Assembly: GCA_965223865.1 (NCBI GenBank)
Contig: OZ245020.1
Coordinates: 1,664,001-1,728,000 of the forward strand
Reading direction: 5' to 3'
Source: Nitrosarchaeum sp.
Lineage (GTDB): Archaea > Thermoproteota > Nitrososphaeria > Nitrososphaerales > Nitrosopumilaceae
Length of the DNA stretch: 64,000 bases
A model generated the notes under the pieces. It was not told where the DNA came from, searched no databases, and saw only the letters and a program-made list of their open reading frames with translations. A program made the position numbers and the translations under genes. Shown in pieces: positions 1 to 64,000 of this stretch; within the stretch, counting starts at the first letter, position 1, and every line of letters starts with the position of its first letter.

Positions 1-1418
1 CTGTTTCAAAAGATGATGATTTTAGTGATTGGTATACACAAGTTGTACTAAAGGCAGAGCTTGCTGATTATGCGCCGGTAAAGGGATTAATTGTTCTAAG
101 ACCAGATGGATATTCCATATGGGAATCATTACGAAATACCTTTGATCAAAAGTTTTCACAAAATGGAATAAGAAATGGATTTCTTCCTGTATTAATTCCA
201 GAGTCATTATTAGGTAAAGAACAAAAACATTTTGCAGGATTCAACCCCGAAGTATTTTGGGTTACTCATTCAGGAGAAAATGAAGTGGGGGATAAACTTG
301 CATTAAGGCCCACATCTGAGACTTTGGCATATACGTTATATTCAAAATGGATTCAAAGTTGGAGAGATCTTCCATTAAAAATTAATTTTTGGAATACAGC
401 TTTAAGAGCTGAAATTAAAGCCACCAAACCATTTCTTAGGACATCAGAATTCTTGTGGCAAGAAGGGCACACAGTACACACTACACAAGAAGAAGCAGAA
501 GAAGAAGTAATGAAAATTTTAGAAATTTACAAAAATACCGTAGAGGGTGAACTGGCAATTCCAGTCATAACAGGTAAAAAAAGTGAGAAAGAAAAATTTG
601 TTGGTGCAGTATACACTACTACAATGGAGTCTATCATGCCAGATGGAAAAGCGCTACAAATGGGAACATCACATTTTCTTGGACAAAACTTTTCGATTCC
701 ATTTGAAGTAAAATTTGCAGATAAAGACAATGTGGAACATTTTGCATGGCAAACATCATGGGGAGTTTCATGGAGATTAATTGGAGCCATGATAATGATT
801 CATGGAGATGATAAAGGTCTTGTATTGCCACCTAAAGTGGCACCAATTCAAGTAGTAGTTGTACCTATTTACAAATCTGAAGAAACAAAGGAGCAAGTAA
901 CTCAAAAAGCAAAGGAAATTCAAGAAGAATTAAAATCAACGAATATCCGTGCTCATGTGGATCAAAGAAGTGAATTAACCCCAGGATACAAATTCAATGA
1001 TTGGGAATTAAAAGGAGTACCAATTAGAATTGAAATTGGACCTAAAGATATTGAAAAACAAAGTGTCGTGGTAGCAAAAAGACACAATAAGGAAAAAATT
1101 AGCCTTCCGTTTGTTGAAATTAAAAACATCAGCACAATGCTAGATGAAATTCAAATAGACATGTTTACTACAGCAAGAGAACAGAGTAGGAAAAATTCAA
1201 TTGAAATTTCTGACTATTCAGAATTTAAATCAAAAATTGAAGAAGGTGGATTTTTCAAATCTCATTGGTGTGGCAAGCAAGAATGTGAGGAAAAGATCAA
1301 AGAAGAAACAAGTGCAGACATTAGAGTCATACCATTTGAGTCAGAGGATACATCTGGTAAATGCATCTATTGCCAAGAACAGAGTATATCCAAGCCAATT
1401 TTTGCTAGAGGGTACTAA
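1..1418 (+). CDS. proS: Prolyl-tRNA synthetase, archaeal type (5' end outside window)
   Basis: Frame open from base 3 (VSKDDDFSDWYTQVV..); motifs LRPTSET, FLRTSEFLWQEGHT, QTSWGVSWR; C-terminal FARGY. Confidence 0.97.
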   Translation, partial: VSKDDDFSDWYTQVVLKAELADYAPVKGLIVLRPDGYSIWESLRNTFDQKFSQNGIRNGFLPVLIPESLLGKEQKHFAGFNPEVFWVTHSGENEVGDKLALRPTSETLAYTLYSKWIQSWRDLPLKINFWNTALRAEIKATKPFLRTSEFLWQEGHTVHTTQEEAEEEVMKILEIYKNTVEGELAIPVITGKKSEKEKFVGAVYTTTMESIMPDGKALQMGTSHFLGQNFSIPFEVKFADKDNVEHFAWQTSWGVSWRLIGAMIMIHGDDKGLVLPPKVAPIQVVVVPIYKSEETKEQVTQKAKEIQEELKSTNIRAHVDQRSELTPGYKFNDWELKGVPIRIEIGPKDIEKQSVVVAKRHNKEKISLPFVEIKNISTMLDEIQIDMFTTAREQSRKNSIEISDYSEFKSKIEEGGFFKSHWCGKQECEEKIKEETSADIRVIPFESEDTSGKCIYCQEQSISKPIFARGY

Positions 1419-1420
1419 TT

Positions 1421-1783
1421 TTAAGTGATTGAACAGATTTCCTGAATTTTTTTGGCCGTATCATCAATATTGACATCAGGATTAGCCGAAACAAAGAGTA
1501 CCTTGTCATCTACCAGAAAGGTCATCATTACTACATTTTTTCTTCTAGCAGCAGCATAGCTGACAGGTCCCAGATTTTCATCAAATTCTTGTCTTGTTCT
1601 TATTCTCAATACAGCTTCCATGAACATTTTTCTTCTTTCATTTTCATTTTTTAGTGGAATAATTCCATCTTTGAATTTACCTTCAACAAGATTCCCCATC
1701 ATGTCTAAAAAGCCAGCAAACCGAATTTCAGGTTCTTTTATTAGAGATTCACATTTTTGAACATACTTCTCATTTTCATTCAT
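1421..1783 (-). CDS. Conserved thaumarchaeal hypothetical protein (roadblock/profilin-like small protein)
   Basis: EIRFAGFLDMMGNLV..FDENLGPV pattern typical of a thaumarchaeal multigene family; start taken at MNENEK. Confidence 0.7.
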   Translation of the reverse strand: MNENEKYVQKCESLIKEPEIRFAGFLDMMGNLVEGKFKDGIIPLKNENERRKMFMEAVLRIRTRQEFDENLGPVSYAAARRKNVVMMTFLVDDKVLFVSANPDVNIDDTAKKIQEICSIT

Positions 1784-1883
1784 ATTTCGAATATGATGAA
1801 TCATGATAAATACAATATATTGATTCCCAATCATGAGAGGATAAGGGTCAGATATAATAATGAAGAAAAGTGCAATTTTCTAA

Positions 1884-3194
1884 TTGACTAGCAATCCTGA
1901 GCTTGAAAACAAAAAACCATTGTTAGACCAGTTTAGAGAAACAAGAAAAAGAACATCTGAACTAGTAAAAACTTTAGAGAAAGATGATTTTGTAGTTCAG
2001 ACAGCGTTTTTTATGAGCCCACCAAAATGGCATGTTGGTCATGTGAGTTGGATTTATGAGGCAATCATGAGCAAGATTGACAAAAATTATGAATTTTACT
2101 CTAAAGAATTTTCGGAGTATCTAAATTCGTATTATCAGCAATTCGGAGTACCACATGATAAAGGATTACGAGGAATTATTTCAAGACCAACAGTAGATCA
2201 AATTTTTCAATATTTTAATACCATCAATCAAAGGGTAGAGAAATTCATTGAATCACAAATTCTGAGTGAAGATGAAAAAAGGTTAATCACGATGGGCTTT
2301 CATCATGAATGTCAACATCAAGAACTTTTAGTTTATGATTTACAACACTTACTTGCTGAACAATACAGACCAACTAGGAAAAACAAAATGCCAAATTCCT
2401 CAGCTATAGAACAAAAGTCAGTTAAAGTGAAAGGAGGTCTATTCACAGTAGGATATAATGGAAAAGACTATTGTTATGATATTGAATTACCAGAACATAA
2501 AGTATACTTGAATGATTTCAAAATAGATATTTTTCCAATTACAAATGAACAATATATTGAATTTATCAATGATGGTGGGTATGAAACCTACAAGTACTGG
2601 CTTTCAGACGGTTGGGAAAAAGTAAAGAAAAACAAATGGAGAGCCCCAATGTATTGGGAGAAATCAGATGGAAGGTGGAAAAAGAGAGATTTTCTAGGAA
2701 TTAGAGAAATTAATCTAAAAGAACCAGTTTGCCATGTAAGCTATTATGAAGCAGATGCATATTGCAAATGGGCAGGAAAGAGACTTCCAACAGAAGCAGA
2801 ATGGGAAAAAGCAGCATGCTGGAATGAAGAAAAACAAGTAAAAACAATTTTTCCGTGGGGAAATGAAAATCCAACAGAACAAAAATGCAATCTTTTAGAA
2901 TCATATCTTTGGGGATGCACTGAGATTGGAGCATATTCAACAGGTAAAAGTCAATCAGGATGTTATAATATGATAGGAGATGTATGGGAGTGGACATCAT
3001 CAGAATTTACTGGGTATCCTGGATTCAAAACAGGCTTTGATGAGTATAATGACAAGTGGTTTACAAATCAAAAAGTATTACGTGGTGGATCCTTTGGAAC
3101 GCCTCAAATGTCTATTCGAGGAAGTTATAGAAACTTTTTCAGACTAGATGAAAGATGGTTATTTTCGGGATTTAGATGTGCCCAAGACATATAG
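1884..3194 (+). CDS. egtB: Ergothioneine biosynthesis sulfoxide synthase EgtB (DinB + FGE-sulfatase domains)
   Basis: SPPKWHVGH, HHECQHQELL iron-binding motif, RLPTEAEWEKAA, GDVWEWT, YRNFF. Confidence 0.93.
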   Translation: MTSNPELENKKPLLDQFRETRKRTSELVKTLEKDDFVVQTAFFMSPPKWHVGHVSWIYEAIMSKIDKNYEFYSKEFSEYLNSYYQQFGVPHDKGLRGIISRPTVDQIFQYFNTINQRVEKFIESQILSEDEKRLITMGFHHECQHQELLVYDLQHLLAEQYRPTRKNKMPNSSAIEQKSVKVKGGLFTVGYNGKDYCYDIELPEHKVYLNDFKIDIFPITNEQYIEFINDGGYETYKYWLSDGWEKVKKNKWRAPMYWEKSDGRWKKRDFLGIREINLKEPVCHVSYYEADAYCKWAGKRLPTEAEWEKAACWNEEKQVKTIFPWGNENPTEQKCNLLESYLWGCTEIGAYSTGKSQSGCYNMIGDVWEWTSSEFTGYPGFKTGFDEYNDKWFTNQKVLRGGSFGTPQMSIRGSYRNFFRLDERWLFSGFRCAQDI

Positions 3195-3197
3195 AGA

Positions 3198-4220
3198 TTA
3201 TTTTTTTGAACCTAATGTCAAAGCAAAAAGATTGTTTTGATCAAGCCAAATATTTCTAATATCAAAACCAGATGTTCTTAGTAATTCTTTAATTTGAACT
3301 AGTTGGTATTTGTAAGAATACTCTGTATGAATTAATTCATTTTTTTGTAATTGTATTGTAAGATTTAATTTTGAAATTATTATTGATTGCTTTACAAGAG
3401 ATTTCAAATACATTTCGATTCTTTGTTCTTTTTCATTATAAACTACATAATGATTAAAATTTGTCAAATCAAAATCGGCATCTAGCTCATCATTAATTCT
3501 AGATAACACATTTAGATTAAACTCAGCTGTGATGCCTTCTGAATCATCATATGCTTTTTCTAAAATGGATTTTCTTTTAACTAAATCAAGCCCAATTAAA
3601 AAAAGATCACCATGTTTCATAGTAGAATTAATTTTTTCCAAGAATTTTTTTCCTTCTGCAGGTGAGAAATTACCAAAACTAGATCCTAAAAAGAGAATAA
3701 GATTTTTTTTATTATCAAAGTTTTCAATAAACTCCAATCCTTCCTCGTATGTATCAACAATACCAGTAATTGAGAGATTCTCATAATCTTTTAAGAGAAT
3801 TTCAGAACTTTCAGTCAGGATTTCAGAGATATCTATTGGAAAATATTCTATCTTATCAAAAATTTTATCAAAGATATCCAAAATTAGCCTCGTTTTAACT
3901 GAAGAGCCACTACCTAACTCTACAATTCTAAAAGAATCATCGATAAAAAGCGATAATTCCTCATGTAATGTTTTTAGAATAGAAATTTCTGTTCTAGTAG
4001 GATAATATTCATCTAATGAACAAATTCTTTCAAATAAATCAGAACCTTTCTTGTCATAGAAAAATTTTGGACTAATAAATTTAGGGTTTTGTGTTAAACT
4101 ATAAGAGATTTCTTCGGCAAAACTTTTTTCAATTTTTGTAGCATGGGGTTTAAAATATTGTAATCTAGAATCGATGACATATTTTTTATAATTTAGATTA
4201 TTTTGAATAGCTCCGCTCAA
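3198..4220 (-). CDS. egtD: L-histidine N-alpha-methyltransferase EgtD
   Basis: PKFFYDKKGSDLFERI, EYYPTRTE, VELGSGSSVKT, AYDDSEGITAEFNLN, HTEYSYKY. Confidence 0.95.
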   Translation of the reverse strand: MSGAIQNNLNYKKYVIDSRLQYFKPHATKIEKSFAEEISYSLTQNPKFISPKFFYDKKGSDLFERICSLDEYYPTRTEISILKTLHEELSLFIDDSFRIVELGSGSSVKTRLILDIFDKIFDKIEYFPIDISEILTESSEILLKDYENLSITGIVDTYEEGLEFIENFDNKKNLILFLGSSFGNFSPAEGKKFLEKINSTMKHGDLFLIGLDLVKRKSILEKAYDDSEGITAEFNLNVLSRINDELDADFDLTNFNHYVVYNEKEQRIEMYLKSLVKQSIIISKLNLTIQLQKNELIHTEYSYKYQLVQIKELLRTSGFDIRNIWLDQNNLFALTLGSKK

Positions 4221-4316
4221 GTATTCAAATAAAATACGCTGAGCTTAAATGTCTTATCCCAAATTTTCTAACGATTCACATATTTCTTGATATAGTCGAA
4301 TGTTGTTGTCAACACA

Positions 4317-5282
4317 TTGAGTGAAATATTAAAAGTTAAACATTTACGCAAATTTTTTGTTAAAAAAGGAATTTTTAGTTCACAAGTAGTAACTGTAAAA
4401 GCTACAGATGATGTTACATTTTCATTAAAAAAAGGTGAAGTGTTTGTTTTAGCAGGAGAGTCAGGATCTGGAAAATCAACAATTGCTAAACTAATTTTAA
4501 AATCAATAGATGCAGATTCAGGAGACATTATTTTTGATAATCAAAAAATCAGAAATGATAAAGAAAGTTTAGAGAAAATTAGAATGGACTGTCAAATGAT
4601 TCATCAAGATCCATATGATTCTATCAATCCACGAATGAAAGTTGGAGATATTATTTTAGAGCCTTTGGAGATTCATAATGTTGGCACCAAACAAGAAAGA
4701 CAAAATAGAGTTACAGAGGTTCTACATGAAGTAAAGCTAGAACCAGCTGAAGAAATTGTAAAAAAATTTCCCCACATGTTATCTGGCGGGCAAAGACAAA
4801 GAGTGGTTTTAGCAAGAGCCTTGGCAATAAAGCCTAAGATTATTTTAGCTGACGAGCCTGTGTCAATGCTTGACGTATCGATTAGAGCAGAGATGTTAGA
4901 ATTGATGAAAGAATTACAAAAGAAATATGAAATTTCATTTATCTACATCACACATGATTTAGCTACTGCCAGATATTTTGGTCAAAGAATAGGAATTCTA
5001 TATCTAGGAAAAATTGTAGAGATTGGGCCCATTGATGAGGTACTGCTAAACCCGAGACACCCATACACGCAGGCATTAATTGATGCCATTTCAGAACCAG
5101 ATCCTGAAAATCTTCACAAAGAAATGAAAATTAGAATTAAGGATCCTCCAGATGCAAAAATTACGAAAGGATGTAGATTCCAGCCAAGATGCCCATATGC
5201 ATTTGACAAGTGTAATACAGAGCCAGAACTAGAAGAAAATAATGCAGAGCATTTTGTTGCATGTTATGTAGATTTGGATTAA
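4317..5282 (+). CDS. Oligopeptide/dipeptide ABC transporter ATP-binding subunit
   Basis: GESGSGKST, LSGGQRQR, ADEP, C-terminal HPYT..GCRFQPRCP..C..VAC. Confidence 0.93.
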   Translation: MSEILKVKHLRKFFVKKGIFSSQVVTVKATDDVTFSLKKGEVFVLAGESGSGKSTIAKLILKSIDADSGDIIFDNQKIRNDKESLEKIRMDCQMIHQDPYDSINPRMKVGDIILEPLEIHNVGTKQERQNRVTEVLHEVKLEPAEEIVKKFPHMLSGGQRQRVVLARALAIKPKIILADEPVSMLDVSIRAEMLELMKELQKKYEISFIYITHDLATARYFGQRIGILYLGKIVEIGPIDEVLLNPRHPYTQALIDAISEPDPENLHKEMKIRIKDPPDAKITKGCRFQPRCPYAFDKCNTEPELEENNAEHFVACYVDLD

Positions 5283-8200
5283 GATGTCTTTACTGATGGA
5301 ACCCGCTTGTCATTGTACGTTACTACATGGGAAACTCCATTTTTTGGATATACACCATAAATCAGTTTAGCTTTTTGTACAACAGAGTCTTTTAGTGACA
5401 CCATAATGAATTGGCTTTCCTTTGCTCTTTCTTCTAATATAGTGGATAATTTTTCAGAGTTTGGTGCATCAAGATGTGCATCAACTTCATCAAATAGATA
5501 GAATGGAGATGGTTTTAGTTTTTGAAGTGCAAGAACAAACACAATTGCAGCCAAAGTCTTTTCACCACCGCTAATCGATGTCGATTCTCGTTTTGGTTTG
5601 TTTGGGAATTGAATTAAATAAGATATTCCAGAATTAAAAATATCGTCTTCGTTTTGCAGTTCAAGCCAAGCATTTCCTCCAGTCATCTTATTGAAGATTA
5701 AACGAATTTCTTTGTCAACCTTATCAAATGCATCTAGAAATGTTTGGCGTTTGTCTTTTTCTATGTTTTCAATGAATTTTACAATAGAATTTCGTTCCTC
5801 TTCTAGTGAATTTTTACGCGTGGACATTGAGCGATATCCATAAGAAATCTCAAGATAGGTTTCAGGAGCTTTGGCATTGAGTGCATTCAAAGAATTAAGA
5901 TCAGTTGTCAGCCCTTGTACAATTGGTTCAACATCAAATGTTTCCATGTTTTTAGCAAATCCAAATGCAGATAAGATCTGACGTAATTTTGATTCGCTCT
6001 CATTTAGATCATGTAAATCACGATTTAAAGAATCAGAGTGTCGTTCTAGAGAATTGACCCGTTTTGTGAACTCTTTATCTTTATCAGTAAGAACCTTGAG
6101 TTTTTCATCGTATTCTTTTAATTTTCCTATAGAAGAGCCAGAAGTAGAAATCAATTCTTGTTCTTTTTCTCTTAGTTTCACTAATGTTTGACTTTTGAGC
6201 TCTTTTTCTTTTTCAAGAGTATTGATTTTGGTTTGTAGTTCTTCACGTTGTGAAATAAGAGAAGATTCTTCTTCATGAAGACTGTTGGCATGTGATTTTT
6301 CCCTATTTTCTTCAGTGTGTAAAGAGGTCAAATTAGAGGATTTGTCTCGATACTCGTTCATTATTACAGTATACTGTTTTTCAATTTCGGATTTTTTTTC
6401 ATTAATTTTAGATAGTTGATTTGCAATACGGGTTTGTTCCCCACTTGCATAATTTTCTTCAACTATTGCAATTCTTTCATTCAGAGATTCGATATGAGAC
6501 TCGTAAGTAGTTATTTCAACTGGAAGGTTACTATTTTTTTTATTTAATTCAGAAATTCTTTTAGAAAGTTGTTCCTTCATTTTAATGGCAGAGGAGATTC
6601 TTGATTTTAGATTAGAATAATTCTCATCAGTTGAAGCAAATCCCTTTTCTGATATTGAAAGCCTTTCCACATAGCTATGAATTGAACCTTCTATTTTCTT
6701 CAAAGAGTGTTTTTTCTTTAACACATATTTTTTCAGTAGGCTAATTGAATGAAGGAGTCCTTCAATATCTGTACTCATTGAGATGATTTTTGTTAATTTT
6801 GAGATTTTTGAGTTAATATCAATGATAATTGCACCGCCTTTAGCCTCAAAATACTCTCCATTTATGGTCACTGCCTTGTAGCCAAGTTTTGATATTCTAT
6901 GTGCTGCCTCTTGAGTTTCAGTTAAGATCACATTACCAAACAAAAATGTCTTTAGTGCAGAATATTTTTCGTTACATTTTACATAATCAGATAAAACTCC
7001 TAAAACGGCAGGATCTTTTGGGAGGTTCAATTTGAATTTAGGAATTGCATCAAAAGGGATAATTTTCAGTTTAGGCAAATTTTTAGAGCGAACAACTTCA
7101 GCGATACTAAGCAAAGTTGCAAAGTCTTGAACAACAATTGATTTAATCCAATCAGAACTTGCTGCAAGTATAGGACGTTCATACTTTTTGTCCCAAGAAA
7201 TCATCTCATAGACTAGTCCAACGATTCCAAGTTTTTCAGCATCTTCTTTTAATTTAGCAATTGTATAATCTTCATGCATAATTCCTTTGACAGTTTTAAT
7301 TTTTGTTTCATATTGTGCTGCAGCTTTGCTAGATTTTTCTAAAATTAAATCGAGTTCTTCAATATCATGAAGAGTTTTAGATTTTTTATGATTTAATTTT
7401 GTAATTCTTGTTTTGAGTTCCTTAATAGTTGCATTATGATTATTGAGAATAGATTCTAATCTTATTTTTAGGTTTGATAGTTTCTCGATGTCTAATTCTA
7501 ATTCAGTTAATTTTGAGGCGTTAAATTTTACTTTGGCATCTAACTCTTCTTTTTCGTGTTCGGCCTTCGATAATTTTAATTTTACATCATTTATCTGGTT
7601 TGATAGCAATTTTATTTTATCATCTATTTCAGATTTTTTTGATGCAATAGCAGATTGTTCATTTAAAATTTTACTTCTTTCAGAATCGATTAATTCCAAG
7701 TCATCGTTGATTTTTTTCTTTTTAGAATCTGTTTGATCCAAGGTATTTTGGATTTGTTGAATTTTTGATTCAAGCTCCTTGCGAGAGTGCTCAATAGATT
7801 CTAGTTCTGTTTTAATTTCGGGTATTCTTTTATCTATTTGTTGGACCCTTTTAGTTGATGCAACTATTGAGCTATTATCAATTTCATATTGCTCCATTGC
7901 TGCACTTAATTCAGAGTCAATGGCTGCCTTTGCTTGGCTATAATCATCTGCTTGAGCCATAAGTTTTGATTTTTCTGATTCTAACTGAGAGATTTCATTT
8001 CTAATTATGCTTCTTTCTTCCTCAGATTTCTTAATTTCAGAGGAAATATTTGTCAATGTTTCCTCTTTTGTGCATTTTTTACTTGTAACACCCTTGAGTT
8101 TGTTTGCTGCAGCAATTGCTTTGTAACGATTTAATTCACGCTCAAGTAGATCATACCTGAGTTTTTGGTTTCTTTCCTCTTCAAGCTCATCAATTCTTTT

Positions 8201-8803
8201 CTTAATTTCACCCATCTTTGCAAGAGCGATTTCTAATCTTCTATCAGCTTCATCAAGTTGCTTAATAGACTGGGCCTTTTTTTCATCAAAATAGGATAGT
8301 CCAATCAGATCCTCTATTGTTTTTCTTTTTTCTTCAGATGTAAATTCAGAAATTCGAGTAACAGTTCCTTGTTGAACTGCATTTAATTGTCCCAAACCTG
8401 CATTGGCCATATCAAGAAGATCAAGTATGTGACTTCGATTTGTTTTCTTTTTATTTAGATAGTAAGTATTTTCTCCATTTTCATCCATCTCCCTTGTTAT
8501 TTCTACAACATCAGAATCTACTGGAATTTTTCTATCAGAATTATCAAAATGAACACTCGATCTTGCCATTTTTGGACCACGTCTATTTCCTTCTATATCA
8601 TGAATCAGAGAACGTAGTTTGTCTACTCTCATTATTTTTGGTTTATTTTCTCCCATTGCAAAGATGATTGCATCTAAGATGTTACTTTTCCCAGACCCGT
8701 TGGGTCCTGAGATGGAGATCAATCCAGGTTCAAAGTTGACTATAGTATTTTTAAATCCAAATGACTTGAAACCAAAGATCTCAACTTTTTTTACATGAAC
8801 CAA
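5279..8803 (-). CDS. smc: Chromosome segregation protein SMC
   Basis: GFKSF, GPNGSGKSN, long coiled coils with hinge, ISGGEK, FDEVDAHLD. Confidence 0.97.
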   Translation of the reverse strand: MVHVKKVEIFGFKSFGFKNTIVNFEPGLISISGPNGSGKSNILDAIIFAMGENKPKIMRVDKLRSLIHDIEGNRRGPKMARSSVHFDNSDRKIPVDSDVVEITREMDENGENTYYLNKKKTNRSHILDLLDMANAGLGQLNAVQQGTVTRISEFTSEEKRKTIEDLIGLSYFDEKKAQSIKQLDEADRRLEIALAKMGEIKKRIDELEEERNQKLRYDLLERELNRYKAIAAANKLKGVTSKKCTKEETLTNISSEIKKSEEERSIIRNEISQLESEKSKLMAQADDYSQAKAAIDSELSAAMEQYEIDNSSIVASTKRVQQIDKRIPEIKTELESIEHSRKELESKIQQIQNTLDQTDSKKKKINDDLELIDSERSKILNEQSAIASKKSEIDDKIKLLSNQINDVKLKLSKAEHEKEELDAKVKFNASKLTELELDIEKLSNLKIRLESILNNHNATIKELKTRITKLNHKKSKTLHDIEELDLILEKSSKAAAQYETKIKTVKGIMHEDYTIAKLKEDAEKLGIVGLVYEMISWDKKYERPILAASSDWIKSIVVQDFATLLSIAEVVRSKNLPKLKIIPFDAIPKFKLNLPKDPAVLGVLSDYVKCNEKYSALKTFLFGNVILTETQEAAHRISKLGYKAVTINGEYFEAKGGAIIIDINSKISKLTKIISMSTDIEGLLHSISLLKKYVLKKKHSLKKIEGSIHSYVERLSISEKGFASTDENYSNLKSRISSAIKMKEQLSKRISELNKKNSNLPVEITTYESHIESLNERIAIVEENYASGEQTRIANQLSKINEKKSEIEKQYTVIMNEYRDKSSNLTSLHTEENREKSHANSLHEEESSLISQREELQTKINTLEKEKELKSQTLVKLREKEQELISTSGSSIGKLKEYDEKLKVLTDKDKEFTKRVNSLERHSDSLNRDLHDLNESESKLRQILSAFGFAKNMETFDVEPIVQGLTTDLNSLNALNAKAPETYLEISYGYRSMSTRKNSLEEERNSIVKFIENIEKDKRQTFLDAFDKVDKEIRLIFNKMTGGNAWLELQNEDDIFNSGISYLIQFPNKPKRESTSISGGEKTLAAIVFVLALQKLKPSPFYLFDEVDAHLDAPNSEKLSTILEERAKESQFIMVSLKDSVVQKAKLIYGVYPKNGVSHVVTYNDKRVPSVKTS

Positions 8804-8978
8804 TGATAATATTTGCCAAATTGGTCGGATAATCGATGGTTAACAAGTTTAGTTGACACAATTGCATAATTTTTCTTGTTACACTATCAAATTTTTCGTA
8901 ATGCACAATTAGAAAGATAAACCTGGTCAATCCAAAAAAATCTCTACCTATAATTATCAAGGATCTCATAAATCATCA

Positions 8979-9716
8979 TTGGTAAAGATAGGCATAATTC
9001 AAACAGGAGCATATAGAACCAACCAAGAAGGCATTAACTCAGTATCAAAATTTTTAAGAAATCTTGGAAAAAAGAAGGCTGAAATTGTTTGTTTACCTGA
9101 GCAATGGCTTAAAGATAACCGAATTTCAGATTTTGATGAAGAATTTTCGGAATTCAAGGATATTGCAAGAAAGTTTTCAATGACCATAATTCCAGGCGCA
9201 TTTTATATGAGAACCAAAAGAAGAATAGCAATTTCAGCTCCAGTTATTGGACCAAAAGGAAAAATCATAGGAATTCAGGATAAAATTCATCCATTTGATT
9301 ACGAGCGAAATTTAGTAGAGCCTGGAAAAGAGGCCAAAATCTTTGATACCTCTTGTAAATTCGGGGTGATAATTTGCTATGACATGGTATTTCCCAGAGT
9401 TGCAAATACACTAGTAAAAAAAGGAGCCCAAGTTTTAGTATCTCCAAGCAGAATTGTCAAGAGAGGCATCAATCCCTGGCAAATGTATGTTCAAGTAAGG
9501 GCTCTGGAGAATCGCGTCCCAATTATTGCAGCAAATGTCAATAATCATAGATTTGGTGGGAATAGTCTCATAATTGATCTTATAGAAAATAACAAAGTAG
9601 TGACACCAAAAATAACTCAATTAAGGGGAGAGAGTGCAACAGCAAAAGAATTCAAGCTATCAAAATACAATCAAATAAGAAAAAAGAGATTCTCAGACAC
9701 TAGAAGTTTCAAATAG
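8979..9716 (+). CDS. Carbon-nitrogen hydrolase (nitrilase superfamily)
   Basis: E-K-C triad: LPEQ, DKIHPF, ICYDMVFP; RALEN. Confidence 0.9.
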   Translation: MVKIGIIQTGAYRTNQEGINSVSKFLRNLGKKKAEIVCLPEQWLKDNRISDFDEEFSEFKDIARKFSMTIIPGAFYMRTKRRIAISAPVIGPKGKIIGIQDKIHPFDYERNLVEPGKEAKIFDTSCKFGVIICYDMVFPRVANTLVKKGAQVLVSPSRIVKRGINPWQMYVQVRALENRVPIIAANVNNHRFGGNSLIIDLIENNKVVTPKITQLRGESATAKEFKLSKYNQIRKKRFSDTRSFK

Positions 9717-9719
9717 AAG

Positions 9720-10814
9720 TTAATCACCAGTGACGAATTTTTCACAGGCTGCCTTTGCTGCTACATCAGAGGTTTGCTCAATTGGATGTTTCATCAAATA
9801 TGCGCTAGCTGGTTTTATTGGACCTCCAACTCCCCTATCAAGCGCAATCTTTGCAAGCCTTACAGCATCAATAACAATTCCTGCAGAATTTGCCTTGTCA
9901 TCAACCTCAAGACGAACTTCCATATTGTATGGAATGTTTGCCCATTGTCTTCCTTCAATTCTCATGAACATGAGTTTTGTGTTACCCAAAAAGGGAATAA
10001 AGTCAGAAGGACCAACATAAATTTGGTCATCATCTAATCTTTCATCTAATTGGCTTTGAACACTCTCAGTTTTAGAAATTTTCTTTGAAACAAGTCTTTC
10101 TTGTTCTTTCATATTTAGAAAATCAGTGTTTCCTCCAACGTTAATTTGGTATGTTTTTTCAATTTTTGTTCCACGATCATTGCATAATTTTGCTAAGGTT
10201 CTATGAACAATTGTAGCTCCAACTTGACCTTTGATATCATCACCAATACAAGGAATGTTTTTTTCTTCGAATTTTTTTGCCCATTTTTCATCAGAAGCAA
10301 TGAAGGACGGGATACAATTTACGAATGCTGTGTTTGTATCAAGACAAATCTGTGCCCAAAACTCTGTTACTTTATCAGAGCCCACAGGTAAATAAGATAC
10401 GATGATTTCAGCACCAGTGTCTTTTATCACCTTTTTTACATCCTCTGCTATTTGTTCAGTTGTTTTGTCACTTTTGATTGGGTTGACTCGATTCTCTACC
10501 CATAATCCTACACCATCCAAAACAGGGCTTTCATAGACTTTGCCATCTGTTTTTGGCATTGACTCTTTTGGAACCCAGTTTACCATGTTTGGGTATTCAT
10601 AAATTGCTTCATTGATTGGTTTGCCAACCTTGTTTTCACCAACATCAAATCCACACACAAAATCAATATCATGAATACCATATCCTGCTAACTTGTCATG
10701 AATAATACCAATTACTTGTTGTGAAGGATTTTGTCTATAGTATTCTATTCCTTGAATTAATCCTGAAAAACAATTTCCTATACCTACTAAACCAACTTTA
10801 ATTCTGTCTGACAT
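9720..10814 (-). CDS. ino1: myo-Inositol-1-phosphate synthase
   Basis: VGIGNC, SYLPVGS, GDDIKGQVGAT, NVGGNTDFLNM, SKKISKT; start taken at MSDRIKV. Confidence 0.95.
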   Translation of the reverse strand: MSDRIKVGLVGIGNCFSGLIQGIEYYRQNPSQQVIGIIHDKLAGYGIHDIDFVCGFDVGENKVGKPINEAIYEYPNMVNWVPKESMPKTDGKVYESPVLDGVGLWVENRVNPIKSDKTTEQIAEDVKKVIKDTGAEIIVSYLPVGSDKVTEFWAQICLDTNTAFVNCIPSFIASDEKWAKKFEEKNIPCIGDDIKGQVGATIVHRTLAKLCNDRGTKIEKTYQINVGGNTDFLNMKEQERLVSKKISKTESVQSQLDERLDDDQIYVGPSDFIPFLGNTKLMFMRIEGRQWANIPYNMEVRLEVDDKANSAGIVIDAVRLAKIALDRGVGGPIKPASAYLMKHPIEQTSDVAAKAACEKFVTGD

Positions 10815-10916
10815 TCGAAGTTTGGTGTTATTTGGCGGGTTTAAAGTTTTCTTAAAAAATTGAGTAACGGAATTTGAACAAGGCAGGATTTTATAATCGA
10901 CAAATAAAATCACATC

Positions 10917-11858
10917 ATGATAGAGCCAGGTAGGCCAGTAAAAGACATACAAATTGATTCATATGCATCAATAGAAAATATTTTTGATGAATTATCACAG
11001 TCAGGTGGATTTGAATCTGTAAATCTATCTGATGGTTTGAATATCTTAACATCAATGATTTCAGATGAAAAATGTCTAAGATTTGTTTCATTTGTGGGAG
11101 CAGTCGTATCAACTGGTCTGAGAGGAATTATCAAAGACATGATCAAAAACAAGTGGTTTGATGTAGCAATTACAACTTGTGGTGCACTTGATCATGACAT
11201 TGCAAGACATTTTTCAAATTATAAAGAAGGATCATTTACAATGGATGATAGAGAGTTAGCTGACCAGAATATTCACAGATTAGGAAATGTATTGGTTCCT
11301 ATGGATAGTTATGGTCCACTAATTGAAGAAAAGATGCAGTTATTTTTAGAAGAAGAGTACCAGAAAGGGGCCAAAGAATTGTCAACTGCGCAAATTTGTA
11401 AAATAATTGGAAAGAACTTGGGAGAAGACTCTTTTCTATATTGGGCATATAAAAATGGCGTAGATGTGATAGTACCTGGAATAATGGATGGTGCAGTAGG
11501 AAGTCAAATTTGGCTATTTACACAAAAACACAGTGATTTTAAACTAAATTTGGCAGAAGATGCAAATTTACTGTCAGGCCAAATTTTCAAAGCAGAAAAA
11601 TCAGGAGCAATGATGATCGGAGGAGGGATTTCAAAGCATCATACTTTATGGTGGAACCAATACAGAGAGGGACTAGACTATGCATTTTACATCACCACGG
11701 CTCAAGAATTTGATGGTAGTTTGAGTGGAGCACTGGTAAGAGAAGCAATTTCGTGGGGCAAGGTTACACAAAAAGCAAGGCAAGCAACTCTGCATGCAGA
11801 AGCTACAACAATTTTGCCTTTCATTTATGCGGCATTACTTTCAAAATTGAAAAAATAA
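10917..11858 (+). CDS. dys: Deoxyhypusine synthase
   Basis: HRLGNV, GGGISKH, FDGSLSGA, EAISWGK. Confidence 0.96.
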   Translation: MIEPGRPVKDIQIDSYASIENIFDELSQSGGFESVNLSDGLNILTSMISDEKCLRFVSFVGAVVSTGLRGIIKDMIKNKWFDVAITTCGALDHDIARHFSNYKEGSFTMDDRELADQNIHRLGNVLVPMDSYGPLIEEKMQLFLEEEYQKGAKELSTAQICKIIGKNLGEDSFLYWAYKNGVDVIVPGIMDGAVGSQIWLFTQKHSDFKLNLAEDANLLSGQIFKAEKSGAMMIGGGISKHHTLWWNQYREGLDYAFYITTAQEFDGSLSGALVREAISWGKVTQKARQATLHAEATTILPFIYAALLSKLKK

Positions 11859-11907
11859 TTTTTCAGATGGATAAAAACTATTATTCAATAATTGACAAAA
11901 AATAGTA

Positions 11908-12618
11908 TTGGATCCTAAAATGAAGATAAGAGAATTCAAAGAATTGAATTTGGAAGGAGGGTATCTCATTGATGGTTTTCCTTCAGTGGGATTTAGTAGC
12001 GCAATATCAACTGAATCAATGATTCATACCTCAAAATTTTTCTTGGCAGGAGTAATATCATCAGATAATTTTCCGCCTATTAGTTTAATTAAAGAGGGAA
12101 AACCAAATTTCCCTACAAGAATTTTTGTAAATGAAGAAACCAAAGTATCTATGTTCTTATCTTATCTCACTCTTCATGAATCACTACATAGATCAGCTGC
12201 AAAATTAATGCTCAATTGGGCAAAAAAGCAGAAAATAGATTTAGTGGTCAGTAGTGTTGCAGTAAAAACACCAGGACTGGAAAGATTGGTTGCTGTTGGA
12301 AGTACAGACTCGGCAAGACAGAAAATCAAAGAGGCAGGATTCAGAGTTTTAGAAAATGGAATTGTTCCAGGAATTCCAGGAATATTACTTAATGAAGGAA
12401 GTTTGGAGAATCAAGATGTAATTGTAATTCTTTTTCATTCAGATGGAACAGGTCCAGATTTCAGATCTAGTGCAAAACTTTGTGAAGCAATTTCAAGACT
12501 AGTTCCTGGCACGGCATGCAATATGCCACAATTACAAAGAGAAGCCGAGAAAGCAGAGACTTTGATCAAAGAAACACAAGAAGAATCAAAACATCTCAAA
12601 GATTCAATGTACAGATAA
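11908..12618 (+). CDS. PAC2-family proteasome assembly chaperone
   Basis: GFPSVG, GIPGILL, PDFRSSA; C-terminal MYR HbYX-like end. Confidence 0.85.
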   Translation: MDPKMKIREFKELNLEGGYLIDGFPSVGFSSAISTESMIHTSKFFLAGVISSDNFPPISLIKEGKPNFPTRIFVNEETKVSMFLSYLTLHESLHRSAAKLMLNWAKKQKIDLVVSSVAVKTPGLERLVAVGSTDSARQKIKEAGFRVLENGIVPGIPGILLNEGSLENQDVIVILFHSDGTGPDFRSSAKLCEAISRLVPGTACNMPQLQREAEKAETLIKETQEESKHLKDSMYR

Positions 12619-12662
12619 TCAACAGGTTAATTTCACAAACAGGTTCTGAAATTATTGATAAA

Positions 12663-13280
12663 ATGAATCAAATCTTGGATTTTGCAGTAATGGTAATTGT
12701 AATTTCAGCATCAGGAGTAATGGCTCCAGGTCCGTTATTTACAGCAAATGTGGTTTACGGTCTAAAGCAAGGAACTTGTGCAGGAATAAAAATGGCAGTA
12801 GGCCACACAATTGTTGAATTTCCACTTGTGGTTCTTTTAGGGATTGGAGTTTTTTCATTAGAAATTTTTCCGGAATTTAGAACAATAATTTCTATTTTGG
12901 GTGCATTAACTCTATTTGTTTTTGCAGGAATTCAAATCAGAGCAACATTGCTAAAAAAGCAAGAAAAAGGAATACACCAAAAACATGGGGCGGTTATTGC
13001 AGGAATTACACTTAGTGCATTAAATCCATTTTTTATTATTTGGTGGCTAAGCGTTGGATTCAAACTTATTTCAGATGCGATGATAATCTGGGCATTTGCA
13101 GGAATAATTGTTTTGTTTGCACTCCACATATGGATGGACTTTGCTTGGTTGGGAGCAGTAGCATACCTTGCAAAGAAAAGCGCCAAAATTCTTTCAAACA
13201 GAAATTACAAAATCATGATGATAGTTCTTAGTGCTAGTTTAGTATATTTTGGCATCACATTTCTTGGTGAGGTTATTTAA
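12663..13280 (+). CDS. LysE-family translocator
   Basis: SGVMAPGP, GH, LNPFFIIWW; multiple TM helices; start taken at MNQILDF. Confidence 0.88.
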   Translation: MNQILDFAVMVIVISASGVMAPGPLFTANVVYGLKQGTCAGIKMAVGHTIVEFPLVVLLGIGVFSLEIFPEFRTIISILGALTLFVFAGIQIRATLLKKQEKGIHQKHGAVIAGITLSALNPFFIIWWLSVGFKLISDAMIIWAFAGIIVLFALHIWMDFAWLGAVAYLAKKSAKILSNRNYKIMMIVLSASLVYFGITFLGEVI

Positions 13281-13516
13281 CCACAATCTAGAATCTCGAT
13301 TTGTGGTTCACATTGTTCATTGAACAAATCAATTCTTTCAACTAAAACTTCACAATATTCAGCATCAAGGGATTGCTCATAAGTTTTCAAATCATTTAGA
13401 AGTGACATGTGCTGTATACCACAGAAATTTCCAGACACAGATAAAACAACTACAGCCGCAAAAATTACTGAAAAGACTAAGATTAAATTTTTAATTTTAT
13501 TTTTTTGAAATGTCAA
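13277..13516 (-). CDS. Small membrane-anchored hypothetical protein
   Basis: One TM helix followed by four Cys, ends ILDCG; TTG start inferred. Confidence 0.55.
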   Translation of the reverse strand: MTFQKNKIKNLILVFSVIFAAVVVLSVSGNFCGIQHMSLLNDLKTYEQSLDAEYCEVLVERIDLFNEQCEPQIEILDCG

Positions 13517-14225
13517 TTTCCATAGTGGATACATTACGCTGTTTTCCATCTTGAGAAGTAAGTGAATCAGATGAAATTCTAACATCACTAATTGTATAGC
13601 CTACTGTATCCATTCTTTTTACAATCATTTGAGAGACATCAACTGCCTGAGTAATTCTTTTTCCCCTTGCTTTTATTGTGACAGTATCTCTTGATGCAAG
13701 TTGTGTCAAAGTAGCTGAAACATATGTCATAATAGGTTTAGTACCAACAAAAATCACATCTCTTTCTTGAGGTTTGGTTTCTGATTTGGTTCCTATTGCA
13801 GCCTCAGGAGCTGGTTCTGGTGTCGTTTGTGTTGGTTCAGGAGCTGGTTCTGGTGTCGTTTGTGTTGGTTCAGGAGCTGGTTCTGGTGTCGTTTGTGTTG
13901 GTTCAGGAGCTGGTTCTGGTGTCGTTTGTGTTGGTTCAGGAGCTGGTTCTGGTGTCGTTTGTGTTGGTTCAGGAGCTGGTTCTGGTGTCGTTTGTGTTGG
14001 TTCAGGAGCTGGTTCTGGTGTCGTTTGTGTTGGTTCAGGAGCTGGTTCTGGTGTCGTTTGTGTTGGTTCAGGAGCTTCTAGTTTTGGTTCTGGTTCAGGA
14101 GCTTCTAGTTTTGGTTCTGGTTCAGGAGCTTCTAGTTTTGGTTCTGGTTCAGGTTTTGATTTAACTGAATCTTGAAATTCTGATAAAATATCTTCTGCAT
14201 CTTTTGATTTTTTTTGACTACTCAA
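13497..14225 (-). CDS. Alba-family DNA/RNA-binding protein with Pro/Glu/Thr repeat N-terminal extension
   Basis: C-terminal Alba domain: [34 protein letters not shown]. Confidence 0.9.
13804..14153. repeat. Coding VNTR: 8 x 33 bp (13804-14067) plus 3 x 27 bp (14068-14148), units identical
   Basis: tcaggagctggttctggtgtcgtttgtgttggt x8; tcaggagcttctagttttggttctggt x3. Confidence 0.97.
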
Positions 14226-14263
14226 TTTTTGTTCCTTACCCCAAAATCTTCTTTCGGTTTTAT

Positions 14264-14533
14264 TTAATGATTAAGTTTCTGTTCTTTGACATAATCTTCA
14301 AAAATTTTTTCTACTTCATCATCATTTTTTGAATCTCTAACCTTGTTTACCAAAGATTCTTCTTCAATTTCATAACAATTCAAGACATCTTGTGAATCCT
14401 TGAAAACCAACAAAATCTTGTCTTTGAAAATACAGTGATAGAGCTTTTCTTTTTGCATCTTTTCGGGCTTGATATTGATGCCATCATCGCCTGCAGAGAC
14501 AGGGTAATCCATAACCAACATGAGATTTCTCAC
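14264..14533 (-). CDS. Hypothetical protein
   Basis: 89-aa ORF filling the gap, co-oriented with alba. Confidence 0.7.
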   Translation of the reverse strand: MRNLMLVMDYPVSAGDDGINIKPEKMQKEKLYHCIFKDKILLVFKDSQDVLNCYEIEEESLVNKVRDSKNDDEVEKIFEDYVKEQKLNH

Positions 14534-14584
14534 TATTTAGATGAATTCAAAATATAGTAATAACAAAGAATTACATCAGAAATA

Positions 14585-15679
14585 TTGGAAAATAGAGTAG
14601 TTTTCCACATTGATTTTGATTACTTTTTTGCACAGTGCGAAGAGATTAGAAAACCTGAACTAAAATCAAAGCCAGTATGCGTTTGTATCTTTTCTGATAG
14701 GGGAGGAGATAGTGGGGCTATTGCAACTGCAAACTATACAGCAAGAAAATTTGGGGTGAATTCTGGGCTTCCTATTATCTTTGCAAAAAAGAGACTAGAA
14801 GGAAGACCAGATGCCGTATTTTTGCCTGCAGATTTTGATTACTATATTGAAATTTCTGAAAAAGCCATGCAAATAATGAATGACTTTGCAGATGTTTTTG
14901 AATACGTAGGAAAAGATGAAGCCTACCTTGATGTGACAAATAGACTAGAAGGAGATTTTCAAAAGGCAAGCCATTTAGCCCAGCAGATAAAAAATGCAAT
15001 TAGAGACAAAGTAAAGATGAGTTGCTCCATAGGAGTTTCTCCAAATAAACTAATCTCAAAGATGGCATCAGATTTTCAAAAACCTGATGGGCTGACAGTT
15101 GTTCCACCACAAAAGGTTGAAGAATTTTTAGAGTCATTAAAAATTAGAGACATTCCAGGTATTGGCAAAAAGACGGAACAAAAATTATCTCAAATGAATC
15201 TAGAAACAATTGGAGATTTAAAAAAACTAGACGTCTTTACGTTAAACAAAGAATTTGGAAGAAAAAGTGGCACATACATCTTTAATTCTGTAAGAGGCGT
15301 AGATGACGAACCAGTCAAGAAAAGAGAAGCTACAATTCAATTTAGTAAAATTGTCACTCTGAAAAAAGATTCCAAAGAATTAGAGTTTTTATCTCAAAAC
15401 TTGGAGGAGATTTGCAAAGAGTTGCACCAAGTAGTACAAAAAAACAATAAGATGTTCAAGTCAGTTGGAATTCAATTCATACAGTCAGATTTATCAAACA
15501 AGACAAAATCAAGGATGCTCAAAAACCCAACTGAAGGCTTTGAAGAATTGAATAAAAATGCTCAGCAACTATTGAGAGAAGCACTAGTTGATCAGCAAAA
15601 CACCATCAGAAGGTTAGGAGTGAAGGTATCAGAACTTTCAGATGTAAAGGGTCAAAGTAGTATTACTAGTTATTTTTAG
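14585..15679 (+). CDS. dinB: Y-family DNA polymerase IV (Dbh/Dpo4)
   Basis: HIDFDYFFAQ, ANYTARKFG, DEAYLD, KPDG, IPGIG; C-terminal PIP-like QSSITSYF. Confidence 0.96.
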   Translation: MENRVVFHIDFDYFFAQCEEIRKPELKSKPVCVCIFSDRGGDSGAIATANYTARKFGVNSGLPIIFAKKRLEGRPDAVFLPADFDYYIEISEKAMQIMNDFADVFEYVGKDEAYLDVTNRLEGDFQKASHLAQQIKNAIRDKVKMSCSIGVSPNKLISKMASDFQKPDGLTVVPPQKVEEFLESLKIRDIPGIGKKTEQKLSQMNLETIGDLKKLDVFTLNKEFGRKSGTYIFNSVRGVDDEPVKKREATIQFSKIVTLKKDSKELEFLSQNLEEICKELHQVVQKNNKMFKSVGIQFIQSDLSNKTKSRMLKNPTEGFEELNKNAQQLLREALVDQQNTIRRLGVKVSELSDVKGQSSITSYF

Positions 15680-16610
15680 CAACGGATTTTTGCTCAGCTT
15701 CCTTTTTTTTAAATCGCCTTGATTCAATCAGAATAACGATTAGCAGAAATACGAAAAGCCAAGGTAAGAACAGAATTTCCCCTGCAACTGAATGGAATTC
15801 TTCCCACTGTTCGGCATCAGTTGTAACTTTGAGGGCATACCACGAAAGAGAAAAGATTCGAATTACATTAACACCAATAGTTCCGCATATTCCTATTGCA
15901 AAGTAGATAGACTTTCTTCCTCTTGCAATGTTCATCTTTAGTAAAAATGCTCCCATCACTAAGGAATAGATGATAATGCTGTGCACACCAGCTGATGGCC
16001 AAAAGACCTGAAGTACCATTGGGCCATAATCTCCTCTGAGGAACATGATATTATCCCTAGCTGTTGCAACACCAAGATCAAATACAGTCACTAACCAAAC
16101 ATTTGTTTGCACAAGATATGGAACCACATACTGCAATGGACCTAGTGAATCATACGGGAAGAATGCATCAAGGGATAAAATTATTGCACTACCTCCCAAA
16201 AAGATAGGACCGGCAGGAGCTATACGAATCCATCTAGAACCAAAGAAGATACTAAGCGCTGTCATGATAAACAGAGTCATTACAACAAAATCCCATAACC
16301 ATGTCCAAGAATAGATTAATTGAACGCTGTAAGATTCTGCTGATTCTAAAATGTAATCTCGAAGACCAAACTCCAACCCAACAAGATATGCAATTACACC
16401 TGCTGCAATTGGAATAACAGATAACAATCTCTTTTTGGATATAACAATCTTTAATCCTACTAGTTCTGCTACAACAAAAACAAGGGCAAAAAGAAAACCA
16501 CCCCTTCCCTGGTTCCAGCTTAGACTAAAGGTGTCAGGAAATACAATCAATGCAAACAAAATAGGGCTGGAGATGATTCCGATTCCTGCCATTAGATTCC
16601 AATTTTGCAT
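15666..16610 (-). CDS. artG: Thaumarchaeosortase (exosortase/archaeosortase family)
   Basis: Polytopic membrane protein with VFWPSAGVHS, NVIRI, FHSVAGE at the sortase catalytic positions. Confidence 0.8.
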   Translation of the reverse strand: MQNWNLMAGIGIISSPILFALIVFPDTFSLSWNQGRGGFLFALVFVVAELVGLKIVISKKRLLSVIPIAAGVIAYLVGLEFGLRDYILESAESYSVQLIYSWTWLWDFVVMTLFIMTALSIFFGSRWIRIAPAGPIFLGGSAIILSLDAFFPYDSLGPLQYVVPYLVQTNVWLVTVFDLGVATARDNIMFLRGDYGPMVLQVFWPSAGVHSIIIYSLVMGAFLLKMNIARGRKSIYFAIGICGTIGVNVIRIFSLSWYALKVTTDAEQWEEFHSVAGEILFLPWLFVFLLIVILIESRRFKKKEAEQKSVAKNN

Positions 16611-16671
16611 TATGATAAAGCTAAGAATTGTCCCATAAATAGTTCAACGTCTGGATTTAGTATAAGACATG

Positions 16672-17829
16672 CTAGAAAAAATCAGCAATGGTCTTTTGTT
16701 TTAATAGTTTGATCATATTTCCCTGAGAAAGCCACTCGTTTTTGCTGACGCTCATCTTTTTTGTTGCAATATCAAGGGCATTTTCAAAACTATCAGCTGT
16801 AAGATAATTTTGATTCATTGCAGAGCGTATACCTTCCCGGACCTGCCAGACGCCTACTGGAATAGCATATTCGGGCCTAATTTCTCTTAGAATCAGCACC
16901 CCTGATTGTATTTCGTGTTTGGCTAGGTATTCAGCAACTGCTAGCTTTGCAGCAAAGTAAGCTCCTGCAATTGCTGGTGGGTGATCAATTCCTCTTGCAT
17001 CCTCATGGTCTGAGCCAAATCCCAAGATTCCATTTGAATACCACGCCTCTATCATCTCATATATCCACCTATGAGGAAACAATATTATCGAAAATATATT
17101 GCCTAGATGCTCAAAACTAAAAACTCTGCAAGAGTCAATCAAAGAATAGCCCAGTATTTCATCTGTAATGGATTTTGAAATGATGTCATCAGTTGCAGTA
17201 ATGCTCCATCTTGTTGGAACAAGCTTTCTGTCTTTTCCCAGCATTCCAATGCTAAAGCATTTTTGAATCTTTGAGATTTGGATTCCTGAATTGTACAAAT
17301 TTAAAACTGCGTCTTGTGCTTTGAGATCCTTGTCGTAGAATATTTTTTCAATTGACTTTTCAGCTGAAGAAATTGAAAACTTTGCAGACTTTATCTTTCT
17401 AACAGGACCAAAAGGTGCACTTTCTCCATCAAGTGAAATGTTTGATGATGTAGAGTTGTGAAACTCTAGATCAGAATCAGCAGGTTTTGTTGACATTGCA
17501 AGCTCTTGCAGGTTTTCAATGTATCTTCCCTCAGTTTGATCAACTGAAATTTTTTTTATTCCCCTAACAAGGTTGAGTCTAAAGTTTACAATCTCTTCTA
17601 GAGATTTTCCGCTCCACTCTTCTGGACTGTCTAATAATTCAGTATCGCCATGAACTGGTGGAACCATAGGTCCAACAAATACAGAAGGATAACTGTAAGA
17701 GCCAACAAATACTGAAGGTGGGCTAGAACCGCTAACAGAATCTGAAGATATGAAATTTCCATACTTTGATAAATTCTCATGCCATTTTGCAAGAATTGAT
17801 CTCCTAATATCCTGAGAATTTGCATGCAA
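16672..17829 (-). CDS. nreA: Nre-family PCNA-interacting DNA repair protein
   Basis: SPPSVFVG, LVPTRWSITATDD, PVGVWQVRE; C-terminal PIP box QKTIADFF. Confidence 0.9.
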   Translation of the reverse strand: MHANSQDIRRSILAKWHENLSKYGNFISSDSVSGSSPPSVFVGSYSYPSVFVGPMVPPVHGDTELLDSPEEWSGKSLEEIVNFRLNLVRGIKKISVDQTEGRYIENLQELAMSTKPADSDLEFHNSTSSNISLDGESAPFGPVRKIKSAKFSISSAEKSIEKIFYDKDLKAQDAVLNLYNSGIQISKIQKCFSIGMLGKDRKLVPTRWSITATDDIISKSITDEILGYSLIDSCRVFSFEHLGNIFSIILFPHRWIYEMIEAWYSNGILGFGSDHEDARGIDHPPAIAGAYFAAKLAVAEYLAKHEIQSGVLILREIRPEYAIPVGVWQVREGIRSAMNQNYLTADSFENALDIATKKMSVSKNEWLSQGNMIKLLKQKTIADFF

Positions 17830-17903
17830 TGAAAAATTACTGTTAAAATGAGCCTATTAACTTGCCTAATTAGTCAATTTGACACATAGTTAACATAACA
17901 TGT

Positions 17904-18860
17904 TTGAGAAACAAAAGGGGAAGTATGACAATTAACAGAATAGTCTCTTTTTTGCCTAGCGCCACAGAATTACTGTACGAGCTAGAAGAACAAGACAAAA
18001 TTTATGGTGTCACACATGAGTGTCATTACCCAACAGATGCAAAATCAAAACCTCAAGTCATTTCTTCAGTTATTGATTCTGAAAATTTATCCAGTAAAGA
18101 AATTGATCAAAAAACATGTGAGCTGTTAAACCAAGGAAAAGACATTTTTGTTTTAGATGAAGAAAATCTCAAAAAAGCAGATCCGGATCTAATAATCTCT
18201 CAAAAGACATGCGAAGTTTGTGCTGCATATACAAATCAGGTTAACAAAGCAGTTCAAATTTTACAAAAAAGACCATTACTTTATTCAATGGACCCACACA
18301 ATCTACAAGAAATACTATCCTCTGTAAATGAGCTAGGAAAGATATTGCAAAAAGAAGACAAGGCAAGAGAGATTGTAGAATCTTTGGAAAAAAGAATAAA
18401 GAGAGTCTCAGAAACCAAGAGAGATGTCAAACCCAAAATATTGGCAATAGAATAGATAGAGCCGTTTTTTACTGCAGGTCATTGGATTCCTGAAATTATA
18501 GAGTTAGCTGGGGGTCAAAATATGATTAGCAAAATAGGTGAACATTCTAGAAGATTAAACATGCAAGAAATTATAGAATCAGATCCAGACATCATATTAT
18601 TGATGCCATGTGGTTTTGATACGCAAAGAACCATATCTGAATATAATATTTTAAAAAACAACCAGGAATGGAATTCCTTAAGAGCAGTAAAAGACGGAAA
18701 TGTTTTTGCAGTTGATGCAAATTCTTTTTTTAGTAAGCCTAGCATTAGGACAGTTACTGGCTTGGAGATAATAACAAAAATAATTCATCCAGAAAACATA
18801 GAACTAAAAGTTCCCGAGGAGTCATTTTTACAGATTAGGACAAAATCATTGTCTGAGTAG
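17904..18860 (+). pseudogene. Cobalamin/Fe-siderophore ABC substrate-binding protein (BtuF-like) interrupted by one in-frame TAG at 18453-18455
   Basis: RIVSFLPSATE, GVTHEC, CEVCA, then LAIE*IEPFFTAGHWIPE continuing in frame to PCGFD..FSKPS. Confidence 0.85.
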
Positions 18861-19002
18861 ATAAATTTTAAACAAATCTTTGGTTCAAATTTGAATGGGG
18901 TACAACATGTAGGGGAATATAGATAGAGACATACATTTTACACTAAATTTTGTGCCTAAAACAATCAGAAATTGCAACAGGTTTTACTGATTTTTTGGAT
19001 GG

Positions 19003-19017
19003 AAGATTTTGCACTAA
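19003..19017 (+). repeat. AAGATTTTGCACTAA intergenic motif, copy 1
   Basis: 14/15 match to 19663-19677. Confidence 0.7.
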
Positions 19018-19112
19018 GATTTATTATTGAATTTTTTAGATCTGATGATTGGTTAAAATCCACAGGTACTTGATAATACTTTAGAGATAAATTTCGGTTC
19101 AAGTAGATTTGA

Positions 19113-19619
19113 TTATTTTAAAACTTTGTAGTATAAATCGACTAATTGATCATACTTTACAGTTTTAACAAATTCAAGTTTTGTCTCGTTTTCTATGTTC
19201 TTGAAGAGAGGTTTTCCTTTGCCTAAAATAATTGGAATGACAGATATTATTATCTCATCTATAGCTCCTTGATTAAGAAAAGATGCAATAATTTGTGCTC
19301 CACCAACCAACCAAATGTTTTCTCCTGCATCTGGAAAACCATCTTTTACAAATTTTTCAACATCCAATAAAAATTCAATATTTTCATCTTTATTTTGAGT
19401 AGAACTAGTAAAAACAAATGATTTTTTGTCTTTGTATGGATATTCTCCAAAAGTTAGTACTTGATCATAGGTGGTTTTACCCATAATCACAGTATCTATT
19501 GAGTCATAAAATGCACCATATCCAGATTCAGTAGCGTTTGGTAACCAATCAATTCCATCATTTTCCCTCGCTATGTATCCATCCAAGCTTGATGCGATAT
19601 ACACTAGAACTGTTGTCAC
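19113..19619 (-). CDS. Dihydrofolate reductase / RibD C-terminal family protein
   Basis: IASSLDGYIA, MGKTTY, WLVGGA, IDE, PIILGKG. Confidence 0.92.
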   Translation of the reverse strand: MTTVLVYIASSLDGYIARENDGIDWLPNATESGYGAFYDSIDTVIMGKTTYDQVLTFGEYPYKDKKSFVFTSSTQNKDENIEFLLDVEKFVKDGFPDAGENIWLVGGAQIIASFLNQGAIDEIIISVIPIILGKGKPLFKNIENETKLEFVKTVKYDQLVDLYYKVLK

Positions 19620-19662
19620 AAGAGTTGTAATTGTTTCAGAGTTATAATGTTATATTCAACTC

Positions 19663-19677
19663 AAGATTTTGTACTAA
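19663..19677 (+). repeat. AAGATTTTGTACTAA intergenic motif, copy 2
   Basis: 14/15 match to 19003-19017. Confidence 0.7.
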
Positions 19678-19723
19678 ATTTCAATAGGAAAATTAAATCA
19701 TTCTTTATTCTAAAAACTAAAAA

Positions 19724-20371
19724 TTAATTCCAATCATGATCCCACACTTCATCTGGAAAAGATCTATTGCTAATATCAATATCCATATCAATATCCAAAC
19801 TATATTCAATCAAGTCTGGAAATTTACAGTCTGTATCTTTGGGAATAACAATTGACTCATGATGGAACATGTAGTATTGAACACCCTCTTTTTCTGTGAT
19901 TCCTTGGTATTTTAGAACCCCTAACACTTTTGATGAATCAGATTCATAAAAAGACAGATTAGAAAATCTGTCCGACAAATGTATCAAACCACAGTTAACT
20001 ACAAAAGTTTGATTTTTTTCTATTGGTGTAACATACGTAAGATTATCTTGTATTTTTGATTCCATGTTCAGTTTTCCATCTGTTACAAAATAATTAGAAT
20101 TGAAGGTGACCTGAATTGTCCCATCATTGTTTTGCATGATGTGAGTCATTGACGCATAGTATTTTCCATCTCTATCCACTCGATCATAATGAGTGTCCCC
20201 TCCATTTCTAAATCCATCATTTTCTATCATGTATTCAGCATCTTTTAGTACATTTTTGATACTGCGAACATCTAGTGAATCAGTTGAATCATTATCTGAA
20301 TAAATTAAGAAAAATATTCCAGATACTAAACTTCCAATGAGTACAATCAACCCTATTGCAAACTTGTCCAA
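19724..20371 (-). CDS. Hypothetical membrane-anchored protein
   Basis: 215-aa ORF with N-terminal TM helix. Confidence 0.75.
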   Translation of the reverse strand: MDKFAIGLIVLIGSLVSGIFFLIYSDNDSTDSLDVRSIKNVLKDAEYMIENDGFRNGGDTHYDRVDRDGKYYASMTHIMQNNDGTIQVTFNSNYFVTDGKLNMESKIQDNLTYVTPIEKNQTFVVNCGLIHLSDRFSNLSFYESDSSKVLGVLKYQGITEKEGVQYYMFHHESIVIPKDTDCKFPDLIEYSLDIDMDIDISNRSFPDEVWDHDWN

Positions 20372-20458
20372 ATCTTATCTTCAAAATTTTAAGTGAAGTT
20401 AAATGTGAATCTATAACGGTGCAAATGAGGCTCAAATTTTGCATCAAATCCTAAATTG

Positions 20459-20480
20459 AAGACCAACTAGAGTTGGTCTT
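20459..20480. promoter_or_regulatory. Perfect inverted repeat AAGACCAACT-AG-AGTTGGTCTT
   Basis: 10-bp arms, 2-nt spacer, intergenic. Confidence 0.6.
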
Positions 20481-20496
20481 ATCAATGAGACAACTA

Positions 20497-20535
20497 CACT
20501 AGGAATCAGCTACAATCTTGGGTATGAAAATGGAC
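20497..20535 (+). repeat. ~39-bp intergenic repeat, copy A (CACTAGGAATCAGCTACAAT..GTATGAAAATGGAC)
   Basis: Aligns with 23174-23211. Confidence 0.8.
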
Positions 20536-20777
20536 GCAATTAATCAAAACAAAATACTTTGATAGAATGCAATAGTGAATGTTGTAATCGCCACACTAAA
20601 CACAAAAATTCCATATGCAGAATATTTGATTATTTTATTCACAGTATTAATTCACATTCAGAATATTTAAGGGCAATTTTGTAGAGACTAATCTTTTTTA
20701 GAGAATATGTTGGTTCACTGTAAAAATTGAGAGATTATCAATTTAAAAAATAATAATATCAATTACAATAAAAAATT

Positions 20778-21095
20778 GTGACAATATATTCAGTTAAAGC
20801 TAGATACATTGAAGAAAAGATGAAGGAATTTTATCAGAAACTAACTGATGGTACAATTCAGAACCAGAAACCTGATGGGCAGGAGATAATTAATTCAATG
20901 AAACGTGCTAAAATAACTGAACATGATGTAATTCAATGGTCTGAGATGTGTTTTTGTTCCCCTCCATTAAAACATGAACGTGAAACTGTGTACAATCAAT
21001 TTCTAACAGACATGGAAATTACAGTCATTGATGATTATGTAGAGTATGAGGGAGAATTGTTTATGGATTTTTTAGCAAAACAAAGTAAAGAATAA
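20778..21095 (+). CDS. Conserved hypothetical protein
   Basis: 105 aa, QKPDGQEI..WSEMCFCSPPLKHERETVY. Confidence 0.75.
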   Translation: MTIYSVKARYIEEKMKEFYQKLTDGTIQNQKPDGQEIINSMKRAKITEHDVIQWSEMCFCSPPLKHERETVYNQFLTDMEITVIDDYVEYEGELFMDFLAKQSKE

Positions 21096-21101
21096 TTCAA
21101 A

Positions 21102-21337
21102 TCATGGGAATCTGTTCTTTATCCACTTACATGAATTTTCGTCAATGGTATGAGTACCATTATCATAGATATACAATGACAAAGAACCACTTCGCTCAAA
21201 GCCCATTGCACAGTTGTACAAAATTATTCCCAAATGATCTGCTGTCTGTGCAACGTAAAAGGAATAATTATTGTGATTAGAACAATTGTAGTTATCAGAA
21301 CTATCGCAATCAAAATAACAAAATTTCTAGTTTTCAT
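21102..21337 (-). pseudogene. Frameshifted small membrane-anchored protein (MKTRNFVILI.. / ..YDNGTHTIDENSCKW)
   Basis: ATG overlaps the upstream TGA; frame 1 gives a signal anchor then stops; a shifted frame continues to TGA at 21102-21104. Confidence 0.6.
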
Positions 21338-21342
21338 TTTCT
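21326..21342 (-). repeat. 17-bp junction repeat AGAAAATGAAAACTAGA
   Basis: Identical to 21964-21980. Confidence 0.9.
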
Positions 21343-21975
21343 TCTCCAGTATAATGTCAAACCAATTCCTGAACCTGCATCTATTACTATTGCACTAATT
21401 ATTATCGGCAAAGTAAAGCTATACTCGTTAAAAATTCCAATACCTGAACCAAAACCCATGCTTTCTTCTGCTAGAAACCTTTTCTCAGATGCTAGTCTCA
21501 ATGATTCGTCATCAGAATACGGATCATGTGGAACAATGATTTTTTCTTCTTGAGGATCTTCATCTAGTAATGTTTGACTTCCAATTACTCTGGTAGAACA
21601 CATGTTAGTTTGACCTACAGAATTTTGTTCAGTAATGCCCCAGCCAAACACTTGATAGGTATTTCCTTTACTATAATTAGGATCACAAGAATTAAGCATT
21701 CTAGTTTCATTTTCACTAAAGTAGAGATTTACATTTGTCATAACAAAATATCCTTCTTTCAAATCTCCTTTCTGAACAGAATGTATCATAAAATGCACTT
21801 TTTGAAAATCTGAACCATCTTCTGTTTTGATCACGGTTCCTTGAAATGCCGTATCTGCATTTGCTAATGTCTCAAAGTAATCAGGATTTGCAGCACAAGA
21901 ACATGCAAAAGATTCTTGATATACTAAAGTCGATATAAGTAAAACAGATACAAATATGAATAATCTAGTTTTCAT
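21334..21975 (-). CDS. Secreted, C-terminally anchored protein with TIMP/NTR-like domain
   Basis: Signal peptide ESFA followed by CSC..ADTAFQGTV; C-terminal TM-like segment and WRRK. Confidence 0.75.
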   Translation of the reverse strand: MKTRLFIFVSVLLISTLVYQESFACSCAANPDYFETLANADTAFQGTVIKTEDGSDFQKVHFMIHSVQKGDLKEGYFVMTNVNLYFSENETRMLNSCDPNYSKGNTYQVFGWGITEQNSVGQTNMCSTRVIGSQTLLDEDPQEEKIIVPHDPYSDDESLRLASEKRFLAEESMGFGSGIGIFNEYSFTLPIIISAIVIDAGSGIGLTLYWRRK

Positions 21976-21980
21976 TTTCT
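21964..21980 (-). repeat. 17-bp junction repeat AGAAAATGAAAACTAGA
   Basis: Identical to 21326-21342. Confidence 0.9.
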
Positions 21981-22925
21981 CTTCTCAATTAATTCTAATA
22001 ATTCCTCAGGCAGACTGTCATACTGTTTTTCATATTGTTTAATCATGTCTTGGGTACTTTGATCATCAAAGTAACCATGAACCATTTTCCCAACAATATT
22101 TCCCAAGTCTCCTTGTTTGTTCATCTCTGAGAAAAACTTCCATTGGGATTCTGGATCGACAATACCAGTCATTGATTCTCTTTCTAACTGTCTGCGTTTT
22201 TCATTCAATGTTTGAGAGTAATCATAAATAGATTGACGCCATGGATCTAGTACTATCTTGCAAAATTCCCCATTGGAATAGTTGGATATAATATCGTCAT
22301 AGTTGTGTGTTGCAAATCTATAGTCGGTATCACCATCAAAACAATGTAAAAATAATGATTCTTTGTCTGTTATTTCATGGGTGCATGAACTTAGATGAAA
22401 GTATGTTGATGCACTCTGATTTTTACTATTTATTGCAAACAATCCATAATGGATATTGGATTGATGACTTCTTTCATCTTGAATGGATAATTCAAGATTG
22501 TATGGAGCATATTTTTTTGTAAATATTTTATAATTTTCAGTCTGTGAGAGTTTTTTCATGTGCAGAGGGATCATCCTCTCAAAATCACATACGGATGATG
22601 GTTCTAAATCAAATCGTTCTGCCCAATGAGTGCTATTTTGGAATGGATAGTACCCTTCAAGTAACTTTACATGTTCAATTTCTAATCCCAGATAATCTGA
22701 AGAAATTTCTTTTAATTTTTCTTGCATTTGTTTTTTTGATTCATCAAATTTTTGTTCATTTCCTATCAATTGGTATTTTTTTGATAATTCATTAATTTGA
22801 ACTAGTTCGTTAGAATGCTTTTCAAATGATATTGATTTTGGAGAATCAGGATTTTGATAAATAAGAAATAAAGTAGAAGATACAAGGAACGTCATTATGA
22901 CAATTATTTTAAATTCAATTTTCAT
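21972..22925 (-). CDS. Hypothetical membrane-anchored protein
   Basis: Start taken at MKIEF inside the junction motif; N-terminal TM helix; 317 aa. Confidence 0.78.
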   Translation of the reverse strand: MKIEFKIIVIMTFLVSSTLFLIYQNPDSPKSISFEKHSNELVQINELSKKYQLIGNEQKFDESKKQMQEKLKEISSDYLGLEIEHVKLLEGYYPFQNSTHWAERFDLEPSSVCDFERMIPLHMKKLSQTENYKIFTKKYAPYNLELSIQDERSHQSNIHYGLFAINSKNQSASTYFHLSSCTHEITDKESLFLHCFDGDTDYRFATHNYDDIISNYSNGEFCKIVLDPWRQSIYDYSQTLNEKRRQLERESMTGIVDPESQWKFFSEMNKQGDLGNIVGKMVHGYFDDQSTQDMIKQYEKQYDSLPEELLELIEKRK

Positions 22926-23082
22926 TTCCATGTTTTCCATAACAATCATCTGGCGACGCAACCTTTGTTACAATCTCCAAGTCATATTGAGGAATATCAA
23001 TAATTATTGAATCAACATATGCATAAGCAACTCCAGTAGAGAAAACTGAAGAAAAAAGTACAAGGAGCAGAGGAATTTTCAA
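22915..23082 (-). CDS. 55-aa signal-peptide ORF, probably truncated (MKIPLLLVLF..DDCYGKHGNEN)
   Basis: TTG start, AYA cleavage-like site, stop falls inside the junction motif. Confidence 0.55.
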   Translation of the reverse strand: MKIPLLLVLFSSVFSTGVAYAYVDSIIIDIPQYDLEIVTKVASPDDCYGKHGNEN

Positions 23083-23173
23083 ACAATGTGACTCAATTTA
23101 GGATATTCATAAAGTGTTCTGATGTTTGTTCTGTTAAAAAGACGGTTAGTTCAAGACTCTACAAGTTAAACCC

Positions 23174-23211
23174 CACTAGGAATCAACTACAATTCGAGTA
23201 TCAAAAGGGAC
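23174..23211 (+). repeat. ~38-bp intergenic repeat, copy B (CACTAGGAATCAACTACAAT..GTATCAAAAGGGAC)
   Basis: Aligns with 20497-20535. Confidence 0.8.
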
Positions 23212-23291
23212 AGAAATAAGATAAAAATCAATTTTGATAAAAATAAGAATATGTTAAAAGAGTAAAAGATATAATTTTGTCAATGGTTTTG

Positions 23292-23748
23292 ATGAAAACT
23301 TTCCTTATCGGACTGTCTGTTTGTTTGCCTATTGCAGTAACATCAGAAGTTTTTGCAGAGACCATCATTCCATATAGAGGAATATTTGAGTGTGGGAGAT
23401 TCCAGATATTTTACTGATATTGGAAGGTTTTTAGTTTTTGAGGATATTGTGACTGGTAATGGAGAAGTAATTTGGGTTCCAGATTAAGGTGATGGCACAG
23501 GAGGTTATGAAATTAGTCGTTATACAATTTCTGACGATATTGGAAACAGTATTTCTTTTGAAGCTAAAGAAATATTTTATCAGGAATATGCTAATCATAA
23601 ATTTACCGTTGGACAATATGAGTGGAAAATTCTTAATGGTACAGGCAAGTTTGTAGGAGCTACCGGTCAAGGAATGGATCGTGTATGGTACAAATTATCT
23701 GATATGTCATATAGAGGAATTTCGTCAGGAAGTATTATTCTTGAATAA
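23292..23748 (+). pseudogene. Degraded secreted beta-barrel protein (dirigent/allene-oxide-cyclase-like)
   Basis: Signal peptide MKTFLIG..VFA, one frameshift or deletion, one internal TAA, then WKILNGTGKFVGATGQG. Confidence 0.65.
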
Positions 23749-24018
23749 TTCTCTTAGCAATCCAAGATTTACTTAAAGACGATCCGAATCTTTAAATTCA
23801 AACTTTTTCTGGGAAATAATTTTTGCTCGATCCGCTTTAGGGACTTACCATATTATTCATATAATGAAATCTTGTCAATACTTTATTGTAGATTTTAGTT
23901 TTCTTGTTTTGTTGCAAATTCTTTTTGAGATACCAATGTATACTTATTAATTCCCAATCTCTTTCTTTCCCCCTAATAATCATGTTCATGATTTTTCTTG
24001 ATTTCGTCTAAGGTTCAC

Positions 24019-24456
24019 TTACTCTATTCCCTTGGTAATGAGGACAGGGCATTTTGCATGTCCTATTACATTACTTGCAACACTTCCCAAGACAATCTTT
24101 CTAAAACCTGTTCTGCCATGAGACCCCATAACTATCAAATCAACATTGTTGTTGTCTGCATAAGATACAATACCATCAGCCGATGATGGATTGTGGATTA
24201 CTTTTATTGACAATTGAATATTTTTGGACTTTGCCTTTTCTTCTAGATTTTTAAGCATTGCAGTAGCATCTTCAATCTGTTCATCTTGCATTTCTCCAAG
24301 TCGTTCAATGGAAACTCCAGAAGAATCTCCTAATTTTGCCTGCAAGACAGTTAACGCTGTCAGTTTTGAATCGAATTTCGAGGTTATCTCCAATGCCTTT
24401 TCAAATGCCTTTTCTGAGTATTTAGAACCATCAAACGGGACTAGAATATTTTTCAA
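24019..24456 (-). CDS. Universal stress protein (UspA family)
   Basis: ILVPFDGS, DLIVMGSHGRTG, LGSVA, CPVL. Confidence 0.95.
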   Translation of the reverse strand: MKNILVPFDGSKYSEKAFEKALEITSKFDSKLTALTVLQAKLGDSSGVSIERLGEMQDEQIEDATAMLKNLEEKAKSKNIQLSIKVIHNPSSADGIVSYADNNNVDLIVMGSHGRTGFRKIVLGSVASNVIGHAKCPVLITKGIE

Positions 24457-24726
24457 TACGTGGTTGTTTATTTTTTTGAATTTATATCCTTTGAATAATT
24501 TTTTCCTACCTATCTGATTTTTTTTGTTAAAATTTCACCATGATTTTTTTAAAATACTAATACTTTACTCATGAGAGACCAAATTCTACATTTTTTTAAA
24601 ATTATCAAATAGATTTTTTTATTTTGATGAGACATGGCCTGTCATTGCCGAGGATTTTAGAATTAAAATCATTATACAACTACAATGTTCAGGTCTAGTT
24701 GCTCTAGATTTTGGGAATAAGAGAGT

Positions 24727-25191
24727 TTATGCAGATTCTGAGATGTCATCTTGTAAGTTGACTACCTTGAATATTTTGACAACGTAATCCCCTTCAAAAA
24801 AGTTTGTTACTTCTCCAGTGTCCATATTCACATCTCTTACCCGGAACTTGTATTCGTAAGAACCGTTATCTTCCACATCAACTTGGGCAACATGTATTGG
24901 GTCATCCCCATTTTCTTCATTGAAGAATTGTATAATGACAGGATAGTCTTGTGCATGATTATCTATTTTGCCTTCAACATACGCCCAAGGCAGAGTATTG
25001 TCCTTTGGAATGTTTAGCAGCATGGTTGTCTTTTCAATACTAGTATCATCACTGTGTGGAATAACTGTGGTTTCTGCAGTTTGAGATTGTGGTTCTGCAA
25101 GAGAGTTTGGCATTACTGCGACTGTAAAGAGCACTCCAACTGAAAACAATCCCATAATTAGAACTGTGTTTCTTGAAATTCCACTTTTCAT
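24727..25191 (-). CDS. Secreted hypothetical protein
   Basis: Signal anchor; YPVIIQF..GSYEYKFRV..FEGDY. Confidence 0.75.
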   Translation of the reverse strand: MKSGISRNTVLIMGLFSVGVLFTVAVMPNSLAEPQSQTAETTVIPHSDDTSIEKTTMLLNIPKDNTLPWAYVEGKIDNHAQDYPVIIQFFNEENGDDPIHVAQVDVEDNGSYEYKFRVRDVNMDTGEVTNFFEGDYVVKIFKVVNLQDDISESA

Positions 25192-25547
25192 GAGGTTTTT
25201 CCTTTTTTGTGTTTTAAAAGAATTGCTCCAAATTTACACCTAATAGAAGGATAATTTCCAGAAACTAAGAGAGCATTCCAAGTGTGTTCATATAAGATAT
25301 TAAAAGAATCGTTTGTCCCAATAAAGCCACCGGGGCGCTCATCAAGTTTTATCGAACCTAGATTATTTTGAATATCTAAAATAGTATTTGGGATATTTGA
25401 CATGTAATTTCCAAGCAGAATAAATGGAGCAAATACTAGACCTGTTCCTGCTGCGCCAATCATCTTCAAAAAATCGCGTCTAGAGAGTTCATTATTTCTC
25501 TCTTGTTTTTTAGTCTACAGAGAACAGCTTTTATGCTGTTCCGACAT
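25188..25547 (-). pseudogene. Remnant of a Tat-exported protein (in-frame TAG at 25515-25517)
   Basis: MSEQHKSCSL*TKKQERNNELSRRDFLKMIGAAGTGLVFAPF. Confidence 0.6.
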
Positions 25548-25635
25548 GGTCTATAATATGTATTTCATATCTAAACTATGAGAAACAATTTTTTGAATTG
25601 ATGTTATGATTGGAAAAATTCATTAATCAATAGTT

Positions 25636-26121
25636 TTAGGATTGTGGGTTTATTTTGCATTCTACTTTGAGTGATTTAACAGTTGTATAGTACGTAAGCA
25701 CAAGTACTCCAATTGCAGCTATTCTTATTGGAATCTCAAAATTTGTCAGAAAAGAGGATGCTGTAGCTCCTACAGTTCCAAAAGTAGAGATTACTGCAAA
25801 TCCAATAGGACCACAGCTACATGCACCTGCAGCAGCACCAATTATTGAGCCAAATACTCCTCCACCCATTTTCTTTTTTGAGCTTTTCAGAATATTGATT
25901 CGATAGACATTCATTGGAATTACCAATGCAGACAATCCAGACAAAATAACAATTAATGAAAATCCAATTTCTGTTCCCTTTGGAATATGACTGACTACAT
26001 AGGGTTCAAGAAAAACATACTCAGAGATTATCAACAACCCCATAAGCATGGGTAAAAAAATTGCAGTTGCCAGTGCAATGTATCGGTGATTGGAAAATAC
26101 GAGTTTGAGTGTGTTTGTCAT
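25636..26121 (-). CDS. Membrane protein with CSC motif
   Basis: About 4 TM helices, GACSCGPIG; 1-bp gap after the DsbA-like gene. Confidence 0.75.
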   Translation of the reverse strand: MTNTLKLVFSNHRYIALATAIFLPMLMGLLIISEYVFLEPYVVSHIPKGTEIGFSLIVILSGLSALVIPMNVYRINILKSSKKKMGGGVFGSIIGAAAGACSCGPIGFAVISTFGTVGATASSFLTNFEIPIRIAAIGVLVLTYYTTVKSLKVECKINPQS

Positions 26122-26122
26122 T

Positions 26123-26797
26123 TTATATCATAGAATCTAGTACTTGCTTAAAAACCGAATAAGGTTGAGCTCCTCCTATTTGTTGCTGACCATCAGGGCC
26201 TACAATGAAGAATCCAGGAGTGCCTCGTACCCCATGTTTTTTTGCCTCATCAATATTATGTTGAACTCTTTTAGAGTATTTTCCAGAATCAAGACAGTTT
26301 TCAAACAATTCCATATCAAGGCCTAAACTAAATGCAAATGCTTTTAGGCGTTCAGAATTTGCCCAACCATTATCAATTTTTGATTCTTGGGAATTGTACA
26401 GTATATCATGATACTCCCAGTATTTTCCTTGGTCTTCTGCGCAGTATGATGCCTGAGCAGCTCTAGGTGAATCTCTACCAAGAAAAGCAAGATCAACAAA
26501 AACAAAGTTTGCCTTACCAGTATCTACATAATTCTCAAATATAGCAGGTTTTGTGTTATGATACCAATTATAACATTGATGGCATTGATAATCACCAAAT
26601 TCCACAATAGTAATTGGCGCAGAAGGGTTTCCCAGAATTGAAGAACCCATTGCAGTTGAAATGGTGCCATGTGTTCGGCTCATATCTAAATTAACAGTTT
26701 CAGATTGGGACGATACAGAATAAGATGCAACGATTGCAATGATTACTGCAGTAACCACTGCACCTATTACAAGCCCCTTTCTCATATCAAAAAACAC
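26123..26797 (-). CDS. DsbA-family thiol-disulfide oxidoreductase
   Basis: EFGDYQCHQC, CAEDQGKYW, GTPGF; N-terminal anchor. Confidence 0.92.
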   Translation of the reverse strand: MFFDMRKGLVIGAVVTAVIIAIVASYSVSSQSETVNLDMSRTHGTISTAMGSSILGNPSAPITIVEFGDYQCHQCYNWYHNTKPAIFENYVDTGKANFVFVDLAFLGRDSPRAAQASYCAEDQGKYWEYHDILYNSQESKIDNGWANSERLKAFAFSLGLDMELFENCLDSGKYSKRVQHNIDEAKKHGVRGTPGFFIVGPDGQQQIGGAQPYSVFKQVLDSMI

Positions 26798-26816
26798 TGA
26801 AATTTGTTTAAAAAAC

Positions 26817-27029
26817 TTATTCCAAATTATGAGAGGATTTTCTTTTGAATAAACCAGTTATTTTTGAAATTGCAGTGTCTATAGGACATTCTTCACATGA
26901 GATACCAGAATTGTGTTTATCAAGATGTTTTTCAAATTTTTTTCTAGATTCAAAAACAGAGTCACATCTAGAACAGTAAACTTTGGTGGTGTTATTTTTG
27001 GGTAATTTTTCCACAAACAATTTTTGCAA
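26817..27029 (-). CDS. Small C2H2 zinc-finger protein
   Basis: CSRC..F..H...H plus CEECP. Confidence 0.7.
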   Translation of the reverse strand: MQKLFVEKLPKNNTTKVYCSRCDSVFESRKKFEKHLDKHNSGISCEECPIDTAISKITGLFKRKSSHNLE

Positions 27030-27064
27030 CTAGGCCTTATAAAGATCCTGTTAAAAACCATCTT

Positions 27065-27367
27065 ATGAAGAAAATAGCAAACAGGATTGTAACAGATTTT
27101 TTTGTTTTTGTCTTTGGAGTTTTATGGTTTTTTAGCATAAGATATCAAGTAAAGCCAGATCAATACAACATTATTGTTTATGATGTGTTAGGAAAACAAG
27201 TAAAACTTGATGGAATTAGAACAAGTTTCAAAACAAAGGAAGTTGCGACAAGTTTTCTAAAAGAATACAAGAATCGTTTTACACATTATGAGTTTTCAAT
27301 AGCAGAGACTATTCCTGAATTTAGGAGAAGATTAGTATTCTCAAAAATTTTAAGAAATCAAAGATAG
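27065..27367 (+). CDS. Hypothetical protein (start uncertain)
   Basis: ORF fills the gap; basic composition. Confidence 0.5.
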   Translation: MKKIANRIVTDFFVFVFGVLWFFSIRYQVKPDQYNIIVYDVLGKQVKLDGIRTSFKTKEVATSFLKEYKNRFTHYEFSIAETIPEFRRRLVFSKILRNQR

Positions 27368-27747
27368 TGTATTTTCATGTGGTTTTGATGTTCTACCTCA
27401 TATTGTGTAACAAACCCGCAATGAGAACACGAGAACATTTCAGGTGGGGGTGGAGATGGCTCTCGTTCAATAGACTTGCCAGAAATGGATTTAATTGTGA
27501 TTATATCATTACTAGAAATTACCGCAAAATTACGTCCCTCTCCTATTGAATCTAGAAATTCTCTAATTGATGAAATAACTACATTTGTGTCTACAGGTTC
27601 GTCATCGAACATGGATAATGTAAATTGGTGGTGTTTTATGGTAGGGATGGCTGCAACCTGATCAGATACATAGACTAGCAACTCATTTTTGATTGATGCA
27701 ACATCCTTACAATCAACTGTTAACATAGTCACCTTTTGCAGACTCAA
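27358..27747 (-). CDS. Hypothetical protein with C-terminal C2H2 zinc finger
   Basis: CSHCGFVTQYEVEHQNHMKIH. Confidence 0.8.
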   Translation of the reverse strand: MSLQKVTMLTVDCKDVASIKNELLVYVSDQVAAIPTIKHHQFTLSMFDDEPVDTNVVISSIREFLDSIGEGRNFAVISSNDIITIKSISGKSIEREPSPPPPEMFSCSHCGFVTQYEVEHQNHMKIHYL

Positions 27748-27807
27748 TATTTTAGTTTAACACATATTTTGAAAATAATTATTATGGTTTGAAAGTATTC
27801 AAAAGAG

Positions 27808-28194
27808 ATGAGGGACTCTGAGACATTTGGAATAGAAAAAGGACACGGAGAAGAAGTAGTGACCTGGCTCAATGAACAATCAAAGACTCAAAAAACAAAA
27901 TTAGAAGCAAGATTATACAATCACATACTAAGCACAAAAAATTTTGGAGATTTTGAAATGTTTTCTTGGATTGGGGATGTGCAAATAGCAAGAAAGATGA
28001 TAATAAAAGCTAGCAAAAGATTCAAGATCAAAGTGATAGAAGGAGGATACAAACCAAAAGAAAGAGTTTTCAGAATGAAAAAATTTGATTATGCCAAAAT
28101 TAGAAAAGGAGACAAGACCTTAGGCCACTTAGAATTAGAAGCATCAAGATTTGGAAGTAATCACTGGGAAGTAAAAGATGAAGAAAGAAGATAA
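27808..28194 (+). CDS. Conserved hypothetical protein
   Basis: 128-aa ORF leading a + strand operon. Confidence 0.75.
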   Translation: MRDSETFGIEKGHGEEVVTWLNEQSKTQKTKLEARLYNHILSTKNFGDFEMFSWIGDVQIARKMIIKASKRFKIKVIEGGYKPKERVFRMKKFDYAKIRKGDKTLGHLELEASRFGSNHWEVKDEERR

Positions 28195-28218
28195 ACAAAA
28201 TCAACATGAGGAAATAAA

Positions 28219-29088
28219 ATGAGAATAGGAATTATTGGAACTGGGATGTTAGGAAATGCAGTAGGCCTGCATTTGTTAGATTCAGGGTTTGAATTAACAG
28301 TATACAACAGAACAACTGAAAAGACAAAAGAACTAGAAAGTAATGGTGCCATAGTAGTTGATTCACCAAAAAAAGTAGCCGAGAATTCAGAACTGGTAAT
28401 AACTATTGTTAAAGATGCAAATGCAGTTAGGCAGGTGTCTTTTGAAGAAAAAGGAATCATTGAGGGAAAACATGAAGGTTTAACAGTTGCAGATATGAGT
28501 ACCATCAACCCTTCAGAATCAAAAAATATTTCAGAACAATATGAAAAAAATGGAATTACTAAATTAGACATCCCAGTCATGGGAGGACCAAATGTAGCAA
28601 TTTCTGGAGATTTAGTAGTAATGGCCTCCGGAAATAAGACAACATTTGAGAAATTCAAAAAAGTATTTGAAAAAATTGGAACCAAAGTTTTCTTTTTGGG
28701 CGAGAGTGGTACTGCGCATTCAGTAAAATTAGCTATGAATCTTCAAATAGCAATGCTTGCACTTTCTCTATCTGAAGGAATAATACTGGTAAGAGGAGCT
28801 AAGGTAGATCCCAAAGTATTTCTTGAAATTCTCAATTCAACTTATTTTAAAACGGGCATGAGCGAGAATAAAGCATACAAGATGATCAAAGATAAATTTC
28901 AAGCCACATTCACATTAGAAAATTTGAATAAAGACATCAAAACTATTGTTGAAACTTCAGATTCCTATGGACTAGATCTTCCAATGATCAAAAAAGCCCT
29001 AGAAATTTACCAAAATGCAACAAAACAAGGGTTTGGACAAATAGACTACACAGGAATTTTAGCATATCTCAAAAAAATAAATGAATAA
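28219..29088 (+). CDS. beta-Hydroxyacid dehydrogenase (3-hydroxyisobutyrate/6PGD family)
   Basis: GIIGTGMLG, YNRT, DMST, PVMGG, VKLAMN. Confidence 0.92.
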   Translation: MRIGIIGTGMLGNAVGLHLLDSGFELTVYNRTTEKTKELESNGAIVVDSPKKVAENSELVITIVKDANAVRQVSFEEKGIIEGKHEGLTVADMSTINPSESKNISEQYEKNGITKLDIPVMGGPNVAISGDLVVMASGNKTTFEKFKKVFEKIGTKVFFLGESGTAHSVKLAMNLQIAMLALSLSEGIILVRGAKVDPKVFLEILNSTYFKTGMSENKAYKMIKDKFQATFTLENLNKDIKTIVETSDSYGLDLPMIKKALEIYQNATKQGFGQIDYTGILAYLKKINE

Positions 29089-29157
29089 TATTTTTTGATC
29101 AAAATTAAGACTGATAACTACCAAAAATTCTATAAGTTACTCCAATAAACGAATATT

Positions 29158-29919
29158 ATGCGAATGAAAGATAAAGTTGCAATTGTAACTGGTGCTTCAA
29201 GCGATATCGGAAAAGAGGTAGCAAAGAAATTTGTTGAAGAAGGTGCCAAAGTCATTCTTGTTGCAAGAAATCTAGAAAAATTAGAAGTGGTCAGAAAAGA
29301 GATAGGAAACGAAGAAGCAACTGCATCAGTTCCATGTGATTTAACAGACGAATCACAGGTCATGCAAGCAATTAATCAAATTATTAACAATTATGGAAAA
29401 ATAGACATTCTAGTTAATAATGCAGGAGCAATTAATGATCCTGTCCATTTTCACGAGATGGCAGATTCAGAGATAAAAAAATTAATTGATGTAAATCTTT
29501 TTGGAGTTTTTCATATTACAAAAGCAGTTTTAGGAAAAATGTATGATGTTAAAAACGGAGTGATTATCAATATTGGTTCCATTTCAGGTGACAGAGCAGT
29601 TCCAAGAGTGCATTTGGCTGCATATTCAGCAACCAAAGCTGCAATCTCAATGTTCACAAAGGCAATAGCAGTAGAATATGCACGAAGTAACATCAGATGT
29701 AATTGTGTGAGTCCTGGAATAATAAAGTCAGGAATGATAAAGGTATTTTTGGACGATCCTGATGCAAGAAAAGTGTTAGAAGATAGGTTACCATTAGCAA
29801 GAATAGGAGAACCAGAAGATGTTGCAAACTCGGTATTATTCTTAGCTTCAGATGAAGCTAACTGGATTACAGGTGCTATTCTAAACGTAGATGGCGGAAA
29901 GACAGCTTCAGAAGCTTAA
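29158..29919 (+). CDS. Short-chain dehydrogenase/reductase
   Basis: [21 protein letters not shown]. Confidence 0.95.
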
Positions 29920-30489
29920 ACCCTTTTGAAGTAAAGTTTTTGCAAGTAATTGAGAAACTCTCAAGGGTTCAGGGTATGAACCTTGTAAGGTTAAATCATC
30001 GAGTATCTTTTGCACATCATTGGTTGTGCATCCCTCTTTTCTAACAAAAACAACATGGTTTGTTTTTAATGTAATCTTTTTCCGACTACCTAGTTTATTA
30101 TATTGAGATAATTTTGATTCAAAGGAATTTGGAAAATGATGTTTTAGTGCAGATTCTATTCCAGATGAATCATGGTAAGTAACTCCGATGATTGGAATTT
30201 TCAGATGTTCATATAATTTTTTTACATCTATTATATTATACAAAGATACGATCAATCCTGAAATTAAGACATAGTTAATGTCAGGTCTTTCTAATTCATC
30301 ATACATTTTTAGAATTACATCAGTTGCATCATCTCCTTCCAAAGTAGCGCTGCCAAAAACAAATCCATCTATAAGAAAATTTCTTCTCATTACTAATCCA
30401 GATAAGATTGATTTTTTTGAATTTTGTCGGAAACTTTCAGCAATAGCAAGGCAACGCAATCCCTTTTTTTCAAGATGAAGAGATCGCAT
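29908..30489 (-). CDS. DUF99 family protein (endonuclease V-like)
   Basis: GDDATD, YNIID, YPEPLRV; start taken at MRSLHL. Confidence 0.82.
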   Translation of the reverse strand: MRSLHLEKKGLRCLAIAESFRQNSKKSILSGLVMRRNFLIDGFVFGSATLEGDDATDVILKMYDELERPDINYVLISGLIVSLYNIIDVKKLYEHLKIPIIGVTYHDSSGIESALKHHFPNSFESKLSQYNKLGSRKKITLKTNHVVFVRKEGCTTNDVQKILDDLTLQGSYPEPLRVSQLLAKTLLQKGLSF

Positions 30490-30691
30490 TTTTTCTCCTA
30501 AGATATACCCTATAGCTAATGCCGGCAACACCCATAATAATACCAGTAATAACAGACCACAAAGCAAAAGAGGATATTTCAAACTCAGCCAATTAACAAA
30601 GCATAGCAAAATAACGCATCTAAAGTTTCGGTTTAAAAAAACAAGATCCAGTATCTGAAACATCTAAATAGATTTGATATAAAGAAAATTC

Positions 30692-30901
30692 ATGCCTGAT
30701 AGCACATGTCCTGAGTGTGGAAAAAGACTATTTCATGAAAATGAGACCACACTAAAAATTCAAGAAACAATTCATTCAAAATTCTGTAGAAAGAAGATAG
30801 GCGAAACTCACAGTTATATGCACAGAGATCCAGCACATATGAGTACATTTGATCCAGAAAGAGAAAATGATTCAACAGGATCACCAGTTTTGAAAAAATA
30901 G
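30692..30901 (+). CDS. Small Cys/His metal-binding hypothetical protein
   Basis: CPECG..HSKFC. Confidence 0.65.
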   Translation: MPDSTCPECGKRLFHENETTLKIQETIHSKFCRKKIGETHSYMHRDPAHMSTFDPERENDSTGSPVLKK

Positions 30902-30953
30902 CGGTCATACATAATACTCAAAATTATATCCAAGCATTTAGAAATCAAATTAA

Positions 30954-32171
30954 ATGGTACCAAAGTTGAATTTTGATTTAGTTATAGTAGGTGGCGGTCC
31001 AGCTGGATCTTCAGCTGCTTTTGAGGCAGCAAAAAAAGGAGTTAGTGTGGCCCTTTTAGAAAAAGAAGAATCAATTGCCCAAACAGTAAGGACAAGTGGT
31101 GTTACATGGATACAAAATATTAAAGAATTTGGAATTCCAGATGATTGTTTTAATCCCATTACAAACTACTCGTTTTGTTCACCAAATAATGAAGTGACAA
31201 TTAGCGATGTAGTGCCAAGGGCAGCAGTTTTAGATGTTAGAAAAACATATCGATGGTTGGTAGAACAAGCAGAAAAAGAAGGTACTGAAATCTTTGTAAA
31301 AACAAACATCAACAATGTTAAAAAAAATGACAATGGTGACATTATTGGAGTTACCGGTACAAACCCTCAAGGTGAAATTGAATTTAACTCCAAAGTTGTT
31401 ATTGATGCAAGTGGTTTTCCATCTACGGTTTGCAAGGCAATGAATTTTGCTACACAATGGAAGAGATTTGGAGCAGGTGCAGAATATGAAGTAAGAGCTC
31501 AGAATGTAGACAAAAATACATGGTGGTTAATGGTGGGCCAAAAGTATTCGCCAGCAGGATATGCATGGATATTTCCTGTTTCAAAAGATATCGTAAGAAT
31601 TGGAGTCGGAATTGGAAAGCCTGAATCACCAATTGATCCAACTGAAAGACTCAAAGAACTAATGGAGAACAAAGTGGGACCTATCGGCAGATTAGGAAAA
31701 ATCACACCAATAGAATTCCACTATGGATTAATTCCAAATGATGGGTTATCAAGAAAAACAGTTTACAACAATTTAATACTAGTCGGAGATTCAGCAGGAC
31801 AAGCAAATCCATTGGTTTTAGAAGGAATTCGATATGCAATCAAATTTGGAAGAGTAGCAGGTAAAGTGGCAGCTAAAGCTATCAAAGAGGGTAAGACAGA
31901 TAAAAAAGCACTAGAGCCATACGAGGAGAATTGGAGAAAAGAGATCCAATCAAAAATAAATTCTGCAGGAAAAGTACAAGATAGATGGATTGGACTATCT
32001 GATGAGGATTGGGATAAAGAGTTAGACATTATCAAAGAATTAAAACCTGAAGAATTTTTAGATTTTATAAAAGCAGATTTTGGACTCTCAAACATGCTAA
32101 AGTTAGCAACTCATCATCCAAAATTGGCAGTAAGACAGCTGTTCAATCTAGTCAAGGGTGCTAAAGGGTAA
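30954..32171 (+). CDS. Geranylgeranyl reductase family FAD oxidoreductase
   Basis: VGGGPAG, DASG, GYAWIFP, GDSAG..P..EGI. Confidence 0.9.
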   Translation: MVPKLNFDLVIVGGGPAGSSAAFEAAKKGVSVALLEKEESIAQTVRTSGVTWIQNIKEFGIPDDCFNPITNYSFCSPNNEVTISDVVPRAAVLDVRKTYRWLVEQAEKEGTEIFVKTNINNVKKNDNGDIIGVTGTNPQGEIEFNSKVVIDASGFPSTVCKAMNFATQWKRFGAGAEYEVRAQNVDKNTWWLMVGQKYSPAGYAWIFPVSKDIVRIGVGIGKPESPIDPTERLKELMENKVGPIGRLGKITPIEFHYGLIPNDGLSRKTVYNNLILVGDSAGQANPLVLEGIRYAIKFGRVAGKVAAKAIKEGKTDKKALEPYEENWRKEIQSKINSAGKVQDRWIGLSDEDWDKELDIIKELKPEEFLDFIKADFGLSNMLKLATHHPKLAVRQLFNLVKGAKG

Positions 32172-32201
32172 AGCTGTCTATATTCAAGAATTTTCAGAGC
32201 A

Positions 32202-32414
32202 TCAAGTCAGGGTAATTAATTTGTGATTTTTTGATTCAATTTTTGACTTGATTGGGATATGTGTTTGAAATGTATGCATACAAATGGCATGAAACTGTTC
32301 ATTTGTTTTTGTTCCACACCTTTTGCAAATCAGTCTATTTACTTTATTACATTCTGTGCATTTAGCAAAGTTCTCAAGCATACCACCACATATTCTACAC
32401 GATTCATCAGGCAA
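32202..32414 (-). CDS. Small Cys-rich zinc-binding protein
   Basis: CRIC, CTEC, CKRC, HAIC. Confidence 0.7.
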   Translation of the reverse strand: MPDESCRICGGMLENFAKCTECNKVNRLICKRCGTKTNEQFHAICMHTFQTHIPIKSKIESKNHKLITLT

Positions 32415-32517
32415 TTTTATTTCAATTTATGATTGGAAATTTCAAATATAAGAAACACGTAGAACTCGTTCACTCAAAGACGAAGATTATAATGTAAACC
32501 AAACACAATACCTTTCA

Positions 32518-33159
32518 ATGGATGCAGTACGAAAAACTTTTGATGAATGGGCTCAAAATGGCAGAGCAGAATTAATGGAAAGAGAACATGGCAAAAATGT
32601 ATTAAAATTCCTAAAAACAATTTCTTTTGACAAACCATTTTCATTTTTAGATGTTGGATGTGGGAATGGATGGATAGTAAGGAAGGTTGTAAAAGAAAAA
32701 AATTGTAAAAAAGCAATAGGTATAGACAAAAGTAAAAAAATGATCAATCAAGCAAATAATAAAAAAATTTCAAAGAAGGAATGTTTTATTCATACAGATA
32801 TCCAATCATGGAAATATAATGGAAAATTTGATTTTGTGTTCTCAATGGAATCATTGTATTATGCAGATTCAATTGAAGAAGCATTGAAAAAAATCTTTAA
32901 AATTTTAAAACCTGAAGGACAGTTTTTTTGCGGCACTGATTTTTATACAGATAACAAAGCAACTGCCAGATGGGCAGATATTATGAAAATTCAGATGCAT
33001 CTTCATTCAAAACAAGAATGGAAAAAATTATTCATAGAGGCAGGATTTGAAACTACAACCAAACAAATCAAAGATCCAAAAAGTAATAAAAAATGGAAAC
33101 GAGAAATGGGAACATTATTTGTTATTGGTAAAAAACCAAAAAGACAATATTCAAATTAA
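32518..33159 (+). CDS. Class I SAM-dependent methyltransferase
   Basis: LDVGCGNG, GID, FDFVFSMESLYY. Confidence 0.92.
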   Translation: MDAVRKTFDEWAQNGRAELMEREHGKNVLKFLKTISFDKPFSFLDVGCGNGWIVRKVVKEKNCKKAIGIDKSKKMINQANNKKISKKECFIHTDIQSWKYNGKFDFVFSMESLYYADSIEEALKKIFKILKPEGQFFCGTDFYTDNKATARWADIMKIQMHLHSKQEWKKLFIEAGFETTTKQIKDPKSNKKWKREMGTLFVIGKKPKRQYSN

Positions 33160-33178
33160 ATTAAAAATATCACATATC

Positions 33179-33461
33179 GTGTGAGCTGGAGCACGAAATG
33201 CTGCTACGGCAGAGGAAACTCCTCCCTCCATACAGGAAATATGATCCGGAGATGGATAATCAGAGATGGTTGGCAACGGAGCAGAAAAAAATCCGACCTG
33301 GCGCACGATGATGGCAAAACCTGAGATTTCCAGAGAAGGAATGAAAAAGCCGACCCATATGGAGCAAAGCCAAACAGAACCAAAGGTTCCTGTACCAGGT
33401 TCAGGTAGGCTGCAAAGCGCAATATCGTGAAAACAGAAGGAGGGTTACTCCCAGCACACAC
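33179..33461 (+). ncRNA. rnpB: RNase P RNA
   Basis: GAGGAAACTCCTCC and AAACAGAAGGAGGGTTACT (P4 halves); terminal GTGTG.GCTGG/CCAGC.CACAC P1 pairing; raised GC. Confidence 0.95.
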
Positions 33462-33489
33462 CAAATTAATAGTTCAGAAAATTTTGAAA

Positions 33490-34878
33490 TTATCTCATCG
33501 AACTAACATTGTCTTTACAGATTTGGGCATTACATCTACAGGTTCCATCACAAAAGCATGCACCCTGCATTTCACAATCACATTCAGAGCCCATTTCAGC
33601 TGATGCTGCACATCCACATGCTGCCTCTTCTTCAGTACTGGTTACTGCAGGAGGACTTTCTTGTTGTGGTGGAGGACTTTGTTGTTGTGTAGTTTCTTCA
33701 TAGACGCTACGGGTTTGAGCATAATCAGATTCATCGGCTAATTGAGCTTCTCCTCTGTTGGTTTGATAACCTCCAGCTGAAGCACTTGTTTGGTATCCTA
33801 CTAGTCTGTTGGGGTCAATACCTGTCTGACCTTGCTCATTTTCTTGTCTCTTAAGAGCACGGTTACTAAAAATAAAGAATCCAATGCCACCAATTGCTGC
33901 CATACCTGCCATTCCATATACAATCATGACTGGAAACTCACCAGTTGAAGTTGTTGCATAACCCTCTGGAGGAGTTGGAGTAACACCTGCAATTTCAACA
34001 CCATCTAAAATATCTAATGCACCAAATCCAATTACTGCAAGGTTTCCTTGATCAGATGATTGAACACTTCTAACAATATAATTTTGATCAGCAGAAATTT
34101 CTGCTTCAAATATTCTTTCCACTTGTCTGCCTTCCCTTATACTGCTTTCACCCATAGTCCAACTAGAAACAACAAATCCAGCGATTGTCTCATCTAGTCC
34201 AAATGTCCCGGCATCAACATTGATTCCAGTAGGATCAAATAAAAAGTGCCAGTTTGTTAATGGCTGCTCTAAGATAAAGTCTGCATCAAGCAAGTTTTTA
34301 TCTAGAATTCCTTGAGCTTCTGTTCCAGATACAACATTGTATACTACTGGTTCTTCATCTCGAATCAAGTTGATTGGATGATTAATGTCAACTCCATCAA
34401 TTACAATCTCAGCATCTGTTGAAATTCCTCTCCAACCCAAGTCCACTAGTGTTCTTTGTTGGTCCTTGGTAATTACATAATCAACTAAGGTTCCCTCAAT
34501 TACCACTTTATAATCAATTGATGTGTTGAGGTTTCTACCTTTTAGGTGAAAGTCATAATTTACGGTAAGATCTGAAATTCGTGCTTGGCTGTCATCATCT
34601 GCAATGTTTTCATTTAAATTTTGGATTAAATTCTGAACTCCAGGATTTGAGCTGTCTGCAGTACCTTTGATAGACCATTCTTTGGTGTGCAATTCATCAA
34701 ATAGTTGACCACCGTTAGGATATTCAATAAAGAATGTTTTTTGATAATTCATTTTAAAATTAGATTCCTCAAAGTTTGGATTAATTCTAGCATCCAACTG
34801 CGCTCCCCATGCAGTCGAACTAGTACCAAATACAATCAATCCGGCGATTAATACTGTTAAGAGTACAGACTTTGACAC
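33490..34878 (-). CDS. Single-pass membrane protein with Cys-rich C-terminal tail
   Basis: Signal peptide, large ectodomain, TM helix, CGC..CDC..CFC..CRC..C tail. Confidence 0.85.
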   Translation of the reverse strand: MSKSVLLTVLIAGLIVFGTSSTAWGAQLDARINPNFEESNFKMNYQKTFFIEYPNGGQLFDELHTKEWSIKGTADSSNPGVQNLIQNLNENIADDDSQARISDLTVNYDFHLKGRNLNTSIDYKVVIEGTLVDYVITKDQQRTLVDLGWRGISTDAEIVIDGVDINHPINLIRDEEPVVYNVVSGTEAQGILDKNLLDADFILEQPLTNWHFLFDPTGINVDAGTFGLDETIAGFVVSSWTMGESSIREGRQVERIFEAEISADQNYIVRSVQSSDQGNLAVIGFGALDILDGVEIAGVTPTPPEGYATTSTGEFPVMIVYGMAGMAAIGGIGFFIFSNRALKRQENEQGQTGIDPNRLVGYQTSASAGGYQTNRGEAQLADESDYAQTRSVYEETTQQQSPPPQQESPPAVTSTEEEAACGCAASAEMGSECDCEMQGACFCDGTCRCNAQICKDNVSSMR

Positions 34879-35001
34879 TATTAAAATTTCATTAGTGAAA
34901 GTAATAAACTTATCCAGGGTATCGGAAATCAGATCGAGTATTTTTGAAAAAGTAATATGTAGTTAATAATTCAGATTTGAACAGTTTTAGGAGAAAATGC
35001 A

Positions 35002-35922
35002 ATGATAACAGTACTAGCAGGAGGAACAGGTTCAGTAAAATTAGTCAGAGGTCTTGTATCTCAAGAATCCAAGGTTAATGTGGTTAGTAATGTAGGAGAC
35101 AATTATTGGCTTTACGGACTTTATGTTTGTCCAGACATCGACACTATTGTTTATGGACTTGCAGATTTACTTGATCAAGAAAGAGGGTGGGGAATTAAAA
35201 AAGACACCTTCAATTTTCTAAGGCAAATGGAAGTTTTTGGTGAAGAAACATGGTTTAGAGTAGGAGACAGAGATGCGGCAACACATTTGATTCGAACAAA
35301 CATGTTGAAAAATGGAAAAAACTTGAGTGACATAACCAAATGGATGTGTGAAAAATTTGCAGTTAGTGCAAACATCATACCTGTAACTGACAACAGTGTT
35401 GAAACAAGAATAATTACAGACAAGGGAGAATTACATCTTCAAGAATATTGGGTAAAGCATAGAGGGAAAGATCCTGTAGAAGGAATTCAATATATTGGAG
35501 CAGATAAAGCTCGTCCAAATCCAGAAGCAGTAAATGCAATTCATGATGCAGACCTTGTAATCCTTGCACCAGGAAATCCACTAACATCAATAGGTCCAAT
35601 GTTACAAATTAAAGGAATTAGAAAAGAATTATCAAAAATAAAGAAAAAAGTTGTAGCAGTTAGTCCACTAATTGGAGACAAAGCAATTACGGGACCTGCA
35701 GCAAAATACATGGAAGCTGCAGGAATTGAAACTAACGCATATGGTCTTGCAAAGATGTATTCAGATGTTTGCTCAAACATTATTGTAGATTCCAAAGACA
35801 GATTGCTTGTAAAAAAGATTCAAAACCTAGACATGAAAGTTTATGATACAAAGATTACAATGAAAAACAAAATAGCTGAAGATGCATTGGCAAATTTCAT
35901 ACTAAAACAAGTACACGTATAA
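35002..35922 (+). CDS. cofD: 2-phospho-L-lactate transferase (F420 biosynthesis)
   Basis: LAGGTGSVK, NVGD, CPDIDT, GDRDAATH, NPLTSIGP. Confidence 0.95.
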   Translation: MITVLAGGTGSVKLVRGLVSQESKVNVVSNVGDNYWLYGLYVCPDIDTIVYGLADLLDQERGWGIKKDTFNFLRQMEVFGEETWFRVGDRDAATHLIRTNMLKNGKNLSDITKWMCEKFAVSANIIPVTDNSVETRIITDKGELHLQEYWVKHRGKDPVEGIQYIGADKARPNPEAVNAIHDADLVILAPGNPLTSIGPMLQIKGIRKELSKIKKKVVAVSPLIGDKAITGPAAKYMEAAGIETNAYGLAKMYSDVCSNIIVDSKDRLLVKKIQNLDMKVYDTKITMKNKIAEDALANFILKQVHV

Positions 35923-35923
35923 T

Positions 35924-36562
35924 TTGAAAATTGCTGCAATTATTCCTGTAAAGACTTTCTCTGAAGCAAAAACACGAATAAAATTATCTTCTCAACAAAA
36001 AGTAGACCTCTGTAAAATTATGTTAGAAGAAATTCTACATATATTATCAATTTCACCTCAAATAGAAAAAATAGTAATTGTGACAAAAGAAAAAAAAGCC
36101 CTAGAGTTGGCCAAAAAGTTCAATGCAATATCAATAATTGATAATGAAGAAGAAAGTGTCAACAGTGCAGTAGCCCTTGCAGACAAATACCTTTTGGAAA
36201 ATGATTTTGATGCATCAATTGTTTTTCCTCAAGATATACCGTATATTAAAACTCAAGATATCGATTTTATTTTAAATTACAAAATTCCCCCAAATTTTGC
36301 CATAGTGGTACCATCAAGGAGATTTGATGGGACAAATGCTCTTGTTAGAATGCCAGTTGATTTGATGGAAACTCATTATGATGAAGACAGTTACAAAATT
36401 CACATGAGCACTGCCAAAGAACACACAAGAAATGTAGCCTTGGTTTTTGCAAAAAGGATAATGTGGGATGTTGATAATATCGAAGACTTGGAATTTATTT
36501 TAGAACAAAATGAGAAACCAGATATTACTCAAAAAATCAAAGATGTTTTAGATTCAAAATAA
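35924..36562 (+). CDS. cofC: 2-phospho-L-lactate/PEP guanylyltransferase
   Basis: IPVK..AKTR, DIP, DGTNAL, DVDNIEDL; adjacent to cofD. Confidence 0.92.
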   Translation: MKIAAIIPVKTFSEAKTRIKLSSQQKVDLCKIMLEEILHILSISPQIEKIVIVTKEKKALELAKKFNAISIIDNEEESVNSAVALADKYLLENDFDASIVFPQDIPYIKTQDIDFILNYKIPPNFAIVVPSRRFDGTNALVRMPVDLMETHYDEDSYKIHMSTAKEHTRNVALVFAKRIMWDVDNIEDLEFILEQNEKPDITQKIKDVLDSK

Positions 36563-36674
36563 TTGTATTTTTAGTAAAAAGAGGGCAATAGTAGCATAGA
36601 TCAGCAACAGACTTATAAGAAATGAATCAGCAAATGTTAAATATTATCATAAAACGTTAGGGAAGGTTAGAAAA

Positions 36675-37583
36675 ATGGTTAGAAGTGTAAATCCAAAAGA
36701 CAGATGCCCAAGATGTGGACAGGGAACATTGGTAACAGATGCAAATACTGGTGAGAATTTCTGTGGAAAGTGTGGATTTGTAATTACAGATAAAGTCGAA
36801 GAATCCGGACCAGAATGGAGATCTTTTTCCAATGAAGGAGAAAACAAGAGCAGAGCAGGAGTTCCCACGTCTCTTGCAATGCATGACATGGGTTTGGCAA
36901 CCGTGATTAATCCTCAAAATCGAGATGCAACTGGAAAACCACTAACAGCATCAATGAAAAGTACCATTGAAAGACTAAGAACTTGGGACAATAGAAGCCA
37001 AGTTCATGAACCTGTTGACAGAAATTTCAGACAAGCGTTTAGTGAACTTGATAGATTAAAAGACAAACTTGCAGTAGGAGATGCAGTTATTGAAAAAGCA
37101 GCTTACATTTACAGAAAAGCATTAGAAAAAGGACTGGTTAGGGGTCGTTCAATTTCAGCACTTATAGCTTCGGCATTGTATGCTGCATGTAGAGATACTG
37201 AGACTCCAAGGACGCTAAAAGATATAGGACAATCAAGTAACATTAAACGTAAAGATATTGCAAGATGTTATCGTTTATTATTAAGAGAACTTAATTTGAA
37301 AATGCCGGTAGTTGATCCAATAAAATGTATTTCACGAATTGCCAGCAAAGCAGGATTATCAGAAAAAACAAAAAGAAAGGCAACTAAGATTTTGCAGACT
37401 GCTGAAGAAAATAAAATTTCTGCCGGAAAAGATCCTATGGGATTAGCCGCAGCTGCTCTTTATGTAGCATGTGTTACAAATGGTGAAAACAAAACTCAAC
37501 GAGATGTTGCCGAAGCTGCAGGAGTTACAGAAGTTACAATTAGAAATAGGTACAAAGGCCTCAAAGTAGCATTAAATCTCTAA
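36675..37583 (+). CDS. tfb: Transcription initiation factor IIB
   Basis: Zn ribbon CPRC..CGKCG, GPEWRSF, cyclin repeats, VTEVTIRNR. Confidence 0.98.
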   Translation: MVRSVNPKDRCPRCGQGTLVTDANTGENFCGKCGFVITDKVEESGPEWRSFSNEGENKSRAGVPTSLAMHDMGLATVINPQNRDATGKPLTASMKSTIERLRTWDNRSQVHEPVDRNFRQAFSELDRLKDKLAVGDAVIEKAAYIYRKALEKGLVRGRSISALIASALYAACRDTETPRTLKDIGQSSNIKRKDIARCYRLLLRELNLKMPVVDPIKCISRIASKAGLSEKTKRKATKILQTAEENKISAGKDPMGLAAAALYVACVTNGENKTQRDVAEAAGVTEVTIRNRYKGLKVALNL

Positions 37584-38561
37584 TTTTGTTTTAACATCAG
37601 AATAAAAGTAATTTAGAATTAGAATCGTTGTAGAAATAATTCCAGAAATTAAGAATATAATTTCCATTGTACTTATCAGAGGATGGTAAAATGCGCTATC
37701 AAGGGTGATTTGATTTATTTGAGATACAAAATTTGCATAAGAGAAAATAAAATAATTTGTCCCCCAATGAACAAGTATTGCAGAGAGTAAACCAAAGCGA
37801 AAGTACAACCATCCTAGAATAATTCCGCTGGCAGTAGCTTGAGCAAATTTTCCTTCACTCCAAGGCTCGCCAGTAGCAATGTGTGCAAATCCAAAAATCA
37901 CTCCAACCAGTACAATCAAAATCAAAGCCTTTTTTGGATCTGAAGCATGTAAAGTTCCACTTGGATTCCAAAGAGATTTGAAAAAATATTTTACAGAAGA
38001 TTTGTGAGAGTACAAAGTAAATAAAGGAATTCCAAGTAACAATCCTCTGAATCCTATCTCTTCTACAAGAGGAGCCAAAGTCACATAAAAAAATTGAACC
38101 AAGTCATTATCTGTTGGAGGAGGCAATGTTTGGATTCCAAAACCTTCTTGAGTAAAAGTAACGATTACAGATGCAAGAATCAAAACTGAAAACCATTTTG
38201 TGATTGAAACAAGATAATTGGAGTGAGAATCTATTTTTCCATGAGACAGAATTGGGGAAAGAGTTTGAAAAAAACCATTTTTAGGTCCAAAAATTGCAAT
38301 CGAAAAAAGGATTGCATAAATGGACCACAAAATGACAAATGCATCACCAACGGTAATCTCAAAAGACATTTGGTATTCCATGCCGGTAAAAAGGTCTAAC
38401 TGATCAAGAGGATATTCAAAATTAATGTCTCCACCAATGTCTGTGTGAAATACAACAAACATACCCAGTGGAAATGATAAGAGCATCATTCCAAAGATTA
38501 CAGATAAAAGTGCAGAATATGGAATTCCTAGACTTTGAAGAATTTTATTTGATTCTCTCAA
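37572..38561 (-). CDS. CPBP (CAAX/Abi) intramembrane metalloprotease
   Basis: EEIGFRG, FGFAH, HWGTN. Confidence 0.9.
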   Translation of the reverse strand: MRESNKILQSLGIPYSALLSVIFGMMLLSFPLGMFVVFHTDIGGDINFEYPLDQLDLFTGMEYQMSFEITVGDAFVILWSIYAILFSIAIFGPKNGFFQTLSPILSHGKIDSHSNYLVSITKWFSVLILASVIVTFTQEGFGIQTLPPPTDNDLVQFFYVTLAPLVEEIGFRGLLLGIPLFTLYSHKSSVKYFFKSLWNPSGTLHASDPKKALILIVLVGVIFGFAHIATGEPWSEGKFAQATASGIILGWLYFRFGLLSAILVHWGTNYFIFSYANFVSQINQITLDSAFYHPLISTMEIIFLISGIISTTILILNYFYSDVKTKLEI

Positions 38562-38568
38562 TTTTGGT

Positions 38569-38877
38569 CTAATGAAGTTCTATACTTGACTCTGGAAAGC
38601 CTAAATTTATCAAAGTATCTTTGATTGTGTCTCGATGATCCCCTTGTAAAAAGATGTATCCTTCTTTTGCAGTTCCACCACATGCATATTTGTTTTTTAG
38701 TTCTTTGGCCACGGTTTCCAAATTATTCAATTTAGGATCAAGGCCTTCAATCATAGTTCCTTTTTTCTTAAATCTCCTAGTTTCCAGACGAATTATTATT
38801 TTGGTACTATCTTTTGCAAGTTCACCACAAGCGCATAAGTCTTCAGGTAGACCACAAGTATTACAAATTACCGCCAT
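38569..38877 (-). CDS. sui1: Translation initiation factor aIF1 / SUI1
   Basis: CGLPEDLCAC, LKNKYACGGT, LQGDHR. Confidence 0.95.
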   Translation of the reverse strand: MAVICNTCGLPEDLCACGELAKDSTKIIIRLETRRFKKKGTMIEGLDPKLNNLETVAKELKNKYACGGTAKEGYIFLQGDHRDTIKDTLINLGFPESSIELH

Positions 38878-38953
38878 ACGTTCTATCATAATTCGATTTT
38901 ACGCACTATTAAGCCTTGTTTGAAATTTGTAATGAAAAATAATGATTTTTTAG

Positions 38954-39307
38954 ATGGAAATTCCATATTTTCTTGTGTCAAAGGACCTTACAAAAAGAGC
39001 AGCAGAAATGCTTCTAAATGGAGCAACATTGCTTAGTGAGCCATGTCCATACTGTTCAGGAGTACGAGTAATAAAAGAAGGTCATGCCTTATGCATTAAC
39101 TGTGGAAAAGAGCCTGAACAAAAAGAGATTCCCAAAGAGCCCAAAAAAGAAACTACCAAAACAAGTTTGGAGGTAACCTTGGAGACAAAATTAGAAGGAC
39201 TATCCAAAGAACTAGAGCAAGAATCCAATCATGAAAAACAGCAAGAGATTCTAAAATCGATCAATTCTATCATAGAAACTCTCGAAAAGATAAAAACTAA
39301 ACAATAA
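38954..39307 (+). CDS. Autoantigen p27 (SSSCA1) family zinc-finger protein
   Basis: MLLNGATLLSEPCPYC..CINC. Confidence 0.85.
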   Translation: MEIPYFLVSKDLTKRAAEMLLNGATLLSEPCPYCSGVRVIKEGHALCINCGKEPEQKEIPKEPKKETTKTSLEVTLETKLEGLSKELEQESNHEKQQEILKSINSIIETLEKIKTKQ

Positions 39308-39440
39308 AGTTTGAATGCAAATTTTTGTGTAACAATAAGCAGATAACATTAAGCCAATATTTGCAAAATTATATGGTTGATCTGGGAACTAAACTTTGTA
39401 CATGAAAAAGATTGACCTCCATAGATTCAGAATTTTGAAA

Positions 39441-40091
39441 TTATTTAATACCAAAGACTGGATGTGCTGACTTTAACTTGATTACTGGTAAATATGGAAA
39501 CCCATGTTGAAATTGGTTTGTAAATTCAGCCTTTCCTCCTTTATGTCCTGAGTACTTTAGGAACGGTCCTTTTGGTTCATAATCTAATATTACATAATTA
39601 AAACAAAAAAAAGTCTTGTCTAGATCAATTTGTGTAATGTATCCAATTAACCATTTTTTCTTGTATGGAAACGCAAGTAATGTAACCTCATAATCTTCAG
39701 GCCATTCTGGATCATATGTCAGTCTTGCAAGATCTCCAAGATCATGAATCTTTATTGTCTTGAATTTGTCTTTGATAGTTTTTGATTGTTTAATTGAAAA
39801 GGGCAATGAATCCAATTCTACAATTGGCGCATAGGTTCCAGTCTTTGTAATCTCATCTACAAATGATGCTGATTCTTTTCCACCTAATGGATCATAAGAG
39901 ACATATCTTCCATTTTTTTCTGATGATACAAAAAAATGTAGAATCGAGCTTGAAAGTATTTTCCTAGTGGAAAAAATATTCTTTTTTTTGTATTCAAATT
40001 GATATACTCTTAATGGGTTTTCTCTTAGAGCACAAACATATCTTGCAAAATCTAAAAAACTTGCAACTTCTACAAAATACTGAATGACCAA
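39441..40091 (-). CDS. Conserved thaumarchaeal hypothetical protein
   Basis: 216 aa with internal duplication (DFAR..YAPIV / DLAR..YLPVI). Confidence 0.75.
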   Translation of the reverse strand: MVIQYFVEVASFLDFARYVCALRENPLRVYQFEYKKKNIFSTRKILSSSILHFFVSSEKNGRYVSYDPLGGKESASFVDEITKTGTYAPIVELDSLPFSIKQSKTIKDKFKTIKIHDLGDLARLTYDPEWPEDYEVTLLAFPYKKKWLIGYITQIDLDKTFFCFNYVILDYEPKGPFLKYSGHKGGKAEFTNQFQHGFPYLPVIKLKSAHPVFGIK

Positions 40092-40408
40092 TATTCTAGA
40101 ATACTGTACGCTCTGATTAATGTTTTATTTGTAATTTTTAGAATGAATCTTGAAGTTATTGTCATCCAGAACCGAAATGAAAATTAGCGTAACATCGACA
40201 TTTTGTTTCAATGCATTCATTTCTTCCTGACCACAGATGCCACTTTCAGAGTATAATCATAAATTAATTAGCATAATTTGAAACATAACAGATCTGGATT
40301 TTTACGCCTACCTGTATCAATATTCTCACAAGATAATGCCTAAATCCTACGAATCTACTGTCTTCTTGAACCTAAAAAATACAAATTCTATGCAAACATT
40401 GTCTACAT

Positions 40409-41263
40409 ATGGAAAAAATTTGTTGGGCAAACACTGAAAATTTTAATGATGCTGAGTTTGTAATTGTAGGAATTCCTGATGAATCCCAATCACATGCACT
40501 AAGAAAAGGCACTGAAGAGGCTCCATCAAGAATACGACAAATTTCAAATATTCGAGATTCTTACGATAGAAAAGATTCTATATCTTTGGGACGTCCTTTC
40601 AGAGGGACTGAAAAAAAAGTCTATGACTTTGGAGATATTACAAGAAATCAAATTAACGATACATTTGGAAAAATTTCATCATCAAAAATTCCTATTTCAA
40701 TTGGAGGTGATCACTCCATCACTCGGGACATCATTACATCAATATCCAAACCAGATGAAAAAATTTCACTTGTATATTTTGATGCACATCCTGATTTTGT
40801 TAGCTCTCATACAAACTATTATGGTTCAGTAATTACTGATCTCCTTTCACATATTGAAATTGAATCTAGTGTTCAAATAGGAATACGTACACCTGAGAAA
40901 GAAGAATTGGATAATATCAAAAAACATCATTTTCATGTCATAACCCCTTTTGACATCCACAAACATGGAATTGAAGAAATAACAAATTCCCTAATTGACA
41001 AATTAGGTACAAATGTTTACGTTTCATTTGATATGGACTGCATTGATCCTTCGTTCGCTCCAGGAGTTTCTGTACCTGTACCATTAGGTCTTAACAGTGT
41101 TGATTGTGTTTATTTGTTGCAAAGAATTGCACAAAAAGGAATCATAGGCATGGATATTATGGAAGTGTGCCCTAGTTATGATGTCAAGGATAGGACGTCA
41201 CATTTGGCCTCTAGAATAATTTCAGAAGTTATTTTTTCGGCAGGAGAGAACCATAATGACTGA
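40409..41263 (+). CDS. Ureohydrolase (agmatinase/arginase family)
   Basis: GGDHSIT, FDAHPD, SFDMDCIDPSFAPG, DIMEVCP. Confidence 0.92.
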   Translation: MEKICWANTENFNDAEFVIVGIPDESQSHALRKGTEEAPSRIRQISNIRDSYDRKDSISLGRPFRGTEKKVYDFGDITRNQINDTFGKISSSKIPISIGGDHSITRDIITSISKPDEKISLVYFDAHPDFVSSHTNYYGSVITDLLSHIEIESSVQIGIRTPEKEELDNIKKHHFHVITPFDIHKHGIEEITNSLIDKLGTNVYVSFDMDCIDPSFAPGVSVPVPLGLNSVDCVYLLQRIAQKGIIGMDIMEVCPSYDVKDRTSHLASRIISEVIFSAGENHND

Positions 41264-42827
41264 ATTTGAAAACGAATTCACATGGGGAAAAGCAGTTTCT
41301 ACAAATTCTAATCAAGAATTCCACGAAAAATTTGAAAAAGGTCTTGATGAGGCAAAAAAAGAACTTGGAAAAAAACATCCTATTGTTATCAATGGCAAGG
41401 AAATTTATTCTGACAACAATTTTTCTGTAAATTCTCCTTCAGACACACGAATAAAAATTGCAGATTTTCCAAAATCTACTATTTCTGATACGGAAAATGC
41501 CATCTCAAGTGCAAAAAATACGTTTGATGAATGGAGTAATTTCCCATTTCAAAAGCGAGTTGAAATATTCAGAAAATGTGCAGATTACTTTTCATCAAAA
41601 AAATTTTTCCTGGCAGCCATCATGACTTTTGAGAACGGAAAGAATCGTTTTGAAGCTATGGGTGATGTTGATGAGGCAATTGATTTTATGCGATTCTATG
41701 CATATCAAATGGAAGAAAATAATGGTTTTTGCAAACAGACCTATCATCCAAACCCACACGAAAAGACTCAGACAATCATGAAGCCTTATGGTGTATGGGG
41801 AATAATCTCGCCGTTTAATTTTCCTTCAGCAATAGCAATTGGAATGACAACGGGTGCATTAATTACTGGAAATACTGCTGTTTTGAAACCTGCTAGTGAT
41901 ACTCCTCTGTCTTCATTTTATTTTGTCAAATACTTGTTTTCTAAAATTCCTGATGGGGCATTAAATTTTGTCACTGGTTCTGGAAGTGTGGTGGGAAAAA
42001 CTTTGATTGGGAGTAATGATGTTGATGGCATTGCATTTACTGGTTCAAGGGAAGTAGGCATGCATGGATTTCAAGAATTCACAAAAACCACAACAAAACC
42101 CTTCATTTCTGAAATGGGTGGAAAAAATCCTGTCATCGTTACAAAAAATGCTGATCTGGAAAAGGCAGTAAATGGTGTTATGAATGCAGCATTTGGATAT
42201 GGCGGTCAAAAATGTAGTGCATGCTCTAGAGTTTACATCCAAAACGAAATTGCAGAAAAATTCATTGAAAAGTTAGTTCAAAGAACAAAAAAGATCAAAG
42301 TTGGCATGCCCTGGGAAAAAGATGTTTTTCTTGGCCCAATAATTAACTCAGATGCAAAATCAAAATTTGAAAATGCTTCTGATCTAGCAAAAAAAGATGG
42401 TCATGTGCTGACTGGTGGCTCTGTCATTAAAACAGAACAGCTTGAAAATGGTTATTTTGTGGAACCTACAATAGTTGAAAAATTACCTGAGGAACACCAG
42501 TTAATGAAAGAAGAATTGTTCTTGCCCTTTTTGTGTATCCAAAGATATGATGATTTTGATGAGGCACTAAAACTTGCAAACAAATCTGAATATGGATTGA
42601 CTGCAGGGATTTTTTCAGAAGATAAAAAACAACTAGATGACTTTTTTTCAAAAATCCATTCAGGAGTAGTATATGCTAACCGTTCTGCTAGCGCAACAAC
42701 TGCTGCACTGGTATCTAGTCAGCCTTTTGTTGGCTGGAAGCACTCAGGAACTACTGGAAAAGGAGCTGGAGGGGGAAACTATTTACAACAATTTTTGAGA
42801 ACTCAAACTCAAACTCGGTGTGATTGA
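41256..42827 (+). CDS. Aldehyde dehydrogenase, likely 1-pyrroline-5-carboxylate dehydrogenase
   Basis: EAIDF, ISPFNFP, FTGS, EMGGKN, GQKCSACSR; next to proline dehydrogenase. Confidence 0.9.
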   Translation: MTEFENEFTWGKAVSTNSNQEFHEKFEKGLDEAKKELGKKHPIVINGKEIYSDNNFSVNSPSDTRIKIADFPKSTISDTENAISSAKNTFDEWSNFPFQKRVEIFRKCADYFSSKKFFLAAIMTFENGKNRFEAMGDVDEAIDFMRFYAYQMEENNGFCKQTYHPNPHEKTQTIMKPYGVWGIISPFNFPSAIAIGMTTGALITGNTAVLKPASDTPLSSFYFVKYLFSKIPDGALNFVTGSGSVVGKTLIGSNDVDGIAFTGSREVGMHGFQEFTKTTTKPFISEMGGKNPVIVTKNADLEKAVNGVMNAAFGYGGQKCSACSRVYIQNEIAEKFIEKLVQRTKKIKVGMPWEKDVFLGPIINSDAKSKFENASDLAKKDGHVLTGGSVIKTEQLENGYFVEPTIVEKLPEEHQLMKEELFLPFLCIQRYDDFDEALKLANKSEYGLTAGIFSEDKKQLDDFFSKIHSGVVYANRSASATTAALVSSQPFVGWKHSGTTGKGAGGGNYLQQFLRTQTQTRCD

Positions 42828-43669
42828 ATTAAAGAGCTTCCAAGTAACAAGATGTTTCTCTTTCTTTCTTTGATTCTTCTAATAGAATATGCAAACCAAT
42901 TTGTTCCATACGGAATATAGTCTGAAACAATAAATCCATTTTTTACAAGATCTGGTTTGAGCTCTTCTCTAATTCCTTTAAGAAACTCAAATTCAAATTT
43001 TCTTGGATATTTTTTTGATAATGCCATTGCTTTTTTTAAGATGTGATTGTCATGGGATGCAATCGCAAATTCATTACTTTTTTTGAATAATATTGTCATT
43101 AATTTAATGTAATTTTTATCAACATCTTCTCTAGTCCTAAAGGATATGCTTGGTTTTTCTCTATATGCTCCCTTTACAAGACGAATTTTGGCACCAATTC
43201 CTATTAGATGGTTTAGATCATCTTCAGTTCTTTTGAGATTTGCTTGCAAAGCAATTCCTAATCTTTCATATTTTGAAAAAAATGAGCTATACAACTCAAT
43301 TGTTTCATCAGTGTGTTCTGATGACTCCATATCAAGCCAAATAAACACATGTGCATCACCCATCTTTTGAATAATTTCTTCTAAACTTTTGTAACATTGT
43401 TTTTGACTAATTGATAATCCTATTTGTGTGGGTTTTACAGAAATTGCACCTCTAATCTTCCATTTTCTAAAAGAATTGGCAATTATCTGATATTCATTAA
43501 TTGAATTTTGAACTTGTTTTTTTGTCGTATGATATTCTCCTAATTTGTTGATGATTGCATGTCTTCCCATCTGATATGCATTTTTAGCTGATGATAATGC
43601 ATCATCAATTGTATCTCCTGCAATCCATTTTTTTGCGATTTTAAACAAAAATTTTTCCATTAGTTGCAT
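42809..43669 (-). CDS. Proline dehydrogenase
   Basis: SVKPTQ, LDME, RLVKGAYRE, ASHD, YIPYG..Y..RR. Confidence 0.93.
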   Translation of the reverse strand: MQLMEKFLFKIAKKWIAGDTIDDALSSAKNAYQMGRHAIINKLGEYHTTKKQVQNSINEYQIIANSFRKWKIRGAISVKPTQIGLSISQKQCYKSLEEIIQKMGDAHVFIWLDMESSEHTDETIELYSSFFSKYERLGIALQANLKRTEDDLNHLIGIGAKIRLVKGAYREKPSISFRTREDVDKNYIKLMTILFKKSNEFAIASHDNHILKKAMALSKKYPRKFEFEFLKGIREELKPDLVKNGFIVSDYIPYGTNWFAYSIRRIKERKRNILLLGSSLIQSHRV

Positions 43670-43856
43670 TTTTTTCTATTATTTCTTGGTTACAACAAGA
43701 AAAAATAATTTTCATACTTGGTCATTACTCGCTAAATAGTATTTTGCCTGCAAACCTACCATATTTTGATCGATTTTTGTCAAAAATACTGATTTAAGGT
43801 CAAATTTCAGGCATAGAATAAAGTTTTTATGTAAAAATTCGTGGAGGATAGCTAAC

Positions 43857-44024
43857 ATGAGTAGTAAGAAAAAGTCAGCGCCACTCCCAGCATCAAGCGG
43901 AGGTCTTATGCGTTTCTTTGAAGACGAAACAAAAGGATTCAAAGTTGATCCTAAAATTGTAATTTCAGTTCCAATTAGCTTAATTGCAATCTCATGGGCA
44001 ATTGAGATCTTCCTAACTCCGTGA
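43857..44024 (+). CDS. secG: Preprotein translocase subunit Sec61beta
   Basis: 55 aa, absent from ORF track: MSSKKKSAPLPASSGGLMRFFEDETKGFKVDPKIV followed by TM helix. Confidence 0.92.
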   Translation: MSSKKKSAPLPASSGGLMRFFEDETKGFKVDPKIVISVPISLIAISWAIEIFLTP

Positions 44025-44033
44025 TAAAAAAAA

Positions 44034-45773
44034 ATGGAAAAACATTCAGACGATGTTTCAAATATACACAACAGGTTTTCCCTTACACTCATCAATCCAT
44101 CATCACATTACTTTTCCCTAGTTGCATCCCTAATTATTGCAGCAGTAATTACAGTTACAACCTATTTAGGATATCTTGGATCAGAAGAGTTCCTGTTTAG
44201 AATTCCTCTAGTGGTAGGTGTTTTAGCAGTAACGCAGTTAATTGATACTAGATTTACAAAAAAGAAAGAATATTCCAAATCACTTCATGCATCCCTTTTT
44301 GGAAATATGTTATGGATAGTAACTCTACTTATGGGATTGTTAGCAAGTTTTGTTTTATCTAAAGAAGCATCTTTGTTTTTTGTTACATTTGGAATGATAT
44401 TGTTTGCAAGTTTTAGAATAGGAATTTTCACAACCACTCTAGGAGCTAGTATCAAAAAGGCATGGGCCATTTGTTTTGTGCAACCACTTGCAATGTTTTT
44501 AGTGTTAATTCCACAAGAAATGTGGGTAATCACTCTTACAGATCCAATATCATTAGGGTATGGATTAGCATTTTTGATAATTGCAAGTGTTTGGTCGATA
44601 TTGACAGATAGAGCAGGAAGACCAGGAATGGAAAGTACACATAAAACAATTCAGGCATATTTAGCTTCACAAGGAAATGACTTTACTGAAGCTGAAGAAA
44701 TAATGGAACAGCGTTCAAGTAAAACCAAAGTATCCACATCTCAAATTAGATTACTATCATCAAAAGGAGATAAAGAATTTAGGATGGTTTTGCCAGAAAT
44801 TCATCCTGGACCATACCATCCGGTAGGAGGAAGCAACATACCTTATCTAATTTACAAAAACCTGGATTCTTCAGCCATGGTCATGCATAGCATATCAGAC
44901 CATGCATTAAATTTACCATCAAAAAATGAGGTAGAAAATTATCTAAAAAATCTAGGAAGTAGTAGTGTAAAAGAAGAAGGGCTTGTTTGCACAGAACCAG
45001 TAACAGTTCAAATTAACAAAGCAAGGGTAATTGGATTGTTATTTGGAAATAACCCATTATTGTTTTTGTCACTTTCACCTCACGGAATGGAAGATATTCC
45101 AAGTTACATGAAAACAGAAATTGAACAATATGCAAAAAATAGAAATTATAAAAGAACTTTGATTGTTGATTGCCACAATGCAATGGGTCCTGAAATTTCT
45201 AAAGAAGACGGCGAAGACATGTTAAAGGCAGCAAAGTCTTGTCTAGACTCATTAATAACAAAAGAGAACTATCCAATTGAATTTGGATATGCAAATTCGG
45301 ATGATATGGATGTCTGGACTGAAGATTTAGGAATGGGAGGTCTCGGAATAGTATGCCTGGTAATAAATGGTAAAAAGTATTTCATTGGATGGGCAGATGC
45401 AAATAATATGGAAAATGGAGTTAGGGAAAAAATCATCGAAAATTTTGCAAAAAGAGATTACAATCTACTAGAGATTTGTACATCAGATACACATTATGCT
45501 CCAGTAAAGGCTCGAAACAAAAATGGTTACTATCAACTAGGTTTGATTACAGGAGCTGAAAAATTATCAAAGTGGTTTTTCGACATTACCAAACAAGCTG
45601 AAACAAGCACTACTTCTGCAAAGTATGAAATTCTAGAAAATCATACGGATGTAAAAATCATGGGACAGGGAATATTTGAGGATTATTCTAAGGCACTTGA
45701 TAATTCCTTGAAAATAACAAAAGGATTTTTGATTGGTGGAGTATGTCTATTCATTTCTAGTTTGTTTTTATAG
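44034..45773 (+). CDS. DUF2070-family membrane protein
   Basis: N-terminal TM bundle; HPGP, DCHN, DANN, TSDTH. Confidence 0.85.
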   Translation: MEKHSDDVSNIHNRFSLTLINPSSHYFSLVASLIIAAVITVTTYLGYLGSEEFLFRIPLVVGVLAVTQLIDTRFTKKKEYSKSLHASLFGNMLWIVTLLMGLLASFVLSKEASLFFVTFGMILFASFRIGIFTTTLGASIKKAWAICFVQPLAMFLVLIPQEMWVITLTDPISLGYGLAFLIIASVWSILTDRAGRPGMESTHKTIQAYLASQGNDFTEAEEIMEQRSSKTKVSTSQIRLLSSKGDKEFRMVLPEIHPGPYHPVGGSNIPYLIYKNLDSSAMVMHSISDHALNLPSKNEVENYLKNLGSSSVKEEGLVCTEPVTVQINKARVIGLLFGNNPLLFLSLSPHGMEDIPSYMKTEIEQYAKNRNYKRTLIVDCHNAMGPEISKEDGEDMLKAAKSCLDSLITKENYPIEFGYANSDDMDVWTEDLGMGGLGIVCLVINGKKYFIGWADANNMENGVREKIIENFAKRDYNLLEICTSDTHYAPVKARNKNGYYQLGLITGAEKLSKWFFDITKQAETSTTSAKYEILENHTDVKIMGQGIFEDYSKALDNSLKITKGFLIGGVCLFISSLFL

Positions 45774-46398
45774 TCTTCATCTGATCAAGGTTTCCATAAA
45801 ATTCATCAACAAAAGAGGAGAATTGAAAAATTGGGACTATAGGAACGTTATCAATAAAATTAACTTTGTCTTGATACAAAGTAACAATTACAGGAACAGC
45901 TATTGCATTTTGAGTTTTTGAAACATACTGTTTTGTTCTCTCTATTTGCTTTTTTACAGCCTCATTCAAGGCAGAAGAACTGTATCGTTTCCAATGTTTG
46001 CAATCAATTAGCATAGCTACTCCTAAACGTACGCCAATCATATCTATTTCCATTCTAGGTTTGGTTAGAATTTGATTTTTTATAACTGCAAAATCCTTTG
46101 AAAGAAGAATTTCAGCTACCAAGCCTTCAAAATCGCGCCAATCCAACATAATAGAAATTTCATCAATGGGAGAACCATTTTGAAGTAATTTGATTGCTAG
46201 CTTTAGTTTGTCACCGGGTTCAAAAAAATAACTTCCTTCTGTTTTTGTTCCAATTCCATTTTTTATAAATTCATCTAACATTTTTTTTGAAACATTCTCA
46301 GATTTTTTTGTAATTGCTGAAAAATCTTGTAACGATATTCCTCCAGGAATGATTCCTCGTAATGATTCAACCATGTTTGTAGAAAATTTCAATCTCAT
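45757..46398 (-). CDS. Mrr-like PD-(D/E)XK nuclease domain protein
   Basis: WRDFEGLVAEIL, EID, IDCKHW. Confidence 0.75.
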   Translation of the reverse strand: MRLKFSTNMVESLRGIIPGGISLQDFSAITKKSENVSKKMLDEFIKNGIGTKTEGSYFFEPGDKLKLAIKLLQNGSPIDEISIMLDWRDFEGLVAEILLSKDFAVIKNQILTKPRMEIDMIGVRLGVAMLIDCKHWKRYSSSALNEAVKKQIERTKQYVSKTQNAIAVPVIVTLYQDKVNFIDNVPIVPIFQFSSFVDEFYGNLDQMKTIKTN

Positions 46399-46502
46399 TT
46401 TGTTTTGTTTACAAGTAGATATAGGTCTTGACGGTTATTAGACGAGGTTATAATGAAATACAAGCAGAATAGATTTTATTACTTACATGGAAAAATATCA
46501 AC

Positions 46503-48977
46503 ATGAAATCATTGCTAGTAATTATACTAGCTCTTTCATTTGCAACTTTGATTTCCGCCGAAGTATTTGGGGAAAAAGTTACTTTTGTTGATAATGTAAA
46601 ATTTATTCAATATTTAGATGAGAATACAGCATTAGAGGAAGTAAGAAATGGAAATCTGGACATTTATTACTATAAAATTTCTTCAGACAGGTTAGAAAAT
46701 TCAGAGTCTAGAAAAGGATTACAAGTTTTTGATTCCACTGGCGGGTCTTATAGCATTTTAGTTAATCCAGCACAAACAGAAAGTTTTAATCCATTTTCAG
46801 AAAGAGAGGCAAGGTTTGCCCTAAATTATCTAGTAGATAAGAAATTAATCGTAAATGAATTGATGGGAGGTTTTGGTGCACCTATGACAACATACTATGG
46901 TCCTTCGGATCCTGAATATCTTACAATTATAGAGCAGTTAGAGGAATTTAATTTCAGATACAATCCTTTGCTTGCTGAACAATTGATTTCAGAGACGTTA
47001 AACAAGAAAGGAGCGATAAAAAGGGACGGCAAATGGTTCATTAATGAAAGCCCCATAGAAATTATTATTTTTATCAGAAATGACGATCCAGTTAGAAAAT
47101 CAATTGGAGAGATTTTAGCCTCAGAATTGCAGAAAATAGGTTTTGAAGTAAAGAAGGAATTCGGAGATTTGAATAAGGCTTTTGTGATAGTTTATGGTTC
47201 CAATCCTGCTGATTTGAAGTGGAATATTTACACGGAAGGATGGGGAAGATCAGCTTTTGTAAAATATGATTCTGTAGGATTAGCTCAAATGTATTCTCCG
47301 TGGTTCTCAAATATGCCAGGATTCAATGATCCATCCTATTGGAATTACAAAAATGACTATATTGATTCTATAACACAGAAAATCTATACAGGAGATTTTA
47401 ATTCAGCAGAACAAAGGAACGGTTTGATTCAAGATGCTGTAAAGGAAGGAATTAGAGAATCTGTAAGAATTTTTCTTGCAAGTAAAATTGATCAATATGT
47501 AGCAAATGAAAAAATTAGTGGGATTGTAAATGACTTTGGTGCAGGAGTTCCTAGTAGGTTTACACCAATTAATGCAAAAAATGATAACGGCGAATTAGTT
47601 ATTGGTGTAAAACAAATCTATCAAGGTGCGTGGAATCCAGTAATGGGTCTGAGTGATACGTACAGTAGACAAATTTGGGGAATAGTTTCTGATCCTGTTA
47701 CATTCAAACATCCTTTTTCAGGTGAAACTTTTCCTGTAAGAGCCAATTGGGATGTAGAAACAGTTGGCCCACTTGATAAGATGGATTTACCAAAGGGTAT
47801 AAAGATATGGGATGCTAAAAACAAAAAATGGAAGACGGTAAAAGACGACACTCAATCGATTAGTAAAGTAACCTTTGATTTTGAATTTGCTAATTGGCAT
47901 AATGGTCAAATGATGGATATGAATGATATTTTGTATTCATTGTATTTTACAATAGAATGGGGAACTCAGACTGATGAAAATGACAAAACCTTTGATACAG
48001 AATTTACTCCCAGAGCAGCTCAAATAGTTCAGACAATCAAAGGAATCAAACTAATTGATAAGGATACCATTGAAGTGTATGTAGATTATTGGCATTTTGA
48101 TGATGGAGAAATTGCAGATTGGGCATCTCTATGGAGTACAGTACCCTGGGAAATTTCAATAGCAATGGAACAGGCAGTGATTGATGGCAAAATATCATAC
48201 TCTAGATCTGGGGCTACAAGTAAAAATGTCAACTGGGCATCACTGATTATTCCAAAAGATGCAAATCTAATTCAAGAATATTTGGAGAAATTAAAAGAAC
48301 AAAAACATATTCCATATTCACTTCAAGAATTTGAAGAAAGTTTTGAATATTTTGATTCTAGATATAATGCATCGATAAAATGGATTGAAGATAAAAATCA
48401 CGCAGTAATAAGCAATGGACCGTTTTTCTTAGAATCATATTCACCTGAATCAAGAACAATCACAGTTAACAGTTTTGACGACAAAACCTATCCATTTGCT
48501 TTAGGGCATTGGTCTGAATTTGGAAATACAGAATTTCCAAAAATCTCAAATGTAATAACACCGGATATCATCAATAAAAATTCAGAATTTGCTGCAAAAA
48601 TTGAAACAGTAAATGCCGATTCTATACTTTATTTTCTATCAGATAGTAAAGGAAACATCATTTCATCAGAATTGATCAAAGTAAACTCAACTGCAACAGA
48701 CATTAGTTTCACTGAAGATACATTAGCAAATCTCGATGTAGGTAGCAACAACTTTAAGATATTTGCAATTTCTGAAAAGGTATTAAAACCTGATTATTAT
48801 TCAACAAGCTTTTTGGTAACAGATAATACAGAAAAATTACCAGATGTAAACTATGACAAAGTATTATTTGAAAAAGATGAGTTGACCAATTTAGCATTAA
48901 TTCTAATTCCTATAGCAGTACTCATTCCAACCATATTAATTATCAAAAAAAGAAAAGATAGTCAAGTTAAACCGTAA
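46503..48977 (+). CDS. ABC transporter substrate-binding protein, family 5
   Basis: FNPFS..RFALN, WHNG, SNGPF; signal peptide and C-terminal TM with basic tail. Confidence 0.88.
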   Translation: MKSLLVIILALSFATLISAEVFGEKVTFVDNVKFIQYLDENTALEEVRNGNLDIYYYKISSDRLENSESRKGLQVFDSTGGSYSILVNPAQTESFNPFSEREARFALNYLVDKKLIVNELMGGFGAPMTTYYGPSDPEYLTIIEQLEEFNFRYNPLLAEQLISETLNKKGAIKRDGKWFINESPIEIIIFIRNDDPVRKSIGEILASELQKIGFEVKKEFGDLNKAFVIVYGSNPADLKWNIYTEGWGRSAFVKYDSVGLAQMYSPWFSNMPGFNDPSYWNYKNDYIDSITQKIYTGDFNSAEQRNGLIQDAVKEGIRESVRIFLASKIDQYVANEKISGIVNDFGAGVPSRFTPINAKNDNGELVIGVKQIYQGAWNPVMGLSDTYSRQIWGIVSDPVTFKHPFSGETFPVRANWDVETVGPLDKMDLPKGIKIWDAKNKKWKTVKDDTQSISKVTFDFEFANWHNGQMMDMNDILYSLYFTIEWGTQTDENDKTFDTEFTPRAAQIVQTIKGIKLIDKDTIEVYVDYWHFDDGEIADWASLWSTVPWEISIAMEQAVIDGKISYSRSGATSKNVNWASLIIPKDANLIQEYLEKLKEQKHIPYSLQEFEESFEYFDSRYNASIKWIEDKNHAVISNGPFFLESYSPESRTITVNSFDDKTYPFALGHWSEFGNTEFPKISNVITPDIINKNSEFAAKIETVNADSILYFLSDSKGNIISSELIKVNSTATDISFTEDTLANLDVGSNNFKIFAISEKVLKPDYYSTSFLVTDNTEKLPDVNYDKVLFEKDELTNLALILIPIAVLIPTILIIKKRKDSQVKP

Positions 48978-49453
48978 TCGTTGAGAATTTCATCAACTTG
49001 TAACTCTGAATTCATTTTGGAGTATTCATCTAAAAGATTCCGATTAAGCTCATAAAATGTATGACCCCATTTGAATTTGTCAAGTAATTCAAGTGCTTCT
49101 TTTTTGAAACCTAGGATATACATAGCACCAGAAATAGCCTCAGCAGTTGTAAGCTTGTTGAGTTTAGCATAGTTTACAGGATTACCTGCCAACAAAGGAG
49201 GTAATTTTCTTTTTATTCCACCAAATTTTTTAGAAAATGCTTTTTCTGCTAAATTCCAAGAGCAATCAATCCCAACTATCGAGTTAATCAAGGGTCTATC
49301 TTTAGGAAGTAGAAAGTGCTCTGAAAAAGGGTCTAAAACCAAACTGGCAGAAGATATTTTTTTAATGCTTTTTACAAGTCCGAATTTTACCATTTTTGCA
49401 GCAGTACATTTCTTTGGATCATCCTGATAAAACATCAATACTTGAAGTTTCAT
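48962..49453 (-). CDS. tsr3: 16S rRNA aminocarboxypropyltransferase Tsr3 (DUF367)
   Basis: DDPKKCT, DCSW, LPPLLAGNPVNY, LTTAEA, FKWGHTF. Confidence 0.95.
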   Translation of the reverse strand: MKLQVLMFYQDDPKKCTAAKMVKFGLVKSIKKISSASLVLDPFSEHFLLPKDRPLINSIVGIDCSWNLAEKAFSKKFGGIKRKLPPLLAGNPVNYAKLNKLTTAEAISGAMYILGFKKEALELLDKFKWGHTFYELNRNLLDEYSKMNSELQVDEILNDYGLT

Positions 49454-49484
49454 GAGATAACAAACTACAAAGAGTATTTTGAAT

Positions 49485-52400
49485 TTACTCTAGTGTTTTG
49501 TAATTTACCTTATAATAAAATCTAGATACTTGATCTTCTTTCACTATATCAACATTCCATGTTGAATCAGGTAAAAACACATCAGAGGATTCTGGCAGAA
49601 TATCAAATTTTTCCAAACGTACATCTTGACCACTGTATCTTATTTTTAGATTCATTCCATCAATCATAAATACATCATAGATTTGCCCGGGTTTTCTAGT
49701 TGATTCTTTTACAAGGCATTCAATTTCAGGTCCTATAATGCAAACACCAGATTCAGAAGTGATTCTGAGATTAACATCTTTTTGATCCTCCTTTGATGTA
49801 AGCAAAGAACCAGTAATTACTCTTGGTACAAGTTCATGTTCATCAATTGTTTTTTGTTCAGTAATAATTGATATTTGAGATTCTGAAATCCTATTTTGCT
49901 TTTCAATTACAGTAGATGGGAATTTTGTTGTGGGTTTTTCAACAACATCAAATGTTATAGATTTTGCTTCAAAATCAGCATCAACTGTCATTTCGTAGGT
50001 TCCAAGGCCTGAAGAAGAATCAGGTATCAGAAATTGGTATGTAAAGGAACCAGATGGGCTGGGTCTTATTGTGGTTACTTCTCCAATATGCACACCACAG
50101 AAGAATGAACCGCAAGTGATGTCTGTTTCAGATTTTTTTATTACACTAACATCGAATTTTTCAAGATAGATCAGTTTGTTTGGTTTTCCAGACAGAACAA
50201 CCACGTCACCTGGATGGTATTGAGTTTTGTCAGTTGAAAGTAATAAAGAAACCGGTTCATCAGAACCAAACAAGAAGTCATTTGCGACAGTAAAAGTAGA
50301 TTCTACTTTTTTATTTTTATACAATGCTTGTACTTTGTATTCACCCTCGGAAAATATTGTAGGAGGCAATTCAAACAAACTTTCGAATTGACCACCTTGT
50401 TTTGGATAAATCTGAGCTTCGTGAATTTGCTCATATGGGAATGTACCATCAAGAACTCTCAAGGTGACACGGTCAGGAATAACTAAACCTTCGCTTCCCT
50501 GTTCTCGGGTAATGAGGTTTCCTATTACCTTTAATTTTTCACCTGCTTGATATAGAGATTTTTCTGTTGAAATAAAGAGAGGGCTTGCATCAAGAGAATC
50601 ATGTTCTGGATTTGAAGAAACCTTGAAGAAAATATTTTTTCCATAACTATCAGTTGAAACCTTTATTTTATAAATTCCATAATTTGATTTTGAGACAGAG
50701 CGGTCATCGATAGATTTTACGGTTGTTGGTTTTTCAGATATTGGGGTTTTCCAAGTCCAAGTGAATTGTTGTTGATCAACAGTGGCACCGGACTTAATTT
50801 TACTTCCGTCGGGTTTAGTAAGAGAGATGGTTACAGCATTATCACCAGAGGGTGGAATAATGCCACTTAGAACTAGGGTTTCACCCAATCCAAAAATTTC
50901 TTTATTTAATGAAATAGAAACACCATTACTTAGTTTTAATGGATCAATTATTCCCACAGTAATTGTTTTTTTCAAGTCCAAATATTTTGCTTCAATCACA
51001 TAGTTTCCTTCTTGGAAGATATTCTTTGCAATATGTGTTTGAATTGAAAAACTACCTGATGAAGTAGGAACTGCAGTGAACTCATAAGATACAGCTACAC
51101 CATCTCGGTGTCTTGTTTGTGCACCATCAGGCAATGCAATTATCTGTAGAGGAGTACCATCTTCATTTGATATAGAGATAGTTACAACATCAGTTTCAAA
51201 GCTTGAACGGCTAGAGGGATTTTCAATGAATCCACTAACCATTAACGTTTCACCTAGATTGTAAACCGATTTTGATGTAGAAATTGTTAGAGGCTCTTCA
51301 GATTTTATAAAGTCCTCAGGATTGGAAACAGCATGAATCGTAACTGAAGATGTGCCTATTTCTTTAGAGACTGTAATTTTATAGTCACCTAATCGTAATT
51401 CATTATCAGGAATTTTAAAAGAATATGAAAAAGAACCATCACCTTGAATTTCTAAACTATCTAAAATTTTATACCCAGAATCACTTCCGCCAGAACTTAG
51501 GGCAATATTTTTAGTTTGAATAATTTCCAAATCTAATGAGCTTATCCAGATATTGTTTAGTCGGCCAGTTATTTCAACAATATTTCCCAGTCCATAAGCC
51601 TCCTTATCAGTCCATAAAGAAATGGGTTTATCTTCTTTGAAATCCTCAATCACTTCAAAAGTAGTATTGGCAGAAATATCAGAATATTCACCAATTATCT
51701 CATAAGTTCCATAAACAGGATTTACCGTAGTTAGAAATACAGTTGTAATGAATTTTCCATCAGTTGGAAACAAATTACCACTTGAAATCACATTCCCCAA
51801 AGGATCTTTAATGTTAAAGTTGAGACCTTCAAAGGGAATAATTTCAGTAGTAATTCCGGTAAGAGTAATTGTTTGACCTGGAATATATTGAGATTTATCT
51901 GTAACAAGACTTAGTTCAGAGGATTCAGATATTTGTTCAACTAAAACTTCATCACCTACAGTAAAACTTGCTCGAGAGGTAGCATCTGCATAACTTACAG
52001 ATAAATCGTATGTGCCTTCATTTACTCCAAGAACTTGCTGTAGAGACATTGTTGTTTTAAAATTCAAATTCAGATCAGGATAGAGTTCAACAATCTTATG
52101 ATATTCAGGCCCGGAAATTGTCAGAATAATTTTTTCGGGTTGAAAATAAGGAGTAGTAATTACCACTTCTTCAGAAATACTGCCTGAAATAACTGCAGTT
52201 TGGCCAAACAAGTATGTTGGGCTATCAGTAGACAAAGTTACAGATACTCCTTCTTGTACTTCAGCTAAAGATTGTTGTCCATTTGTCGAACCAGCATTAG
52301 AAGTTTCAAATTTCCAATCAGTTACAGAATCAGTATCATAGCCATCGAAAATTCTTTGCCAAGAAAGAAAATTATTTTCTAAATCAGAGAATTTAGGAGT

Positions 52401-52769
52401 TTTATCAACCACATTTCCAGTTTTATCCCGTAACTCTACTGATTCACTGACATCTGTAAACCAGATGGTTTGGTATGAGTATTTCAAAAATTTTCCAGGT
52501 TCAATAATTGTTCCTTGAGGAATAGTCATGGTTTTTTTCAGAACTGTAGTTGATGCAATCTCCCAACCACTCAAATCAACCTCAGAGTTTGTAGGATTGT
52601 ATAGTTCTACCCATTCAGAAATATTTTTAGAATCGTCTCCTGGAGGATTGATATCAACCTCATTTATCACAACATTATCTGGGAAAGATTGAGCACTAGC
52701 TGGAATTACTAGGACACCTATAAGAATAGAGAAAAGAATAGGAATTTTTGTATTCATAGCTTTTTTCAA
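49485..52769 (-). CDS. Large secreted protein with lamin-tail domain and Ig-like repeats
   Basis: VVINEV..EWVELYN..DLSGW; repeated TDK..Y..GETI.ISG units. Confidence 0.88.
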   Translation of the reverse strand: MKKAMNTKIPILFSILIGVLVIPASAQSFPDNVVINEVDINPPGDDSKNISEWVELYNPTNSEVDLSGWEIASTTVLKKTMTIPQGTIIEPGKFLKYSYQTIWFTDVSESVELRDKTGNVVDKTPKFSDLENNFLSWQRIFDGYDTDSVTDWKFETSNAGSTNGQQSLAEVQEGVSVTLSTDSPTYLFGQTAVISGSISEEVVITTPYFQPEKIILTISGPEYHKIVELYPDLNLNFKTTMSLQQVLGVNEGTYDLSVSYADATSRASFTVGDEVLVEQISESSELSLVTDKSQYIPGQTITLTGITTEIIPFEGLNFNIKDPLGNVISSGNLFPTDGKFITTVFLTTVNPVYGTYEIIGEYSDISANTTFEVIEDFKEDKPISLWTDKEAYGLGNIVEITGRLNNIWISSLDLEIIQTKNIALSSGGSDSGYKILDSLEIQGDGSFSYSFKIPDNELRLGDYKITVSKEIGTSSVTIHAVSNPEDFIKSEEPLTISTSKSVYNLGETLMVSGFIENPSSRSSFETDVVTISISNEDGTPLQIIALPDGAQTRHRDGVAVSYEFTAVPTSSGSFSIQTHIAKNIFQEGNYVIEAKYLDLKKTITVGIIDPLKLSNGVSISLNKEIFGLGETLVLSGIIPPSGDNAVTISLTKPDGSKIKSGATVDQQQFTWTWKTPISEKPTTVKSIDDRSVSKSNYGIYKIKVSTDSYGKNIFFKVSSNPEHDSLDASPLFISTEKSLYQAGEKLKVIGNLITREQGSEGLVIPDRVTLRVLDGTFPYEQIHEAQIYPKQGGQFESLFELPPTIFSEGEYKVQALYKNKKVESTFTVANDFLFGSDEPVSLLLSTDKTQYHPGDVVVLSGKPNKLIYLEKFDVSVIKKSETDITCGSFFCGVHIGEVTTIRPSPSGSFTYQFLIPDSSSGLGTYEMTVDADFEAKSITFDVVEKPTTKFPSTVIEKQNRISESQISIITEQKTIDEHELVPRVITGSLLTSKEDQKDVNLRITSESGVCIIGPEIECLVKESTRKPGQIYDVFMIDGMNLKIRYSGQDVRLEKFDILPESSDVFLPDSTWNVDIVKEDQVSRFYYKVNYKTLE

Positions 52770-52917
52770 TTTTTAATCATAAATTGCCTCATTTTAGAAT
52801 GGAATTGAGGAAAAGTTGAGCTAGTTGTTAAAGTTGACCTCAAATATCTGACTCTTTTGTAGTTTTTCATGCTCAAAATACAGATTTTTGGTATTTAGAA
52901 GATCCGTAGGAATTATT

Positions 52918-53580
52918 CTAAATAGAGCCTTCTGAACCAGTGAAAGAATCTACAGATGTTTTTACACCACTAGAACCACTTGGAACTGAGGGAAATTTGT
53001 CACTTATCTGAGTTTCTGCAACAGCTGCGGCCTCTTGTAAAATAGAATCAGTCTCTTGTGATGAAAATGTAGAATCTGCAAAGGAGGAATCATCAAGAGT
53101 TCCAGGCATCATATCTCCAAGCATATTACCCATTGATTCTAATTCGGCACTAGCTTGAGGCATTATCTGGTTCATAGCAGGGACTACGGCTTTCATCGTA
53201 GATACTGCGGGCTTCATTGAAACTATTGCATCACCTACAGCATTTACTGTAGTCAATCTGAGCTGTGTTCTTTCTACAGATAATTTCATGTTTCCTATCA
53301 TGGATCTAGTTTTTCTTATTTGGACTAGTTCATTTGCAAGAACTTTGGCTGCAGAAATATTCCCATTCTGTTTAGCTTGAACAATCTTGTCAAAGAGTTT
53401 TTTCTCTTTTTCAGATAGCTGGTCTGTAGTATTGCCTAGCTTTGATATTGGCCTGTTTAATCCTCTAATTGTTCCTTCCACTCTTGGTTTTAAAGGAGGA
53501 TCCTTTTTCACCAAGCCCTGAAGACGTTCTGAAATGCCTTCTGAGGATTGTCTTTGCCAGGCTTGTCCAAAGTTCGACAT
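52918..53580 (-). CDS. cdvB: ESCRT-III / Snf7-family protein (CdvB paralogue)
   Basis: LKPR, ANELVQIRK, LRLTT..GD, ILQEAAAVAE, FPSVP tail. Confidence 0.88.
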   Translation of the reverse strand: MSNFGQAWQRQSSEGISERLQGLVKKDPPLKPRVEGTIRGLNRPISKLGNTTDQLSEKEKKLFDKIVQAKQNGNISAAKVLANELVQIRKTRSMIGNMKLSVERTQLRLTTVNAVGDAIVSMKPAVSTMKAVVPAMNQIMPQASAELESMGNMLGDMMPGTLDDSSFADSTFSSQETDSILQEAAAVAETQISDKFPSVPSGSSGVKTSVDSFTGSEGSI

Positions 53581-53639
53581 GAAATAGAATTTTGAAATTT
53601 TAACTTATGATAAAGAGCTTAAAAAAATCAACAATTGTG

Positions 53640-53706
53640 ATCAGATTAACACTACTTAGTCATCAGATTAACACTACTTAGTCATCAGAATAACCTAAAG
53701 TCATCA
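53640..53706. repeat. 22-bp tandem repeat ATCAGATTAACACTACTTAGTC x2 plus degenerate third copy
   Basis: Read directly; intergenic, upstream of cdvB. Confidence 0.9.
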
Positions 53707-53723
53707 ACCAATCAAATTTTCAC

Positions 53724-53954
53724 TTACCCTACTTTCTCACTGTAATGATACCTTAGAATATTTTTCATCAAAGGATAGTAAATCTCATTGGATTTGTGAG
53801 ATGATTTGCTGTGAGATAATAGCTTTTCACAGTACTGTCTCTCCTCTGCAGTTAACTGCGATGAATGCAGATAGTTTTTCTTTGCAGCCAAATCATACAA
53901 GAATGAATAGTATTCTTGGAGTATCTCTTTTTCTTTTACTTCTAATAGACTCAT
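53724..53954 (-). CDS. Small hypothetical protein
   Basis: 76-aa ORF upstream of cdvB on the same strand. Confidence 0.5.
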   Translation of the reverse strand: MSLLEVKEKEILQEYYSFLYDLAAKKNYLHSSQLTAEERQYCEKLLSHSKSSHKSNEIYYPLMKNILRYHYSEKVG

Positions 53955-54021
53955 TTGTATTTCAAAAGTGTCATTGCAGACAAATTATTTAGGACGTATC
54001 TTACTTTTTGATTATTCTAGG

Positions 54022-54066
54022 TTCAAGATTTGAATTTTTTTAACTAGTTTAGTTCAATTTTTGAAC
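54022..54066. promoter_or_regulatory. Two TTCA-N5-TGAA boxes (54022-54034, 54053-54065), 31 bp apart
   Basis: Palindromic boxes upstream of the Lrp gene. Confidence 0.7.
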
Positions 54067-54103
54067 ATCTGTGGGTATCTTTGCAATATGAGACTGAATA
54101 AAC

Positions 54104-54709
54104 ATGACTATGGCACAAACACTTTCCAAAAATAACATCATAATTGATGATATTGACAGACAAATTCTAAACTTGTTGATTTCAAATGCAAGAGATTCAA
54201 CTAGAACTATTGTAAAGAAACTAGCAGGCATGGGAGTAAACATGTCTGAACGAGGCATAGGTAAGAGAATAGCACGACTAGAAAAACTAGGCATAATTCA
54301 TGGCTATACCACAATGGTTGATCTCAATCAGGTAAACATGCCAATTTTGAGACTAGTTACTGTGAAATTTACATCTCCAAAAGACTTTGTAACCAGACTA
54401 GAAGAGATGAAAGAGTATCTAAATGACGCACCATACTGTGACTTTTCAGCAAGAACAAATGGGAATATTGACTGGATTGAGCTGAAATTTTTCAACAATC
54501 ACGAGCAGGCAAAACAAGAAGAGGATTTGTATCGAGCATGGTTTGGAGATATCATAGAAGATTACAGATCATATGACCTTGACATCCATAAAATGGGATG
54601 GCAGTTATTTGATGAGGATGATTTTAATCGGTTTATCCAAAATATGTGTAAAAGGGAAGGCTCAGAAACCTGTCCAAACATTAAACTCCAAACTAGGAAA
54701 AAACACTAG
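54104..54709 (+). CDS. Lrp/AsnC-family transcriptional regulator
   Basis: IDDIDRQILNLLISNAR..RIARLEKLGIIHGYT HTH; RAM-like domain. Confidence 0.88.
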   Translation: MTMAQTLSKNNIIIDDIDRQILNLLISNARDSTRTIVKKLAGMGVNMSERGIGKRIARLEKLGIIHGYTTMVDLNQVNMPILRLVTVKFTSPKDFVTRLEEMKEYLNDAPYCDFSARTNGNIDWIELKFFNNHEQAKQEEDLYRAWFGDIIEDYRSYDLDIHKMGWQLFDEDDFNRFIQNMCKREGSETCPNIKLQTRKKH

Positions 54710-54722
54710 ATAGGCACACAAA

Positions 54723-54765
54723 TTCATTTTCTGAACTGCTCTAAGAGCTCAATTCAGTTTCTGAA
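54723..54765. promoter_or_regulatory. Two TTCA-N5-TGAA boxes (54723-54735, 54753-54765), 30 bp apart
   Basis: Same consensus as the boxes upstream of the Lrp gene. Confidence 0.7.
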
Positions 54766-54831
54766 TAAAATGATACGATATAGTTTGCTCCATTTCAAGT
54801 AGTTTGACAGCTACATATCATTTGAGAAAAC

Positions 54832-55050
54832 ATGAGTACCTATGATATACAACAAGTCTCTGAGAATACAAAGACAAAACTCGGAGTAATCGGTCTAGTT
54901 GCCTTACCGATAGTTGCAGCAATGTATTCCTCTGGAAGCATGGCCCTAGAACAAGTACCTCAAACACTCACAAGCGGAGTATTTCCAATTGGGTTTACCT
55001 TGTTCTCATGGGGTATTGCTGTGAAATTGGCAACAAAGTTGAGAAAGTAA
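54832..55050 (+). CDS. 72-aa two-helix membrane protein
   Basis: Two hydrophobic segments, basic C-terminus, followed by T-rich tract. Confidence 0.7.
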   Translation: MSTYDIQQVSENTKTKLGVIGLVALPIVAAMYSSGSMALEQVPQTLTSGVFPIGFTLFSWGIAVKLATKLRK

Positions 55051-55139
55051 TTACTTTTTCAATTTTTTTGTGATTAATTGTTGTGTTTTTTAAATTAGAT
55101 TATGTTGTATTTACAAAGATAACGAAAAATAAAAAGAAG

Positions 55140-56531
55140 TTATGTAGGATTAGTACATAGGTTTGTGGCACCAACAGCATCAACATCAAATCCATCTCCA
55201 ATAGTACTATGATCAGTTATTCGTACATATTCAATACAACCAATATCTGAAAGATCATATGAAAATTCATGTACATCTTTTGTGTCGTTATCGTATCCTT
55301 TTTTAAACAATGGGTTCCAATTTTTTCCATCAGAGCTAACCTCAACTATTGCTCTTTCTGCGGTTGTTTTTCCCCAAGTTGCTTCATAAATTTTCAGAGT
55401 GTTCATGACAGGTTGGTTGAAACTTACTGTTATTTGACCACCAATACCAAGAGAAACAAAACTAGAGGATCGATCATAGGAATTTGGTTCATTAAGAGCG
55501 TTTATTGGGGCTGATCTTTTTACCTCAATTAGATTATTGTCGCGAGATTTTCCGGGATTATAATCCAATAACCATTTTGCGAAGTATTCTGTGGAAGAAT
55601 ATGGCATTGAATTAAGAGTTTTTAGATCAAGAACTGCTTGTTGAATTTTTGGATTTGAATTAATTTCTAATTGTTTTATTTTCTCTTTTAGGAGTCTTAT
55701 TTCTTCTTTGAGCATTTTTATTGTAAGATCTTGATTTTCCTCATCTGATTCATCATCTTTGTTTTTTACTTCACCAGATGAAGTTTCTTGTGTATTTTGA
55801 ACAGTTTCCACATTTTGAGTAATTTTTGTAATTGTATTTTGATAAGAACTGTTTGTCTTAGATGCTTTTGTTGTTAGATCGACAAAGTTCAGAGATGATT
55901 TTTCCTCATCCTCATATCTTGGTAGTTTTCCTTGGTCATCAAAATGCTTTTGAATATCGGGATCTGAAAATCCAACCTCAATATTAAGATCTTTTACAAG
56001 TTGAATCATATCTATTCTAGGTATTTTTGCAGTTTCGTGATATGTAGTTCGAGCTTCTTGCAAGGATCCTCCATTTCTAAGAACTTTATGCATGGCATCT
56101 CTTGCAGCATCTATTTTGTTCTTCTTGTAATCAAAGAGACCTTGAAAGATATGTTTTGTATCATCGTTTGAAACTTTTTTTATAAAATTATTAAATGCAG
56201 CAAGTGGTGTAAATTCTTCATTGTCTTTGAACATTCTTTCAAGTTCTTGTTCTAATTTTTCTTTTGCAATACTTCGTTGTTCATCCAAAAGTTTTTCTTG
56301 GTTTGATTTTTGTTGAACGATAGAAAATTGTTTTTTAGATTTTTCTATATTCTCAAGAATTTTTGCAATCATAGGATCATTAAGATTAGCACCTATAACT
56401 ATGGTAAAATCTTTTTCAGTATCATCAGCAAATGCATTTGTTGCACCAATGCTAAACACAGAAAACAACATAACAAAAGCCAATGAAAATGCCAGTATTT
56501 TTTTTGTTGATGTTTCGTCATTGTATTTCAT
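55140..56531 (-). CDS. Secreted hypothetical protein (helical N-terminal domain, coiled coil, beta-sandwich C-terminal domain)
   Basis: Signal peptide AFA; FVSLGIGGQITVSF..VEVSSDG..GFDVDAVG. Confidence 0.82.
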   Translation of the reverse strand: MKYNDETSTKKILAFSLAFVMLFSVFSIGATNAFADDTEKDFTIVIGANLNDPMIAKILENIEKSKKQFSIVQQKSNQEKLLDEQRSIAKEKLEQELERMFKDNEEFTPLAAFNNFIKKVSNDDTKHIFQGLFDYKKNKIDAARDAMHKVLRNGGSLQEARTTYHETAKIPRIDMIQLVKDLNIEVGFSDPDIQKHFDDQGKLPRYEDEEKSSLNFVDLTTKASKTNSSYQNTITKITQNVETVQNTQETSSGEVKNKDDESDEENQDLTIKMLKEEIRLLKEKIKQLEINSNPKIQQAVLDLKTLNSMPYSSTEYFAKWLLDYNPGKSRDNNLIEVKRSAPINALNEPNSYDRSSSFVSLGIGGQITVSFNQPVMNTLKIYEATWGKTTAERAIVEVSSDGKNWNPLFKKGYDNDTKDVHEFSYDLSDIGCIEYVRITDHSTIGDGFDVDAVGATNLCTNPT

Positions 56532-56799
56532 TAAAGGATGAAATCTAAAATTTGCATATAATAATTAGTTAGAAGATAATAGTAATGGTTAAAGGTATTT
56601 TTGTGATCATTTTTTTGAAAATTTATGTACATGTCAATCACACTGAATGTCAAAAAATAATTTTTTAAGAAACAATTTGAATTAATTTTCGGAAAAGTTT
56701 TCGGTAAACATATCAATGATTTAGAAAACCATATTTTTAGAAAAGAAATGTCAGTTGTGAAAATTATTTATTTTAATTGTTTTAAGCCATTCGTACCAT

Positions 56800-57045
56800 T
56801 CATTCATTTTTAAAATCACAATTTGGACATTTTTTATTTTCAATCCTTGAACCACAATCAACACAAATTCCTTCTCCCACATCAATTTCTATCGCCTTTT
56901 TCTTTCGTCCAACATAGACTTTAATTCCAAAATACATCATAATTACAATTAATGTAGCATAAATCGGAGCCATAAAGGGTAACAAACCCACCATAAACAG
57001 CAATAACCCCACTATGAGGAGTAGATCTCTTCTCTCAAAATTCAA
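56800..57045 (-). CDS. Small membrane protein with zinc ribbon
   Basis: 2 TM helices plus CVDCG..CPNC. Confidence 0.72.
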   Translation of the reverse strand: MNFERRDLLLIVGLLLFMVGLLPFMAPIYATLIVIMMYFGIKVYVGRKKKAIEIDVGEGICVDCGSRIENKKCPNCDFKNE

Positions 57046-57617
57046 CAGTTTGAAAGTTTGAAGGAATTCATAAAAACGTGCCGGAGCTCAGAGCCATTAG
57101 TTTTACTTCATCTAAAGTCATTACTCTAACTCTTCCTCATTGCTCGGCAAGAATAGTAAACTAGTATTTGATAATAAGATAATGATCGAGTAGAAGATCG
57201 ACTAGATTTCAACCTTATTACTAAGCGGGTTTGCATACAATTCAATTATTTCTAATTCCAGAGGAAATATCATCTCTTTACAGTGCTACAAAAGCAAATT
57301 TAAAAAAATCCAAAATATATTCGGAGTCATCCACACAAGTGCAGGATCTTATGTAAAATATTTTTTTGTTGAACAGTCAGCTTCAAAGTTTTCTTTTGCC
57401 GTCTACAAAAAAACATGTTTTTGTTTGTTTCATAAAAGAAAAAGTAAATAATTGCATATATTTTAGATGTTAACTTTGTTAATAATAGTAACAAAAAATC
57501 AGGCAAAATTATCCACAGATTTAATTTTTCATGAATCCTATCTGTTTTAGTATAGTTTCAGGTTATGATGTCTTTTATTATCTACCGGGCTCATTAAATG
57601 TGAACCCGATAGGTAAA

Positions 57618-57691
57618 TGGGATCGGCGAGATTTGAACGCGCGACCTCTGCGTCCCAAACGCAGAATCATACCAAGCTAGACCACGATCCC
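57618..57691 (-). tRNA. tRNA-Pro (TGG), no intron
   Basis: GGGATCG/CGATCCC acceptor stem, CTGCG-TTTGGGA-CGCAG anticodon arm, TTCAAAT T-loop. Confidence 0.97.
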
Positions 57692-57766
57692 AGTAAATCG
57701 TAAAATTTGCCCAATTTAAGCTTGACAGATAATGATTTTAAAGGCTTACAAAAGAACACAAAATTG

Positions 57767-58663
57767 TTGCAACTCGAAGACTATATCAAGGCAGGAGAAA
57801 TTGCTGCTGAGGTAAGAGAAAATGTAAGGAAAAAAAATTGGATTGGAAAGACTGTTTATGAAATATGTGAAGAGATAGAAGGAGAAATTATCAAGAGAGG
57901 TGCAAAATGTGCCTTTCCTGTAAATACAAGTATCAACGAAGTTGCAGCACATTACACTGCAGAACCTAATGATTCTATTACAATTACAGATTCAGATTTA
58001 GTAAAGATTGATCTAGGTGCACAGATTAATGGACATATTGCAGATACTGCAGTAACTGTTTGTTATGATGCACAGTATGATGGCTTGGTTCAAGCTGCCG
58101 AAGATGCACTAAATAATGCAATGTCAATGATTAAGGTAGGAGTAAAGGCAAGCGATATTGGAAGAACTATTGAAACAACAATAAAACAAATGGGATACAA
58201 ACCTATTGCAAATCTTAGTGGACATTCATTAGAACAGTATACTATTCATGCAGGAAGATCAATTCCAAATATTTGGTCTATTGGAGGATTCTCACTATCA
58301 GAAAACACAGCTTATGCATGTGAACCATTTGTCACTACAGAAGAGGGAGGAGGATTTGTAAGAAATGGAAAAATCAAGAATATTTTTGCTCTAAATTCAA
58401 GAAAGAAGACAAAAAATGATGAAGCAGATAAATTATTAGATTACATTTGGGAGAATTTTAACATGTTGCCATTTGCGTTAAGATGGATTACAAAAGAATG
58501 GGAGGAAAAGAAAGCCAGAGAACTATTAGAACATCTTGTAAAGAAAAAAGCAGTTCAGGCATATCCAATATTAATAGAAGTAAATGAGAAAAGAGTAGCA
58601 CAAGCTGAACATACATTTATCCCAAATGAAAACGGGGCCACAGTTACAACCCAAGCTCAGTAA
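57767..58663 (+). CDS. map: Methionine aminopeptidase, type II
   Basis: AFPVN, AAHYT, DLG..ADTA, NLSGH, EPF, QAEHT; TTG start inferred. Confidence 0.95.
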   Translation: MQLEDYIKAGEIAAEVRENVRKKNWIGKTVYEICEEIEGEIIKRGAKCAFPVNTSINEVAAHYTAEPNDSITITDSDLVKIDLGAQINGHIADTAVTVCYDAQYDGLVQAAEDALNNAMSMIKVGVKASDIGRTIETTIKQMGYKPIANLSGHSLEQYTIHAGRSIPNIWSIGGFSLSENTAYACEPFVTTEEGGGFVRNGKIKNIFALNSRKKTKNDEADKLLDYIWENFNMLPFALRWITKEWEEKKARELLEHLVKKKAVQAYPILIEVNEKRVAQAEHTFIPNENGATVTTQAQ

Positions 58664-58931
58664 CCACTTAAAATTAAATATAATAAATAAGATCTTTTTC
58701 GTCTAGTGCAGAAGTATCTGATGAATAACCCGAAATGCTTCCAATGAGTTTTGTTACTGTGATGTTAACTTTAGATAATATTTGTAAGAATGACTAGTGT
58801 ATTGAAAAATTTAATGTTGGATTTATTATTGTGTATGGAATTACATCCATGAAATTGTCAAAAGGAAATTTAATATAATTTTGATTTTAAAATATAACTA
58901 GTACGGAAAAATTTTCAGTATAGATCAAAAG

Positions 58932-59114
58932 TTATTTTTCTATAGTTTCGCCAAAGATTTTTTCTATTCTCATCAGTCCATCACAAGAATTACATTTCTG
59001 AGTTTCAGAATACAAAAAATCCCCTTCTTTGAATTTTCGTTTTCTTTCCATTTTACATAGTTTACATTTTTCAATAGTGTAGGCTATGATAATTTTTTCT
59101 TTAGAAAATATCAT
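58932..59114 (-). CDS. Small zinc-ribbon protein
   Basis: CKLC..RKFKEGD..CNSC; ATGA overlap with the upstream gene. Confidence 0.7.
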   Translation of the reverse strand: MIFSKEKIIIAYTIEKCKLCKMERKRKFKEGDFLYSETQKCNSCDGLMRIEKIFGETIEK

Positions 59115-60232
59115 TGAGGAACTCCAATGGTGTTTCCAACACCAATTAGTAAAATAGATTGTCCAGGTTTTGTATTGTCATTAATCATTTCAGATATTTG
59201 AGAGTGTACCTCATCTGCCTTGTCTGCAATTTCTTTTGTCATTAGAGTTATAGCTTCTTTTACTGATTGTTTGATAACAATAGCAAAAATGGGGATATTA
59301 TTTTTAGATGCAATAGATTCAATATGATATCTCTCAGTACCTATGCCGCCAATAGCTGCTCCAAAACCTTGTGCAATTGTTGCAGAGTCTTCTCCTTCCA
59401 TTTTTAGTGCCGCGTCAATCATGATAATTATATCAGGTTTATTTTCTAAAACAATTTTTTTTACCGCTTCACCAGGTCTTCCAACACAAGAGCCTGGTCC
59501 TTCAGCCTTTAGTAAAAATAATTTTCTGCCTTCGTATTCAATTTCAGAAAGAACTGTTTGAAATGCAATAGTTTCTTTTTTAGAATTCAACATCATTTTT
59601 CCTACAACCATAGGCCCAATTCCATCGCCTACTGGTTGACCTTGCTTAAAAGCAGGAATTGCCTTTCGAATTGCCTCTGCTTCTTCCATTATAAAAGGAA
59701 GAATCATCTGTAATGGCAAAATTAATGGATAGTTGTTTTGTTTTTTTGCAGTTAAAAATAGGTGATTAATTATTTTGTATATCATCTGTAAGGAAGTTGC
59801 AATTTCAAGAAGAGTTTGGACTTTGGTTAATTCCAAATCACTGGTTTCAGGAGATAATGATTTTACATGTTCTCGAGTATAGTCTTCTCTTGATCTTACA
59901 ATGTGTTGAACTTTATCTACTATTCCATTTGGATCCATATCTACTGGCATGATAGTAAAATAATCCAAAAACCTATCAATTTTTTTTGTAGGATCATATT
60001 TTGGATTCATAGTTTGTTTAACATAATCTATGAGTTCATTTCTAGATTCGTTTTTATACAATTCTAATTTTTTTATGGCCTTTTTGATTTCTCCTGAAGT
60101 AACTTGTAATTGAATTCTCTGACCATAGAAAATAAAAATGAATATTGGAAGAATCCATATCAACATCAGTAACGGATTGGTTTCTTCTCCAAAACCAAAG
60201 AATTGATCAATATCAAAGTTGGTAAAATCCAC
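59111..60232 (-). CDS. DUF1512-family protein
   Basis: PVDMDPNG, GDGIGP, KAEGPG, IDAALKMEGE, GVGNT. Confidence 0.85.
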   Translation of the reverse strand: MDFTNFDIDQFFGFGEETNPLLMLIWILPIFIFIFYGQRIQLQVTSGEIKKAIKKLELYKNESRNELIDYVKQTMNPKYDPTKKIDRFLDYFTIMPVDMDPNGIVDKVQHIVRSREDYTREHVKSLSPETSDLELTKVQTLLEIATSLQMIYKIINHLFLTAKKQNNYPLILPLQMILPFIMEEAEAIRKAIPAFKQGQPVGDGIGPMVVGKMMLNSKKETIAFQTVLSEIEYEGRKLFLLKAEGPGSCVGRPGEAVKKIVLENKPDIIIMIDAALKMEGEDSATIAQGFGAAIGGIGTERYHIESIASKNNIPIFAIVIKQSVKEAITLMTKEIADKADEVHSQISEMINDNTKPGQSILLIGVGNTIGVPQ

Positions 60233-60376
60233 TGACTCAGCGATCCTCGGATCTAAATTAAATCATTCGTCTCTAAATGACTCAAATTTGATCTCAAAAA
60301 TTACTGAAATCGACTTCCCGAAAGGTGAAACAATGGCGAGTGCTTTTATTATAGTTCAAATACAAAAAATCTGAAT

Positions 60377-60937
60377 ATGCCACAAACAAAGCCTATTGTA
60401 AGCGTGGAAAATGTTGTAGCATCAGCTTCTGTAGATCAAAAAATGGATTTAAACGAGATTACCAGAACATTCCCAGATGTAGAGTATCATCCTGATCAGT
60501 TTCCAGGACTTGTCTTTAGATTAAAGACTCCAAAAACTGCAACGTTGATTTTTACTTCAGGCAAAATGGTGTGTACTGGGTCCAAATCAGAAGAGATGGC
60601 ACGAAAGGCAGTAAAAACAGTAGTTCAAAAACTTCGAAAAGGCGGAATTAAAGTAAAAAAAGATGCAGTTGTTGAAATTCAAAATATCGTAGCTTCAATT
60701 AACTTGGGCGGAAAAATTCACCTCGAGCAAGCTGCAAGAACATTACCTAGAAGCATGTATGAACCTGAACAATTTCCAGGACTCATCCACCGAATGCTAG
60801 ACCCAAAGACAGTGATTTTGCTGTTTTCATCAGGAAAACTTGTCTGTACTGGAGCAAAGAAAGAACCAGATGTCTATAGATCTGTAAACAACTTACATGC
60901 ACTACTGGAAGAAAAAGACCTAATGATTTATGACTAA
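60377..60937 (+). CDS. tbp: TATA-box-binding protein
   Basis: Two repeats NVVAS..YHPDQFPGL..IFTSGKMVCTG / NIVAS..YEPEQFPGL..LFSSGKLVCTG. Confidence 0.98.
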   Translation: MPQTKPIVSVENVVASASVDQKMDLNEITRTFPDVEYHPDQFPGLVFRLKTPKTATLIFTSGKMVCTGSKSEEMARKAVKTVVQKLRKGGIKVKKDAVVEIQNIVASINLGGKIHLEQAARTLPRSMYEPEQFPGLIHRMLDPKTVILLFSSGKLVCTGAKKEPDVYRSVNNLHALLEEKDLMIYD

Positions 60938-61022
60938 AAACAGGTCATAATCCATTTTCATTAATTTTCTTAATTTAGATTAAAAATGAAGTTTGTTAGA
61001 AAGTAAATTTCCAAATTGTTAA

Positions 61023-61358
61023 TTATTTGATTGGACTACCCAATGGAACCTCTTCAACAACTGTCAACCAAAATGGTTTGTCATCAACGTCAGCTGCCAA
61101 GAGCATTGCGTTAGATTCAATACCTGCCATTTTTTTTGGTTCTAAATTAGCAATTACAATTACAGTTTTACCTACAATATCTTCTGGTGAATAATATTGA
61201 GCACCACCAATAATGACATCACGTTTTTCAGAACCTAAATCAATCGTTCCTTTGATTATTCTAGATTTTCCTGGAATAGGTTCAGTTGCTATAATCTTTG
61301 CAACTCGCAGATCTAATTTTGCAAAATCTTCATAGGTTACATTTAACATAAAAATCAC
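61023..61358 (-). CDS. tRNA-binding protein (Trbp111/CsaA, OB fold)
   Basis: DFAKLDLRVAKI, NLEPKKMAGIESNAMLL. Confidence 0.92.
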   Translation of the reverse strand: MIFMLNVTYEDFAKLDLRVAKIIATEPIPGKSRIIKGTIDLGSEKRDVIIGGAQYYSPEDIVGKTVIVIANLEPKKMAGIESNAMLLAADVDDKPFWLTVVEEVPLGSPIK

Positions 61359-61388
61359 TAAGTTATCTTGTTAAAATGAATTTCGAAT

Positions 61389-61604
61389 CTACATTAGATC
61401 CTTTTTTTGAATTCCGCTGGTTTCTATATCATATTTTAGTGCTGCTGGTAGTTCTTGGTATTTCTTATTGACCAAAATTATTATTTGATCATCAGGGACG
61501 TTTACTTTTTTTAGTAATTTTCCTCGTTGGTGTGCATAAGCATTTTTCCAAAATCGAGCACCATCAAAAGTTCCTATTTTTGGCATGTATTTGGAAGGTT
61601 TCAT
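61389..61604 (-). CDS. Small conserved hypothetical protein
   Basis: 71-aa ORF, FWKNAYAHQRGKLL. Confidence 0.7.
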   Translation of the reverse strand: MKPSKYMPKIGTFDGARFWKNAYAHQRGKLLKKVNVPDDQIIILVNKKYQELPAALKYDIETSGIQKKDLM

Positions 61605-61623
61605 TTTTTCTCATAGTGTAAGT

Positions 61624-61702
61624 GACTGTGATGGAAGATTGGCAAATGCCATTAGAACCGGAGTTACTGTTCTGGAATTTAGGCATGTTGCCCATCACAG
61701 TC
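61624..61702. other. Long intergenic stem-loop (candidate structured RNA)
   Basis: GACTGTGATGG/CCATCACAGTC, GGCAA-ATGCC/GGCAT-TTGCC and AGAAC/GTTCT nested stems. Confidence 0.7.
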
Positions 61703-61758
61703 TATTTGAAATTAATTAAGAATCTAATATATTTAATGCGGTATAATCAAGAATAACA

Positions 61759-62175
61759 TTGGCAGTAATCGAAGTATCAGTTGAAATTGGTGCACCAGTA
61801 GATAAAGTCTGGGAAATTGTTTCAGATATTGATAATGAACCAAAATTTTGGAAGGGAACTAAAGAGACAAGAAATATTTCAAAGGAGGGAAACAATATCA
61901 AAAGAGAAATTACAATTGCATTTAGAGATCAAAAATGTCTTCAAGATGTAAAATTATACCCCAAAGAAAAAATTGAAGCCATATTTACCAAAGGAATTAT
62001 TGATGGAGTTAAAATAATCAAATTGATTCCTCAAGATGGAAAAACAACAGTTGAGACAAAATGGGATATCAAACTTTCAGGAATGATGGGAATGTTTACA
62101 GGAATGCTAAAAAATCATATTAAAAGTGGAACTGAACAAGCTTTACAAAATATCAAAGAAGAATTAGAGAGATAA
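61759..62175 (+). CDS. SRPBCC / polyketide cyclase family protein
   Basis: IGAPVDKVWEIVSD..PKFW. Confidence 0.88.
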   Translation: MAVIEVSVEIGAPVDKVWEIVSDIDNEPKFWKGTKETRNISKEGNNIKREITIAFRDQKCLQDVKLYPKEKIEAIFTKGIIDGVKIIKLIPQDGKTTVETKWDIKLSGMMGMFTGMLKNHIKSGTEQALQNIKEELER

Positions 62176-62179
62176 ATTT

Positions 62180-63388
62180 ATGGAACTTGTAATTGATGTT
62201 TTCAATTATTCTTTAACTGCAATTATAATTGGTATTTGTGGAGCATGGGCATATCTAATAAAATCAATGATAGACTCTTTTACATTAACACCATATCTTG
62301 ACAGATTTGAAGAAAAAGAACATAATCTACCAAGAGTTTCAATAATTCTTCCTGCAAGAAATGAAGAGGAACATATTGGGAATTGTTTGAATTCGTTAAT
62401 TGATCAAGATTATAAAAATTATGAAATTGTGGTAATAGATGATTCCTCTGAGGACAATACAGAAAAAATAATTTCTGAATATGTAAAGAAAGATTCGCAT
62501 ATTATTCATGTATCTGCAAAACCAAAACCCGACGGATGGATGGGGAAGAATTGGGCATGTATGGAGGGATATAAAAAAGCAACAGGAGAATTACTGTTAT
62601 TTACAGATGCAGATACAAAGCACTCAAAAAACGTGATATCTCTTTCGGTATCACATTTACTTTCCTTTAATCTTGATGCATTATCGGTAATTCCGAAAAT
62701 GCTTTCGTTTGATTTTTGGACAAGAATCACATTGCCTATGATTTCAACTTTTCTTCATACTAGATTTTCTGCCCTCAAAGTAAATGACCCAACAAAAAAA
62801 ACAGGATATTTCTTTGGAAGTTTTTTCATAATAAAAAAAAAGGCATACCAAGAGGTAGGAATGCATGAAGGAGTTAAACAAGAAATTATCGAAGATGGTG
62901 CACTCGGAAAAAAAGTCAAAGAAATGGGCTACAAAATGAAGATGGTCAGAGGAGAACATCTCATCAGTGCCATTTGGGCTCGGGATAAGAGCACACTTTG
63001 GAATGCACTAAAAAGATTAATGATCCCACTATATCTTCAAAGTGGAAATATAGCCATAGGGGTTTTTTTTGCAGTCTTGTTTTTATTATTTATGCCATTT
63101 CCAATTTTGACATATTCAACATTTTCAGCAAGTGAATCCACATCATTTTCAATTCTATTTACAACATCTTTGTTAGCAGTTATTCTGATTTATACAGGTG
63201 CAATCATTGAAGTAAAAAAAACTCTATTTCTCGGAGTAACTCATGCAGTTTTTGCACCCATAGGAAGTCTTGTAGTGGTATTGGGTTTTCTGAGCGGATT
63301 ACTTCAAGCAAAAAGCAATTCTTCAGTATCATGGAGAGGACGTAGTTATTCTATGAAAGATCATGCCCAAAATTCAATAAGTGTATAG
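62180..63388 (+). CDS. GT2 glycosyltransferase, membrane-bound
   Basis: PARNEE, DDSSED, GWMGK, TDAD, IED, WRGR. Confidence 0.92.
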   Translation: MELVIDVFNYSLTAIIIGICGAWAYLIKSMIDSFTLTPYLDRFEEKEHNLPRVSIILPARNEEEHIGNCLNSLIDQDYKNYEIVVIDDSSEDNTEKIISEYVKKDSHIIHVSAKPKPDGWMGKNWACMEGYKKATGELLLFTDADTKHSKNVISLSVSHLLSFNLDALSVIPKMLSFDFWTRITLPMISTFLHTRFSALKVNDPTKKTGYFFGSFFIIKKKAYQEVGMHEGVKQEIIEDGALGKKVKEMGYKMKMVRGEHLISAIWARDKSTLWNALKRLMIPLYLQSGNIAIGVFFAVLFLLFMPFPILTYSTFSASESTSFSILFTTSLLAVILIYTGAIIEVKKTLFLGVTHAVFAPIGSLVVVLGFLSGLLQAKSNSSVSWRGRSYSMKDHAQNSISV

Positions 63389-63427
63389 TAGTAAGGCTTT
63401 TAGATAAAAAACAGACAATAAGGTCAC

Positions 63428-64000
63428 GTGGATAAATCAAGTGGCTTAATTGGAGGAATTATAGGAGCTGTAATTGTTGTAGCAGTTTTTGCAGTATTTT
63501 TACTTCCAATAACTAGTTCCACAGAACCAGAAGTTATCGAGAGTAATGCAAGTATTCCAAGTGCAATTGGACAATCAAACCCATATACACAAGAACTTTC
63601 ATTGATTGAAATTTTTGAGAAATCAGAGTCAGGAGTTGTCAGAGTTAATGTACAAAGAAATGAGGAAACAAGTGGATTAAATGGAGTTGGATCAGGTTTT
63701 GTTTTTGATAAAAAAGGCCACATCATTACCAATGCTCATGTTATCAGCGATGCAAAAAAAGTAGCGGTCACATTTCTTGATGGTCGTTCATATAATGCAA
63801 AGGTGATCGGGAGTGATGAATTTACAGACATCGGAGTAATCAAAGTAAATGCAGATTTGAAATTGCTTCACCCATTAACATTAGGAGATTCTTCAAATCT
63901 CAAGGTAGGTGAACAAATTGCAGCAATTGGAAATCCATTTGGATTATCAGGTTCAATGACATCAGGTATTGTAAGTCAACTTGGAAGATTACTACCTTCA
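63428..64000 (+). CDS. HtrA/DegP-like trypsin serine protease (3' end outside window)
   Basis: GTG start, TM anchor, GSGFVF, ITNAHV, TDIGVI, AIGNPFGL. Confidence 0.92.
   Translation, partial: MDKSSGLIGGIIGAVIVVAVFAVFLLPITSSTEPEVIESNASIPSAIGQSNPYTQELSLIEIFEKSESGVVRVNVQRNEETSGLNGVGSGFVFDKKGHIITNAHVISDAKKVAVTFLDGRSYNAKVIGSDEFTDIGVIKVNADLKLLHPLTLGDSSNLKVGEQIAAIGNPFGLSGSMTSGIVSQLGRLLPS

Follow-up and report, generated by a model that had tools for sequence, protein, structure and literature searches.

Casposons and their solo ends

Casposons are thought to be ancestral to the CRISPR adaptation module, and a role as intermediates on the way to CRISPR arrays has been proposed for their solo ends (PMC4779613). 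The closest described counterparts of the locus reported here are the casposon-derived solo inverted repeats of Methanosarcina mazei, in which one end is described at the target without casposon genes (Krupovic et al. 2016, PMC4779613); according to the same account, complete related elements carry 14-bp duplications and occur in tandem arrays with one common duplication. Family 2 casposons, as presented in the published supplement and later account, include elements of Aciduliprofundum boonei and M. mazei together with NitNCS1-C1 of Ca. Nitrosotalea okcheonensis (PMC6563490 supplement 3; PMC8464041). The structure 6opm is given as the family-2 casposase of M. mazei (PMC8464041), and tRNA 3' ends are known targets of the family (PMC6563490 supplement 3; PMC4779613). 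For ammonia-oxidising archaea, published accounts describe family-1 casposons at the ef-2 gene of Nitrosopumilus and Nitrosarchaeum (NitAR1-C1; PMC8464041, PMC6563490) and a single family-2 element. Titles and the opening lines of abstracts revealed nothing on the present repeat family or on multi-copy solo ends in Nitrosopumilaceae; full texts and supplements may differ.

The window, i.e. the whole 64,000-nucleotide stretch of the Nitrosarchaeum sp. genome that was analysed (GCA_965223865.1 OZ245020.1:1664001-1728000; source genome, G000), had been described in an initial annotation as carrying a family of six related motifs (here named 18935, 19003, 19661, 20433, 20488 and 23151) which bracket unrelated gene blocks and were interpreted as scars or substrates of a site-specific recombinase. 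All six were found at these coordinates on the + strand, and the genes are indeed bracketed by copies as a matter of position, but the motifs do not make up one enriched family. Motif 18935 is the sole one that lies within a complete end; two are read as fragments, one is unsupported and two belong to another repeat. There is little doubt that the segment at 18869-18969 is a casposon end, and it is probably what remains of the left end of a family-2-type casposon, with motif 18935 as the inner half of its inverted repeat. The motifs are scars of mobile elements at a hotspot of insertion and are not integron- or Xer-type sites. Three things were observed directly: the architecture of the repeat, the association of the repeat with casposase genes in relatives, and the start of a variable island at the 18869-18969 end.

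Architecture and distribution of the ~100-nt repeat

Motif 18935 is contained in a copy of a ~100-nt repeat (18869-18969, + strand) that was recovered with the repeat model R1 (62.1 bits, E 1e-18, model positions 3-104) and by nhmmer (E 6e-16), and that aligned with 11 further copies (n=12). Nearly invariant columns of this 12-copy alignment define a leader-like block of ~20 nt, GGTTCAAATTTGAATGGGG (18882-18900, + strand), which lies outside the inverted repeat and is missing from the junctions of back-to-back repeats. A segment of 13-15 nt follows, here GTACAACATGTAG (18900-18913, + strand), at the position that is duplicated over 14-15 bp as the target site of complete elements. Next comes a terminal inverted repeat of ~40-50 nt of the ATTTT.CAC-TAA subtype (18913-18963, + strand), whose inner part is the motif at 18935-18950. 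The leader-like block resembles the 3' end of tRNA-Glu(CTC) (17/23 bases alike, counted by eye); ARAGORN finds no tRNA gene or fragment there, and with the leader doing no more than resemble that 3' end, a tRNA origin of the window copy was rejected. A structured RNA was rejected as well (no Rfam family in the region, no consensus fold in the 12 copies), and so was a CACAACRTG hairpin picked out by eye, in which compensating changes do not maintain pairing.

The repeat gave 19 matches in the source genome, about ten of them full copies, and 25 in a second genome of the genus (G004) versus none in the complete genome of a third (G005); six of the 38 other family genomes searched had at most one weak match each. 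In the source genome all 11 CCCACGTGG sites lie outside ORFs, while ORFs, as estimated by a proxy, cover 82% of the genome. Nine of 12 G004 copies have an orthologous flank in the source genome on the leader side only (85-99.6% identity), and in the 5.1-kb G004 insert opposite window position 61.7k a second repeat could not be recognised at the distal end. Two empty sites of the source genome opposite G004 copies also lack the leader block, so that the leader appears to come in with the insert. A simple model with a pre-existing chromosomal target does not explain this arrival of the leader.

The window copy corresponds to a solo inverted repeat as described for M. mazei: it matches one end of the casposons of relatives, it carries a leader and a duplication-equivalent segment at 18882-18913 in the place of the conserved target motif, and it is accompanied by no casposon genes, while in both cases complete elements of relatives have duplications of similar length. 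Of the features of a complete casposon, the window holds no casposase and no second terminal inverted repeat, and its island no family B DNA polymerase. PF01867 was absent from the 16 window ORFs, cas1 and polB (family B DNA polymerase) were absent from the island behind the end, and no partner terminal inverted repeat was found in the window; because only a single end is present, a duplication cannot be demonstrated there. Three differences from the published M. mazei case stand out in the account cited above: 19-25 matches per genome are found here compared with three in the cited strain, the 20-nt leader-like block is kept at unrelated loci whereas a CGCA tetranucleotide is all that M. mazei is described as keeping, and empty sites here lack the leader.

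Complete elements and the link to casposase genes

In G004 (C1:470401-481301), inverted copies of the repeat, each adjoining the 15-bp direct repeat AGCACAACGTGTATG, enclose 10.9 kb, and AGCACAACGTGTATG occupies the same position as the duplication-equivalent segment of the window. This element encodes the C-terminal half of a truncated Cas1 (PF01867, 1.4e-22) whose best solved relative is 6opm (E 2.8e-41, covering 6opm residues 220-401). The source genome has an 11.7-kb element at 1337.3-1349.1k (C1) with inverted ends and, at the corresponding position of both, a 14-15-bp direct repeat; its cargo consists of metabolic and regulatory genes only, making it an example of cargo-only DNA between repeats. 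Around homologues of the G004 Cas1, the repeat was present at 30 of the 40 Nitrosopumilaceae loci searched, which were taken from 79 found and of which all but one are titled as ammonia-oxidisers; at 13 loci the first copy is oriented toward cas1 from a position 1.3-7.2 kb downstream. One locus (L106) has an apparently intact Cas1 of 414 aa that matches 6opm over residues 3-402 (E 1.9e-69), along with a 929-aa ORF that scores below cut-off for PF00136 (E 0.009) and has no match among solved structures; the partner end of this element was not found within the 10 kb examined. No PF01867 match was obtained in the source genome at E up to 0.01. With no Cas1 gene found, its repeat copies would be relics, or movable only by an externally supplied enzyme. 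The suggestion that the motifs derive from the ends of a mobile element whose enzyme the window does not encode holds, and the window also has no integrase.

By structure-database match, the casposase of the relatives (414 aa in L106, matching 6opm) is assigned to family 2, whose enzymes, such as those of M. mazei and A. boonei, have about 400 aa and a C-terminal helix-turn-helix, rather than family 1. Shared with family 2 are a C-terminal extension of the casposase, closest to 6opm, an inverted repeat starting GGGG/GGGTATAG, a duplication of 14-15 bp, and one copy at a tRNA 3' end, where in G003 the repeat begins 8 nt after a genuine tRNA-Leu gene; the repeat terminus also resembles the NitNCS1-C1 repeat as printed in the supplement (PMC6563490 supplement 3). 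Unlike family 2, the window and the source genome are without a casposase and most copies lie away from tRNA genes, while the family-2 polymerase is only hinted at by the sub-threshold PF00136 score in L106. Family 1 occurs in the same host group but differs, as far as the published descriptions cover it, in its inverted repeat, its duplicated segment ATTGATAAAGAGT and its 347-aa casposase without a C-terminal helix-turn-helix (PMC8464041, PMC6563490). Three copies in the source genome have a relic family-1 end, TAGAAATCCCCC, and a copy of the ef-2 3' end directly before the leader block. The genome without repeat copies, G005, encodes an intact 331-aa Cas1, which we read as a candidate member of another casposon family. 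That the leader might be native to family-1 casposons found no support: a search of 20 kb around this gene recovered no leader and no family-1 end.

Under the casposon reading, the casposase would cut where the leader meets the duplicated segment and insert the element there. After successive insertions at one pad, elements could decay, be deleted or recombine through their repeat copies and so leave cargo genes and repeat fragments behind, and motifs 19003 and 19661 may be such fragments. Against this reading stand the single end in the window, the inner motifs that the whole-repeat model does not detect, the empty sites without leader, the 5.1-kb G004 insert without recognisable second repeat, the L106 partner end that was not found, and the intact Cas1 of the repeat-free G005. 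In addition, all inner motifs point in the same direction, whereas tandem casposons should yield back-to-back repeats. A further-reaching and rather improbable extension is that leader, duplicated segment and inverted repeat together form a portable landing pad that spreads to new loci and is re-used by successive casposons, allowing capture and exchange of cargo-only DNA without cas1 or polB.

In the present case a family-2-type end with a conserved leader is found 19-25 times per genome and at the edges of strain-variable islands, and it also occurs in a genome free of casposase. Re-use of such ends as landing pads, if it takes place, would explain some of the flexible genome in an abundant group of nitrifiers, and the ends offer many natural target sites for testing leader recognition by casposases. 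If the pad is portable, casposon ends would constitute a gene-cassette system for ammonia-oxidising archaea, and the cores at 18935 and 19006, 71 nt apart, could be a natural instance of the solo-repeat arrays proposed as CRISPR forerunners.

The strain-variable island and the inner motifs

Behind the solo end lies a strain-variable island (18964-25640) that is missing from four genomes of the genus (G001, G002, G003 and G005), where its flanks are 182-217 bp apart; G004 carries 10.7 kb of different DNA and genes between the same left end and the universal stress protein (USP) gene. In support of the initial view, the region is a strain-variable insertion and homology breakpoints coincide with motifs: homology with G004 stops at 18922, within the terminal inverted repeat, and at 19663-19671 breakpoints are met from both sides, G006 homology ending at 19671 and homology with G004 at 1360k beginning at 19663. 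Island cargo comprises a RibD_C/DHFR-like gene of 168 aa (19113-19619, - strand; PF01872 7.7e-16, PF00186 2.4e-6) with a 75% identical paralogue at C1:1873.9k, a gene for a 215-aa predicted membrane or secreted protein without family match (19724-20371, - strand), and the USP gene (24019-24456, - strand; PF00582 3.4e-34), also present in G004; the island further holds a block of ORFs of 105, 213, 329 and 55 aa without Pfam family (20778-23082). USP genes are found within the G004 casposon relic as well; the other island proteins have no relatives in casposon-bounded elements. No inverted repeat or duplication marks a right island end at 24.0 kb or 25.64 kb. Whether the island genes arrived as casposon cargo is, in our judgement, evenly balanced.

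Motif 19003 (19001-19022, + strand) appears to be a sub-terminal fragment of the same inverted-repeat subtype, having 17 exact bases in common with the repeat that follows the tRNA-Leu gene in G003 and 15 with a repeat 0.9 kb from cas1 at another locus (L122). Motif 19661 (19661-19682, + strand), at the junction of the DHFR-like and 215-aa genes, seems to derive from the same sub-terminal part, as suggested by the breakpoints and by 15 exact bases in common with a full inverted repeat at G004 658k. On balance we favour the reading of these two motifs as fragments of casposon ends. Motif 20433 (20433-20450, + strand) shows a weak likeness, 10/14 bases fitting the sub-terminal consensus by manual count, and is absent from the matches of both the whole-repeat model and the AAGATTTTGYACTA search; its membership in the family is unsupported.

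The most serious alternative is that 18869-18969 is the sole real mobile-element relic, the inner motifs resembling it by chance within AT-rich spacer DNA and the island having grown through unrelated gene transfer and through recombination in its flanks. Within the window, no enrichment of the short consensus was seen: ATTTTGYACTAARWTT at ≤2 mismatches gave 5 matches versus 2.2 expected, a count reached in 12/100 shuffles, and the exact 12-mer ATTTTGYACTAA occurs three times in the 2.0-Mb genome with ~3 expected, as estimated from base composition. Two of these three occurrences lie 660 bp apart in the window, and 71 nt from the first of them there is a further copy with one mismatch. For AAGATTTTGYACTA at ≤2 mismatches, 9 matches were found versus 3.5 expected, and 2/100 shuffles reach 9. 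The whole-repeat model likewise recognises a single island copy, at 18869-18969, and leaves the inner motifs undetected (E >2; 19001-19036 scores 1.2 bits, E 9.9), and island proteins other than USP are without relatives in casposon-bounded elements. Chance does not readily produce 17-nt and 15-nt exact identities to full repeats in other genomes, two independent homology breakpoints overlapping at 19663-19671, or a G004 relative of the 215-aa gene directly behind a full repeat copy, at the same junction. Taken together, we consider this alternative unlikely.

A tyrosine recombinase, XerA-like or integron-like, stacking gene cassettes at att- or dif-like substrates is far less probable. Integron attC sites are imperfect inverted repeats with a hairpin fold, which an IntI integrase beside attI recombines; pdif modules are each flanked by an inverted pair of Xer sites of ~28 bp, built of two 11-bp arms and a 6-bp spacer. 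In common with both, short sites stand between unrelated genes in a variable array and, here, in the same orientation; the source genome also encodes four tyrosine recombinases and harbours a classical ~47-kb element with a 21-nt att repeat at tRNA-Glu(CTC). Yet the repeat is associated with Cas1 and not with integrases, only one of the four PF00589 genes lying ≤10 kb from any of the 19 repeat copies, and the inverted ends with a 14-15-bp duplication in complete elements are transposon-style, for which reasons the attL/attR/attP model was dropped (the duplication there being 15 bp). Enzyme class and site architecture both differ: the 12 copies have no hairpin-forming consensus fold, the motifs are direct and not self-complementary, all six run in one direction, and no pdif-like dyad is visible on reading. 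The repeat is linked to a casposase of the Cas1 family, and the layout of leader, target duplication and terminal inverted repeat replaces the proposed attC/pdif analogy. A regulatory site (operator or promoter element) or Orc-binding box serving neighbouring genes is scarcely credible: palindromes TTCAAATTTGAA and CCACGTGG lie within the repeat, every copy is intergenic and the CCACGTGGAAA part resembles archaeal origin recognition boxes, but gene orientation and distance are inconsistent (the inner-side gene converges on the repeat in 5/10 full copies), copy number is 19 and 25 versus 0 within one genus, and no repeat copy lies near the only cdc6 gene (383.5k), which also led us to reject a replication origin.

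Motifs 20488 and 23151 belong to a separate ~45-nt direct repeat that differs in sequence from the first four motifs, with copies at 20488-20540 (repeat proper 20497-20540) and 23165-23216 (repeat proper 23174-23216), both on the + strand; the pattern is matched at 20/20 bases, against a chance expectation of 0. No further copies were found in the source genome at ≤4 mismatches, and in 60 other family genomes the 24 three-mismatch matches were at chance level (21 in the reversed control). That the repeat arose because the 215-aa and 329-aa proteins are paralogues was rejected, their likeness being weak and N-terminal (E 2.9e-4 over 40 aa). The ~45-nt repeat shows no more than a suggestive resemblance (GGGTAT..GGAC) to a casposon end. 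Weak relatives occur only at C1:129.4k of the source genome and at L106 17907-17966, and short ORFs of 10-20 codons start at ATGGACGCA of the repeat.

Motifs, island and repeat family

All six motif strings that the initial annotation had proposed as att-like sites were present on the + strand of the window (18935, 19003, 19661, 20433, 20488 and 23151), which corresponds to G000:C1:1664001-1728000 of an archaeal genome of 2.0 Mb and 34% G+C. Between the motifs lie a RibD_C/DHFR-like gene of 168 aa (19113-19619, minus strand), a 215-aa ORF (19724-20371, minus strand) and several ORFs in a block that match no family (20778-23082). The short consensus showed no enrichment: ATTTTGYACTAARWTT with ≤2 mismatches gave 5 matches in the window versus 2.2 expected, with 12 of 100 shuffles reaching 5, and the exact 12-mer occurred three times in the whole genome versus ∼3 that base composition would give by our own estimate. 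The unusual aspect is how close together the copies lie: two exact 12-mers are separated by 660 bp, and 71 nt from the first of them is a copy with one mismatch.

The surrounding region (window 16600-26800) was compared with same-genus genomes. The Nre/periplasmic binding protein (PBP) block (to ∼18836) and the block starting at ∼25650 are separated by just 182-217 bp in G005, G002, G003 and G001, and by 6.8 kb in the source genome, G000. For the closest relative, G004 (∼90% identity in the flank), homology reaches window 18922 and restarts at 24017, and 10.7 kb of unrelated DNA lies between the matching points. Within the island, window 19522-19671 matches a contig of another genome, G006, at 91% identity and 19663-19840 matches G004 at 1360k at 87% identity; these homology blocks overlap exactly in the third motif. 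Right beside the island, the PBP (PF01497) appears as two separate ORFs (17904-18455 and 18522-18860), possibly owing to a frameshift or gene breakage. A second copy of window 25375-26800, 91% identical, is found within the same assembly on contig C3 (7441-8887); in non-coding sequence upstream of the 161-aa gene, that copy contains a stretch of >20 T as against six in the window.

A conserved block stands ahead of the motif at the G004 1360k locus, as it does ahead of the window motif at 18935. Scanning of the genome yielded a repeat family of ∼100 nt in four parts. A leader-like block (GGTTCAAATTTGAATGGGAG) comes first, then a segment (CACAACRTGTAT), then ATGGGGATATAGTTAG with ∼15 variable bases after it, and last ACCCACGTGGAAA, replaced in one subtype by AAGATTTTGCACTAA. 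The window copy (18869-18969) scored 62 bits with R1, a sequence-only model of the repeat. This model matched 19 times in G000 and 25 times in G004; G005, a complete same-genus genome, had no match, and among 38 further family genomes searched, only 6 showed any match, each no more than a single weak one. No consensus RNA fold of the repeat was found. All 11 CCCACGTGG sites in the genome fall outside ORFs, which (as a proxy) cover 82% of it. A transcription factor site at a fixed promoter distance is an unlikely explanation, since orientation and distance to neighbouring genes vary among the copies.

A Cas1 homologue beside the repeat

Copies of the repeat at G004 470401 (+) and 481301 (-) form the inverted ends of a 10.9-kb stretch, both ends adjoining the same 15-bp direct repeat AGCACAACGTGTATG, with a leader outside on one side only. 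This stretch contains the C-terminal half of Cas1 (PF01867, 1.4e-22), matching PDB 6opm (residues 220-401, E 2.8e-41), which is described within PMC8464041 as the family-2 M. mazei casposase; its other genes are two for universal stress proteins (USP) and one each for DUF389, TFIIB-like and helix-turn-helix proteins. Assemblies of Nitrosopumilus and Nitrosarchaeum often contain homologues of this Cas1 (359 confirmed stretches, 79 loci kept). The repeat was searched for in 40 of these 79 loci, all picked by cas1 and all but one with ammonia-oxidiser titles; at least one copy was present in 30 of the 40, with 47 matches in 578 kb. The first copy is oriented towards cas1 and located 1.3-7.2 kb downstream of it at 13 loci, and many copies form back-to-back junctions, matching the expectation for tandem insertions. 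One locus, L106, carries a full 414-aa Cas1 (E 1.9e-69 to 6opm across its whole length) together with an OLD-type nuclease and a 929-aa ORF whose match to family B polymerases is sub-threshold only. The repeat terminus is also similar to the repeat published for NitNCS1-C1, a family-2 casposon (GGGTATAGATGAGGAC...; PMC6563490 supplement 3), and in G003 a copy of the subtype starts 8 nt past a genuine tRNA-Leu gene.

No match to Cas1 was obtained in G000. This genome does contain an 11.7-kb stretch (C1:1337300-1349120) bounded by inverted repeat copies and a 14-15-bp direct repeat, with cargo-type genes only (for a hydrolase, FAD monooxygenase, beta-lactamase-fold protein and regulators of the TetR and HxlR types) and no cas1. 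At some G000 sites, copies stand back to back with one CACAACRTG segment between them (e.g. C1:1066998-1067100). Beside tRNA-Val, copies are clustered in G000:C1:1055000-1081000 (1055.4k, 1056.4k, 1067.0k (back-to-back), 1068.6k and 1080.3k) with a USP paralogue of 87.5% DNA identity to the window USP; this region is probably a large casposon graveyard.

The initial observation is confirmed in part, and its interpretation likewise: the sites are probably mobile-element scars at a hotspot of insertion, left by a Cas1 transposon. The original idea of mobile-element scars is retained, and its analogy to an integron- or Xer-type site-specific recombinase is not, given the presence of Cas1 beside the same repeat in G004 and at the loci described. 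Accounts within PMC4779613, PMC8464041 and PMC6563490 cover leader-guided targeting, solo ends of casposons and duplications shared within tandem arrays in M. mazei, A. boonei and Ca. N. koreensis; the census section of PMC6563490 includes one Thaumarchaeota family-2 element, and a passage of PMC12097351 mentions family 1 in Nitrosarchaeum. The feature in the window thus belongs to a type of relic already known, found here in a new setting, and stands out for its high copy number, its long conserved leader at unrelated loci and the existence of repeat-bounded, cargo-only elements.

Hotspot behaviour and the leader

Flanks of 1.5 kb were compared for 12 of the 25 G004 matches. An orthologous G000 flank (85-99.6% identity) was found on the leader side only for 9 of the 12; three copies had an inner-side match too, but at a different G000 locus, and 3 of the 12 had no high-identity flank. 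At four places (the PBP locus, 1200k, 484k and 1532k) a G004 copy occupies the position of a G000 copy, and the DNA behind it is unrelated. At two sites with a copy in G004 and none in G000 (G000 1142k and window 61.7k), the leader block is absent from G000 too, which argues that the leader travels with the inserted DNA. The latter (window 61700-61745) is an empty site in G000; the 5.1-kb G004 insert there begins with ∼70 nt followed by a full repeat copy. A 13-nt direct repeat, imperfect at 9/13 bases by our own count, borders this insert, and no second inverted repeat was found for it.

Ahead of the leader in three G000 copies (283k, 1349k and 1475k) stand a duplicate of the 3' end of ef-2 and a family-1 casposon end (TAGAAATCCCCC...), the latter recognised by comparison with PMC6563490 supplement 3. 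This arrangement suggests that the leader pad may be carried by other mobile DNA. The last ∼25 nt of ef-2 with the family-1 end occur at non-ef-2 loci (G000:C1:282.97-283.05k, 1349.12-1349.19k and 1142.17-1142.24k); the true ef-2 gene of G000 ends at 1476000.

Inner motifs, the 45-nt pair and other elements

The six motifs do not form one related family. Those at 20488 and 23151 belong to a separate direct repeat of ∼45 nt, and the motif at 20433 found no support as a member. For the inner motifs at 19003 and 19661, sequence identities make it rather likely that they are decayed or recombined fragments of the repeat: window 19001-19017 shares 17 identical bases with the G003 repeat beside tRNA-Leu, and 19663-19677 shares 15 with a full repeat at G004 658k, the same core being carried by the repeat of L122, 0.9 kb from a cas1 gene. 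A solo CAGACCCACGTGTAAATC in G006 lies 8 nt past a stop codon and 30 nt ahead of homology to the region of the window's 105-aa gene. Speaking against this reading, the scan with the whole-repeat model does not pick up the inner motifs, and they have no terminal GGGGATATAG; all share one orientation, which is not what tandem casposons would produce.

Copies of the 45-nt repeat at 20497-20540 and 23174-23216 are the only ones in the genome, and the 60 other family genomes gave only three-mismatch matches, at about the control rate. Weak relatives occur at G000 129.4k and L106 17907-17966, and the GGGTATGAAAATGGAC part is loosely like a family-2 repeat terminus. A perfect 7-bp hairpin, GACCAACTAGAGTTGGTC, lies just ahead of the first copy (20461-20478).

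Elsewhere in G000, a tRNA-Glu(CTC) is followed by a gene for a 408-aa tyrosine integrase and, 47 kb on, by a 21-nt copy of the tRNA 3' end (C1:1856140-1903351), which looks like a classical integrated element. A second tRNA-Glu gene (C1:67266-67360) has an apparent insert in the T-loop and received no ARAGORN call. Ordinary RNA genes in the window are the archaeal RNase P RNA (33181-33459, 191 bits) and tRNA-Pro(TGG) (57617-57692).

What the first reader, a model, noticed from the sequence alone, without database searches (positions are those of the whole stretch)
21102..23082. Translationally coupled cassette array joined by a conserved GAAAATGAAAACTAGA motif
Seen: four unrelated signal-peptide/TM ORFs in tandem on the minus strand. 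All three junctions share one motif: GGAAATGAAAATTGA (~22915-22929) and AGAAAATGAAAACTAGA twice identically (21964-21980, 21326-21342). The motif holds the ATG of the next gene (MKTR/MKIE) and stops in two frames (..RK* via TGA, ..NEN* via TAG/TGA), and both stop frames are actually used. Recombination between the 17-bp copies would remove the 213-aa gene exactly and keep coupling intact. The first ORF appears cut off at the motif and the last is frameshifted. Inference: a promoterless cassette-stacking system for surface proteins in which the recombination site is also the start/stop signal. This is the best candidate for an undescribed system in this window.
Basis: partly seen in the sequence, partly recalled or inferred. 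Interest (0 to 1): 0.85.

Follow-up and report, generated by a model that had tools for sequence, protein, structure and literature searches.

The report
Shared start-stop joint in archaeal gene arrays
Ammonia-oxidising archaea keep rows of unrelated secreted-protein genes joined by one short DNA word that ends one gene and starts the next, and related genomes differ by whole genes gained, lost or swapped at that word.

Summary
AGAAAATGAAAACTAGA stands twice, exactly, at 21326-21342 and 21964-21980, with a looser copy at 22915-29. It joins four co-oriented genes (A, B, C, D); D is a frameshifted, truncated pseudogene.

The word is the conserved 5' "leader" of a large gene family, not a local oddity. 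It covers about -5 to +12 around the ATG, codes MKTR, and carries stop codons in up to three frames. The genome has 5 exact copies (0.002-0.004 expected) and about 22 leader genes in five arrays. Twenty-two of 201 family genomes carry 5-23 copies of its 13-base core; the reversed control reaches 5 in one genome.

In the nearest relative, three of four array rearrangement breakpoints lie inside the word. The fourth lies in another shared module. Gene B sits at different chromosomal places in different genomes, and 12 B loci have 8 kinds of downstream gene.

I found no recombinase within about 50 kb of the arrays, no hairpin site at the joints and no circular or deleted form.

Best reading: a self-contained stop/start joint whose copies also serve as short homology for ordinary recombination. 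The cassette behaviour is supported; a dedicated recombination system is not.

The parts
22915..23082 (-). ORF A, 55 aa, TTG start, signal-peptide-like N-terminus. It ends ..GNEN* by reading through the leader of B in its third frame.
   Evidence: No homologue with E below 0.5 in the genome or the loci held at that point.
22915..22929 (-). Joint 1, looser leader copy GGAAATGAAAATTGA. It holds the ATG of B (22925-22923) and the TGA stop of A (22917-22915).
21972..22925 (-). Gene B, 317 aa: N-terminal membrane helix plus a helical/beta domain of unknown fold. Member of a family of 77 sequence clusters, no Pfam family, closest named a Nitrosopumilus hypothetical protein (79%).
   Evidence: Paralogue at G000:1031034-1031990, 60% identical. 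DNA likeness to it runs exactly from B's ATG to 9 bases past C's ATG.
21964..21980 (-). Joint 2, exact 17-mer AGAAAATGAAAACTAGA. It codes ..RK* of B (TGA) overlapping the ATG of C.
21334..21975 (-). Gene C, 213 aa: signal peptide, then a domain starting CSC that looks TIMP/NTR-like, then a C-terminal module (PHDPYxDDESLR..GSGxG..membrane helix..RRK) shared with other proteins.
   Evidence: The model is weak (mean pLDDT 57.8), yet nearly all top PDB hits are TIMP/NTR modules (best E 2e-3).
21326..21342 (-). Joint 3, exact 17-mer. It codes ..RRK* of C overlapping the ATG of D.
21102..21337 (-). D: frameshifted and 3'-truncated pseudogene of the 139-aa leader-gene family found at G000:1047250-1047669.
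   Evidence: two frames; E 1e-6 and 7e-22
18836..25648 (.). The 6.8-kb variable island that holds the array. Three relatives of the same genus have only about 185-216 bases between the same flanks, and a fourth has a different, larger insert.
   Evidence: No tRNA gene in 10000-32000.
19724..20371 (-). 215-aa secreted protein. It is a paralogue (36%) of the 255-aa gene that stands directly before B' in the array at 1030 kb.

Best explanation
The motif is the conserved 5' 'leader' of a large, fast-changing family of genes for secreted or membrane-anchored proteins of Nitrosopumilaceae. It spans about -5 to +12 around the start codon and is often followed by similar signal-peptide codons (MKTR-LLII).

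The leader carries an ATG, usually three A's before it, and stop codons in up to three frames: TAG at -6, TGA inside ATGA, and TAG/TAA/TGA at +9. Any gene placed upstream is therefore closed within a few codons, and the next gene starts at once. That is why upstream proteins end in ..RK, ..ENEN or just before the word.

Every unit carries the same 13-17 bases, so ordinary short-homology recombination or replication slippage between copies deletes, duplicates, inserts or swaps whole genes without breaking a frame. Other shared modules, such as the C-terminal anchor, can serve the same way. Arrays become mosaics that differ between close relatives and move between lineages as islands.

Shown: the motif, its three-frame use, its restriction to arrays, its spread over several genera, and breakpoints inside it.

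Inferred: that recombination is homology-driven with no dedicated enzyme, that neighbouring genes are translationally coupled, and that the products are surface proteins under diversifying selection.
For: 1. Family trait, not junction trait. Of 5 exact 17-mers in the genome, 3 start MKTR genes that do not overlap a long upstream ORF. All 5 copies of ATGAAAACTAGA are preceded by AGAAA.

2. 22 leader genes in G000 share -5..+12 in 15-22 of 22 at each position. At those same upstream positions the general gene set shows A in about 40% (G in 13% at -4).

3. Constraint at nucleotide level. Thr codon 3 in G000 array genes is ACT 16, ACC 4, ACA/ACG 0 of 20. In MKT genes elsewhere ACA/ACG make 8 of 18 (Fisher p 0.0009).

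4. Three frames are in use. Of 62 leader genes, 20 have ATGA overlaps, 12 have the upstream stop at -6, 8 have 11-base overlaps, 19 have other spacings and 3 have no upstream ORF. 25 of 62 carry stops in all three frames.

5. Restricted to arrays. 6 of the 7 motif-bearing ATGA overlaps, out of 100 ATGA overlaps in all, lie in arrays that make up about 2% of the genome.

6. Spread. 22 of 201 family genomes have 5-23 copies of the 13-base core, in four genera; the reversed control reaches 5 in 1 of 201. The copies lie in rows in the genomes inspected.

7. Breakpoints against G004. A 3,637-bp four-gene block is present in G000 and absent in G004, with the crossover inside the shared AGAAAATGAAAACTA. 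Both ends of the 93%-identical copy of that block elsewhere in G004 also break inside the ATGAA.AC word. A fourth breakpoint lies in shared anchor-coding sequence about 50 bases upstream.

8. DNA likeness of B to five relatives ends 9-23 bases after the next ATG.

9. No recombinase within about 50 kb of an array and no hairpin site at the joints.
Against: - Only one closely related genome pair gave nucleotide-resolved breakpoints (4 events).
- Selection for intact genes would by itself push surviving breakpoints to gene boundaries, which here are the motif.
- Fifteen bases is short for classical homologous recombination. That archaea can use it is my recollection, not tested here.
- By-product recombination does not explain why synonymous and non-coding positions of the word stay fixed across genera. 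That calls for a direct function (expression signal or enzyme target) that I could not identify.
- Complementarity to 16S rRNA is at chance level: 8 bases, reached by 102 of 500 shuffles.
- Paralogy makes the codon test non-independent.
- Some gene pairs are conserved: B followed by an F24-like gene in 4 of 12 loci.
- No population-level variant at the window's own joints was seen (contigs only).
Confidence: 0.55

Rival explanations
1. Expression signal only. The word is kept because it is a good start context plus the charged start of a signal peptide, in an AT-rich genome with tightly packed operons. Rearrangements happen anywhere, and only those at gene boundaries survive, so the motif has no role in recombination.
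For: - AAA, ACT and AGA are common codons (AAA 0.77, AGA 0.63, ACT 0.36).
- ATGA overlaps are ordinary: 100 in this genome. Termination-reinitiation coupling is described for archaea (PMC6728339, listing and start of abstract only).
- GGAG stands 8-13 bases upstream in several overlap-type joints (listing), and the 16S rRNA ends ..CCTCCT.
- Some neighbour pairs are conserved.
Against: - The crossover in G004 lies on 15 bases identical in both parent sites, with sequence identical to one parent on each side. That is the signature of homology-guided exchange, not of a random break.
- The fourth breakpoint also lies on shared sequence.
- Thr ACA, the commonest Thr codon (0.46), is absent from 20 array leaders.
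- The motif is nearly absent from other ATGA overlaps (1 of 93).
Confidence: 0.25
2. A dedicated cassette system. An unrecognised site-specific recombinase, or another enzyme encoded elsewhere, acts on the leader word as its attachment site. It excises and inserts single genes, as in integrons or shufflons.
For: - 3 of 4 breakpoints lie inside a 15-base word.
- The word is conserved at non-coding and synonymous positions across at least four genera.
- A four-gene block sits at different motif copies in two close genomes.
- The 22.7-kb array island is 98-99% identical between genomes whose other shared segments are 91-95% identical.
Against: - No tyrosine recombinase within about 50 kb of any array, and no serine recombinase in the genome.
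- 9 array proteins gave no Pfam family above its cut-off (one weak sub-threshold hit, CxC5, E 0.003).
- No inverted repeat or stable single-strand fold at the joints (z 0.59, -0.40, -0.83).
- One breakpoint lies outside the word.
- The only recurrent non-leader neighbour tested, a 449-aa CDC48_N/DUF5643-like protein, is found in 7 of 22 leader-rich genomes.
- No circle or deletion joint in laid contigs.
Confidence: 0.1
3. Coincidence of codon bias. Two MKTR genes that follow ..RK genes would share these 17 bases by chance.
For: Given the residues RK*/MKTR and this genome's codon usage, identical codons at two joints are not very unlikely (codon table).
Against: - 5 exact copies against 0.002-0.004 expected.
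- 3 of them have no RK-coding upstream gene.
- The reversed control finds 0 copies in 41 genomes.
- 10-23 copies of the core stand in rows in some other genera's genomes.
Confidence: 0.02

Closest known systems
Tandem paralogue clusters with a conserved recombination segment: the Staphylococcus aureus lpl lipoprotein cluster (Tsuru and Kobayashi 2008, PMC2568036; outline and abstract read)
   Same: - Co-oriented tandem genes for exported proteins in a genomic island.
- A highly conserved nucleotide stretch in every unit that serves as a site for homologous recombination.
- Strain-to-strain rearrangements that shuffle the variable parts.
   Different: - There the conserved stretch is in the middle of each ORF and the genes are paralogous throughout.
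- Here it is only 13-17 bases, spans the stop/start joint so that the exchanged unit is a whole gene, and joins genes with no detectable likeness (24 families plus singletons).
- Archaeal, and spread over several genera.
Integron gene-cassette arrays (features recalled, not read here)
   Same: Rows of co-oriented, tightly packed, mostly single-gene units of unrelated function, bounded by a repeated site, with content that differs between strains.
   Different: - No IntI-type recombinase next to the arrays.
- No attC-like imperfect palindrome or hairpin.
- The repeated site is coding and contains the start codon.
- One breakpoint lies outside the site.
Translationally coupled overlapping gene pairs, ATGA type (Huber et al. 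2019, PMC6728339, and PMC10666635; search listing and start of abstracts only)
   Same: Co-directional genes with 4-base overlaps or very short spacers: 20 of 62 leader genes have ATGA overlaps.
   Different: - The word extends well beyond ATGA.
- It is used in three frames and is kept where there is no overlap.
- It is almost absent from the other ATGA overlaps of the same genome (1 of 93).
Variable surface lipoprotein loci of mycoplasmas (vsp, vsa, vpma) with conserved 5' region and signal peptide (recalled, not read here)
   Same: Clusters of surface-protein genes that share a conserved 5' end and signal peptide while the mature parts differ; recombination occurs at the shared 5' end.
   Different: - Those use an adjacent Xer-like recombinase and inversions that move one promoter.
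- Here all genes are co-oriented, no inversion was seen and no recombinase is nearby.

Membership tests
Integron cassette array | Integron integrase (tyrosine recombinase) gene adjacent to the array | tested here: not met
   PF00589 matches in G000 lie only at 860-866 kb, 1627 kb and 1857 kb. The arrays lie at 204-208, 1026-1055, 1685-1687 and 1972-1978 kb.
Integron cassette array | attC site: imperfect inverted repeat that folds as single-stranded DNA at each cassette boundary | tested here: not met
   No inverted repeat at the joints. DNA folds of the three joints are no better than shuffles (z 0.59, -0.40, -0.83).
Integron cassette array | Co-oriented, promoterless cassettes expressed from one upstream promoter | not testable with these tools
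   Co-orientation is seen. Promoters and transcripts could not be assessed; no RNA run is listed.
Translationally coupled overlapping gene pairs (termination-reinitiation) | Co-directional genes with -4/-1 overlap or very short spacer | tested here: met
   B/C and C/D are ATGA overlaps. Of 62 leader genes, 20 have ATGA overlaps, 12 a 3-base spacer and 8 an 11-base overlap.
Translationally coupled overlapping gene pairs (termination-reinitiation) | Downstream translation depends on upstream translation | not testable with these tools
   Needs reporter fusions or ribosome profiling.
Tandem paralogue cluster with conserved recombination segment (lpl type) | A conserved nucleotide segment in every unit | tested here: met
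   Positions -5..+12 are shared by 15-22 of 22 leader genes. The 13-base core occurs 10 times in G000 against 0.6-0.9 expected.
Tandem paralogue cluster with conserved recombination segment (lpl type) | Rearrangement breakpoints between strains fall in the conserved segment | tested here: met
   3 of 4 G000/G004 breakpoints lie inside the word. The fourth lies in another shared module.
Tandem paralogue cluster with conserved recombination segment (lpl type) | Units are paralogous over their whole length | tested here: not met
   With the first 25 residues masked, array proteins fall into 24 families plus many singletons. B and C show no mutual hit.
Site-specific inversion systems for surface proteins (mycoplasma vsp/vsa type, shufflon) | Inverted copies of the site and an adjacent recombinase | tested here: not met
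   Leader genes within a row run in one direction in the arrays read, and no recombinase is nearby.
TIMP / NTR module (for gene C only) | OB-type barrel with N-terminal Cys-x-Cys directly after the signal peptide | tested here: inconclusive
   - Nearly all top Foldseek hits are TIMP-1/2, complement C345C, PCOLCE, meteorin and agrin NtA modules (E 2e-3 to 4e-2), but none at E <= 0.001 and the model is weak (pLDDT 57.8).
- No Pfam TIMP hit at E <= 1.
- Atlas lead: TIMP in 14% of the members of one hit cluster.
- That TIMPs begin with CxC is recalled, not tested.

The most novel reading that the evidence does not exclude
The leader word is the working site of an undescribed archaeal gene-cassette mechanism. 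An enzyme encoded away from the arrays, or a recombination route peculiar to these archaea, recognises AAAATGAAAACTAGA. It moves single surface-protein genes and whole array islands within and between genera of ammonia-oxidising archaea. The same word guarantees that any inserted gene is correctly stopped and the next one started.
Probability: 0.12. Interest if true: 0.85.

Novelty: new variant of a known kind. Interest (0 to 1): 0.62.

Why it matters
Ammonia-oxidising archaea are among the most abundant microbes in the sea and in soils. Their strain-level differences sit largely in islands of unannotated secreted proteins.

This finding gives those islands a grammar. One short word marks the unit boundaries, closes any upstream reading frame and opens the next gene, and it is where close relatives differ.

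That has three practical uses:
- It allows the accessory surface-protein gene set to be listed by a simple pattern.
- It predicts where strains will differ.
- It gives a testable model of how genes with nothing else in common can be traded as ready-to-express units without an integron-like enzyme.

If a dedicated enzyme exists after all, it would be a first cassette system of this kind in archaea.

Tried and rejected
1. Reads. All 20 listed runs are Logan contigs and no RNA holder is listed. I laid contigs of 4 runs (X5-X8) of the 17 that hold part of the stretch, on window 18000-26500.
- No joint at 21326/21964 and no circle.
- The two listed joints (19380>24910 and 19504>23010) have sides of 21 and 27 letters and are unreliable.
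- Loose ends at 21966 and 22010 fit the paralogous B'/455-aa joint.
- Loose ends at 21904-21914, at the end of C's signal peptide, in two runs may mean that C's domain sits behind other sequence elsewhere. Contig ends cannot show it.

2. Domains. Pfam and NCBIfam on the 8 ORFs of the locus, and Pfam on 9 array proteins plus the 314-aa membrane protein at 15666-16610: nothing above a family's cut-off. My guess that the 314-aa protein is an archaeosortase got no Pfam support.

3. B's fold. The model is confident (pLDDT 91.3). Foldseek's best E is 0.1. VIA-align found only generic helical matches on residues 226-318, Z at most 7.9. The Atlas gave no usable hit.

4. rRNA pairing of the leader: 8 bases, reached by 102 of 500 shuffles.

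5. Hairpins and inverted repeats at the joints: none.

6. Recombinases: none within about 50 kb of the arrays.

7. Co-occurring partner. The 449-aa CDC48_N/DUF5643-like neighbour occurs in 7 of 22 leader-rich genomes and 11 of 179 others. It is enriched but not required, and related genomes are not independent. These counts include the unpublished genomes G174 and G168.

8. ORF A: no homologue with E below 0.5.

9. My first Thr-codon count was circular, because the pattern excluded ACA. It was redone without that bias.

10. Array at 204-208 kb against G004 and G003: no high-identity counterpart, so no breakpoints could be read.

11. Literature. Three full-text searches listed nothing on this motif or these arrays in Nitrosopumilaceae. 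Supplements were closed, so this is not proof that it is unpublished.

12. Earlier notes of the scan: nothing on this.

13. PDB sequence search with the C alignment: only a chance hit, E 1.6.
Full report
WHAT IS IN THE WINDOW

On the minus strand four ORFs follow one another:
- A: 22915-23082, 55 aa, TTG start.
- B: 21972-22925, 317 aa.
- C: 21334-21975, 213 aa.
- D: 21224-21337, with a second frame at 21102-21233.

AGAAAATGAAAACTAGA stands exactly at 21964-21980 (B/C) and 21326-21342 (C/D). A looser copy, GGAAATGAAAATTGA, stands at 22915-22929 (A/B). Start-to-start spacing is 638 and 950 bases.

B and C end ..RK* on the TGA of ATGA. A ends ..NEN* on a TGA eight bases after B's ATG.

D is a broken copy of a 139-aa leader gene found at G000:1047250-1047669. 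Residues 1-33 and 34-75 align in two different frames, and the last 64 residues are missing.

Whether A is truncated cannot be told, because no homologue with E below 0.5 was found.

My protein searches with B used 21972-22928, which adds one residue before the true start.

MORE THAN CHANCE, AND WHAT THE WORD BELONGS TO

The window is G000:C1:1664001-1728000, in a 2.01-Mb genome of 34% G+C.

The exact 17-mer occurs 5 times in the genome against 0.002-0.004 expected. All 5 copies of ATGAAAACTAGA are preceded by AGAAA. The other three copies (205002, 1028345, 1050912) also start MKTR membrane-helix proteins, but they do not overlap a long upstream gene.

The word therefore belongs to the 5' end of the downstream gene.

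I found 22 such 'leader' genes in G000, in five places: 204-208 kb, 1027-1035 kb, 1046-1055 kb, 1685-1687 kb (the window) and 1972-1978 kb.
- Positions -5 to +12 are shared by 15-22 of 22, often followed by CTTTTGATAAT, which codes LLII.
- At those same upstream positions genes in general show A in only about 40% (G in 13% at -4).

The conservation is partly at nucleotide level. In G000, codon 3 of array MKT genes is ACT 16, ACC 4, ACA/ACG 0 of 20. In MKT genes elsewhere ACA/ACG make 8 of 18 (Fisher p 0.0009). Paralogy makes this test non-independent, and an earlier count of mine was circular and is withdrawn.

ONE WORD, THREE FRAMES

The leader carries TGA inside ATGA in all 62 leader genes examined (G000 plus fetched pieces of G003, G004, G165, G131 and two contigs). 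It carries a stop at +9..+11 in 50 of them and TAG at -6..-4 in 27; 25 have all three.

Upstream genes end in all three ways: 20 ATGA overlaps, 12 stops at -6, 8 eleven-base overlaps, 19 other spacings and 3 without an upstream ORF.

This explains the recurrent protein tails ..RK..ENEN and ..YEN. Among 77 B homologues, 39 end in RK and 2 in NEN. The tails come from reading the leader, which shows that the word is primary and the upstream frame incidental.

NOT A GENERAL PROPERTY OF OVERLAPPING GENES

Of 100 ATGA overlaps between long ORFs in G000, 7 carry the word, and 6 of those lie in the arrays. The arrays make up about 2% of the genome.

Of 21 stop-3-bases-ATG joints, 12 begin TAGA, and 8 of those lie in arrays.

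SPREAD

The exact 17-mer is in 3 of 41 relatives searched: G000 with 5 copies, G004 with 4, G003 with 2. The reversed control finds 0 in all 41.

The 13-base core AAAATGAAAACTA, with 0.6-0.9 expected per genome, reaches 5-23 copies in 22 of 201 genomes of the family:
- These lie in four genera: g1 2, g13 14, g17 5, g37 1 genomes.
- The reversed control reaches 5 in one genome.
- The tally includes the unpublished G174. Without the three unpublished genomes it is 21 of 198.

The copies stand in rows. In G165, eight consecutive genes at 521097-524330 are joined by 4- or 11-base overlaps, and there are ten core copies within 485.8-501.5 kb.

GC-rich genera that have B homologues lack the leader.

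GENES COME AND GO AT THE WORD

G004 shares with G000 a 22.7-kb array island at 98-99% identity (G000:1026422-1028381 plus 1031982-1052732 against G004:109392-132068).

Inside it G000 has 3,637 bases (four genes of 130, 511, 255 and 318 aa, the last being B') that G004 lacks. G004 reads like the left parent up to AGAAAATGAAAACTA and like the right parent from it.

A 93%-identical copy of three of these genes lies elsewhere in G004 (138725-142041). Both of its ends also break within the ATGAA.AC word. The gene after B' is 455 aa in G000 and an unrelated 357 aa in G004, diverging from about codon 5.

A fourth breakpoint, at the island's right end, lies not in the leader but about 50 bases upstream of one, in shared anchor-coding sequence (GGAATTGTT).

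B's DNA likeness to its paralogue runs from its ATG (22925) to 9 bases past C's ATG. Its likeness to homologues in a MAG and two metagenome contigs ends 18-23 bases past C's ATG; against one metagenome contig it begins 2 bases before B's ATG.

B homologues sit at different chromosomal places in those three contigs.

Among 12 B loci with a downstream gene there are 8 unrelated kinds of neighbour. The order is not random, though: an F24-like gene follows B in 4 loci and a C-like gene in 2.

With signal peptides masked, array proteins fall into 24 families plus singletons, in differing orders.

THE ISLAND AROUND THE FINDING

Window 18836-25648 is missing from G003, G005 and G001, which have about 185-216 bases there. 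G004 has a different insert of about 20 kb, if its record is circular. There is no tRNA gene nearby.

B is closer to homologues of another genus (79%) than to its own paralogue (60%).

TESTS FOR DEDICATED MACHINERY

- Tyrosine recombinase genes lie at 860-866, 1627 and 1857 kb only, and no serine recombinase was found.
- Joints have no inverted repeats and fold no better than shuffles.
- Nine array proteins have no Pfam family above its cut-off.
- A 449-aa CDC48_N/DUF5643-like gene adjoins arrays in G000, G165 and G131. It is found in only 7 of 22 leader-rich genomes (which includes the unpublished G168 among the others).
- Laid contigs of four runs show no leader-to-leader deletion or circle. 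Raw reads were not available.

WHAT THE CASSETTES ENCODE

B has a confident model (pLDDT 91.3): one membrane helix plus a helical/beta domain with no informative PDB match.

C has a weak model (pLDDT 57.8). Its top PDB hits are nevertheless almost all TIMP/NTR modules (E 2e-3 to 4e-2). An Atlas cluster with TIMP in 14% of members is among its nearest. Its mature end would begin CSC, which is how TIMPs begin as far as I recall.

C's C-terminal module (PHDPYxDDESLR..GSGxG..helix..RKRK) is shared with proteins that have other N-terminal domains.

MECHANISM

Most likely (0.55), the leader is a self-contained stop/start joint of a large family of exported proteins. Its many identical copies act as short homology for ordinary recombination or slippage, so whole genes are the units of gain, loss and exchange. 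The breakpoint in a second shared module and the lack of any nearby enzyme or structured site favour this over a dedicated system (0.10).

A pure expression-signal reading, in which breakpoints are placed by selection alone (0.25), does not explain crossovers lying on identical bases.

What none of these fully explains is why silent and non-coding bases of the word are so constant across genera. A direct function remains to be found, and this keeps the bolder reading alive.

COMPARED WITH WHAT IS KNOWN

It works most like tandem paralogue clusters that recombine at a conserved stretch (S. aureus lpl; PMC2568036, abstract read). Here, though, the stretch is the gene joint itself and the genes are otherwise unrelated.

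It resembles integron arrays in layout but fails both of their defining features tested.

It includes ordinary ATGA coupling but goes beyond it.

Three literature searches found no description of it. Supplements were closed.

Noticed in passing
G000:C1:1026422-1052732 (outside the window) against G004:C1:109392-132068: A 22.7-kb array island is 98-99% identical between the two genomes. Other shared segments are 91-95% identical and the island's flanks are not syntenic. This suggests recent transfer of the whole island between lineages.
   Followed up: partly
window 21334-21975 (-): Gene C looks like a membrane-anchored TIMP/NTR-module protein. It has CSC right after the signal peptide, and its top PDB hits are almost all TIMP, complement C345C, PCOLCE, meteorin and agrin NtA. 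The model is weak. An archaeal TIMP-like protein would be unusual.
   Followed up: partly
window 21334-21500 (-) and homologues P0083-P0088: A conserved C-terminal module (PHDPYxDDESLRLASEKKF..GSGxGFFDES..membrane helix..RKRK) is attached to different N-terminal domains. It looks like a sorting or anchor signal but matches no NCBIfam C-terminal sorting model.
   Followed up: no
G000:C1:1037188-1038534 (-); L023:8358-9554; G131:C1:436806-438053: A 400-450-aa protein with weak CDC48_N and DUF5643 matches stands beside leader arrays in three genomes of two genera. In G165 and G131 it is followed by a small protein ending CWIKDGLGFV.
   Followed up: partly
window 27358-27747 (-); L022:3678-4058; L018 about 7804-8184: A 126-129-aa protein family with a C-terminal Cys/His pattern (..C..C....H...H..) directly follows arrays in G165 and G003. 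A 38%-identical paralogue lies in the window, with another on contig C3. No Pfam family.
   Followed up: partly
G000:C1:1038622-1042086 (-), 1048353-1048697 (+); G004:C1:138688-138731: A second recurring start context, TTAGAAGAACTTATGAA (coding MNL..), heads three otherwise different sequences. A 44-base copy of it (97.7%) links G000:1026500-1026543 with the region just before a G004 array gene.
   Followed up: no
window 13497-14225 (-): A 242-aa protein with eight tandem copies of a [12 protein letters not shown]-like unit before what looks to me like a small nucleic-acid-binding domain. The repeat also gives long ORFs on the other strand.
   Followed up: no
window 18836-25648: The island is largely built of diverged copies of genes found elsewhere in the genome: a 168-aa protein (65% to 1873964), a universal-stress-like protein (many paralogues), a 154-aa secreted protein (50% to 1171612), plus B and the 215-aa gene.
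   Followed up: partly
L020:3960-4060; L021:2570-2590; G000:C1:208491-208503: Leader words without a following long ORF stand at the ends of arrays or after a lone B gene. They look like vestiges of lost downstream genes.
   Followed up: no
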